Below are positions 1 through 64,000 of a stretch of DNA of 64,000 nt, piece by piece. The stretch spans positions 98,518,001-98,582,000 of the forward strand of contig OX597815.1 of NCBI GenBank assembly GCA_951406725.2, in the 5' to 3' direction. The notes beneath the pieces are model-generated. The model searched no databases and was not told the origin of the DNA. It was given only the letters and a program-made list of their open reading frames with translations. This DNA is from Octopus vulgaris (taxonomy: Eukaryota). Both the position numbers and the translations under genes were made by a program. Position 1 is the stretch's first letter. Every line of letters begins with the position of its first letter.

Positions 1-129
1 GTCGATGCAGTGTGCATCTACGTCTGAGTGATAGTCCCGTGGACCCCACGTAGTTTTGGTGGCAGCCCGAGCATCTTATGACATAAATTATGTTTTCAGA
101 GGCACAAGTAAAATTAGATTTGATCTTGA

Positions 130-578
130 ATTTCTGTCCCTACTAGAATAAGAAATACACCGCACACAAGTCGCTACTACCCCATGAACCAAAATTACTG
201 GTCCCCACCGAACACAAGACAAACGCAAAAAAACACTAAGTCAAGCAACATCCCACATACAAGCAGTCCGAAACAAAAATATTTCACATACAGAAATTTT
301 ACACACACCACAAACAAAAACAACCATAGATTCCCCCCCACACACAACAATCGAGGACAACAATACCATCATTCCCCCGACCCAATATCACACAACCTCA
401 CAGACAACTCATACAAACAAGATTACACCCAAAATTTTTTAGCCAGGGACCAGAGACTCCAGGACACAGGCTGGAACCTAGTAATAAGGAAAAACCGAAG
501 ATAATCAACCTTTCAACCAAACCTCTCTCTAACATAAAAATTGACATCCTCTCAAAAGGGCTCAAATTTACGCCAACT
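130..578 (+). mobile_element. Penelope-like retroelement, 5' fragment (upstream ORF plus pre-RT N-terminal motif)
   Basis: 501-578 translates to IINLSTKPLSNIKIDILSKGLKFTPT, matching the PLE pre-RT motif xxNLSxxxLxxxxxxxLxKGLxFxPT; preceded by an N/H/Q/T-rich ORF (184-504); cut off by a SINE fragment. Confidence 0.8.
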
Positions 579-697
579 GAGACCGGTAGAATAAGTACTA
601 GGCTTACAAAGAATAAGTCCTCGGTCGATTTGCTCCACTACTGGTGGTACTCCAGCATGACCACAGTCAAATGACTGAAACACATATAAGAATAAAA

Positions 698-700
<3 letters not shown>
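579..700 (+). mobile_element. SINE 3' fragment (family B, my label)
   Basis: AGTACTAGGCTTACAAAGAATAAG...CAGCATGACCACAGTCAAATGACTGAAACA; homologous to 16930-17012, 22045-22260 and 54435-54630. Confidence 0.75.
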
Positions 701-752
<52 letters not shown>

Positions 753-1579
753 TATACACATTTATATATATATATGATATAGTGATGGCAATTGTAAAGA
801 GAGAGAGAGGGGAATTATTGCGTAAATGTCAGCCCACTTACATTCGGTTGCTGATATAACATATATAATGCAGTGTTGTGCAGTTTGGAGTGACACAATC
901 AATGTATAGACAATCAAATAGCAATGAAATGATATTTTATTGAATGAATGATTGCAAATTCGAAAAATGACAATAACCATGCTGTTTGAATAAACCGTTA
1001 GTTGTGTCCGGGACAAGGTGGCTGTAGTCTACAAAAGATCGCCGGTCGAAGCCTTTCACAAGCGAAAACTACTTCGATTCTCGCTGTTCCACTCAGGCTA
1101 AGCCTCTAGGCTAAGGGACGAAACACCTGTGACCTTGAGCTAACAGCTAATTTTGCGGGAGTGTTTCCAACGCAATAGATCTGAGTAGATCCTTTATTTT
1201 CTGCTTGGGGAAAAGCAACACCGTTGTTATTTCATCTGATGTTTGTTATTAAACATGTCCTACTGCGTTTAGATGGAATTATTTGTTCTCACTCTCTGCA
1301 CTCTGGTTTCAAATCCCGCAGAATTCTACTTTGACTTCTATCGTTCCACTGTCTATAAAATTAACCCGTTCAAGAGGGTATATTAGTGGAATCGTTACAG
1401 GGCTGTGTTGAAGGCCTTTTGGTTTAGATACTGGTGTTGCGAATTGCGAATTAAATTCCTCTCTGTTACTTCTTTGATAAATTGCAACTGATATTATATC
1501 CGTAATTTTAAAACCAATGGAAATATAGATTCCATGGTTCAATCGGAATGTCAACTACCACCACCGCAGTGCTGCTGCC

Positions 1580-1667
1580 AAAACTACAACAACAACAACT
1601 ATTACTACTAGTACTACTACTAGCTGGTGCTGCTGCTACTCTGCCGCTGTTATTCTGCTGCTGCAGG

Positions 1668-1756
<89 letters not shown>

Positions 1757-1757
1757 T

Positions 1758-1791
<34 letters not shown>

Positions 1792-1930
1792 GCTACTACT
1801 ACTACTGCTGCTGCTGCTACTGCTACTAGTACTGCTGCTACAGCAAATCGGCTGCTGCTGCTACTGCAACTCGGCTGCTGCTGCTACTGCTATTACTACC
1901 GCTGCAGCTGCTATTAAACTACTAATACTA
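1580..1930. repeat. Compound (TAC)n/(TGC)n microsatellite
   Basis: Directly visible; source of the poly-Y/poly-T/poly-C ORFs. Confidence 0.95.
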
Positions 1931-2750
1931 CTTTACGTCAAAACTGATTTAAACAACCAATACATTACCCTCGGCAACAGCAACTAGAACAACCGTTACT
2001 TCTAATACTACAAATAGTACAGGCACGACAACTATAATTACTACTACAACTACTTCTAAATCAAATTCGAAAACAAGACAAATAACAACAACAACAGCAA
2101 ACCCATCATTAACAATAACAAAAATAAGAACAATAACAATAATAACAATGGCGGCACCTATTACATGTTTGGCTATTGGTGATGAAGATGCTGACGATGA
2201 GAAGAAAAATACGAAAACATGACATCCGGAAAGTAATAAAATGAATGGCTTTACAGTAATGAGACTTTACTTCATGCTGTGTCCGTTATTTGAAAACACG
2301 AGTCTGTGATTGCGTATGTATACACGTTTATGTAAAAGTGTTTGCGTGAATGTTTATGTGACTGTTTGTGTGTGGTGGGGAAACAACGACAGAAGGATGC
2401 ATTTGTAGATGTGTGTATGTGTGTGTTTGTCTTTGTGTGTATGCCTATGTATTAATATGCACTCGTATATCATCAGGAGTATGTAGGAGAATGTGCATGA
2501 GTAACAATAAGTCTCTCTTGTCAGGGCCTTTTGCAGATATCACCCCCGCTGTCGTCGTCATCGTTGTCTTACAAAGCCGGCTTTCATCCACCAAGTCTAT
2601 GGCCAAAGTGATCCATGCAATGAATATTCCGTCTTATCGCCACAAATAATTTACCAGGCCAATATAATCAAATGTATATTTTCTTTGTTTTATAGAAGTA
2701 AGATGTGTAGTTTTTTTTTGCTATTTCTACGTGTGTATATATATATATAT

Positions 2751-3045
2751 TAGGTTGTTTCACATGAAATGTCGTATGTGAAAGGTAACAATAAAATGCT
2801 TCAGAAGTGTTAGAGAACTGATTTATTTAATCAAAGTATGTTCCATGTTCCATGTTCATTTAAGACGTTTAACCAACGTTTCTCTATGTCATATATCCCA
2901 TCTTTTAAAAAAATCATATGTTGCTGTGATAAGCTGTCTGAATGCTTCAATTACCTCTTCTGCATTTAAGAATGTTCTATTGATTATGAAAAGCTCAAAG
3001 TGCTTAAATAAGTGATGATCAGTAGGACAGATATCAGAGTAAAAG
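2751..3045 (-). mobile_element. Mariner transposon 3' remnant with TIR
   Basis: Minus strand reads YSDICPTDHHLFKHFE...KDGIYDIEKRWLNVLNEHG...TYFD* across frameshifts (cf. mariner YSPDLAPSDYHLF and C-terminus); ends in TIR-like TAGGTTGTTTCACATGAAATG next to (TA)n. Confidence 0.75.
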
Positions 3046-4721
3046 GGAGGATATCAGTACCCCTTGCTTGTACTTTGTATTTCTGTATATCATATGTATG
3101 TGTCTGTGTGTGTGTGAGTGTGTGTGTGTACGTACTGTGTGAGCGTGTGTTCATGCGTGAGTATGTGTGTGTGTGTTTGTGTATGTGTGTGTGTGTGTGT
3201 GTGTGTGAGTGTGTGTGTTTGTGTCTGTCTGTCTGTCTGTGTGTCTGTGTGTGTAAAATTATGTATTGACATTCATAGTGGAAGCATGCCAGAAATAATT
3301 TTTAATCAATTAACATTGTACATTTTTTGAGAAAGAAAAGTATAAGCAGTAGTGACAATTTTCATCAGGGAAACCAAGGGAGAGAACCCAAAGCATATAT
3401 CATTTTTAAATTCAACTATAGAAAGCAACGTTGGCGTTAAAAGCACAATAATCTTCTAAAATTAGTGCACTTGTTGTCCACAAATCTCGAATAGGTGTTG
3501 CGATTGAATTTATCTTAAGTTGTTGCTCTTAGATTATAATCCCGCTGGAGGAGACTTGTCTTCTGATTGCAAGGTTATTGCAGTACAAATGTGAGATTCT
3601 GATATGTACGTGTGTTTATCCAACTGAACGCTCTGTTGAGGTGTTTTCTCTCTGCTGTATTGTTGCGTTCATATAAGTTTATATGTATGTGTGTGTATAT
3701 GTGTGTGTCTGTGTCAACGTCAGTGTGTCTGTGTGTGCGTACACACACACACATACACCAAACTCAGGACTGAGTAAGACCACTTCCTAAACTCAGTAAT
3801 TCTGTGCAACAATCCGAGAATCCAACAGGTTCCTGCCAGTGACTTTGTTTTGATTGGAAAGTGTTGCATAGCACAGAACCCACTTGTCGGCGCAATGAGC
3901 TATAAAACCGGTGCCATGATAGAAGATTAGACGTCCAAAAACCAACTATCCTTCAGGATCTTAAGTTTTAAATAAGAGATTATCTTCTCCTAGAAAAAAC
4001 GTTCTACCGAGAACTAGGGTTCCTTCACTCCTAGCGGTGCTCATGCTATATAGCCGATAGCTGTGAACATAGCAGGTACTACTACACCTGGGAGTAATAG
4101 CAGTTAGGGGGTGAATCCTGGAACATCAGACTCAAACACTCACATACTCTCACGCGTGAGCATATATTCATATATTTATGTAAATGTAAATGTAAGTTCC
4201 AAGGGTCAAGGTGTAGGAAGTTAGTAAGCTTCAAGCAGTCTGTAGAAGGTATAAAAACAACTTTCAGGTACTATAGTGATATATTGATGTCGAAGTTAGT
4301 AAATTTTTTTCAAATCGAAGTTTGAAAAGCTGCAAAAAGTTATTTTATAGTTCACGGTCAGCACCTGGGGTTACTGTGTATGCGAATAAAAATTCAAGTT
4401 TAGGGGAGGGATTAGATTCAATCCAGGCTACATATGTGTTAAGCTAGCATAAGAAGGTTCTTCTAGTTATGAAACATATGCAGCTTGGATTTTATCTAGA
4501 TTCCCGAAATTTGGTGTGTGTATACTTATAGGTTTATCTGTATGAGAGGAGATAGTTTTAGGACTTAAACACATGTTGAGATGTGTGGCTTTGTGGTTAG
4601 GGGTGTTGCACTCGTGATCGTAAGATTGTGTTTCCGGACACGGTTCGTTTCTCTGTCTCTTTTTCTTTGTGCAAGAACACTTCATTTGATGCAGCTCTAC
4701 TTCACTAAGCTGGCAAAAATG

Positions 4722-4793
4722 AATAACCCTGTATCACAGAATCAGTATAACCGTGTGTCACAGAGTCAGAATAACCCTCCGTCACAGAATCGG
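4722..4793. repeat. 24-bp minisatellite x3
   Basis: AATAACCCTGTATCACAGAATCAG / TATAACCGTGTGTCACAGAGTCAG / AATAACCCTCCGTCACAGAATCGG. Confidence 0.85.
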
Positions 4794-5649
4794 GAAAACG
4801 GGCCTTATGAGCCCATGACACTGGAAGGACTTGGTCCACATCCCACATGTTTTTATCTAAACCTAGGAGCATTTGCGTGTGTGTGTATTAGACGTGTGAG
4901 TATTCACACTTGTACACATGCACGTTTATGTGACTAAATATCCCCGGGTGAATGCATGTATTCTTATGCATGTGTATGTGTACTGGTGATTGTGTTTGTA
5001 TGTGTGTGCTTTAATATGACAATGCAAGTGTTTATGTGTTTAGACATTTCCTGTTCCGTTTGTTTTTTAATGTTAGTCAATGTCTTTTTATATAGATGGG
5101 AGCACTTGTTTCTGTTTAAACATACGTTTATGCCGATACAATTGTACATGTTGTTGCGCATGAGTATATGCGCATGTGACAGCGTACGCACACCAGAATC
5201 GGATAACGGTAGAATATAGCGAGATAGATAAGGACACAGAGAAAGAGAGAGAGAGAGAGAGAGATGCGGACAGACACTGACACAGGGAGGGACAGACGAC
5301 AGACAGAGAGACAGACAGACTGACAGACAGGTTGACAGATAAACAGATAGTCAGACAGAGACGGAAGAGAGAGAAAGATAGAAGGAGAGAGAAAGAGCGA
5401 CAATATGTGTGCGGTGTATTGGTATCCGTATACAAGCGTGTTTGTGATACGAATATTCCTCGGCAGTGTGTGTATGTGTGTGTGTGTGTGAGTATGTGAA
5501 TATGGTTACGAATGTGTGTGTATGCGTGCGTGTGCCAGTGCTAGTGATTTGGTAACTGAGTGCGCAAGTGTATCAATTAGTAAACGAGTACGTGCAAGAA
5601 CCCGTTTGTGTATTTGTACGTGTGTGTATGAGTATATACGCGCGGACAT

Positions 5650-5700
5650 GCACACATACACACATACATGCATACATACATACATACATACATACATACA

Positions 5701-5735
<35 letters not shown>

Positions 5736-5946
5736 GTACACATATAGATATATATGGATATGTATATATATGTGTATGTGTGTGTGTGTGTGCAGACAGA
5801 GAGAGGGAGGGAGAAAGAGACAGAAACACAGTCAGATAGACAGACAGACTGAAGCAGTGGGAGAGGTAGACAGTTAGACAGGCAGAAAGTCAGACCGATA
5901 TGTAGAGAGATAACTATAGAGTTAGGTAGATATATAGACAGTTAGT

Positions 5947-6038
<92 letters not shown>

Positions 6039-6212
6039 CAGATAGGTTCAGAGACAGACATAAATATATATATATATATACACATATAAATAGAGACAGA
6101 GTGTGTGTGAGAAAGATTATTAGATAGATTTACGTCCTTGCGTATGTGTTTGTGTATGTGTGAATGTATGTATAAGCAAGTGTGAAATAAAAAGTGTGCT
6201 ACTGTTTAGCAG

Positions 6213-6273
<61 letters not shown>

Positions 6274-6511
6274 CAATTATACGTTTATTTCCTGCAACAA
6301 ATTTGTGTGATGAATTGTTTTAGTATAAAATTGACATTTTATTAAGTGCACGTGTTTGTCGGTTTGTGTGCTTTGATTTCAATTTTCCTGATATACTCTC
6401 ACCTCTTACCAACACCGCCACTTCACTCTCACTTTCTCACTAATTTTCTCTGTCCTTTATTTCCCTCACTCTCACTCTCTCCTTTACACTCTATTTTTCT
6501 CTCTCTCACAA

Positions 6512-6560
<49 letters not shown>

Positions 6561-6602
6561 TGTATGTATGTATGTATGTATGTATGTATGTATGTATGTA
6601 TG

Positions 6603-6683
<81 letters not shown>

Positions 6684-6698
6684 GTATATATGTATATG

Positions 6699-6750
<52 letters not shown>

Positions 6751-6828
6751 TTATATATGTATTTATGTGTGTAGCATGCATTCATACAGAGAAAAACTAG
6801 CTGACAGAGAGAAAGGAGAGAGAAATAA

Positions 6829-6888
<60 letters not shown>

Positions 6889-6890
6889 AT
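5650..6890. repeat. Microsatellite cluster (TACA)n, (GATA)n, (TA)n, (TATG)n
   Basis: Directly visible tracts. Confidence 0.95.
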
Positions 6891-9799
6891 GTGTGTGCAT
6901 GTAGCTACGTATTTAAGTATGTGTATGTGCGTGTGTGTGTGTGCGTTTTCTTGTGCATGGTATGCCATGAATATTGGTGCGTGTAGTTGTATATCTTTCT
7001 TTGTAAATCTGCCTGTGCATGCGAGTCCGTAAATGTTCACGAGTTTTACTTTACACATCTTAATGTCTCTTAAATCTTCAATTCTGAGTCTCGTGACAAC
7101 AGTTCAGAGCCATTTTTGCCCACATAATGCCAGAAACACACAAAAACCGTTTATAATGTAAAGCTACTCTTCAAACGTCTAGCTATTTTCAATAAAGTCT
7201 GTATATACAGAGATAAGGAGAGAAAATGATACGGTCTTCTTCAGGGATATTTGCATGCAAGAATTGCACAAGTCTTACAATAAAAACAGTTCATTGTTCA
7301 CACATCGCAGCGATTTTTCACATATTGACCGTCAATGAATTTTCATTTATATTTATGAATATAACCTTATGAGTGATGTATCATAATACTTCGTGCTATT
7401 TGACAAATTACAAAACGTTTTCACCTTCAATCTGGAAAGGAGACAAAGAAGACAAAGATATCATGCTGAATGTTTTTCTTAAACCTGGTAATTAAATAGA
7501 AATTTCTGCTTATAAATTGTTTAAGTTATCACCTTTCGTATTATCCGCTATTTATGTTGGATAGCGTAAAAAACACAATATAGTTAGCAATATATTTTTA
7601 CAGAGATATTTCGTTCGTGACTTTATGGCTTCCAACTCTTAGGGAAAAAGCTATGGAAAATTCATTCCAAAATGTCAGTCTTTATTTAAGACCGAATTAT
7701 ATATTTGCTTTGTATCATAAGTCTTCCAAATTCTTCGACTGCATACTAATTGTTTAGTAAAAGAGAACCACACCAATTTTAGTTAACTCCTTCTTGTGGT
7801 GGTTTAGTCCCAGTCGTTCATCACGTTTCGTTTCTTTGTTCTTTTTCTTCATGCATATTGTATCTGGAGTTAACTTATCCAGTTAGTCTTTCCTTTTTTA
7901 AACCTCTAGAAATAGCAGGAAGCTGGTTAGTGTTTCTTGGGGATTGAGACTCTACATAGACGTTTCCTCTATGTTACTAAAAATGAAGAGTATATTGTGC
8001 TTGTATTAATTTGTTTTAAAGTCTTGTCCCGATGACAAATACTCGGACGACACACAAGGGTACCTATAACTGGATTTATAAAATGGAATTCATTCAAAGA
8101 TGTAACAGTCTCGATTCTAAATAGATAAATCGATGTTTAGACCTTTCCGGAAGATAATACTTCTCAAGGAGAAATCTGATCCATGTGGTTGGCTTAGTTT
8201 GGTGTGTTGGAAAATATAATAAAACCAATACTGTGAGTGAAAGCGTTTGTAGGAATTCGAAAAGTAGCTACGATATATCAATAAAATTATTAATCCGTTC
8301 ATTTAGTGGCAAAACAAATTTTAAAGAGGTTCTATATTATCATTTAATCTATCTCAGTATATATTTTAATATATTGTGGTGTCATTTTCTCTGACATTTT
8401 AAATCAAAGCGGACAATTAGTAGTTTCTTTAAGCTACTATTGTTTTGGTATTTCTATTTTAGAGTGAGCATATTAAAGAATTGATCACTTTTGATCGACA
8501 GATTGTAAGTGCGAGACCGAAATCTTTTGACAATTTACAACCATAATTGAATATCCAAACAGCCTTTTTTCTAACCAGTTTGCTCATTATAGAAATCAAA
8601 TAGGCCAAAGAAAATCAAACGAGGTGATGAAAGATTATGTAGGTATTTGCTTGATCTTCGTGAAATGGAAGACATACGAAATTCCGCAGAAAATGGAATT
8701 TGGATGATGGAGGTTTCGATGCTTTCTTTCTAATTTAAAGACAATGCTAGAAATTTTGAAGGAACGGCTTTGTCTGTTTCATAAGTCCCCATTAATTATG
8801 AGTGGTATTTTATTTTATCGAACCTGGAGGAATAGAATGCAAAGATGAGATCAATGGCGTTTAAACTGTGGGCACAAATCTACAAGGAATAAGGTAAATC
8901 AGTTTGATACTCTCAAAATTTTGTCCATAAAAGAAAGACAGATCGTAATGAATGCTTTTGAACCAGCTTTCGTGGATAACAGTCTTCGGTTTAAGCAATA
9001 AACAGTCCTGCAACTGATGAAGATAGTAATAAATTGCTTCAAAAGATGTTCATGTCAACTTAAGCAAATATCCAGTATGTACAAATGTGATTTTTTTTTA
9101 AAAATCAGGCTTGATACTTTTGTCGAATCAACTATATAATTGAATAAGAAAATAATAGTAATAAACAAAAGACTAGAGTATGGAAACGAAGAGAAACATT
9201 TTGACAAAGAGTAGAAACTATATAAAACAAAATACAGAGACCGTCTTAGAAAAATGTACGATTATATTTGTATTTAGTCAGATATTAAAAGATATGAAAT
9301 AGAATGGGGAAGAGAAAGGAAGCGACGATATTATAAAATTAGCAGTGTCATAGTTATTTCCGTTGTTGCTGTTCTTGTTCTTGTTCCATTATTAATAATA
9401 ATGTTGATGATCAATAGAGATAATCATGATATGATGATGATAAAGATATTGTAGAGCTGATAATGGTGAAGATGATCATAATGATCATCAGCATCCTCAT
9501 AAGGAATATGATGGTTATGATGATGCTACGAATGGTGATGCGGCGTCAAGTTGTTATGGCCCGAATATATAAACGAAGGAGACAATGGCAACACATTAAG
9601 ATTTATTCAGGATTCCAGTTAGAATTTAGAATTCAAAACATTTTGAAATTGTATAAGAAATTCTTGTTATTAACGTAGTCGAAAAGAATAAAACATTGAT
9701 CATGAGAAATAGAAAAATAACCATCACAAAGTCACACAAACTTTGTTAAATTCAAAACTGAAAAGAAATCTACGATGCGTGTGGTAGTGTATATAATCC

Positions 9800-11140
<1,341 letters not shown>

Positions 11141-11424
11141 CAACAATTGAGGGTAAAATTAATTAGTTATTAATCAATTTCACCAAGTAGTGTTCAGTAT
11201 GTAAAAGGACCGTTTAAGGCGAATTCAAAATATTACATTATATAATTAGGGCTTAGTAAAATAAATTACTTTGCCACATACTGAACTTTCTAGAAATAGC
11301 AGCCAAAACGTTTTTAGCCATTTCCACTACTTTAAGAAAACTTCTCTCAGATAATGTTTGCTCAAAGATAACTCACGAAGATATGGAGGTAAAAACAGTA
11401 AAATATCACAAGTACAAAGATCAT

Positions 11425-11487
11425 TTGAGAACGTCAACGTTTCTAGATTAGCCGAAATAAAACTCAGCATTTCTTTCGTCTGCTCAA
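11425..11487 (-). ncRNA. Type I hammerhead ribozyme, core-mutated copy (CAGACGA)
   Basis: Mirror image of 11985-12047 except at 11481, which changes CUGACGA to CAGACGA. Confidence 0.7.
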
Positions 11488-11984
11488 CATTTCTTAATTT
11501 TGGATTTGAAAGCACTAAAATAATGAACATACCCGTCCAATGATGTATCACCTCAGACAAACATCTTCAAACTGCCAGTACTAGCAAATTCAAAATGTAC
11601 AAGCGAAGATTCATGTTCCTTCCCCTTCCACCCACGTGAGTTATCTAGTAAACATATTTTAACGGTAAGCACCGTAGCAAAGAACAGAGAGAAGGGAATT
11701 ATAATATCAACAATTGAGGGTAAAATTAATTAGTTATTAATCAATTTCACCAAGTAGTGTTCAGTATGTAAAAGGACCATTTAAGGCGAATTCAAAATAT
11801 TACATTATATAATTAGGGCTTAGTAAAATAAATTACTTTGCCACATACTGAACTCTCTAGAAATAGCAGCCAAAACGTTTTTAGCCATTAGTACTGGCAG
11901 TTTGAAGATGTTTGTCTGAGGTGATACATCATTGGACGGGTATGTTCATTATTTTAGTGCTTTCAAATCCAAAATTAAGAAATG

Positions 11985-12047
11985 TTGAGCTGACGAAAGA
12001 AATGCTGAGTTTTATTTCGGCTAATCTAGAAACGTTGACGTTCTCAA
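11985..12047 (+). ncRNA. Type I hammerhead ribozyme
   Basis: Helix I TTGAG/CTCAA; CTGACGA 11990-11996; helix II AGA/TCT with a distal GCTGAG/TTCGGC stem; GAAA 12029-12032; helix III ACG-TTGA-CGT; GUU cleavage after 12042. Pair 10.1-11.1 is an A.A mismatch. Confidence 0.8.
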
Positions 12048-12283
12048 ATGATCTTTGTACTTGTGATATTTTACTGTTTTTACCTCCATATCTTCGTGAG
12101 TTATCTTTGAGCAAACATTATCTGAGAGAAGTTTTCTTAAAGTAGTGGAAATGGCTAAAAACGTTTTGGCTGCTATTTCTAGAAAGTTCAGTATGTGGCA
12201 AAGTAATTTATTTTACTAAGCCCTAATTATATAATATACATATATATATATATATACATATATAATAATATATATGTATATAC

Positions 12284-12319
<36 letters not shown>

Positions 12320-12325
12320 GGAGAG

Positions 12326-12455
<130 letters not shown>

Positions 12456-12682
12456 ACGATGTATGTGTTGAATATTTATGCATGTGAATTATTGCTAGTT
12501 TCTTCATTTTTCAATGAGACACTATTTGATCGACGAATAAACAATTTGCAACGACGTTGATCTTCAAAATATTAATGTTGAAATACGCTTTAGCATCCTC
12601 CGCGGTGTATGAATATAACGTTATGTTAATATGTTCTTTAAACTGTCTCTATATGTATATCTGCATGTAAATTTATGTATAA

Positions 12683-12805
12683 GTTGGCTTCCGAAGCACA
12701 TGGTTCGCGGCACACAGGTCAAACGTCTTGTACAAAGTCCTCACGCCGACCAAAGACTTGTGAATGAATTTGGTAGACGGAACTTGAAAGAAGCACTTCG
12801 TATAG
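12683..12805 (+). mobile_element. Degraded SINE (family C, my label)
   Basis: GCCGACCAAAGACTTGTGAATGAATTTGGTAGACGGAAC...AAAGAAGC tail shared with 22310-22460, 27015-27170, 54678-54830. Confidence 0.7.
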
Positions 12806-12850
12806 TATAGTAGAGTATAGTATAGTATAGTTTAATATAGTATAGTGTAC

Positions 12851-12953
<103 letters not shown>

Positions 12954-12956
12954 AGT

Positions 12957-13470
12957 CAATAATAAAAGGGTAAAATTAATTAATTATTAATTTATAATTT
13001 TACCAAGTAGTGTTCAGTATGTAAAAAGACCATTTACGGTATATTTAAAACATTACGTTATACAATTAGGGTTCAGTGAAAAAATTTACTTCATCACACA
13101 CCGAACTTTTCGAAATAGCAGCCAAAAGATTTAGCTATTTCCTCTACTATAAGAAAAGTCTCCCAGACAATGTATACTCAAAAATAAATCACGCAAGTAT
13201 AGAGGGAAAAATAACGAAAGATCACACGTACATCGATTACTTGAGAACGCCGTTTCTGGATTAGTTAGATATAGAGATGCTAGAAATACATACTCCTATC
13301 AACATTTCCATCATCAGCCCAAGATTTCGTTAGGTTTAAATTTGAGAGCACTAAAAATCGAACATACCCGTCTGATATGAGTAATCCCAGACAAATCATC
13401 TTCGACCGCCAGTACTAACGAATTCAAAAAAGTACGAATGAGGCTTTGTATCCTTCCCCATCCACCTATG
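12957..13470 (-). mobile_element. Diverged copy of the 567-bp HHR element
   Basis: Colinear similarity to 11141-11635 (GGGTAAAATTAATTA, ACCAAGTAGTGTTCAGTATGTAAAA, GAAATAGCAGCCAAAA, AACATACCCGTC, GCCAGTACTA); same boundary against (TA)n. Confidence 0.85.
13240..13323 (-). ncRNA. Type I hammerhead ribozyme, intact core
   Basis: Minus strand: CTTGGG-CTGATGA-TGGA...TCCA-GAAAC-GGC-GTT-CTCAAG; helix I 6 bp, helix II TGGA/TCCA, GUU site. Confidence 0.8.
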
Positions 13471-13523
13471 TATATATATTTAAAGTAAATGGAGGGGGAT
13501 ACAATATATATATATATAATATA

Positions 13524-13558
<35 letters not shown>

Positions 13559-13855
13559 TGTATCTCCTCCATTTACTTTTTTGCCGTATAAATTGAGGGT
13601 AAACAACTTTTTACCCCCGCCTATATTTGATACTCGATTGCGAAATTGTCACGCAATAACCAGCGCTGGGGTATGGATAATTGGGCACGCTACCATCAGT
13701 GTTATTGGATAGGTACAATCCCTTAGTTGGTTGGGTTCCTAACCTCTAACTCTTTACGGAAATATATATAGATATATATTATATATACATGGGTATCTGT
13801 GTGCGCGCGTGCGGTGTATGTGTGTGTGTCTATGTATGTACGTATGTGTGTGTGT

Positions 13856-13975
13856 GAGCTTCCCAGCCACATGGTTACCGCTCAGGTAAAATGTATTCTA
13901 CTAAATCCTCACGCCGACTAAAGTCTTGTGAATGAAATTGATACGTGGAAACTGGAATAAGCACTTCGTATAGTG
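13856..13975 (+). mobile_element. Degraded SINE (family C)
   Basis: Shares CCTCACGCCGAC and AAGCACTTCGTATAGT with 12683-12805. Confidence 0.65.
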
Positions 13976-14094
<119 letters not shown>

Positions 14095-14166
14095 ATATAT
14101 ATATACACTATACGATGTGCTTATTAAATAAAGTATATATATATATATATATATGAGGTGATTAAT

Positions 14167-14358
14167 ATCAAAATCAGCAACAAGGATATCCATAGGTAAT
14201 GCAGCACGATCGTTTCATGTGACTTCCTTTAATTGAACAATGCAATCATTTCACATTTTAAATTGATGTAATGAAAGGATTGCATTGTTCAATTAAATGG
14301 AGTCGCATGAAATCATCGTACTGCCTTACCTCTGGATGTCCTGGTTGCTTACTTTGAT
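14167..14358. repeat. Imperfect ~190-bp palindrome
   Basis: 14167-14253 is the reverse complement of 14272-14358 with scattered substitutions; (TA)n on both sides. Confidence 0.85.
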
Positions 14359-14599
14359 TATATGTATATATACATGTGGGGGGAGGGGGAAATGAAATTA
14401 TATATATATATGGGTAACTTTGTGCGCACGTGCGGTGTGTGTGTGTATGTGTCCTCACGCGTTTTTGTGATTGTGAGGGTGTGCGCACGCATGTATGTGA
14501 AAATGCACTACACACCACAAACGCAAACACAAATATGTACGATAATACATCCTACAATCATACTCACACATATATTTTATTGTACGCTCTTAATTGTGC

Positions 14600-14851
14600 A
14601 TGTACATATATACTGATCACAGTGACCGGTATATATGTACCAGTAAGCTACACGGTGTAAGCCATTCGTTTTATTTTCCATTATATATATATATCTTTCC
14701 TTGTTTCCCTCATTGTTTTTTCTGTGTCCCTTTCTATAGAAGAGCGTAGACTCGAAACGAAAAAGACTTTTTCTCTTCCTGAGCGTTATACTAATACATC
14801 TGTTTGTTTTGTACACCACCTGTCTTCGTCTAATTTTTTTTCTTAAACTCT

Positions 14852-14855
<4 letters not shown>
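14600..14855 (+). mobile_element. PLE pLTR-like fragment with degenerate minimal HHR (14731-14767)
   Basis: TTT-CTATAGA-A-GAG CGTAGA CTC-GAAACG-AAAAAG followed by CTTCCTGAGCGT, as in the 31297-31500 element. Confidence 0.55.
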
Positions 14856-14899
<44 letters not shown>

Positions 14900-14902
<3 letters not shown>

Positions 14903-16865
14903 TGTTAAGAAAAGAAAATATAAAATACACGTGGAAATGTAAGGCTAACATTTGAAAACTCAATGAAATTGCACATTGCAAATAAAAAAAAGGCTATTTA
15001 TGACAGGTAACAACAAATATATACATTTAGATTGACTGAGGTAGTAATACGAGTCATAAAAGTCATTATTATGAAATGGTTATAAGATAATAATAAAGTA
15101 AGAGAACAAAATGGACCATGGTTCACGCAAAGCTATTCATTGTTTGAACAACACCGGTTAATACACGATGTCAAGTCTAATAGTTCCTGAGAAAAAAGAT
15201 TATTTGTAAGGGAGGTAAGTAGTTCTGGATTTAGAGATGTGAGTAGTGAAGGAAGTATATAGAGGTTAGTGGTTTTAATTGAAGAGTTAGTGGTGTTCTG
15301 TATTGAGTTGTGTGTTCATGTTTAGTTGGGGCAGAAATTTATTGATGAAAAATGCCTCTTTATTCAACCTTTGTTGCATTGTGTTGTTCTGTGAACATTG
15401 GTAAAAGGGAAATATTTGGAAATTGGGGTTAAGATTCCTGGCACATCTTTCTATATGTTCACTCACCTTTAACTGTCTGTATTGTGGGTGACGGATTTGC
15501 TCTTTGTGAATGGTGATTCTTTGACGGAGCGAAATTCCTGTTTGTCCAATATAGAGTTTACAGCATCCTATGCATGTCATGACATAGATTACATTTACTG
15601 AGGCGCAGGTGAAATTTGATTTGATCTTAAATATTTCTCCTTGTTTGAATTGGAATTCTGAACCCTCCAGAAGGTGGGGGCATGTTCCACAGTTAGAACG
15701 TCCACATTTTGTCACTTTTAGCTCTGTTGTTGGTGGATACAGTCTAGCGCTGGTTAATATTTTTTTCAGTGACTTCGGTTGCTTTTTGCTTTTTATAATT
15801 TTATATAAGTTTAAAATTTCGTTCATTGTTTTGTCTGTTGTGAGGATGGGAAGGTTTTAGGTGATGATGTTGAAGGTTATGTGTGGAAATGTACGGGAGT
15901 ATTTTTAAGTCTTGTTTAGTATTTCGGCTAGTTTTCCTTAACCTCTGTATCTCTATTTCCTTAGCTCTTTTAATACCTTCATTTACTAATGAGATTGGGT
16001 AATGTCTTTTAGTTAGTGTAGATCTAAGTTCAAGAAGTCTATGTTCTCGAGTGTATGTATCGGAAACTATGGTGCAGATTCTTTGTGCTAGGTAAAAGGG
16101 TATGTTGATTTTTATGTGTTTGGGGTGACAGGAGTTAAGTAATAGGTATTGTTTAGAATCTGTAGGTTTATAAAAGATGTCTGTTTCTATGTGGTTGTTA
16201 ACTATTCTAATTAAGATGTCTTGAAAAGGGAGTTGCTTACTGTTGTGTTCCATAGTGAATTGTATTTTGCTGTGTATGTTGTTGAGCATTCTTTTGAAGT
16301 CAAGGAGTTGATCCATGATGTCTTTCCAAAGTATGAAGCAATCATCTAAATATCTCTTCCAGTTCTCCTTTAAGTAGCAATTAAAAGAGGCGCCATATTT
16401 TTCTAGTGATGATTGGTATAACTTAAGTTCGTGGTAACCCATTACGAGGTTTACAATCACTGGAGCAGCTCTGGTCCCCATTGCAATTCCGCACTCTGTC
16501 GATAGTAAGTAGTATCGAACAAGAAATGATTGTTCAACAGGACGAATTTCAGTGCTTCAATTATAAAATTGTGGCTAATTCGTCCTGGAATCTCTTCTGG
16601 GTATTTTTCTAGCCAAAATGTGATTGCTTCTATACCATAGTCGTGTGGGATATTAGTGTGTAGATTCACCACATCGAAAGATACCAGTAGTGTTCCGTCC
16701 ATTACTGTCTTCGGGAGGTGGTTCAGCATGTCTAGGTCATCCTTGATATAGCTTTTCACATATTATAAAAGAGGTTTGAGTAATATGTCGAGGAAGTTAC
16801 TCAAACAGTGGGTTTCGCAAGCAGGGCCAGCTATGATGGGTCTGAGTTTGAAGTCAGACATATTC
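14900..16865 (-). mobile_element. Penelope-like retroelement (RT + GIY-YIG endonuclease), 5'-truncated, frameshifted; Neptune-like
   Basis: LRPIIAG, SFDVVNLHTNIP, MGTRAAP, RYLDD, DIFYKPTD, linker CGRSNCGTC, NVIYVMTCIGCCKLYIGQT (GIY-YIG); split across ORFs 16457-16759, 15801-16481, 15287-15826, plus an in-frame TAA near 16764. The 3' limit (14900) is approximate. Confidence 0.95.
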
Positions 16866-16899
16866 GTAAACATCAAGGTTCGCCCGTGTTGGTAGAAGA

Positions 16900-17012
16900 A
16901 TGGGGCCTATAGAATATATACGGGGAAATGTTTGATCGACAAAAGCCCTTCAATGCGTTGCTCAGCATGGCCGCTATCAAATGACTGAAACAGGTAAAAG
17001 ATAAAACAAGAA
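16900..17012 (+). mobile_element. SINE 3' fragment (family B)
   Basis: CAGCATGGCCGCTATCAAATGACTGAAACAGGTAAAAGATAAAA. Confidence 0.7.
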
Positions 17013-17069
<57 letters not shown>

Positions 17070-17785
17070 CATACATATCAGGAGATCAGGAGTTCTGGTA
17101 TGTATGTATATATATATATATAACCACTCGGAAGGCCTCCACGACGGTGGAGTTACGATTTCAGGAGGGCGATTGGGATCACGTAGATCAGAAAGGCGCG
17201 GTCCAGAGAGGACTGGACAGCGTGCTGTGACCAGCGGTGTCAAAAGTACGCCCGACGGACTAGTTGGTCAAGGAGAAAGTGATATACATATCAATATATA
17301 TCGATATATATATATATGTATATGTATATATACACACATACATATATATGCGTGCCTGTGTGCGCGCGTGCGCGTTTGTGCGTGTATGTGTGCGTGCGTG
17401 AGCCCACACGTTTGTATGAGTATGCGTGTGTGCACACGCCTGTATGTGAACATGCACCACATGCAACAAACCGAAGCACATATACTTATCATTGTATAGA
17501 GGATGACAAAATATTTGTTTACGTACAGAAATCCAAAACAGTTAAACTTCAACAAATATATACACGCACAAATAAGAGCGTACGATCAAATATATGTGTA
17601 AGTATGAATGTAGGTTGTATGTATATATGTTAATCGATAGAAATATTGTGTATAGATCAGTCATTGGGCAATTGTTTAGTCTTCAGTAAATACTTCGTTG
17701 CATATCTTACACATTAGCATTGATCAAATAGTATGACTGTTTAAGTACGAGTCTCTGTCTCTCTCTCTCTCTTTGTCTATCTCTC

Positions 17786-17859
<74 letters not shown>

Positions 17860-17893
17860 TACATATATACATATATGCATATATATATACATG

Positions 17894-17943
<50 letters not shown>

Positions 17944-17978
17944 CATATATACATACATACATACACACACACACACAG

Positions 17979-18017
<39 letters not shown>

Positions 18018-18782
18018 CAGACATATGCGTTTTGGTATGCGTGATTTTGCAAACGTATGTACAGAAGGATTTAAAAATAAATCTAGTTTCGTGCCCACGT
18101 ATATTAGGAACAGTAACACACGCACACACAAACACATATATATGTATTTATATATATGCACATGCGTACATATATGTATATTATCTGTGTGTGCGTATGT
18201 TTGTGTATTGGTATGCATCTTTCGTTTTCACTTATATGCAAGACAACAACAAAAAACCAAATAAATCAAAAGAAAGAAAGATCCATTTCGGCGTCTCTAT
18301 TGAAAGTTGGCATGTTGATTTCTACAGAAACTATCTGTTACCACAACAGGAGGTGTGTAAATTTCTTTGATCAGAATTCTCGCTGAGTCTCTAACCTTTG
18401 TTATTAACGCTAATTTAGTGAATGCATTCAGTGTGTAATAGCTGATGTACAACACAAGACAAAAATCTTCAAGAAAACGCAATGATAACAATAGCAAGGT
18501 GTGAAAGGATGTATTGGAATAAATACACAACAGATAGAGCATGATTCTGAAGTAGTTTGATTGTGAGAGAGAGACTGTACGTAAGAGATAGAGATCGAGC
18601 GGTTTCAGAGAAAAGGAGAATATGTCAATATTTTCAATACGTTTCTCTGTGACTGTAGTGTATGTATACACACACTCACATACATGCACACACATATATG
18701 TATACATTCACATATACGTATACATACACATATATGTGTGTATACATGTCTGCATGAGTGTATATATGTATCTGTCTGTCTC

Positions 18783-18877
<95 letters not shown>

Positions 18878-20002
18878 ATATGTATGTATGTATATGTATG
18901 TATGTATGTATGTATGTATATGTGCATATATATATATATATACACACAGACACACATATGTATATATAGTCTGTGTTTATGTGTGCATATGTTCATTTTA
19001 AGTCGTGAACTGGAGAGAGAAAGTGCAATGAGCGACAGGGAAACGGAAAATTAACTAAGTAGAAAAGAAGAAAATAATATTGACGAAAAATCGCTGTCCC
19101 TTCTCGTTTCTACCTCGCTACATTATCTCTCAGTGTGTTGTGTATGTAAGTATGTGAGTGTGATCGCATGTGTGCATGCATATACGTGTGTATAGATCCG
19201 AAGAGAGTGAGAATGAAGTATCCATAAAATGACCTATCACTGACAATATTGTATAATAATTCTGCTTGTCATTGCGTTACTTAACCCGTCGGTAACGCTT
19301 TCACGTGATTAGAGAAAAAGAGGGGAAAGAAAAGAGAGAGAGAAAAGAAAAGAGGATACGGTGAAGAGAGACAGAAAGAATGAGAGAGCGAGAATCGTCT
19401 ATGACGTGATGTAGGGGGAGAGGGGGAGGGGAGAGAGTGAGGGGAGAGAGAGGCGTTGATGGTAGTGGTTGTAGTTGTTGTGGTGGTAGCTGCAGTGGTT
19501 GTGGTTGCGGTGGTGGTTGTGGTGGTGGTGGTGGTGGTGGTGATGGTGATTGGATAGTGAAAATTGTATTTTTTAAAAACTCGGTCTAAGGTTTTATATC
19601 ACCAACCACATAACGTATGCGCATCAGTGCAATTCCGTGAAATATTCACGCTTGTTTACGTGGCAGATGTATGCAATTTAACTAAAAGTTGTGTCATATA
19701 TACGGGATTTTTTTGTTTGTTTATGAGGGAAATGGAAAAATGAGAGTGAATATTTATTTTAAGAGTGCTGTGTATTAAGTCAATAAAATTGTGCATAATG
19801 TGTGTATATATAAAGTGCATTAAATAATCATTGCATTCCAGTTTCTTTCACTTTTCAATGAGTAGCAGATGAGCGACACTCTTTCCATATAGACACAACA
19901 TAGGCGATGCTTTCGAGTACTTCTCATACAGTTTTCAGAAATAACCCAATAAGATTACCATTAATTCCGTGAAACATTCGCAGTCCCGCTAGTATACGTT
20001 AA

Positions 20003-20036
20003 TCTCTACATATATATGAAACTGAGAATGTGTAGG

Positions 20037-20103
<67 letters not shown>

Positions 20104-21147
20104 GTGTTTCCCTAAAACTTGAGAACTACACAACCAATTTCATTCAAATTTTACACATGCCTTACTTAGGGTCCGGGGAGTGTCATCAGCAAAAAACATT
20201 TTAAACTTTTTTCCTAGGGCGAGCCCACAGTAATATCATATCTTCTCCACTATGATTCCCTAAAACTTGAGAACTACACAACCAATTTCATTCAAATTTT
20301 ACACATGCCCTACTTAGGGTCCATGTAGTTTCATGGGTAAAAAAATGTTCAACTTCTTGCTTAGGGCGAGCCCATAGCAATATCATATCTTCTCCACTTT
20401 TTCAGTATTACGTGTTAAAAGTGAAACAAAACATTTCTCTATTTTATGTCAGATACTTTCACTTTAACAATAAAAATTAGAGATAATAATAACAATTGAA
20501 TTATATGTAGTAAGTAATAATTAAAATCAAACTAAAGAATAATATAATAATTAAATCGTAACATAACAATTAAAAGTAAAAATAGCAATTGGTATAAAAT
20601 TGCATAAATGACTTGAACTTGTATAAGTTGTTTCACATGAATGGGAATAAATTAAAAGTAAAATTAGTGTGCAGAAATGGAATAGTCCAGATGGAGCTGT
20701 GCACATACCCTTTACCACGGCTTTTACATTAGATTATCTGCTAAATAGCTAGCATTAAGTATCTATATGAAGTTTGGCCGTATATAATGTCTGTTTTCTC
20801 GAACCTTGCAAAGTGGAAATATTTTATTTTTACCTTTATATCTGGGACGCAGGACGTCCCGGATAAAAATTTAAAATTTCCCCCCAGAACTAGAGGTAGG
20901 CTGGATTGTAGCCATACTTCTATACAAGAGGGAGGACAAGATGCAATTGATCGAAATTGCAAGAGACGGGCCTAAAATTCCAGTCTGTTATATATTTTGA
21001 GTATTGTTATCACTAGCGATATCAAGATATAACTTTGTATTTTGTATTTTTTCTGTGTAGATGTATATATATAGATGTACATGTAATATGTACACATATA
21101 TACATACACTAGCACTATGACCCGGCAACGTCGGGTCATACTGCTAG
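20003..21147 (+). mobile_element. Non-autonomous Helitron
   Basis: A|TC start at 20003 (TCTCTACATATATATGAAA), (TCTG)n near the 5' end, internal 148-bp tandem duplication (20108/20256), 3' hairpin TATGACCCGGC-AAC-GTCGGGTCATA then CTAG|T at 21144-21148; no TSD. Confidence 0.75.
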
Positions 21148-21475
21148 TATATTTATATTGATGAATTTCATTAAATTGTGTTCAATTTTTATCCTTTTTT
21201 CTTTTTCTTTTTGTCCCAGATCTTTCACATTCTAACATCGGTTTTTGCACATAGTTTGGATCAATAAAATTCATAAAGCCAATCTGCTGATGACCAACAT
21301 AATCTACAAATTAGATTGTAAACTGAAAGCTGGAAATTTATGGACTTTGGTTGCTACCCAAGCTGGAAATATTTAAAAAAAACATTATTTAATAGTCTCA
21401 CTATGCATTTACGGCAACCAACTTAAAGCCAATTTCGCAAGAAAATATTAGATGTTAATATTAAGAGCTTTTTAA

Positions 21476-22030
21476 GGTGGTGAGCTGGCAGAAACGCTAG
21501 CACGCCGCGCAAAATGCTTAGCGGTATTTCGTCTGCCGTTACGTTCCGAGTTCAAACTCCGCCGAGGACGATGAAATAAGTACCAGTTACGCACTGCGGT
21601 CGATATAATCGACTTAATCCGTTTTTCTGTCTTTGTTTGTCCTCTCTGAGTTTAGACCCTCGTGGGTAGTAAAGAAATAGGTATTTCGTCTTCCACTACG
21701 TTCTGAGTTTAAATTCCGCCGAGCTCGACTTTGCTTTTCATCCTTTCGGGGTCGATTAAATAAGTACCAGTTATGCACTGGGGTCGATATAATCGACTTA
21801 ATCCGTCTGTCTGTCTGTCCTTGTTCGTCCCATCTTTGTTTAGCCCCTTGTAGGTAGTAAAGAAATAGGTATTTCGTCTTCTCTTCGTTCTGAGTTCAAA
21901 TTCCCTCGAGGTCAACTTTGCATTTCATCTTTTCGTGGTCGATAAATTAAGTAGCAGTTGCGCACTGGGGTCGATCTAGTCAACTGATCCCCTCCCCAAA
22001 ATTTTGGGCCTTGTACCTAGAGTAGAAAAG
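21476..22030 (+). mobile_element. Composite tRNA-derived SINE (family A), three core units
   Basis: Head GGTGGTGAGCTGGCAGAAAC, B box GAGTTCAAA, repeated core GTCGACTTTGCNTTTCATCCTTTCGGGGTCGAT...AAGTACCAG. Confidence 0.9.
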
Positions 22031-22044
22031 TATGTTTGAGTGCT

Positions 22045-22460
22045 TTTATCTTTTACTTGATTCAGTCATTAAATTGCGGCCATGCTGGTGCACAGCTTTG
22101 GAGAGTTTTTAGTCGAATGAATCGACTCCGGTACTTATTTTTTTAAAGCGTGGTACTTAATCTATGTCCTTCTTTTATCGAACTGCTAAGCCACTTGGAC
22201 TTAAACACACCAACACCGGTTGTAATGCGGTGGTGGATACCAATATAGATATAAACACACACAGACACACAAACACACATACACACATATATATATATGT
22301 GTGTGTGTGCGTGACGGGCTCCTTTCATTTTCCGTCTAACAAATCTACTCACAAGGCTTTGGTCGACCTGAGGCTATATTACAAACACCCGCTGAAGGTG
22401 CCACACAGTGGGTCTGAAATCGGAAACATGGGGTTGAGAAGCAAGCTTCTCACCACGCAC
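22045..22460 (-). mobile_element. Composite SINE: family C + microsatellite + family B
   Basis: Same module order as 54435-54830. Confidence 0.8.
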
Positions 22461-22999
22461 AGATACCTCGTTACAAAAGTATAAGATTAACCATAGAATC
22501 TCTAAGCATGCAAATAACGCACACATAACAAAAGAATTGATGCGTGATATGAAATCTTGTGGTCTAATAATTACAAATAATAAAATAAAATTACGCGTGA
22601 CAGTTGAGTTGGAAGTTCAGTGGTCAAAAATAGTTTAGTGGAAAATCGACAAGATTTTGACTCGTATATAAGAGGTCCTCTAGATACACAATCTATTTCA
22701 CTTCTTGAAAATGTGACACATGTAAAAGTTTTCTCCAGTGTTTATCTGCAAATTATTTCTCCTTCAGTTCCCACCCAGTCCCATGTTTTTTCTCTCTCTT
22801 TCCAGTTAGACCATCATGCCGATTTATAGTAGCTTATCTTTCGACTTATTTTAGAACATGGTTGAGTCCATAAAATAGGATTTGACTACACCTCCATTTA
22901 GAGCACAGTTTAAGCTATCTTTTCGTGGAAGAAGGTTTATGTTCCTATAATCTGTGTTAATTCTGTAACCCTTTAAAAGTTCATTTTCGACACTTGATG

Positions 23000-23283
23000 A
23001 TTTGGGAACCAGACAAAAATTACTGCAGCTTGGCTGGGATGTGTTACCAGATATTCACCAGATATTGCTCCTTCGGATTTCCACTTATTCAGTAAAAATT
23101 TCAATGCCTTGAATGACGTAAAAAGAATTCTTTTCCATGAAACCACCTCAATTCCGGGAAGAGGGTATTTTCATTGTGCAACAAAATGTTTCATATTTGG
23201 TTGATTAAAAATGTAAAGGCAAGTATTTATTGACCGTTTCCTTTTCTTTAAAAATCGGCACGAACTTTCCGGACAACCCAATA
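23000..23283 (+). mobile_element. Mariner transposon 3' remnant with TIR
   Basis: TRQKLLQLGWDVLP...YSPDIAPSDFHLF motif; ends AAAATCGGCACGAACTTTCCGGACAACCCAA followed by TA. Confidence 0.85.
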
Positions 23284-23559
23284 AAAACTAAGGAAAGCTT
23301 CTAACAATGCAGAAAGTTTTCAAAGTCTTTTAAATTTCAGGCACCACAGATCTATGTAAATACACATTTCTTTGACTGTATCCTCCTGAAGATAATCCTG
23401 TGCGCCATGTGTAAAAAGATTTTTTTAAACCTTCTATACTGTAAGAAGCTTTCCTTATTTCATTAATTATTCTATTTTTAAATAAATATTTTCACCGTTT
23501 TATCTCTTTTAATTCTTTCGTTCTCTCTCTCTTCTTCAGTGTTTTTGTTTTTACCTTTT

Positions 23560-24055
23560 CTTTCACCTTTTCATCTGGACTGAAACAAATACACCCCTCG
23601 ACCATACTCATTCCTCTCACACACAATACGGTTACACCTAGGCACTATTTCCCACATTCCCGACTATCCTACTCCACTGCCCTCCTATACTTGTTGACCT
23701 CCACACATGTAAGCACACCTCAAAAAAAAAAAAACGCAACCCAAATCACCACACACACATATCCCACCTATGCACATCGCATTTCGCGGACAACCTACTA
23801 TACATACTACTATGCACCATACTGCATACATCTCCATTTCTAACTCTCAAGGAAACTGCCTTTCCACCTGGCCACAATTCGTTTACTTTTACTTTCTTTC
23901 CAGCCGCCTATTTTCTTCCTTATATTTTCCCCATATTTATTAATATTGTTTTTGTGATAAAGGACTAGTGTTAAAAACGTCAAGATCGTCACTCTTCTTT
24001 TAATACACCTGTTAAAACTTGTTTATCTCGTGTTGCCTTCTTTTTTTATTTGCTC
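23560..24055 (+). mobile_element. Possible degraded PLE 3'/pLTR remnant with decayed HHR (23950-23986)
   Basis: C/A-rich trailer then GTGATAA-AGGACTAGTGTTA-AAAACGTC; layout parallels 31297-31830 and 60030-60560. Confidence 0.35.
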
Positions 24056-24794
24056 ATTGCCAAATACTTATATATGTGTGTGTGTTTGTGTGTGCTTGTA
24101 TAACTGTATATGTTTGTGTTGTGTGTGTGTGTGCATGAATATATGTATATATGTGTGTAACTCTATGTACATTTATATGTATATAAATATATGTTTGTGC
24201 GCGTAAACACCAGCATAAAATGAGACAAATACAACGATATAGACCGGGTATGTTTATGTCACTTGATAATCTAAATGAACTTCGTATCATTTCAAATTCG
24301 TAGGCCTCTCTTCAGTCAAAAGTCAGGTTCCCTCTTTACTCACAAATATATTCACAACAAAGTGTCCATGCACTCACACTTCAAATCAATGTAACTGCGG
24401 TTTCTGACGAGTTAGAAGATTTACAATCTTACATTTTAGGTAGTGTATGCACTACTTCGACTTACAGTTTACTACTGACTGGTATTTCTAGTAATCGAGT
24501 AAATTTACTATGGATATTCTGAGTTACTATATCGAAGATTCTACGGTAATCTGGACTATTAAATTTTACTCTGTATTTGTGTTCTTTATTTACTTCACAT
24601 TGAAGAAAAATTCCCCCTTTCGTTGGTACTAATGTGATTTAACTTAGTGATTTAACATAGTGTAGTATTTAAATCTACATTTTAACTTTGATTTAACTTC
24701 ATTTAATAGTTATTAACCTATTAATAATTTACCCCTCTTTTTAAAATTACAGTAAATTCAAATTATTCACCTTTAATATACAAAATTTCAAATC

Positions 24795-24932
24795 CAATGA
24801 TATTCACATTATTTACATTATTTACAAGTGACGGATATTTGTCCTCATCTTGTTTGTTGTTAACAACGTTTCGGTTGATATACCCTCCAGCCTTCATCAG
24901 GTGTCTTGGGGGAAATTTCAGCCGAAACGTTG
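24795..24932 (-). ncRNA. Short repeat carrying a minimal hammerhead motif (24860-24906)
   Basis: Minus strand: GACAC-CTGATGA-A-GGCTG...CAACC-GAAACGTT; palindromic helix III AACGTT; helix I only 2 bp in this copy. Confidence 0.65.
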
Positions 24933-26540
24933 GCTATTGTGAATCTATATCACTATTCAACAAGGCCAAAGATAATCATTGTTGGTCTTTACAGGCCTCC
25001 CCAAGCACCTCTAAAGTGCTTTGAAGAGTGCCTAAAAAAAAAACGAGTCCTTCTTTCAAAAATACAACTCCGGAAACATACTAGTGATGGGGGATTGTAA
25101 CCTCCCTCATATAAACAGGCCCACAAATACTCTGAAGTTAGGCATATGCTCTACATCAGATAAAGCAGCAGCAGAATTACTCTTTAATCTAATGGATAAA
25201 TTCTTCTTGACTCAGCTAGTGCTCGAACCAGCAAGACAGAATAAAACGATCTTGGATAGCTGGCTTTCTGGAGACTCACAAACTCTTAAATGCAAATCAG
25301 CATGGCTTTCACTGTGGCTGGGAGTGTATAACAGAGCTCTTACACCAAATTGAAGATATACTTAAAGCTTTGGGAACAGGTTCGAAATATGATGTCATAT
25401 ATCTTGACTTCAGTAAAGCGTTCGACAGGGTTGAACATAATATCTTACTCTCAAAATTGGCGAATGTTGGAATCCGTCGAAAACTTCTACACTGGATTAA
25501 GTATTTCCTGGCGAATAGAACACAACATGTTGTAGTCGATGGAGTCCACTCAAGCCCAGAAAAAATCACCAGTGGTGTCCCTCAGGGCCCGCTCCTCTTT
25601 ATTATTTACATAAATGAACTTTCCAGCGTCGTAAATCGCTGCAAAGTGAAAATATTTGCTGATGACATTAAGCTCCAGCAAATCATCAATAAAGAAGAAG
25701 ACCGAACTCAACTCCAGTCTGATCTATATGATGTGAGTCAATGGGCAGACAAAAACAAAATGCAACTGAACGACGGAAAATTTGAGCTGATTCATTTTGG
25801 AAAAAAGTCTATACTAAAACAGCTATAATCTCTTATTTCAGGGAAACCGATCACAGCATCTAACAATATCAGAGACCTGGGTGTAATTGTTGATAATAAT
25901 CTCAGTTGGTGTGCCCACATCAACAATAAGGTCGATATAGCTCGTAGGATGAGCTCCTGGATCTTAAGAACCTTCTGGTGTCATCAGAGAACAAGGTGTC
26001 ATCACTCCACTTTTCTCCTCCTTTGTACGGCCCCACCTCGAATGCTGCTGCCCTCGTGGTCTCCCCGTACAAAAGAAAACATCTCGAGGCTATTTAGTAA
26101 GTGCCAAAGGGCACTCACTAAACGAATTGAAGGCATGACTGATCTCGATTATTGGGACCGCCTTAGAGCCTTGAAATTATATTCTCTCCGGCGCCGCCGC
26201 GAGCGGTACATCATTTGTACGATGTGGAGAATATACCGCAAGCATTGCCCAAACGACCTGAACATTAGTTTCAACGTTCATCCAAGGCTGGGACCACAGG
26301 CCATACTTCCCCTGCCCAATTCAGGATCACAGCACATAGGTACACTGCGAAATATTTTCAACAGACCCTGCCCTGTTTAACATTGTCCCGAAAGAGATCA
26401 AAGAGGAAAAGGATTCCACCACCTTTAAACGGAGCCTGGACAGATTTCTTCAAGGAATACCGGATACGCCACCCATACCTGGATTCAACTCACTTAACAA
26501 GAACTCACTACTTGAATGGATCATAAAAAACTTGACTTAA
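24933..26540 (+). mobile_element. CR1/L2-group LINE, internally deleted ORF2 remnant
   Basis: APE motifs IIVGLYRPP and MGDCNLPHI; RT motifs YLDFSKAFDRV, SGVPQG, FADDIKL, RDLGVIVD; C-terminal LRRRRERY; EN joins RT directly near 25260. Confidence 0.92.
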
Positions 26541-26556
26541 TAAGCTACTCCTACGC

Positions 26557-26659
<103 letters not shown>

Positions 26660-27014
26660 CAGAGATCTAGATATAAGCATGTATACATACATATATGTAC
26701 AAAATAACATATATATGCGAATATATATATATATATGTATATATATAATTGAGAGAAAAACCTCTATTAAGCGATTCAATATTGTACAGGACGTCAAAAA
26801 ATGTAAACAACATGAAATACGAAGGCAAACTGTGGTATGCACACAACGAGAGAAACGAATGGAAAGCAAATCAAGTAACATAAAGAACGACTCTTCATCA
26901 GTTGTCGACTGTTCACCTACTCCACATTTCGAGCAATTAACGACAATATGAATCTTCGAAAAACAGTTGATCTCGCAAACCAAAATAAAATTTTGGATTT
27001 ATGGAGGGTCACCA

Positions 27015-27170
27015 CGAGCTCCTTCCATTTTCCGTCCATGAAATCTACTCACAAGGCATTAGTTGGCACGAGGCTATAGTAGAAGACACTTGCTGCAGGA
27101 GACACCCAATGGGACTGAACCTGGAACGACGTGGTTGGGTAGTAAGCTTCTTACCACACAGCTACGCTAT
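27015..27170 (-). mobile_element. SINE (family C)
   Basis: AAATCTACTCACAAGGC...GGGACTGAACCTGGAAC...AAGCTTCTTACCACACAGC. Confidence 0.75.
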
Positions 27171-29449
27171 ATCTATGAAGTCAATTATATAGCTAGCAGC
27201 AGATAAGTGGACGCAGTGGCGGAAAAGTTCTGGTGATATTAAAGTGTATAGGCTACTGTACGTGTATTTGTGTATATGTGTGTGTTCGTGCGTGTCAATG
27301 TGAAAGAGAGATTGAGTGAGAGAGAGAGTGAGAAATAACGTTGAAGAATTTCATTATGAGCGAAAGCCTATGTTGTGTTGATGCTGGTGTCGTGCTGCGT
27401 AGAGTTGTAACGAGGTATGGTGATGTGAGGTAGCGGGTGGTACATGGTTGGTGTTTGTTGTAACTGATAAAGTCACATTTCGCTATGTTTCGTGAATAAT
27501 TTTCATTTCATTCAACAGGTTCTTATTGTTCTTGCACAGCAGTCTTTTGAGATGTCTCCTTCCTTAAACAAATATCAATGTTTATTGAAAAATGCATTAG
27601 GTTTTTGTCTTTAAAACTTTGCTCTTGTATTCATTGAGCAATGTTTGCTATAGACATATTGTCGTCATTTCAGCTAGAATCAATATTATAAAGAACAAAC
27701 TAGAATGGAAAGGGAATCGAACGAGAATAGTTATTTAGCAAAAGATGCGTTGTTAAGGGGTTTTGTTTTGTAATAGAATATTTTTTATCTTTATACATTT
27801 AGTAGCTTTAGCTATAACTTCGGTTTCTTTTATTTTCTTGTGTCTTGCTGTTTTTGTTTGTATATGTTTTATTCTTTAATTAGTATTCTTTTAGAGAAGA
27901 GTATATGTACACATGTATCTTTCATCAGTTGATGTTATTTGAATTACCTCCCTTGCTTGATATTTGTAAATTTTCGACACCAGCAGAAGTCTTTCATCAA
28001 CTAATTAGTCGTATAATCTGCATTTATACAATTCCTTCAACTCATTTACACTGCGTTAGAAGAATCTTTCCGTGAGGCATTTTCACTGTCATATTGTTGA
28101 TGTTTATAATCAGTGTCATTACAGTAACTCGCTCTTATGTATATGTATATGTGCGAGAGTGTTTTTGTGTGCGTGTGTGCGCGTGCATGCGTGTGTATTT
28201 GTCTGTGTATGTATGTGGTGGTGTCTGTGCATCACGTGGTACATGTTTTTCAGTACATATGCTTCAATCTGCTCAGTTTCAATGAGTGCCAGCTGAAGAA
28301 GATGTAAGCATACATCATACACTGAGGCCCAGAAAATTATTGTAGCCTCTGCCCTTTCTACTCTGTCTAAGCCATAAAAGGAAAGTCAGTCATTGAATAA
28401 TTTATGCAAAAATAGTAGTCTATAGTAAGACTATATAACTCTAGTGAATCCTCAGTCACGAAACTACATTATGACGGGCATATACGTTTTAGCTGGGAAG
28501 ATACTCATTTGAGATGATTGCCATTGTTGGTGTCATTTCATTTGGTTTGCGTTATTAATCATGTAATTAAAGCTTGAGTAGCTTAACAGTTTAGTAAATC
28601 TTGCCTAAAATTCAGATGTCAGCATCTTAAATTTATCAACAGTCGTTTGGTAGGCAGGAAAGGATAGGAGCAAAGAGAAAGAAGCAGAAAGCGAGAGGGG
28701 AGAAAAGATGGGAAGCCATGAGATCGTGAATGTTTACAAGCATGTCATTATTAAAATTTATTTATTTTATGCACACGATTTCAACTTTGCTCTAGTAATT
28801 TTTAAGGGGACAGTCGATTATGTTGTTTGTAGTATTTGACGAGTTCCAGACGGATAAAAACCAACCTATCCTTGAAGTGATATAAGCTCAAACATTAAAT
28901 GGCCGTAAGTAATTATGTTAATACTACAAAACATTTTGATCGATGCCCTAACGATTCTGAAATCCCATCGACTAATTATACTTGACTTATTAATGTTAAA
29001 TCACTACTCCGCAGATAACTGTTACGGAGAATTTTTTCAGGTTCGATTAACCAAGGCACGGTATAATACGAGATTATTACATTTACTTTTTCGAGTGAAT
29101 TGTATTACAGGGAAAGTTTCCCTGAGACCCACTCTTGTACATATTTTATTTCCATACAGTCGTTTTCTTATCACTAGTAAAGAGAAAGCTTTAATTTGCT
29201 TAGATAAATGTAATAGGATCGAACATGTCTGGAGTCGTCAATCGTACCTACCAAGAAGAGATTGAAGCATTAGTGATTGAAAAAACTTCTCTTCTCATCA
29301 ACCTTTAAGTATTATGAATTAATTACATTTGCTTCCTTACGACAATGAGTAAGATGACACTAAGTTTATGATTATTCTTCATGAGAAAGGTTTTCTGAAT
29401 CACTTCCCTCACTCAGCAAAGATTAGTCTTAGAGATATAATGATTTCAA

Positions 29450-29652
29450 CTTGTGGCAAAAAGCCAGCTGTTATAGTTAGGTTGAAAGGGACGGTTTATT
29501 ACGTCGAACCCCAATGCTTAACTTGTACTTATTTTATCGTCACCGAAAGAATAAAAGGCAAAGTTGAGCTCGGCGGTATTTGAGCTCAGAATGTAAAAAG
29601 CCGCAGAAAATGCCACTAATCTTTTCTTCCGATGCGCTTACGATTCTGCCTG
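29450..29652 (-). mobile_element. SINE (family A), degraded
   Basis: AAAGGCAAAGTTGAGCTCGGCGGTATTTGAGCTCAGAATG is the reverse of the family A core. Confidence 0.7.
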
Positions 29653-31220
29653 TTCCCATCCTTTTTTTTTTTAGACATATTAAAGCATCTACGTAATAAC
29701 GACGCATAAGTTCTAAATTTAATGAAGTTATATAGATCCTTGCCTCCAAATTTGTTCACAAATCATACTCAATGAATCTGTATTTATTTATCTAACAGTT
29801 ATATTTTAAAATTTAGTAGAAAACCAGAGTATATCAGACAAATGGTAGAAACAAAACGACCAACAACTTTGAATTACTGGTGTTTATGTTATCACTTCCA
29901 AGATAATAACAAAACTAATTAACATACACTGGGTTTGACAGAAAAACGCAATTAACTGAATTCAATGCTTTGCCGTTTTTGCCAATCCTCTGTTCTAAGA
30001 ACATTACGTTAATGGTTCATAAGCTTGCTTTAAAATGTTTACATTCTTGTTTTCTTTCCTACCACTTTTTTTTACTTCATAGATTTAATTCTTTCTTAAC
30101 ACGAAAAACACGAATCTCTCCACAAAATCTAGGGAACATTTTTGAGCAATAAATAAAAATAATTTGATTCTTGTTCTCTTGCCATTTGAAAGAAAACAAA
30201 TTTCAAAAATTCATTCCACCATCAAAAGATAGATAAGTGGAATTAGTTTTATCTGTTTCTCTATTTTGTTTAACATTCTGAGAAATACGATTTCAGATGA
30301 TCAAAATAGCTCTATTCACGATTGATAGAACCGCTACTGTGCTGGATGAAATGTTAAATAGTAATTAATTCGTCTTACAAAGACATCTATGGGTGTGTGT
30401 CGTGTGTAAATACACACTTACACACACACACACACACAGACACACACATACACACACACACACACACATACACACATGCACACATACACACACACACACA
30501 CGCGCACACACAAACACCTAACGTAAACCGTATACTTAGAAATTTCAGAAACATCCACTCGTTGAAGAGTCCACACACGGCTGTTGCTGCAGAATATTCA
30601 ACTATATAGTAATTATACAGAATAATCTTGTATAACGGTATATGTATATAAACTTAGTGACTTAAAGCTACTTTTCTTTCCAAAAACCTAATGTTTTGAT
30701 CTTCTATTAACGAGCGATATCCTTCATACTCGTCTTATATCATTCTTACACACACACACACATATATGTATACACACACACATATATATATATATGTATG
30801 TATATGAAAATGTAATACAAGATACGTGCCTGCACGGAGCACACCTTTATTCACCGTAGAAAATATTTAAAGTGAATTTAAAGAATTCATTGTTGATAAC
30901 GTCTATGCAAAGGAAAAATACGGAATTGCCAAACGAAATTTTTCGTAGAAAACAAGCATGGGGGCGAAGTTATTATATATATATAGCGTAAAAAGAGCGA
31001 ACTTGTTATGAACTTTAGATGATAACTAATGAGGGAAGAGCATGTCCACGTCTTTTTTTCGTGTGTTCTTTTGTCGTCTTTCTAACGTCGTCTTTTCATC
31101 TTATGACATATATAAGATACGTCGCGGTTGTTCAAAATCCTGTGATAAGGCTTACCGGAAGTGGAGCTAACCTTCCAGAGTCTGAGGTCAATTTCTTTCT
31201 CCATCATACACACTCACACA

Positions 31221-31296
<76 letters not shown>

Positions 31297-31830
31297 GTTA
31301 ATCCAAACATGAAAACACAACAACGCGAGGACTTGGAACAAATATAGTATTATTGGACGCTCAGGAAGGAAGGGAAGAAGGAGGTTTTAACGTTTCGAGC
31401 GGAGCTCTTCGTCAGAAACATAGGAAAAGGAAAGATCCAGAGAAGGGAAGACGGAGGAAAAAAAAATCGCCAACTGTACACACGAGGTCACATTTTGAAT
31501 GACCAGAAGGGAATGGGTGAAGAAAAGTTCTTTCAAAGACAGGAGAGTGCAAGAGGAGGTATGTGTGTAAGTATGGATATGTGCGTGCGCGCAGGTCTGC
31601 GTGTGCGTATGTGAGTATGTGTGCAATGATAACACGTGTGTGTGTGTGCGTGTGTGTGTGTGTGTGTGCGTGTATGTGTGTGCGTGTGTGTGTGTGTGTG
31701 GTTGTGGCTGTTAAGCTACGTGTGCGGTAGGGCTTAGTATTGTTTAAGGTCAAGGAAGAAGGAATTAGGTGTGGCTCTTGTGTCTACCCATGTAGAAGAA
31801 TGGTCAGTGAGAGGTACTGCTAGTTTGAAG
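31297..31830 (-). mobile_element. PLE pLTR-like fragment with (CA)-rich trailer
   Basis: Carries an intact minimal HHR; downstream CTTCCTGAGCGT shared with 14775-14786. Confidence 0.6.
31384..31419 (-). ncRNA. Minimal type I hammerhead ribozyme
   Basis: Minus strand: GTTT-CTGACGA-A-GAGC TCC GCTC-GAAACGTTA-AAAC; helix I GTTT/AAAC, helix II 4 bp, palindromic AACGTT. Confidence 0.8.
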
Positions 31831-32494
31831 TATGTGTGTGTGTGTATGTATGTGTGTGTTCATGTGTGTATGCGTAGAGATTGTGTGTGTGGCGAATAAT
31901 CGTGCTTTACTTTGTATATGTGTGCGTGTGTGCTTGTACGTGCGTATGTGTGTACATATGTATGTATAATTGTATGCGTGTATATATAATTGTATGCGTG
32001 TATGTGTGTGTGTAAGCGTATGTGGGTGTATATACGTGTATCCGTGGGGTTGTGAGTGTTAGATGTGTGCATTCATGTGCGTGTGTGCGTGCATATGTGT
32101 GCGCATATTTTTGTATGCGTGTGTGTGTGTGTCTGTGTCTATATGTGTATACGTATGTGTATGTGTGTGTGCGCGTGTAGGCATATATTGTGTGTATGTA
32201 TATGTATATGTGTGTATGTACGTGTGTATATGTGTGTGTGCGTGTATTATGTGCGTATGTATGTGCGTGTATGAAATGCAAAGTATGAATATATCTATAC
32301 ATACAAAATGACAGAAAACAGAAGGTGGGGACATTCAGACGATGAATTTTTAAGTATAAGTATATAGATATCTATATTAATTGGTCTATGTTTAATATAT
32401 TTTATATATATACATATACACACACAAACAGATTATTTTGTTACGGTTATTTCTACAGGAATTATAACTAGCACCGATTTTTGCTACAATATTT

Positions 32495-32540
32495 TGTATT
32501 GAGACGTTTCGCGAGGGATTTTGCCCCTTTATCAGTACTC
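32495..32540 (-). ncRNA. Degenerate hammerhead-like motif
   Basis: CTGATAA-AGGG GCAAAAT CCCT-CGC-GAAACGTC; G8 mutated, helix I poor. Confidence 0.4.
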
Positions 32541-32785
32541 ATCTAACCTACTCTTGCCGCCGAACACATTACTTATATAGCCACCGCATGAAATGGTGTG
32601 AAATTATTGGATATACCAATTTACATATTAAACGCATTCCTGGCGCTGTGTGTAAATATTAAAAACTTGTAGGCACGTGGAAATACGTTGTGCAGTAGGG
32701 CGTGTTGTTGACTGATAAGAGTATTTAACATACTTTATAGTATATTATGGATGCATAACGAAATTCCACGTCACTACACTTCTTT

Positions 32786-32870
<85 letters not shown>

Positions 32871-32890
32871 TGGTAGATAGATAGATAGAG

Positions 32891-34000
32891 AGTGAAGGAG
32901 GAAACAGTGTTTAGTGCTTTCCCATCAACATACACATTAGGGACAACAGCGGGAGGATGTTCACTAATGGGCTGATGTACAAGGTCAGTCTTCTTGATGC
33001 TGATGGTCCAACCAAAAGCCTTTGATACACACGAGAAGTTGTTTAGAATCTATTGTCTGTCCTCAAGAGTGTGTACTACCAGTGCCAAATCGTCTGCGAG
33101 GGGCAAATCTCGAAGAGTTCGCACGAAATTCTTAGTTTTTGCTTTGAAGCGTTGTTTGTTGAACAAGCCACCACCGGTCCTGTTCTCAAAACTTGACTTC
33201 TTCTCTAACACCCTCGAATGCTGTTTCCAGAGCAAATTGGAGCGGTGCAAATTACAGCCTTGCTTTGTCCCATTTGAGACTGTGATATGAACCGGAGACT
33301 TACCCACTAACAGAAGTCACCATCCCCTAACTGAAGGAAATTGAGATTGAGCAACTTTCCGGGAACGCCTAGCTTCCTATGGACAACCCCAAAAGCATCT
33401 CAAGATACAGTGTCGGAAGCTTTAGTTAGATCTACTATAGATACAAAAAGATCTCCGTTATACTTAAGAACATTTTCCTGCAGCTGCATTAGGCTAAACA
33501 TCATATCCCTCGTGTCCCTACCAGCCCGAAAGCTACGCTGAGATTCAGGAACACTAAGCTGACAAAGGCAGCATTTAGTATGTTTAAGGTAGCCATTCCA
33601 AGGATCTTCCGGGGCCAAACAAAGGGGAGATGCTTCTATGGTTGTCACAATCACATATGTTGCCTAGGTCCTTATAAAGATGGGCAATAGAAGCGTTTAA
33701 GATTAAGAAGTGCTGACAAAATTTGTGCAGCAAGAGATTTGCTACCACATTTATATATGCCAACTTGCCCAGACGACTTTCCATTCGTGAGCTGTTTTAT
33801 GGCTTTTTTTTTAATCTCAGCTAACACTTGATAAAATAACTGACAGTCCTTCAAGGACAGGTCTCTGTGGTAGGTCGTTGATATGTTCTTCATCAACAAT
33901 TGAGTACATATTCAGGACATTTGAAAAATGCTCTACCCAACGCTTCGTGATCTCTTTTTCATCTGTCACAAGATTACCCTTGGGAGTTGAGCCATAGGTG
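32891..34000 (-). mobile_element. RTE-clade LINE, RT fragment
   Basis: RWVEHFSNVLN, PESQRSFRAGRDTRDMMFSLMQLQE, DLTKASDTV, NGTKQGC, ADDLALV, FGWTISIKKT across several frameshifts. Confidence 0.9.
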
Positions 34001-34307
34001 CAAAAACACCCTTTAAATATATATATATTCAGAATGCCGACAGACTTCAACGGGGCAAGTTTGAAAAAATGTTTCAATTGACAAAACTTGTTGATGCTTT
34101 TCGCCAGAACTAGAAAGTTTAGTGCAAGTGTATCCAAATGCCAAGATATTTAGCATTGACATGTATTTGGTATGTTAAAGTTATTTGACCCGTTCGCCCG
34201 CTTACGGTTGTTCTTCTGTTGAGTTTTTCAGTGTTATTGGTGGTTTAATTGAGGGCATTAGTTCCTATTTCTAGCAAGTAGGCACCTTGTGTGCCCTTAT
34301 AATTTTA

Positions 34308-34364
<57 letters not shown>

Positions 34365-35434
34365 ACAACAATATAAGGAATGGCCCTAATAGGTCAGATA
34401 TCGTCCAGTGAAGGTCGGGTTGCGGTATACGGATCTCCTGAATCCATACGTGTCAGTGTTATTAAGAGTCCAGGAATGTTAGCTGATTGTCTTTTTCCCT
34501 TTTCCATTGTAAACTGAATGGATGGCTTTATTGAGTTCACATAATCTAACAGCACTTGGACATCTTCTTGTGGGGCCAGAGTGTCATCAAGATATCGCAG
34601 CCATAGGGTTGGTTTTAGTGGTGTTCATCATAAAGCCAAATTCTGAAAGTATTACAAGGAATAGAACATAGTTTTTCTTTACCCCAAATTAGGTCATTAT
34701 ATGCAGGATTACCCGATATATTTCTGTATGTTATATAATTCATATATTTTAATTTCTATTGTTTGCATTCTGGGAGGAGAGATAGCATAAGGCCACAGAA
34801 ATGAGGAGATACCACAAGGTAAAATACCAGGTATGATGGTGATAACGTTGGCGACAGTGGTAGTATATGTGCTGTGTAAATGTTGGAAGTGTTTGTTCGT
34901 GTATGGAGAATAAGATGCAACATTTAATCGTGTTTTGCCAAAACCATGAACTTTCTAAGTTGTCAGATTTCTGATAAATTCTTCGATATTACTCTGCACT
35001 TATGGACCTAAAACATTATCTGTGATTCATCTAATGTGTTTGCACACCTCCTTATCCCTGTGCGTATATATACTTATATATATATGTATATATTACATAC
35101 ACACACACACGTACATACATACACATATATATAAACACATACATACTTATATATATTGATATGTGTGTGTGTATGAGTGTGTACCTTTGTGCGAGTGTGT
35201 GTATACAATTATATATGTATATACGTGAGCAAAACTATTTTTATTCCCTATCATACATGTTTATATGTTTATGTGTATGCGTATATGTAATATAAAAGTA
35301 TATGTATGTACGTGTACACGTACACTTATACATACGTACAGACATGTTTGCATATATACATTTGCATGCTCGAAATTTACGCATGTTCGTCAGTGCATGC
35401 ATTTACGCTTTTTACTGTGTTTGTATGTGTTAGA

Positions 35435-35478
<44 letters not shown>

Positions 35479-35883
35479 TGTGTGTAGGGTTGCGATTTGT
35501 GCATTCATCCTCTAATGCTTGTTTATTTGTAGAAAAGCATCGTTTCTATTTTTTTAATATTTTGTAAGCTTTGTTTTCATGTTGACGTTTTATCTCTTGA
35601 TCAAACATGGAAACGATAACTAGAGAAAAATCAACCTGATGGTTTAGAGTTTACAAAAGCTGGGCGTCTTTGTGTCGGCTTAGCTCCTTTGCCTTTCTTT
35701 GTCTAAGACTGTGGTGCCAGAATAGACCAATCAGCTGCGACGCCACCTCCGTACAAACTGTTTTCCAAATAAACTCACTTCATTAAGGAATGGTGTCGAT
35801 GGCTGGCCAATGGTAGGGAAATAGTTTTCCAGCGGTTCATGTAAATATGTGCTACAAATTAGGCAAACATTAGCACTAATACT

Positions 35884-35890
35884 GAAGAAG

Positions 35891-35922
<32 letters not shown>

Positions 35923-36086
35923 GAAGAAGAAGACGAAGACAAAGAAGAAGAAGAAGAAGAAGAAGAAGAAGAAGAAGAAGAAGAAGAAGAAGATGATGAT
36001 GATGATGATGATGATACCAATAATACTAATCATAATAATAATGAGAAGAAGATGGTGATGATGATGATATCAATAATAATAATAAT

Positions 36087-36125
<39 letters not shown>

Positions 36126-36186
36126 CAACAATAACAATAATAATAATAATAATAATAAGAAGAAGAAGAAGAAGAAGAAGAAGAAA

Positions 36187-36217
<31 letters not shown>

Positions 36218-36310
36218 AAGAAGAAGAAGAAGGAGGAGAAGAAGAAGAAGAAGAAGAAGAAGAAGAAGAAGAAGAAGAAGAAGAAGAAGAAGAAGAAGAA
36301 GAAGAAGAAG
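35884..36310. repeat. Compound (GAA)n/(GAT)n/(TAA)n microsatellite
   Basis: Directly visible; long polypurine tracts. Confidence 0.95.
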
Positions 36311-36734
36311 GCAACAGATTTACTAACAATATGAAAAAGGAGAAGGAATGAAGTAAAAGAGAGAGAAGGAAAAAGGGGATGACAAATGATGAGGAAATGA
36401 CGATGATGATTGAAATACAAACAGAAATGTCTTTAAAAAAATAACAACCAGCATGTATGAATTTTTAATAGAAAATAGTTTATATAATGAAAATAAAGAA
36501 TTATTGGAGAAATCAATTAGAAGCATATTACAAATAGAGAACACCTAAAAACAGTCCTGCTTTAATCTCCCCATACACATACCTATATAGATACATATAT
36601 TTAAAGGATGAAAAGGAATTTAATCACTTGCATATGATGGCATTACAGTCAAGGAATAAATGAAATCAGTTACATGAGTACATGTATGCGAGACAGAGTG
36701 TAGTGTGAATCACTTAGAGAAGGTGAAGTAGAAG

Positions 36735-36982
36735 GTGTGTTTGTATGTTTGTAGGTATATATGTGGAAGAGATTGTAATTCGGCATCACTTAAACGACAT
36801 GCAAAGGTACTTGAAGCCCAGTTACAACTACAGCCGGCTATTTCCAGTAAAGGTTTTAGTTGCCAATTTTGTACAAGACATTGTAGATCTTTAGCTGGGC
36901 TAAAAAGTCACATTCGATCACAGCACCAGTAACAGTTAAGCTTCATGCAATGACCATACTCGATAACGAGGGGGCAGCCATA
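36735..36982 (+). mobile_element. RTE-clade LINE 3' end (C-terminal Zn finger + short 3' UTR)
   Basis: [24 protein letters not shown] matches the RTE/BovB terminal CxxCxRxCxSxxGLxSHxRxH; 50-bp UTR then (TA)n. Confidence 0.7.
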
Positions 36983-37062
36983 ATATATATATATATATAT
37001 ATATACTGCAGTTATATGTATATTTGTACATGAGTATGTATGTGTATATGTATTCATGTATG

Positions 37063-37102
<40 letters not shown>

Positions 37103-37440
37103 TATATATATATGTACATATATATAAATACTATTATATATATGTGTGTATGTGTATATATATAATATATATATATGTGTGCGTGAATAAGGTACATAAT
37201 GTATACCAAGTACTTATATATATATATGTATATATACATACATACATACATACATACATGCATACATGTTTGTGTGTGCGTGTGTGTGAATCCTCATACT
37301 TCAGCGTAGCTAACACGGTACACTCTTTCCTTATTTCAGTTCTAATGCTCACATTACATAAGTTTATCTCTATTTTACTTTCAATACCCCGTTCATTTAT
37401 GTTTTAACATCTATAATAGGATGACTGCTGTTACCATATA

Positions 37441-38388
37441 CAGAGTGTCCCAAAAGTCACCATACACTTTTTTTTTTCTATTTCGTTTCAGGTATCATTA
37501 GACATTAGAGCAGCGTTGGAAAACTGCCGTCTGGCAAGAGGTTTTTCAGTCCCCTATTGCATTTCATTGCAAGTTTGAGAAGGTTTATGGACACCACACT
37601 GCTCCAACATGTAGCATTATTTATGTGATCCATAGCAGGTTTCTCGAAAGAGGATCTGTTCTTGACAAACCACGGAGCGGAAGGTCTGCTACTACCATCA
37701 CAGATGAAACACCGAGCTCCTGAAACAGGCGTTCGCGAAAAGCCAGAGAAAGTCCATCCGAAGGACTGCACTGGAACTTCAACAAAAGCTCGATTCAGTG
37801 GATGCTTCGGAGAGTGATAAAGCTCTTCCCGTACCGACTTCAAGTTGTTCAAAGGCTTCGAGCGGAAGATTATGACGCTCGTGGGGAAACTACTCTCAGT
37901 TCTTGGGAAGCTTATGGCTCAGTGATGAGTCTATATTTCATCTTTCTGGTCGGTGAAACCGACACAATTGTCGAAAATCAAAACCAGTACAGTGTGTGTG
38001 TTTGTGTGTGTGTGTGCTTGTAAAACTATTAGCACAGGGTGCCCAAATGTCACTATACACTTTTTGTCTTCCCTATTTCGTTTCAGATATCATCCGGGGA
38101 GACGTGAGGCTATCAGCTTTTGACACCTTAGGCTTTGTAGTATTTGTAAGTGTATCATTCCCTTACCCGTGGCACACCATTCCACCAGCTTTGGAGCGCT
38201 TATTTTCGAGAATTTGTACTGGTTTTAAACTCTCCAAAGCTGGTGGAATGGTGTGCCACGGGTAAGGGAATGATACACTTACAAATACTACAAAGCCTAA
38301 GGTGTCAAAAGCTGATAGCCTCACGTCTCTCCGGATGATACCTGAAACGAAATAGGAAAAAAGTGTATAGTGACATTTGGGCACCCTG
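37441..38388 (+). mobile_element. Tc1/mariner-superfamily transposon (rosa/DUF4817-like), rearranged
   Basis: TA|CAGAGTGTCCCAAAAGTCACCATACAC left TIR and matching right TIR ending 38388; transposase pieces RFLERGSVLDKPRSGR, KSIRRTALEL, KLFPYRLQVVQRL, SDESIFHLSG..NRHNCR. Confidence 0.85.
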
Positions 38389-38520
38389 TGCTAATAGTTT
38401 TACAAGCACACACACATATGCACACGCACAGACACACATGCACACACACACAGATACACACGCACACACACACAGATACACACATATATTCACATATATA
38501 TATATATATACATGTATCTT

Positions 38521-38633
<113 letters not shown>

Positions 38634-38649
38634 TCCTATGTTACTAGAG

Positions 38650-39390
38650 TCATTTGAAATAGTGCAGAGTCTTCCATTGCAAACACTGTCTATCCAGGGT
38701 TTAACAATTATTTCCAGGACCTCAGTGTAGGCGGTAGAGTTAACTCTAAGGCCTTGTGGAAAGAAGGATACATCAAATGTCCTTCATTGCTGACAACCCA
38801 TAAACCACGACAGTTGTAGGAAAGTTTGTATGCATAACATTTGGAACTTCAGAAGGGTCTGCACATAACCATCTGTCATTTCTTCTGTTAAATTTTTGAT
38901 CTTGGCCGAAGTTTTCTCGTTTGAGAAAAACCAAATCAAATCTTTTTCTGCTGGATTTCTCGGTTTGTTTAAGAGCCTTTTCGATCTGATATAGTGATTT
39001 TCTTTTGGTTTTTTCGGACAAATTGACTGTTCCTCATCATATAACACTTATATCTGATGTCTTCGTGGACAACATTTCTGACTGTTCCTTTTGACACACG
39101 GAGATATTTTTGCAATTGACCTCATGGATTTTCTGGGATTGTAATAAAAGATAATAAAAAAGGTAATAAAAGAGTTGTTGAACTTGCTGGATAAATTAAG
39201 GTGTTCTGATGATTTCAGAGCGTTTAGAATGCTTTTTTATGCTTTGATACTGGTGATAGGTTTCCATCTTCAGTCTCTCGCTCCTTAGAAACTTTGTAGA
39301 CGAAAGATGTAGCAACTTTTAAAATTCGATATATTTCTAAATCGTTATTCTCAGCCTGTAGCAAAAGGTTATGTCCTGAAATACAGGCAT
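38650..39390 (-). mobile_element. Tc1/mariner-superfamily transposase remnant (maT/DD37D-like)
   Basis: [65 protein letters not shown] across frameshifts. Confidence 0.85.
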
Positions 39391-39406
39391 ACATGTTATA
39401 CATGCA

Positions 39407-39642
<236 letters not shown>

Positions 39643-40119
39643 CACGTGTGTGTGTGTGTATAGAAGAGAGAGAAAGTTTATAATGCCTATCGATATGCCA
39701 TACCTCTCTTTGTCTCTCACTTAATTCAGCTAAATATTTTGCAATAACTGCATTTAATTTAGGCACAGGGCCTTAGCATTCTGAGATGTTTGGGGACTAA
39801 CCACTAGGCCCATGTAATTGACTAGTTCGTTATTTTATCGAACCTAGATTGATCAAGCTAAAATTGGTCGCGGCATCATTTGGACTCGGAACGTAAAATA
39901 TCAGAAGAACTTCCACAGGACATTACTCCCGAAGCCCAAAAGAGTGAGAGCCCACCTTCTGAATGCTCTGTAACAAGGATTTACATCATAGTGATTAAGC
40001 CTTATACATGTATCGAGCGTTTAATTGCTTAGATCGATTCAGTACTTGACGAATAAATTTTACGGACTCTGAAAGCATAAACGGTTCAGTTGGATTAAGC
40101 GTGTCATATCACCGAAAGA

Positions 40120-43100
40120 GTTTACGTATTTGTGCTTTGCACATTTATTTCTAATCACAAACGTAGCCTCAGCGGAGTCTACTCTTCTGCAAGAATTTAT
40201 ACCAAACTATCTTTGGAGTATACCACGGATCTTTGGAGTATGCGGCTGAGGTAAGTGAATTTATCAACAAACTTCAAGGAATGTATATAATTCTGCAGTG
40301 TATGGTAGTTCAATGTACTATCTTGCTAAATCTACAAATCTGAATATACAAGAGTATATATATATATATATATATGCATGTATGTGCTTTTGTTTGTGTA
40401 TATTGTATATTTTCATTTATATAATATGTCAATTCCTAACTGTAATCATTATTGGCATTATATTTTCGTCACTCCGAAAATGTAAACCAACAATAATTTC
40501 AGCAACATCATCGGTTACAACAACAATGATGATCAACATCAACAGCAAACATTTGTGTCGTGTTGGTGGAACCAATTCCCTTAATAGTAACGGGAACTGC
40601 CATAGCACAGACTTAATATCAGTTATCTGAGCAGTGTAATCAACAAGCAAGAACAGTACCGAAACAACAGTAGGCGACATCTAGCAGCAATAAGCCAAAG
40701 AATATAATGGAGTCGGAGTATGATCGTTCAACTTGTTAGAAAGAGTAGCTAAATCCAAAATTTTATCTCGTCACATCTTACTCTATTAAAAAAAATTTGA
40801 AAGTATGATACATTGGAGGCGCAATGGCCCAGTGGTTAGGGCAGCGGACTTGCGGTCGTAGGATCACAGTTTCGATTCCCAGACCGGGCGTTGTGAGTGT
40901 TTATTGAGCGAAAACACCTAAAGCTCCACGAGGCTCCGGCAGGAGGTAGTGGCGATCCCTGCTGTACTCTTTCGCCGCAACTTTCTCTCATACTTCTGTT
41001 AGCCTGCTCGCTTCGCCAGTGGGGTGGCGTCGTATGAAGGCTAAAACAATGCGAAGCGCATTGTGACCAGCAATGTGTAGCAATATCTGATAGTCTGGTC
41101 GGTCACGTGATCACGTGACATTAGATAATTTAGTCCAGTATGGTACACCATATTTATCTATATGTAGAAAGTTCCTAGTAAGAAATTTTTTATCTCAGTT
41201 CAGCGCTTATCAGAGCAGATCTTGTGTTTTAATATTGTTCTGGCCAAATAAGGGTTCAAAGTGATTGCAGTCCATATCAGCAAACTTTCTCGAAATCAAA
41301 ATACATGTTATCAAAAGAATATTAAATATCAGATCGAGTAGTGCGAGATGACATGTTTCAATGAAAAATCAGATGGATTCGGCTAGAACGTTTCTTTGTA
41401 GAGGATATATTGAATATCATAATCCGGGTACATACTTCGGATGGATAAAGATGAGCTGATTGGGGTCTTAAAATATCCGCACCTAATGAAAAAGGAATCA
41501 GAAACTTGCAGGATTAACTTTGTTATGGAACACTGGTACACTCAATGTATCATTATGTTACATACCCAAAAGAAATCCTGGAGTCAAACTTTCAACTGCT
41601 ATACATTTTACAGGTTATATTTCACGGCAATTTGTATTGCTAATTGTTATATGCATATGTGTGGTCAATATTTGAAAGTATTTTGTACTTCTATATATGA
41701 TATTTACATATGTAGTAGCGTTTGAAATTTGTTTTGCTCTGCAAATATCTATTCATCACCGCACATAATTTTATGATGCTTGGATTTTCGTTTCTGAATG
41801 TCTCATTAGATTTCCTAAGAGGAGTATCGCCAGATTAGTTCATGATACTACAAGGAAAGAATTATTAAAGAATTAATCATGTTAGATCGATATGAAGTAC
41901 TGATCTGGCACACTCAGAATATATGTAATTGTTTAATTTCGTTGAAAGGTAGAGTAGGCTTAGGATAAAAGATATACTATCCTAGACCATCCATTGTTTT
42001 AAAGATAAATGTAATTACTTTATCCAAAGTTTTAATTCTGTGTTGTAGCTTCGTCTCAGGTCAAGCCTGATGGGAGAGATCTCTTAAAGTCATTTAACTT
42101 TGTTTTGTTTCCGGCAAAGTTATATGCATGCATACAAAACCCATATTTATGACATTAGGGTGTAATTTGAGTTACATGCAGCTTCTGTTTCTAAATATTA
42201 TGTATACATATATACATATATATTTGCATACATTATTTGTACGTGTGCTTGTACGTGTGCTTGTACGTCAGTAAGTATCGGCATAAAACATTAAACGGGA
42301 ATAAAAATAAAACGCGTTATTTAAGTATTGAGGTATGTCCCTTAAGACCAAACTTAGAACTGGTCATTTGATGAATATACCTCGATATAATAGCATGTAG
42401 TATAAAACAAAATTCAAACATTATCATGACTATAAACATGATACATAGTGATGCAAAATACAGCCAAATATTGACCATACATATATATATACACATAACA
42501 GTTAGTAATACAAAATGCCGTGAAATACAACATATGTAATAGTTGAATATGTTAGGTGAAATTTGGACCCAAGGGTTTCTTGAGCAGTTAACAATAATGC
42601 AGTGAGTGTTTTAGTGTTCCATAACAATTTGCACTTTTCTAATTATTTATTCATCAGGTGTAGGTCTTTCAAAATGCCAATCAACTCATCTTTTTTTCCA
42701 ACCGAAGTGTGTATCTGGACTAATATCGATATATCCTTTATTGAATAATAATAATAATAAAGTGATAGACAACCCCCGTCTGATTTTTCATTGAAACATG
42801 ATATTGACTATCATTTTGATAATAAGTATTTTTATTTCGGGAAAATTATATTGAAATGTAGTCCAACCAGTTAGGACATCCTCATTTGGTCAGAAAAAAA
42901 TTAAAACCCATGGTCTACTCCGACCGCGCTCAACTCTGACAAGAAGCTTACGTACCAGGTAAAATTTTGGATTTAGCTACTCTTTCTAACAAGCCGAACG
43001 ATTATATTCCCACTCCTCCATATTCTTTGATTTATTGCCGCTAGATATTTCCTACTGTTGTTTCGGTACTGTTCTTACTTGTGATTACACTGCTAAGATA

Positions 43101-43680
43101 AATTATATTAAATCTGTAGCTCTTACTGTTCTCGTTACTATTAAGGGAATTGATTCCTTCAACACGACACAGATGTTTTCTCTTGATGTTGTTGATCATC
43201 ATTGTTGTTGTGGTGATATGTATTTTCAGAATCACTGCATCTACCTGACAACAGTTATTGCATTATACAGGCACCAGATCTATGCAGAAAGACATAATAT
43301 TATAGTATAAATATTTCTACAGTGGGATTAGGAAAATATAATACCAATAATAATTATAGTCAGGAATTAAGATATTATATGGATAAAAATGCATACACAA
43401 ATACAAAAGTACAAGCATGTTTATGCTTACATGCGTGTATACATGCGTATACATAGATACAGAAAAAAATGCACTCACACATACACACACACATTAGTGT
43501 ATTATTAATTTCAACCTGCATGTCTCTGAAGATAGCCAGATTATCAGTTTTAGCTAATTTCGGCAAAGTCAAAACCGGGTGAGATTTTTGCTTTCAGGGC
43601 AGACTCCTCTCTTTGACAATCCGGATTATATAATTTTCAGAGTGCTATACTCCAGACTCACAAAGCACATCGATACAGTG
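40120..43680. repeat. Old inverted duplication; arms ~40120-41758 and ~42368-43680
   Basis: Colinear reverse-complement matches, e.g. CTTGTTAGAAAGAGTAGCTAAATCCAAAATTTTA, CATGTTTCAATGAAAAATCAGA, TTGTTATGGAACACT, TATTTCACGGCA, TGGTCAATATTTG. Confidence 0.85.
40815..41118 (+). mobile_element. tRNA-derived SINE (family D, my label)
   Basis: A box TGGCCCAGTGG, B box GTTTCGATTCC, tail (TCACGTGA)2, short ACATT duplication; absent from the paired inverted arm. Confidence 0.85.
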
Positions 43681-44559
43681 AGCGATCTCGAACAAGATGT
43701 TCCCCAATAGATATTATGTTTATATTTTTTTTCTCAAATAAGGGAATGACAAAATGAGATTTCGCGTGAAAAATTACAAAAATATAGCAAATTCGAAAAT
43801 TTTCAGTTAATTTCAAAATTTCAAAAACTGTGACAGCAACAGATACTCTTTGCACGTTCCAATAATCTTCAATTGATCTTATATGGTACAGATTTCTCCT
43901 TTTACAACCATATATGCCTAGCTAACTCTGTGATGCTACATCTTCTTTCGATCTTAAAAGGTCTCTTGTACAAATTGGTTCTGAAAGGGTCTACCGTGGA
44001 TAGGGAGCCCACTAGGTCTATTCTTACACAGGTCCTCTTTCAGCAACAGGGTTTCCTTGGCATGCATCATTATGAATATATCCTTATCTCTAATGTCAGT
44101 TTAGATTTTAGCAAAGCTTAATATCTCATATAACATATAAGCGAACTTTAGGATAGTTAAGATATGTTTGTGACATATTTCAACTTCCTCTAAAAGCAAA
44201 TTCACTGCAGTTACCGTGGAGAAAAAATTGTCTATGATAAAAACACCATATCTGTCCGCTGATGCACTCTGTTGCATTTCCAGACGCGGCGTTTCTCAGT
44301 CTTTTAGCCTCGATAAAGATAAATCAAATCGGTAATATTAAATTGCTTGATATTTTACGCTTCTCCTCTCATGATTGCCGTTAAAATATGAGATATCCTC
44401 ATTAGTGTTGCGCTACAAGGAGAGGCGAAGGTTTTCTTTATAGCATTGTCGTTTCTCTGAGCTGATGCTTCCACAGTACCGCGATATATATTAGGATTTG
44501 TCAACCGACATTTTGTGTTAGTGGTGGGTTTTGACCTCTGTTCTGTCTCATGGTTAATT

Positions 44560-44789
44560 GTTATTTCTTTATTGCCCACAAGGGGCTAAACACGGAGGGG
44601 ATAAACAAGGACAGACAAAGGGATTAAGTCGATTATATCGACACCAGTGCGTGACTGGTACTTAATATTTCGACCCCGAAAGGATGAAAGGTAAAGTCGA
44701 CCTCGGCGGAATTTGAACTCAGAACGTAAAAGCAGACGAAATACCGGTAAACATTTCGCCCGGCGTGCTAACATTTCTGCTAGCTCGCC
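44560..44789 (-). mobile_element. tRNA-derived SINE (family A), full length with 15-bp TSD
   Basis: GTCTCATGGTTAATT at 44545-44559 and 44790-44804. Confidence 0.92.
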
Positions 44790-45173
44790 GTCTCATGGTT
44801 AATTCTATTGTAGGGAAAACCGTCCTGTAGATCTAAATAATCGGAACGAATTGAATTCCTTCAATTCATTACTAGTCATTTTGTATCGTATATAAATTTT
44901 CCGTCTTTTCCTCAAAGAGAAAACAAGACATATCTAGATTTTTATGCCTATGTAAAACTGAAATAAACTTACCCTTAGAGGAATACCAGCTTCTTTATAA
45001 TGCCTAGGTCTTTTTCGAAAGCTCCACTTCTTTGATCCTGGATGAGAATCTAGCTTTAATTCCGAAGCATTCAGAAACTGCAAAGGATTTTGCTTGGTAA
45101 CATAAATATCGCGGTTGGTGAGCCAGTGGCAGCAGCGTATAAAGTTGGGTCGAACGAGCTGATGTACATAGAA

Positions 45174-45248
<75 letters not shown>

Positions 45249-45272
45249 AAACGTTCATTCTATCAAGATACC

Positions 45273-45335
45273 CTTGGACTGACGAGTAGACTTCCGAGGT
45301 TCGTTCTACCCACTATGAAACATATGTAGCCAGAG
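45273..45335 (+). ncRNA. Type I hammerhead motif with palindromic helix III
   Basis: TTGG(A)-CTGACGA-GTAG...CTAT-GAA-ACATATGT-A-(G)CCAG; GUA site at 45326-45328; first helix I pair mismatched. Confidence 0.7.
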
Positions 45336-45721
45336 TTTTATCTACTCTGTTCCTTAGCTCTTGTATATATGAGTGTGTGTGTATGCGTACATGTGTGTAT
45401 ATACGTGTGTGTGTGTGAGTGCATACATATGTGTGTATGAGTGTGTGTGTGTGCGATTACTTCTGATTTATAAGCCTAGGACCAACTATTTCGAAGGTAC
45501 AGGTTACTTGATACTATCCACAGTATTATTTGACGGGCATTGTATGTCATTGGCCCGGAAAAGATGACGCACAAAGTTATCCTCGTTGTCATTTCAACTT
45601 AGAACATTGAAAATCGGAAGAAATGTTGCAAAGCATTTTCTGATGTATGCACTCACATACGCGTGCCCACGCATGCACACACACACACACACAACATGCA
45701 TACACAAACATACACAAATAC

Positions 45722-45780
<59 letters not shown>

Positions 45781-46584
45781 ACACTCACATATATATATAT
45801 GTACATACACCATATGTATATATGCGTGTATAGATATTTCTTCTTATATTTTAACTTATATTTCCGACCAACCGCCAAATAATAAATGGAAAAATTGAAT
45901 TTTAATTCTCAGATTTTATCTCGTGATATCGTGTTTTCCCCTTAGGAAACAACTCACTCTTGCAAATGTAAGTCTTAGCTTTTAAAACTTTATCGACTTT
46001 TAAGAGATAAATGATTTTGGCGGTACACGTAATATTTAGATTATGAAATATGAGGAATGATATTGTATGTAGCTATTTTTTGAGTCACACTTCTCTTTTT
46101 GTGACGCTAAATTCCCTCGTTCGGAAAATATGATTGCCCGTAGTTTTCGGTACATAACTATATTCAGTAGAGACCATGCTATGCATAAAAGAAAGGAAAA
46201 GATGACCGCAAGCGCGTCAGTAACATTTGCTCATTACCATTAGCATTTTAAACTTTACGAAACACATAGGCAAACGATTACACGGGAATAGTTTTGAAAT
46301 AATTTCTGTTGAATTTGCTGTTTCACTGGATTTACACTAAAAAACTTTTATGATAACGGCTAAAGAGCTAGAAACGTAGCGCCTGGGAATCCGTGAGTAG
46401 GAATAGCACTAGTTAGATATAGTGTTTTTACACCTTTTTAACGTAACAGACAATTGTTTCACCACGCTGACCGCAGAGAATGTGCCCTTAGAAATTGAAA
46501 TATGTCACAAATATATTTTAACTATCTTAAAGTTCGCTTATGCCTAAACACTGCTTGTTGCCGATATTGCTGTAATGTATATAT

Positions 46585-46785
46585 ACAGAAACGCTAGCAT
46601 GCAGGGCGAAATGATTAGCGGTATTTCGTCTCTATTTACGTTCTGAGTTCAAATACTGCCGAGGTCGACTTTGCCTTTCATGCTTCCGGGGTCGATAAAT
46701 TAAGTATCAGTTGCGTACTGGGCTCGATCTAATCGACTGCCCATCTCCCCCAAATTTTGGGGTTTTGTGCCTAGAGTAGAAAAGT
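46585..46785 (+). mobile_element. SINE (family A)
   Basis: GAGTTCAAATACTGCCGAGGTCGACTTTGCCTTTCATG...CCTAGAGTAGAAAAG. Confidence 0.88.
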
Positions 46786-46802
46786 ATGTATCTATGTGTG
46801 TG

Positions 46803-46851
<49 letters not shown>

Positions 46852-46899
46852 CTCTCTCTCTATATATATATATATTTAGATAGATAGGTGGAAAGATAT

Positions 46900-47062
46900 A
46901 GATATGCAAGTATCTATAAGTATCTATAAGAAATGCATAAAACAAAACATACAAATCTACACGTACACATTCATACAAAAATACCCTGTTGTCGATGTTA
47001 AAATTTCAGTCAAAGAGATTTGGATCTAGGTAAGAAAACGGTTCTTTATTGGCAAGAGAAAA
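46900..47062 (+). mobile_element. Solo 3' UTR fragment of the R4/Dong family
   Basis: GATATGCAA..AAAACATACAAA..CAAAAATACCC..TCTAGGTAAGAAA matches the reverse complement of 48240-48570 minus the internal (TACA)n. Confidence 0.65.
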
Positions 47063-47119
47063 TGACATATATATATACATACATACATACATACATACAT
47101 ACATACATACATACATACA

Positions 47120-47150
<31 letters not shown>

Positions 47151-47154
47151 GTGT

Positions 47155-47964
47155 GTCAGAGGTGCGAGATTATAGGATGAACCTAGTTTCAATGTGGCTA
47201 GACTAAAAGAAAGCCTTTGACTCTGGTCTCCATTCATGAATGCTAGAAGCTCTTTAACTTGCTAAAGTTCCAATGAGCATAGTGAAAGCCATAGCTGACC
47301 TGACTTCATCGTAGGACATCATCTTGAAATTAAACAAAAAGTGTGACTGTATTACCACTGACAGAATACAGTATCGCTAAGGCATATTCCAATGTGACAG
47401 TCTCTCTGTTTATACTTTCTGTAAACTCCTTATCATTCATGCTAAGGAAGTCTGAAGGATGTCTCACAGGTTCGCAAGGAATACCAAAATTACATACTGT
47501 TTCTTTGTGAATGACTTAAAACTTTATGCAAATAATATGCATGAGATGGAAAAGAGCCTTGACCTAGTTACAACATTCTCAAAGGATGTAGGGTTGGAGT
47601 TTGGTCAGGATAAATTATGTTATATGGTTGTGAAAAGGGGGAAAACTTTGAACCAGACTAGTAACTTCTCCATCAATGATTTGACTGTTTCCCTGTATCT
47701 GACGAGGAATATTACAGGTGTCTAGGGGTGGATGAAAATATATCTTACAATGGCACCTGTAACAAAACAAGTGTCACTAAAGAATATTACAACCGAATAA
47801 AGAAAATTTGGACCTCAGAATTCTCTGCATTCAATAAAACAGTAGCCCATAATGTGTTTGCAGTGCCAGTACTCATACCAATATTTGGGCTGCTCCCTTG
47901 GACGTTTGATGATATCCGAGCCATTGAGGTGAAAACGCAAAAAATACTAACAAGCACACATAAT
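47155..47964 (+). mobile_element. R4/Dong-clade LINE, RT half
   Basis: WLD..KAFDS, GIFQCDSLS, FVNDLKLYA, GLEFGQDK, IKKIWTSE..FNKTVAHNVFAVPVL, ending KILTSTHN. Confidence 0.9.
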
Positions 47965-48234
47965 GCATGAGTGTGTTTTTGTGTGCGTACGGGGGTGTTT
48001 GTATCATTATATACAAATTTGTATTTCATTTGAGAACATTAACGTAATTGTTACATTTCTCATTACAAAGTGTTACTAGGAATTAACATTGCAAAATCAC
48101 TTGGTGCATATTATTAATGACTTAACAAAATGGAAATGATCTAAAATTTGAAACCATTCAAAATGTCCCTATGTTAACATTTAGGATTCATAAAACTCAA
48201 ATATTATGTGAAGTAATTATGTATGTCATTATTC

Positions 48235-49632
48235 AGCTTAATTCAAGATTTCTTTCCAATAGAAAAAAAAAACAGTTTCTAACGTAGACCCAAATCAACT
48301 TCATTGGAATTTCAATATCAACAAACGGGTATTTTTGTTTGCATATATATATATGTAAGTATGTATGTAAGTATGTATGTATGTATGTATGTATGTATGT
48401 ATGTATGTATGTATGTATGTATGTATGTATGTATGTATGTATGCATGCATGCATGCATGCATGTATGTATGCATGTATGTATGTCTGGATGGATGGATGG
48501 ATGGATGTATGTATGTGCAGGTTTGTATGTTTTATGTATATATTTCAATGCATATAGTTGCATATCCAGAATGCTCATATATATTTAAATGATAAACTTC
48601 TGGAAAATTTTACAGATGTTTACAGTTCCATTCGAATTAGGTTTTTCATTCTTGGTTTTGAGAAGCTTAATTTCTCTAGACTAGTATTTAGGCAGGGCCC
48701 CAATAATTACAGGTATAAACCTGAACTTGTAATCTGGATATAGTAGCTGCAGATTTCTCAATAGATCGGCATAGGTGTTTTCTTTTTCACTGATCTTCAG
48801 CTTTATGTTAACATCCGCTGGGCAGCTAATTTCCACAACTGTACACAGTTTCTCTTCTCTATCTCAATCATTATATCAGGTCTGTTGTGCTTACATTTTA
48901 TTCAGGTCTTCACTGGGACATTCCACCAGTATTCCTTTTTATTATGAGTGGCTGTGTCTTCTACCATATTGTGGGTTCTTATTTCTTTGTCCTCGAGATT
49001 ATCGTTCCGACGGATTTCATTATAGAGTGTCCTAGCTACAACATTATGTCTCAGCAGTAGATAATACCGTGATGATATTTTCGGACAAATGCTTATGATG
49101 TGGGTAATATCTTCAGTGTGAACTCCAGAAAGTCTGCATCGGTTGTCCCATTTTACTGCATTTCCTGCATCCCTGTACCTTTTGTGCATCAGGTAATTGG
49201 TTGATATTTCCTGTTCCTGGATTGGAAACGCATTCCCTTCAAAGTGGGAGGTAGTAATCCTGCTATTCGTCTGTGATAAACTGCTTTGATGATCGATGTA
49301 ACTATTATCACGGAGCTTTCCACTAAAATATCTATGCATAGTCTTCTGCTCATATAGGCTCAGCCTTTCATCTGACGATACGTTGCGGTAGAGTCGTGCA
49401 ACCTCTTTGGGCCTGTATTCTAGGTTATCAGGCAAACATTTTGCTCAAGGAGCTGCCTTCCAAGTTATCAGCCTCATGAATGCAAACTTGGTCAAGGGAT
49501 GCATTTCGACACTTGGTGGTTAAAGATGTTGCCGAAGAGATATGATGTGGCATTCAAAGGCATTTTGGATCGATCTTAAGCCTCTGCCGCTGCCTTGTTT
49601 TCGTTTTAGGTAGGAGCGGTCTACGTCATTTC
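48235..49632 (-). mobile_element. R4/Dong-clade LINE, C-terminal half (CCHC + restriction-like endonuclease) and 3' UTR
   Basis: DVDRSYLKRKQGSGRGL, IQEQEIST, CRLSG..EDITHIISIC, HNRPDI..VVEISCP..K, stop near 48586, then UTR containing (TACA)n. Confidence 0.92.
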
Positions 49633-50143
49633 TGTATGTACGCAGAAAATGGACAAATAGTAAAGAAGTTTGCTTCGTAACCACGAGGTCCTGGGTTCAA
49701 TTCTATTGCAGGTAATTTGGGGTCAATATTTTCTATAGGTACAGAACACCCACTAAACTTATGAATGATTTTCAGTAAATATTAACAGGAATACCTGTCC
49801 ATCGGTAGACTATAATTGTAATTGAAAATGTACGTCTTGTCACACACTCTACCATACATATTCTGTATGAGAATTAAATCATGGGTACGCGTACCTATAG
49901 GATGCTCTTCCACTTAAAAGTTACTTCAAAAGCAGGTAATTCAGTTGATAAACTACACGTCGAACGACGGATGACCACCATACATACCACCATATAGTTA
50001 CTGCAGAACACTGATGACATGAACGCAGGATTATATAATGTTTCATCTATAGGTATATAATAATGATGGCAACTTAAAACTCGTGTATGTTCTATAAAGC
50101 AATGAATACCATACCTATTTTCTCTATGTTAATATTTCTCCGT

Positions 50144-50174
<31 letters not shown>

Positions 50175-50175
50175 C

Positions 50176-50229
<54 letters not shown>

Positions 50230-51342
50230 ATGTCTTACCAATGGACTGAACAGAACAGCTCATTACAAATCTATTAACACCTATTTATTTATAAAAGAAA
50301 AATTATCATTAAAGACTTCTTGTAGAAAACATCTAAATTACTAATTAAATTGGATTTTTACTCTAATTATAACTGAAAGTTTGTGCTTTGTCTGAAATAT
50401 GATGAATACGTATGTTTAATGTTATCGTGAATGTATAGTAAATTATCTCATTAGGAATTTTGATTTACTTCGAAATTAATTACTTGTAATTAATTACTTT
50501 TATATTTACTGAATGAGTTGACCCCTGTAACATACATTTAAAATATACGCTATTGAGTTTGATTTTTATTTATTGGTGTACAATATTCACTTGGCTGCAG
50601 AAAATCTATTACCGTCTTTTTCATATTGATTGTTTCTAAGGCGTAGGTTAATTCTTTCGTTTATCTCATCTTTATGTTATGCTTTTATGCCTTTCAGTGA
50701 ATAAACTGAAGGTTTGGTTGAAAGATCAAGGTTAAGATAGAGTAATAGATGCGTATTTTTTTGTGCAAATATACTATGCAACAATATATAAGAAAGCAAT
50801 CAATAGAACTTATAACGGCCTTCCCTCATAATATATTTTTTGTAGTGTTTATCTAGAGTTTTATTATTAAACATTTCATTGAACTTGAATTTTATATTAT
50901 TGGATAGATTTCAAGTAAGCGGCTGTACTTATAAGCTGCCATCCAATTTCCGGGAGCGGTCAGCTGGCAATGTTTAAGGAATCTCTTACACAGTTAGTTG
51001 TATGACGAGAGGAGCAGGACACTATATGAGTAAATATAGGACATGAGACTTCTGAGTTGCGAGTACCTGTGGGGAGAAGGCATGGAAGCGAAGTAAATGC
51101 AATAGCAGTAGAACAGAGAAACAGCACATTTGTGCACCGAAGGTTTTACTGTATTGCATATGACTTCATACCAATGAGACGGATGACTTGTTTTCAATTG
51201 CAAGATATTTGTTTGACTTACATATGCTGTATGTATATATATATACATACACACATTCATGCGTATACATACATGCACACTTACACGCATGCACATACGC
51301 ACACACGTGTGCTTGTGCTTGTGTGTTAGTGTGTTTGTGTAT

Positions 51343-51403
<61 letters not shown>

Positions 51404-53695
51404 AGGAAGTTGCCCTAAGTTCGATGCCACAATGTGGTATCTTGGGCAATTGTGAATTTCTTTACTTCGATCAATCTATACCTTTGGAGTGAATTTGAAT
51501 GGACAGCAACAATATAGAAGTTTGACAGATGGATCGTAGCTGAAACTCAAACTATACAGCTTTACCGCACACTGTTTCTCAGTTACCGTACTTGAGAATT
51601 CCGTCAAAGGTACGTGCATCTTCGGAATACTCAGCCAATTATGCATTAAGTCAATAGTAGGTAATTCACTTGACGGAAAAACTAATGCCTACACATCGAT
51701 CGACTGAGCACCACCATTGTTTGAATGCTACAAATTATATGCAGGAACCATCTGCTAGTAAGTTGCATTGTATGATACAAAGAATAGTCAGGTTTGTAAC
51801 CATTTTAACATTATTGAAAAGAAATATTGGATTATTCAACGTTATTTACAAGTAAATAAATATATAAAAATCATAAACCGTGAGTCACCATCAGTACGTA
51901 ACATAATACCTATAGTATAATACACACAAGCACACACACACACCTATATATATATATATATATATATATCCGTGTGTGTGCATATGTATATATGCGTCTG
52001 TATTCATATATATGTATAAGCAGTGCTTGAAGGTATATTTTGGATATACGGTGTACGTGCTTTAGTTTCCTTTTTTATTTCCTTTTGTGTGTGTAATGTG
52101 TATATTTACAATATAATATTTCTTCAGATGTTTTATACATACAGAAGTGGCAGACACTCTCAAGAGATTAGCCAGTTTTAATATATTATTGTTATCTTAT
52201 ATAAAATTTATGACGTCTAAGAAACGCTTTCTAAGAATTTTATTAATTGAAGTGTGAAAATATTGTGTTTTTATCGATTGAATCTTTTACTAAATACTCA
52301 CAATGTGTTGTGGCGAAACGTTTTTTCTTTGTATTCCATTTATACTTTAATGTTTCACACAACCTTCATCTCGTGTTTTAGAAAATAAGCCCTTGCTTCA
52401 TGATTCTATGCAATTAAGCAGATAACTGTCCAAGTAGCAACCATCCACTCAATAATCACTTAATCTTAAGATTACTTACGAAGCTTTATATTATTTTTCT
52501 GTTTTATGTTTCTATCTCATCTCCTACACACTCTGTATCTATAATACTTTTCCCCTCTTTCGTTTTATTTTTCACTACTTTCTTCCAACTCAATGCATCA
52601 TCTGAAAACAAGTTTCATTAACAAACCACATGCGCACACCATACTTCAGGCAGACTTTTATTTTGTGCAGATGATTGATGAAGTACAGTGCTGCAGGGAG
52701 ATACATTAGCCCTTCATAACAGTCAATGAACAAGCAGCCGCTGGCATTGCTTCTCCTTTCTACTTTTGCACTTCACACAAAGGTGTGAAATTGCTCGCCA
52801 AATCTTATGGGAGTCATTTTCCTGGCTTGGAAAGTCCGCATAGATAATATCTACCAACATTGTTTTCGCAATGTTTCAAGATCGTTGCTAGTTTGAAAGG
52901 ATGAGTAAGTCGTTTGACAACTGTGCCTAAACAAACTTAGGTCGCCATCGATCATAAGATAGTCATAATGTATTTGAAAACAACGTGCATATTTCAATTA
53001 TGTAACAAGACATATTTGTTCAAAATTTGCTGACTTAAGCAATAACAGATATTGCTAGCGCATATTTTCAAATACACTCATACAAACATAAAAATGTTTT
53101 TACTTTTATTTCTGTCGGTAATAAATTTGATGACATTATATAGAGTTTGTTTTATTGAACAAGTTTAATCACTAATTAGATTCTAGTTCATGAAGTGAAA
53201 CTAAAATAATGGTTTCGTGTTAAAGCGAGACCTACACTGTTATATTCAGTCCTAATTTTTATATTTTTAGTTTTTATTTTCATAATCATATTATAAATAT
53301 TAAATATCAACGTTTTTTTGTTCAACGTTTACTATTTGGTCACTGATATTTTGCATCTGTGTATGGAGGGAAATATGATATAAAACTTTTATAAACCATC
53401 TCAATAAAAAATGTTTTATGTTTTCAACTCTACATAAGATTTTACAGCACTGAAATATTGAAATTCGCAATATCGTTGAGATATCATTTAAATTTCATAT
53501 AACCGCAAGCGCAAAGTGCCTGCTGAACTACAGAGAACTAATAATATTTCAGTGTAAATATATATATATGATGTGGATATTTGATACATCGCTGTGAACA
53601 TCCACAAGGCACGAGCATAAAAAGAACTGGCGATTGTTTTGGTCATTATTGCAGAAACTAAGATTAAGCTTTACGTAATGGTTAGAATGTGTATG

Positions 53696-53726
<31 letters not shown>

Positions 53727-54434
53727 ACACCTACCAGTTGTAGGGTCACCGTATTTCGTTATGCACTCATAATATACAACCAAGTATATTAAAGGTTTGA
53801 TAAGTCAATGCTGTGTCCTACTGTGTTAGCAGTGTTATAAAATCACTTTTTTAAGGATATCTCTTCATATTTTATGCAGAAATTATAGCTAGCAGTGATT
53901 CATTACGATCTTTTATATTCGAATAAGTCTAATGTAAACAATGCAATCGAAGATGGCAAAATAGGCAATGGGTTTAGATGCATATTTCAGGAGTTCTTGT
54001 TCCTTCTGTAGCAACACATCCAACCTATCAAGCATCCACAAACTCATTGCTTAAATACCCACTAATATATAGCGGTATTGGATATATCAATTTTAAATAT
54101 CAAACACATTCCTGAAAGATAGTATGTATAGATTACTTGGTAAAAAGATACAGTGATCCACCAAGTTTATTCTATTGTATTTATTCAATTGTATTTCTCT
54201 TCTGCACTTGTATTTTTCTACAGTCGTCGTTTTCTTAGTGCTTTCGATATATGGTAATTCTAGTATCAGCAAAGAGTGAAATCTACCGAATACGTCTATT
54301 GTTTGTGAATATATAGTGAAACTATTTGCTATTTATAGTAGAGTCTGTTTTTTTTAACTTGCCATGAAATGTTCTGTGGTGTAGATTGTTTGTTATGTTA
54401 CAGTTCATTTGTGTACATACGTTTGTATATTCTT

Positions 54435-54640
54435 TCCTTTTCTTTTACTTGTTTCAGTCATTTGACTGCAGCCATGCTAGAGCACTTAAAAGGTTTTAGT
54501 TGAAGAAATCGTTCCCAGAGCTTATTCATTGTAAGCCTAGTACTTATTCTGTCTTTTTTGCAGAAACGCTAAGTTACAGTGACGTAAACACACCAGCATC
54601 AGTTGTCAAGCGATGGTGGGAGGACAAACACAGACACACA

Positions 54641-54679
<39 letters not shown>

Positions 54680-54830
54680 CGAGCTTCACTCAGTTTCCGT
54701 CAATCAAATCCACTCACAAGGCTTTGTTCGGCCCGAGGTTATAAAAGAAAACGCTAGCCCAAAGTGCCACGCAGTGGGACTGAACCCGGAACCATGTGGC
54801 TGGAAAGCAAGCGTCTTACCACACAAGCAC
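54435..54830 (-). mobile_element. Composite SINE: family C + (TA)n + family B
   Basis: Same module order as 22045-22460. Confidence 0.82.
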
Positions 54831-54928
54831 GGCTATATATATATATATAAACACAAACACGCACACACATATACATATACAGATACGTATGTATACATAT
54901 ATATTTTCATAAAGTATATATGCGTGTG

Positions 54929-54963
<35 letters not shown>

Positions 54964-55293
54964 GCGTGCGTGTGTACCCATATATTTTAAACGTCCTTGT
55001 TTAAGTTAAGAGCGTATTACATAGGCTTATAACTAATGCCAGAGAAAGAAAGAGAGAGAGAGAGAGGTGGAGGGAATTAGGGAGCAATAAAGGAAACAGA
55101 AATCCAACTGGGCTCTCGTTATGAATTTTCAGTGAATTAATCAATATCAGTTTCTAATTTTATATGGAAATCTGTGCTGCACTGGTACTTTTTATTTTAC
55201 CGAAAATGTTGATCTCGGCGGATTTCGAACTCAAACCTTGATGCAATTATTCCCGACAATCGACCGATTCTGCCAATCTACAGTTCTTATAAT

Positions 55294-55721
55294 CTTTTCT
55301 AATCTAGGAACAAGGCCCGGAATTTTGGGGGAGGGGACAGTCGATTAGACCGATCCCAGTACGCAACTGGTATTGAATCTACCGATCTCGGAAGGATGAA
55401 AGGCAAAGACGACCTCGGCTGAATTTGAACTCAGAACGAAAAGACAGACGAAATATCGCTAAGCATTTCGCCCGCCGTGCAAACGTTTCTTATTTCTTTA
55501 TTGCCAAAAGCGTCTAAACATAGAAGGGACAAACAAGAACAGACAAAGGGATTAAGTCGATTACATCCACCCCAATACGTAACTAGTACTTAATTTATCG
55601 ACCCCGAAAGGATGAATGGCAAAGTCGACCTCGGCGGAATTTGAACTCAAAACGAGCTGCAGACGAAATACCGCTAAGCATTTTGCCCGGCGTGCTAACG
55701 ATTCTGCCAGCTCGCCGCCTT
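55294..55721 (-). mobile_element. Dimeric SINE (family A) with ~18-bp TSD
   Basis: ATCYACAGTTCTTATRAT at 55276-55293 and 55722-55739; two head-core units with different tails. Confidence 0.9.
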
Positions 55722-56933
55722 ATCCACAGTTCTTATGATAAGAAATCGACAATACACGTAAATAGATTGAAACAAGAATAGTTTAAATATTTATCTGGGG
55801 CAGATATTGCCAGCTATGAGGCGAGAAACTACAATATTATCTACTTAATCTCACCATTGGGATGTTCTTAAATAATTTACTTGTACAATTGAAATATATT
55901 ATTTGGTCTGCACAACTTGGCATAACGAATACTAACATTATTCTTGTCTAATTACTTGATTTCTATATCTCCAGGGCTATTGAAATTTATTTACACATGG
56001 ATTTCAAACAAGTTTTTTCTTGCTTTTAACAAATCGGCACAAACTGGATATTTGTTGGTTAGTTCCGGTTACAGTCAATAATTGTAAATTTTCCCTAAAG
56101 GTGAAAATAAATTGCAGAAAACGGAAGAAAATAAATAATCAAAGATAGAAAAAAAAAACAGAAAGAAAATTAATTTACTGATGACTTTTTCTTATGAAGT
56201 CTTTGTTTGTTATATATTTGGGAGAATTTTATATACATACATATACATATATGTATGTGTTTATGTATGCATATATATATGTCTACATATATATGTACAC
56301 ACACACACGCACACACCTATATATATGTGTGTGTCTGTGTGTATGTATGTATGTATGTATGTATGTATACATGCATGTCTCAGGACAGGCGAAATCAAAT
56401 GAATGAAACAAGTAAAATAAAAGAATATACATATATATATATACACATACACATATAAACATGCATATATATATATATATATAAACATTTATACATACAC
56501 ACATACACGCACATAAATGCTTGTTTTTATGATTTTTATCAATACTTTGCCAACAGCTTCTAGATATTAATGACATAAATTGTTTTGTCTGTAAGAACAA
56601 TTTAATTAAATTCAACGTATTTAACACGGTAATGCTCAACTAGATTCAGTAAATGCCTTGGAAATTTTAAGGTAATACAAGTGAGTGTTGCATTTAATCT
56701 ATACATTATTTCCCTCCGTAAAAGGTTTGAGGAATATAATGTGACTGACGAAAATTTGTAGCTCTGACAAAAATATGATAGTATCGAAAACAAATTTGAA
56801 TTTTGTTAATACTAATTAAATACAGAATTAGGAGCCTTAACCTATGCAGTAGTTTTAAGGGCTAAATATATCAGCGCAAAATTTAGTTGGCCTTGATTAA
56901 ATTTATATAGATATGTGTGTGTGCGTGTGTGTG

Positions 56934-56991
<58 letters not shown>

Positions 56992-57087
56992 TATATACAT
57001 ATATATATATACATATTATATACACACACGCGCGCACATACACATACGCACACATAGACGCACACGTACACACACACATGCACACAT

Positions 57088-57167
<80 letters not shown>

Positions 57168-59211
57168 CTATGAAATGTATAATTCAAAATATCGTTAACA
57201 GTATGATCATCCAAAGAGCACATTCTCCTCTAATAGACTCAGCCCCTGTAAAGGGGGTGAAAATAGCTACAATTCTACTGGTCGATAAGCAACTATGGTT
57301 CAGTTTGACGTCATAGCCTACGACAATCACCAGTGTCTCACTGAGCATTTTCATCGGAAATATCAACGCTGAATTCGAAAGAATTAATCATTGATGCTCC
57401 AATCCTTCATAACTTCATCACTCAATCATCAGGTGTGATATAAATCTGTAAAAACGGGAATAAATATAAAACTCATGTAGCAAATTATCTAAACTTGATG
57501 ATTTCCCATTTATTCAAGTACACACTACTTCCCGTTTCTCAGATACCTTTATTGGCTTTCCGTGAAGATACACCTCTTGCCCTAAGAATCATAGCAGGTG
57601 ATAAAGGCGACACTCAAGAAAAATACTGCTCCAAAATTGAACTTATTTACTTATTAAGCCTGCTCTTATTTTATGCGTCAAAGCCGAATTGCGGTTTTGT
57701 TGCATGTTGCGTTCTGTAAACCAAGCTCATCATGTTTTAGAGCACACAGTTTTTACATTTCCTGTGCCGAGCGAAATAAATGGGGAAACGCTATTTTTTG
57801 TTAATAGCAATCTGGATGGGATGCCTTAATTAATAGTCACCTCAAGTGTACCTATTTCTTCCCTCTGTCAAATCTAACCAAATCTGAATTGCATTAAACA
57901 CATCAGATATTGTTTATGATTTACCCACCCAATTTGCACTTAACTAACTCGCTAACGCAGGATCCCTCATTTCAGCAGCAGAGCGTAAAACTCCCATTCA
58001 CCCAACCCCTTATCATACTTAAATTGATCTTATAGATCACATACTTGTGGTTTATGTAACCAGTAATTGAAATTATGTAGCAGTATTCAAATATTCCGTT
58101 TGTGTCTTTAGTTCAGAGCTTTTGTGCTATTGTTGGCATTTGCGTGACTTACCATTTTGGGCTATGGAGCTATTTTTTTCTCCTTTTATGAGTTTATGCA
58201 GCTTCCATTTCCATTTTCAGTATGTCTTTAGTTTCCGTTACCTTTTCTATTGTTTTCTTCTTGTCTAATTCTATTTCTTTCTAAATACAGTTGGCTTCTC
58301 TTTTGTAATTTACAGTTTACGTTTCTTTCTAGAAATATCTTTTTCCTTATATTTCGTTACGAAGCTAATCAGATTTTCTTTGCTTCTAAATATTTTGTTA
58401 GGCTCACTGTCATCACTTTGTAATGGGTTTTCTATTTGTATCAAACCCTTTATTACTTCTGCGTGGAGTAAGTATATCCGATCTACATCGTCGTTACAGA
58501 ATTGGAGTGGTGGTGTGGGATCGAGAGAATGCTGTTTTCATAACTAAGCTCTTTAATTCACTTACCGAAAATGTTTCTTTTCCTTACTGAAGTGATTTCA
58601 ATTGATTAAAAATTATTTTGACCTCACTCCTTCAATTACCCATAATATCTCCATGCCAGAGGCGTTGCTGAGAATTTCTTCAATTTATTACATTGAAGAT
58701 GAAGTTTATAACTGGCATGCTAGTGTATTCATAACTATTCTCTAATGTATAGCATTAATTTTAGTTTTCAATGTTAGTTTGACTTTCCGGCATCTTTGTT
58801 TTCTAATTTTCTTACTCATATCTATGCAAAGTATCTTATCGGTTTCATCTACTCTTAAGTACTTCCAAGGATACTTTTCTTCTGTTGTCAGTGTCTAAAT
58901 ATGATTTAATAGTCCCAGTGTTAATGAATTCCTTTCTAAGAATAGTTTGGTGTATGTCTAACAAACAACTCTTCTGGATATGCGGATTGAATTCATCTGC
59001 GGTTTTTAGTACATTCTTCAACAGATATTGCCATTCTTTTTTGTAAATAATTTTAAAACACCCATAAATATACACGTGCATACATATATGTATATACACG
59101 CACAAGCAAAAGTATTCAAAATATATATGTATGTGTGTGTGTTTGTGTGCCTGAATATGTGTATGCATATACACACATATATGTCTGCATTAATACATGT
59201 ATACATTCATA

Positions 59212-59263
<52 letters not shown>

Positions 59264-59545
59264 AAATAAGAGAAATACCTCTTTTGATAGTATTCTACTT
59301 TCATAATTAGAAGCTTATAAATTAATTTATAAACATCTAAGTATTGAAGTGCAAAAATTATGAGAGAAGCTATTTCTATTCATTTTTACAAATATAATGC
59401 TATACCAAGGACTTTCTATATGTAATTCTATTAAGCATATATACATCCATCTATCCATACATATATACATACATACATGCATACATACATACATACATAC
59501 ATACATACATACATACATACATACATACATACATACATACATACA

Positions 59546-59580
<35 letters not shown>

Positions 59581-60560
59581 GACTGTATCGGCGTGACCGC
59601 ACTCTCCTGCGAACATCTGGATTCCTTCTCCTTTGTCTAAGTTTTCCATCCTGTTCTTGATTTTTTCTGCATCATCCTCCGAGCCATCCGACGGCTCCAG
59701 TCCCTCCACACCATACATCTTTCCTAACCTACCTCTTCCCTCCTTCAAACGAGCCCATAACCTGCATGACATCCTAGTTCACAATTTCTTCCCTACCCTG
59801 CCTTCCAGCCTGGCTCCTTCCCCTGATCTCGCCCACGCTTTCGCATCTGCCCTTACCTATCCAACATCACCCTCCTCACTAGCACCCATCACCGTCCCAA
59901 TCACCTAACCGACCTCTTTATCAGCACCTCCAGTAATGTTATGTACTGCATCTCCTGCTCTCTTTGGCCTTCCCTGCACATTGGTCAAATGGGATGCCAC
60001 TTAGCCGACCGGTTTGCAGAGCACCTCTAGAATATCTGTCTGTGTTCGAACTGTCTCTAGGGCTACCCGGACTTCTGCTTTTGCCATGTACAGGAATTAA
60101 TTTCTCTTCGTTCCTTTGCGCCATATGGGCTCAGCTCACTATCTCTCTTCATCTGACAGCAAACCCACGGATTACCACACACCTCCCTCATTCAACTGCC
60201 CCCACTTATACACCAGCATAACGCCTTCCTCAGTACATTCAGAACACAGACACCACTATACAAACACCGATGCACACGGTCCAACTCATTACTCACTTCA
60301 CACACCATTACATACGCAACCATAAACACCTTCCCACTCCACAAACACAAGCACCAAACACTTCTCAGTACACACACCACACACCATTATCCACACATCT
60401 ACACAATTATCTACACACCCACACACTAGCTTCACACATATGCACACGTCCATACGTATGCACACATACACACTTACCGACACATACGTACTCACACACA
60501 TGCCACCGTTCACACATACTCACACACACCATTCCCACATACACACACGTGCTTAATGTT
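59581..60560 (+). mobile_element. Penelope-like element 3' remnant (GIY-YIG endonuclease + CA-rich trailer)
   Basis: IFPNLPLPSFKRAHNLHDILVH, then 59911-60030 TSSNVMYCISCSLWPSLHIGQMGCHLADRFAEHL* (degenerate VIY...YIG). Confidence 0.85.
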
Positions 60561-62267
60561 CTTACACCTGTCTTCGTCTATTTTCTTGATATTTCGGCTG
60601 GTTATACTCGAGATTGCTCCAATCTGGCCAGCCTCAAGGAAAAACTAATCTAAGAGCACTAGATTCCTTAGAAGAAAGCAGTGAATGTATACGAAAACAA
60701 GGACGGAATGAAACGGAGAAATGGTACACAAATACAAATAACAGGACATTAAAAACGGGTGTCTTTCGACTAAGGACGAATTAAATTAAGCTGGCGTGTG
60801 TGGAAGTAAAGCCTTACGGCAGGGACATGGACGAATATAGATGTTGCACGGATGGTAACCAAAGGTAATATAGAATGCACACCATCACAATGTTATGCAA
60901 TGATATCGAAATAAAGACTTTTTAAACCAAAGAATAAATCACATGGGGTGCAGCTTATGCAATGTTTTTCGTTAATTCATGTTCAATTTTTATTTATCTT
61001 TTCTGATTCCGGTGTTGAGTTTCAAATTACAACTTCCGAATGCCCAGAGACCAGTAAGTGGATTTCTGATGTCCTTCCCATGACAGGAATGTCATCACTC
61101 TTGTTTGTTGGACAGAAGTGTTTTCGAGTCATTCAATATCAACTTACCACATCCAATTGAACGAAACGGAGCTGGATCAAGTTCTGTCTCGCATCCGAGC
61201 AACAAAACCACCACCAAAGTTTCTCTGCAGTTTCATTGATGGAACGTACATTTCTCTGACGTCTTTACTACCACAATGATTACAAGCCAAGTCAGAGCAC
61301 CCCAATCTCCCGGCAACCACTTCAATTGGTTCGGAATAAATCCGCTCGTATTGACATCTGTAATACTCGGCTAGAATTATGTGGGATATCTTTCTGTGAG
61401 TTTCACGTGGACGGTAGAAATTGAATTGATTGTACTTGACGAAGTGTTGTTTGTATGGAGGGATCAGATACATTATTTAAAGTGTCTTCTATGTTGTTTT
61501 CCACAATATTTGATTTGTTGTAATATGTGCATATTTATTTATTTATACATTTTACTTCTTGTGCGAAACGCGAAAGTTTTTTCCCCACGAGAGCTCGGGA
61601 CCCCAGAAAGGAACTCATTTGCATACAGCCAATCAGAGCTCACCTGGACTGGTGTCGTAAGTCGAACGTTCGTCAAGTTATGCCTGATTTTAGAAGGAGA
61701 CAAATAATTAGATAGATTTGCATCTGTACCTAATATCGGATTTTGTTTCGGCACCACATGGTAAAGATGTGGATGGGGAAAATGTGGGTAGAGGGTGATG
61801 TGCTAGCAACCCTCTCTCTTTACTCCTTTAACAAAGTAAACAACGACACAAATAATTGCGCAGAGGCAGCCAAGGTTGCACAATTTATATCTTGGTTGGC
61901 GGATTTGGTAGTATTTCCGAATATAGTCACTCCTCATGTGTTGCCTTCCACTTTTTTGGTATCTATGAGTGAGGACACATTATCTATATATTTGTATTTA
62001 TATTTTTGAGCAGTAGGTTGTTTTCCTGCAGTTTTCTTCCATTATTGTTATGCATAATCGTATCTCGTTTCTGAATTGCAGGATCCCCAGTCAATGTAGA
62101 GATGTGCGTTTTTATGCTTCGATCTCGATAAAACAAAGTGCCACTCAAGTATTGAAAATCGATTTCATCAATTGATTGTATTTTATCTTCTTTTGTTGTT
62201 GTTATTGCTGTTCTTTTTAATCTTCTTATTCTTATTCTTCCACTTCTTCTTCTTCATCTTCTTCTAC

Positions 62268-62337
<70 letters not shown>

Positions 62338-62350
62338 CATTATTATTATT

Positions 62351-62871
62351 GAGTGAGAGAGCAGTGCATGCCATGAAAGTGACTCTGGGGTAAAATATGC
62401 GAAGCCTAATATACCCATCATGACTACCCGTCTGATAAGTGTACACCAGGCACACGCATCTCAAACATATGTGCGCGACATGGTGATCTCATATCAAGAT
62501 AAAAAGCGCATGACCTCGCAGGTCTTCAGATCAAGTAGCTCATCCTGCTCAAAAGGTCCCTGATTAAGTTTTGTTTAAGAATGGTGAATAAAACACTCAT
62601 GTTTCCAAAGGTGAATTATCCAAACCTCCAAGAATTCCTTTCAACACGCGGCTATGATGCTCCCCCACTACTTCTGCTCGTGATCAGAGATGCACATATC
62701 GTCAGCCACCAAGGAACATGCTCAATTGGTTAAGGTCAAACAACCGGCAAGCAAATCTGTGGTATAGAGCAGAATATTTGCTGTAGCCTATCTTTTTATA
62801 CCAAGACAAAACAATGTACATGATAACACTTCCAATCAATTTAGATCAGAAACCACGAGAGCCACTGTCTG

Positions 62872-62872
<1 letters not shown>
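62351..62872. mobile_element. Unclassified ~520-bp non-coding insertion within a (TTA)n tract
   Basis: Higher-GC unique sequence with sharp borders and (TTA)n on both sides; no TIRs or ORF seen. Confidence 0.55.
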
Positions 62873-62928
<56 letters not shown>

Positions 62929-62932
62929 GTTA

Positions 62933-62979
<47 letters not shown>

Positions 62980-62981
62980 TA

Positions 62982-63077
<96 letters not shown>

Positions 63078-63079
<2 letters not shown>

Positions 63080-63420
63080 GGCAGCGACCTGGTAGAATCG
63101 TTAACACGCCGACCAAAATACTTAGCGGCATTTCGTCCGTCTTCATGTTCTAAGTTGAAATTACGCCGAGGTCGACTTTGCCTCTCATCCTTTCAGGGTC
63201 GCTAAATTAAACAGCAGTGAAACACTGGGGTCGATGTAATGGACTTGTCCTCGTCCCCGAAAATTTCAGGCAGCGTGCCTTTAGTAGAAAGGAGTGTCAT
63301 TATTATTATCGACTTAGCCTTTCATCCTTTTGGGGTCGACAAAACAAGTACCAGCTGAGCATTTGGGTCGATGTAATCAACTTAACCCACTGGCCTTGTA
63401 CCAAAATTTGAAACCATTTA
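63078..63420 (+). mobile_element. SINE (family A) plus partial second unit
   Basis: GGCAGCGACCTGGTAGAATCG head; GCCGAGGTCGACTTTGCCTCTCATCCTTTC core. Confidence 0.85.
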
Positions 63421-63481
<61 letters not shown>

Positions 63482-63539
63482 ACTGCTACCGCTACAACTG
63501 CTACTAGTAGTAGTAGTTGTAGTAGTAACTGTATTATTA

Positions 63540-63616
<77 letters not shown>

Positions 63617-64000
63617 CAGTAGTAGTAGTAGTTGTAGTAGTAGCAGCAGCAGTAGCAGTATTTGTAGTAGTAGTAATAGTAGTCGTATCGTGTGGAAGTT
63701 ATATTCCTTTGCACTCTGAGCACATATGCTGCCGGAGTTTGTGTTTTTATGCATTTCATCCCCCGAGGGTCAGTTTCATCGGATGTTCCCCTGCAGAAGA
63801 AAAACTTGGCAACCCACCAGTTTGAAAAAATCATTACCGTTACTGTTGCCCTTTTTCTGCATTTATACTGCTGTTGCTGTTAGGTTGTGGCGGCTCGGTG
63901 CTACTGTCGTTATTGCTATCGTTCTTAATGATAATGCTGCTGCTGCTGCTGCTGATGATGATGATGGTGGTGGTGGTGGTGATCAAGAGAATTATGAGGA

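Follow-up and report, generated by a model that had tools for sequence, protein, structure and literature searches.

Insertions of EN+ PLEs combine a partial tandem with an inverted copy, carry a one-sided tail and are biased towards (TA)n (PMC8557442), and the way in which PLEs build such tandem and inverted insertions has been named as an open problem (PMC8557442). For the Anolis element Poseidon PAc, an in vitro system has been described with two internal start sites for reverse transcription, cutting and extension of both target strands, insertion independent of ribozyme cleavage and a predicted dimer (Frangieh et al. 2024, PMC11167929), all of which have a counterpart in the reading proposed below. 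Non-coding parasites of PLEs that form pLTRs and head-to-tail copies are known among the Chlamys non-autonomous elements, e.g. MRC1 (PMC8557442). Animal non-LTR retrozymes are non-coding, low-GC units with a type I hammerhead, arranged in head-to-tail copies and present at many monomer-type loci, with a proposed dependence on PLEs (PMC7229834; bioRxiv 10.64898/2026.07.22.740005). The link between retrozymes and PLEs is in print for vertebrates (bioRxiv 10.64898/2026.07.22.740005; also PMC7229834), where the evidence that PLEs mobilise animal retrozymes consists of co-occurrence and pLTR phylogeny (Li et al. 2026, bioRxiv 10.64898/2026.07.22.740005). The octopus family described here resembles retrozymes in each of these traits, and its 567-nt unit falls within the range of 51-972 bp given by Li et al. 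2026 (bioRxiv 10.64898/2026.07.22.740005).

The window, a stretch of 64,000 nucleotides of Octopus vulgaris DNA, holds at 11141-12238 what is probably a young insertion of a dispersed, non-coding hammerhead repeat, copied in trans by the RT/GIY-YIG protein of an autonomous, TA-targeting (Neptune/Nematis-type) PLE. A sequence-only reading had already proposed a non-coding hammerhead retroelement with PLE insertion hallmarks; that proposal is upheld, mobilisation in trans being very likely. As far as its sequence tells, the element is a non-autonomous PLE-type hammerhead element, or animal retrozyme, a class already known. The features of the locus and its surroundings are as follows.

11097..11140, no strand: left (TA)n-rich target flank.
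11141..11707, minus strand (the sense of the unit): full 567-nt unit, its 3′ end (unit nt 567) abutting (TA)n at 11140.
11152..11184, minus strand, second copy at 11719-11751: conserved 14-bp hairpin between both end sites, predicted by folding against shuffles.
11417..11495, minus strand: hammerhead of the full unit with core CAGACGA; U4-to-A change at 11481, private to this copy.
11708..11889, minus strand: 5′-truncated second unit (nt 386-567), a head-to-tail partial tandem without a hammerhead; 2 mismatches in 182 bp.
11889..12238, plus strand: inverted arm that spans unit nt 125 to ~478 and is joined head-to-head via a 1-nt overlap; its 3′ end, at the second of the fixed end sites, abuts (TA)n.
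11977..12055, plus strand: type I hammerhead with intact core (CUGACGA 11990-11996, GAAA 12029-12032); predicted cleavage after 12042.
12239..12282, no strand: right (TA)n-rich target flank.
12957..13470, minus strand: an older sister subfamily, 75% identical, inserted separately; its own hammerhead has the core at 13317, with cleavage predicted after 13246.
14897..17014, minus strand: frameshifted, 5′-truncated RT + GIY-YIG PLE that sits in (TA)n of its own, outside the element.

Read on the minus strand, the insertion runs through unit nt 386-567 and then nt 1-567, head-to-head to plus-strand nt 125 to ~478, with both 3′ ends pointing outwards. The 567-bp unit and its 182-bp direct repeat are as first described, while the inverted arm, put at 347 bp, is 350 bp ungapped: 11889-12238 mirrors 11234-11583 with 2 mismatches, one of them inside the AT-rich end. 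The repeat parts of the locus are 99% alike, and the picture of near-identical repeats set in (TA)n holds, with 2 mismatches per arm and TA-rich sequence at both flanks. The type of head-to-tail junction at 11707/11708 is found 240 times exactly in the genome (reversed control, 0). The unit has a GC content of 33% and a longest ATG-started ORF of 67 aa, in keeping with the claim that it is non-coding, and that of 11141-11707 is 97.9% identical to its nearest copy. Hallmarks of EN+ PLEs are present, namely a partial tandem and an inverted 5′-truncated copy, a one-sided tail and a (TA)n target as in Neptune-type elements; any target-site duplication would be indistinguishable from the (TA)n itself.

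The hammerhead had been placed in the full unit as a complete type I ribozyme; there, the core reads CAGACGA, and loss of U4 is taken by us to inactivate a hammerhead, which makes this one likely inactive. Among family segments the loss is confined to the full unit of the window (1 of 123), U4 being retained in the other 122. A type I hammerhead with a 3-bp helix III, an extended helix II and a cleavage site predicted after 12042 does exist as described, in the inverted arm, where helix III is closed by a UUGA loop. Since the core of the full unit is mutated and the 182-bp repeat has no hammerhead, it is the inverted arm, on the opposite strand, that has the sole intact core. The locus therefore has a mutated core on the minus strand, an intact one on the plus strand and no two ribozymes on the same strand, so that the predicted release of a 567-nt monomer or circle cannot take place from it. 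The copy in the window is probably an inert dead end, because one of its cores carries a mutation and, in a transcript reading through the locus, the other would base-pair with its mirror image.

At the level of the family, the predicted ribozyme is conserved. The descriptor used matched only 3 of 20,000 shuffles of the inverted arm, helix I, made up of 5 bp and a further 4 bp distally, is conserved, and helix II shows compensatory changes among subfamilies (AGA/UCU, GGA/UCC and AGG/CCC). An A-A mismatch next to the core opens helix II in 123/124 and 128/130 copies; across 76 matched motifs, openings of this N-A type are A-A (53), C-A (18), G-A (3), U-A (1) and A-C (1), and the axolotl HHR_Amex2 provides a precedent for a mismatch at the base of helix II (PMC7229834; bioRxiv 10.64898/2026.07.22.740005). 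An Rfam scan gave no match for the hammerhead at gathering thresholds, and the isolated hammerhead folds no better than shuffles (z -0.26). Helix III and its loop are self-complementary in the hammerhead of the arm, a design described for PLE and retrozyme hammerheads that act as dimers (PMC4209133, PMC7229834); among predicted dimers of Xenopus, eight of nine are given as without cleavage (Li et al., bioRxiv 10.64898/2026.07.22.740005).

The 567-nt family is dispersed through the genome, which has 2.8 Gb in 227 contigs. A first look gave 2,510 candidates, 40 of which were scored, and the subfamily of the sister insertion at 12957-13470 gave 3,384. Exact genome matches number 116 for a 23-mer of the ribozyme and 569 for a 23-mer near the 3′ end that is common to an older subfamily, with none for the reversed control in either case. 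The 97 young-family loci analysed comprise the 30 best matches and 67 drawn from the first 100 matches to the ribozyme; they take in the window itself, five loci picked as dimers, two picked as inverted pairs and L160, a probable assembly duplicate. L160 and L074 show the same insertion end twice, ~31 kb apart and once beside an N gap. Back-to-back insertions make up 63 of the 97 loci, and the 34 scored as single orientation include several whose second arm is shorter than BLAST can pick up. Arms are up to 1,101 nt long. Same-strand ribozyme pairs, or dimers, number six among the first 100 of the 116 exact matches, and seven dimer loci were fetched, five of them chosen as such. The expectation that tandem arrays are the usual form is not supported: among the first 100 of the 240 junctions, no more than three follow one another. 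Assembled contigs from presumed RNA runs hold family variants across most of the unit, none spanning the locus, and are such that strand, ends and circles cannot be read from them. A ~2-kb tandem array at L171-L172 (G000:C9:96.03-96.05 Mb) has an old-subfamily insertion as a passenger of the amplification, present nine times. At L089 and L170 the 5′ end of the unit abuts what looks by eye like an outward-facing, tRNA-derived SINE-like sequence, either flank or a chimera with SINE RNA, and these two loci were left out of the count of chimeras. Recurrent differences between tandem copies at nt 398/399 were dismissed as alignment noise at a variable A/T homopolymer.

The outer ends of these insertions follow a strict rule. 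Among 160 ends, 79 lie at unit nt 567, 69 at nt 465-487 and 12 elsewhere; those at nt 567 sit on TA in 76 cases and those at nt 465-487 in 62, together 138 of 148. In the 63 back-to-back loci, 52 pair an end at 478 with one at 567, one pairs 478 with 478, none pairs 567 with 567 and 10 have one atypical end, so that nt 567 is paired with nt ~478 in 52 of the 53 classifiable loci (p 5e-15). The two end sites are 89 nt apart, both AU-rich in RNA, with the conserved 14-bp hairpin between them. The 110-nt end region that holds it folds with a z of -3.8, none of 200 shuffles being as stable, and the 136 copies of the hairpin fall into 27 variants, the commonest 14 of which all fold as hairpins; it is a candidate protein-binding or priming signal. 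The 5′ ends, for their part, are scattered along the unit, and most inversion junctions overlap by 0-5 nt. The predicted cleavage site (nt 278/279) is spanned by 131 of 227 segments and has 2 of 160 5′ ends nearby, on which ground the ribozyme cleavage site was rejected as an RT stop. Arms within a locus agree at 558 of 570 subfamily-diagnostic columns (48 arm pairs), the 12 discordant columns standing against 243 expected if arms were independent; part of this agreement could come from gene conversion, or from subfamilies whose periods of activity differed.

An RT + GIY-YIG PLE does lie nearby, as the sequence-only reading had it, 3.05 kb away and broken; as a linked partner it falls away, with no sequence shared with the unit, (TA)n flanks of its own and a greater age (95.4% identity to its nearest copy, where the unit has 97.9%), and it was rejected as the mobilising element. 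A decayed A3-U8 version of the hammerhead of this PLE can be made out at ~15100-15140 on the minus strand. Elsewhere in the window, 2-578 is a back-to-back fragment (EN on the minus strand, ORF start on the plus strand) of a PLE closely akin to the young autonomous one introduced below (86-90% amino-acid identity), and 14155-14358 is an old fold-back of ~200 bp, with 81% alike arms, of another hammerhead-bearing repeat, which is matched by 10 of 242 loci, two of them overlapping the window, and has an intact core in the copies at L049 and L069. Broken frames at 25220-26380 (plus strand) and 48902-49444 (minus strand) resemble, as judged by eye, remnants of a LINE reverse transcriptase and C terminus, and copies of a short repeat at 12715-12809 and 13883-13977, 81% alike and ending at (TA)n, are probably SINE 3′ ends.

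Better candidates for a helper come from elsewhere in the genome. The young autonomous PLE (L062) has an 811-aa ORF with an RT, a C-x4-C-x2-C linker and, at the C terminus, a motif of GIY-YIG type that was read by eye; the linker stands upstream of the GIY-YIG-type motif in this ORF and in the PLE of the window alike, and fits the CX2-5CxxC linker of Neptune/Nematis. A protein search found mainly mollusc-associated relatives, with no clade label among them. Insertions of the young PLE obey the same kind of rule as the unit: they stand back-to-back in (TA)n, and of 25 loci the 18 that could be scored (7 could not) all have one short end and one that is longer by 42 nt. In each of 19 comparisons their arms are closer to one another than to other copies at the median, and in only five are they closer than to the nearest copy. 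Upstream of the RT-EN frame of L062 and overlapping it, a 495-aa frame without a Pfam match (1125-2609) is possibly an ORF1 with a frameshift. Minimal hammerheads in which the 3-8 pair is swapped stand in the 3′ ends of autonomous PLEs (L062:4870-5240, L068, L110, L064 and L152), the pair being U3-A8 for the young family and A3-U8 for that of L068 and L110; a relaxed scan found them in 14 of 50 ends and in 0 of 2,000 shuffles; the U3-A8 variant is described in PMC4209133, whose passages on it do not mention A3-U8.

Two of the 97 loci join the unit to such a PLE. At L091, the young autonomous PLE contributes a 2.2-kb arm whose tailed end is on TA and which stands head-to-head with a unit arm ending at nt 567. 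At L127, a unit arm, again ending at nt 567, is head-to-head with the tailed 3′ end of a second ORF-bearing PLE family, PLE ORF sequence lying within 1.5 kb in 13 of 19 close relatives of that arm. In both, the outer ends are on TA, the junction has a microhomology of ~2 nt and the ages of the arms are matched by identity to nearest relatives (97.5/98.6% at L091, 98.9/97.2% at L127). That the unit gives its nt-567 end and the PLE its tailed end in both chimeras is as strict pairing predicts if nt 567 is the primary site of the unit. Looked for from the PLE side, no chimera with the unit was found in 25 loci of the young PLE or in 19 further loci of the second helper family.

We infer double nicking of (TA)n, priming at two sites, read-through of the unit boundary and joining by microhomology. 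A PLE enzyme, probably a dimer, would cut both strands of a (TA)n tract; one DNA end would prime cDNA synthesis at the AU-rich internal site at nt 567/1 and the other at the second AU-rich site at nt ~478. Both cDNAs would extend towards the 5′ end, across the unit boundary and the ribozyme site, stop at variable points and be joined head-to-head via 0-5 nt of microhomology. Both arms would usually come from the same RNA variant and, rarely, one would be the helper PLE's own RNA. The template would not be a linear, ribozyme-cut monomer, which the arm lengths exclude as the usual one; a circle released from the few dimer loci is slightly favoured over a linear multimer left uncut, because the tandem copies inside one arm resemble each other about as closely as the two arms do (median divergence 1.8% vs 1.5%) and, by our reasoning, repeated 5′ truncation would otherwise wear the tandems away. 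Against this reading, the unit has no detectable sequence in common with any PLE end tested by which a PLE protein might recognise it. More tentatively, PLE integration may involve two non-equivalent priming positions per complex that can be loaded with different RNAs, and the 567-nt retrozyme may perhaps be a generalist parasite of at least two TA-targeting PLE families with which it has no sequence in common.

Could the unit instead be the pLTR or 3′ end of an autonomous PLE outside the sample, and the loci its truncated cis products? All the insertion hallmarks are those of ordinary PLE ends (PMC8557442, PMC3846280), hammerheads of animal PLEs are mostly solitary truncated ends (PMC4209133), and the PLE protein candidates considered were the best 150 of 15,135. 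Nevertheless, of the 39 segments in the first 50 loci that reach the start of the unit (nt 1-5), 37 have the unit's own end before them and none has an ORF there, the other two being one shifted unit end and one internal deletion; no colinear ORF lies upstream of the unit in 157 loci (97 young, 30 old-subfamily and 30 tail-selected); the unit joins itself exactly 240 times; and BLAST found no match between it and 50 PLE 3′ ends from several families. The unit is thus not simply the pLTR of an ORF-bearing PLE, and an origin in cis is very unlikely. A satellite-type retrozyme, in which long arrays self-cleave into 567-nt monomers that are reverse-transcribed from their cut ends or spread locally, would account for the conserved hammerhead, its compensatory pairs, a self-complementary helix III suited to dimer cleavage and the existence of dimer loci. 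Against the runs that it calls for, the first 100 junctions listed reach at most three in a row, the ends are fixed at nt 567 and ~478 rather than at the cleavage site, where 5′ ends do not pile up, and the window locus lacks two same-strand cores; we regard such a cycle as highly improbable.

The inverted arm could also have arisen by fold-back self-priming or by copying of the first arm, as has been proposed for PLEs (PMC3846280), the chimeras then being later deletions between adjacent insertions. Arms within a locus do carry common subfamily variants, the first arm at the window locus wholly contains the inverted one, and TA tracts attract stacked insertions, a further copy lying next to the chimera at L091; each chimera, taken singly, could be a deletion between two neighbouring insertions. 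In many loci, however, neither arm contains the other (e.g. L082, L136, L146, L154 and L167), and in L158 they are disjoint, so one arm cannot be a copy of the other, and fold-back does not predict that 52 of 53 loci pair the same two ends. Fold-back is accordingly unlikely, and separate priming of two cDNAs by a PLE enzyme acting in trans is the reading retained here.

Set beside the known systems, the family bears the sequence characters of animal non-LTR retrozymes as a family, and not at the window locus. It differs from animal retrozymes in that most of its insertions are partial tandems set back-to-back in (TA)n and no long arrays were seen, and in its two physical chimeras with autonomous PLEs, and the ribozyme here is a prediction from the sequence; in Xenopus, 24 of 57 retrozyme families matched known elements, nearly all PLEs (bioRxiv 10.64898/2026.07.22.740005), whereas the octopus unit resembles no sampled pLTR. 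With EN+ PLE insertions it shares the architecture, the preference for (TA)n and the unlike ends on either side (Craig et al. 2021, PMC8557442; Arkhipova et al. 2013, PMC3846280); unlike them, it has no ORF and repeats on itself, and its end sites are 89 nt apart, compared with tails of 30-40 bp (PMC8557442; PMC3846280). The Chlamys elements generally have a 3′ end like that of the autonomous partner, and their group is mostly without canonical hammerheads (PMC8557442), while the octopus unit shows no 3′-end similarity to an autonomous PLE family among the 50 ends from several families. Poseidon PAc belongs to another clade and has AC-rich start sites without homology to the target, in contrast to the AU-rich sites of the octopus unit (PMC11167929); the portions of that report drawn on here contain no strict two-site pairing or mixed templates (PMC11167929). 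The literature searched holds no report of the 567-nt family, of a cephalopod equivalent, or of retrozyme-PLE chimeras or twin priming, and Repbase, Dfam and bioRxiv supplements may hold the family.

For the study of PLE integration, the octopus family offers a small template of 567 nt with two mapped end sites and a strict end-pairing rule common to the young autonomous PLE. Two chimeric loci name candidate helper families, and the RT-EN ORF of the young helper is open. Mobilisation in trans and two-site priming are testable in the published in vitro format of the Anolis element. If the two-template reading of the chimeras is true, they would be direct physical evidence of the enzymes that mobilise an animal retrozyme.
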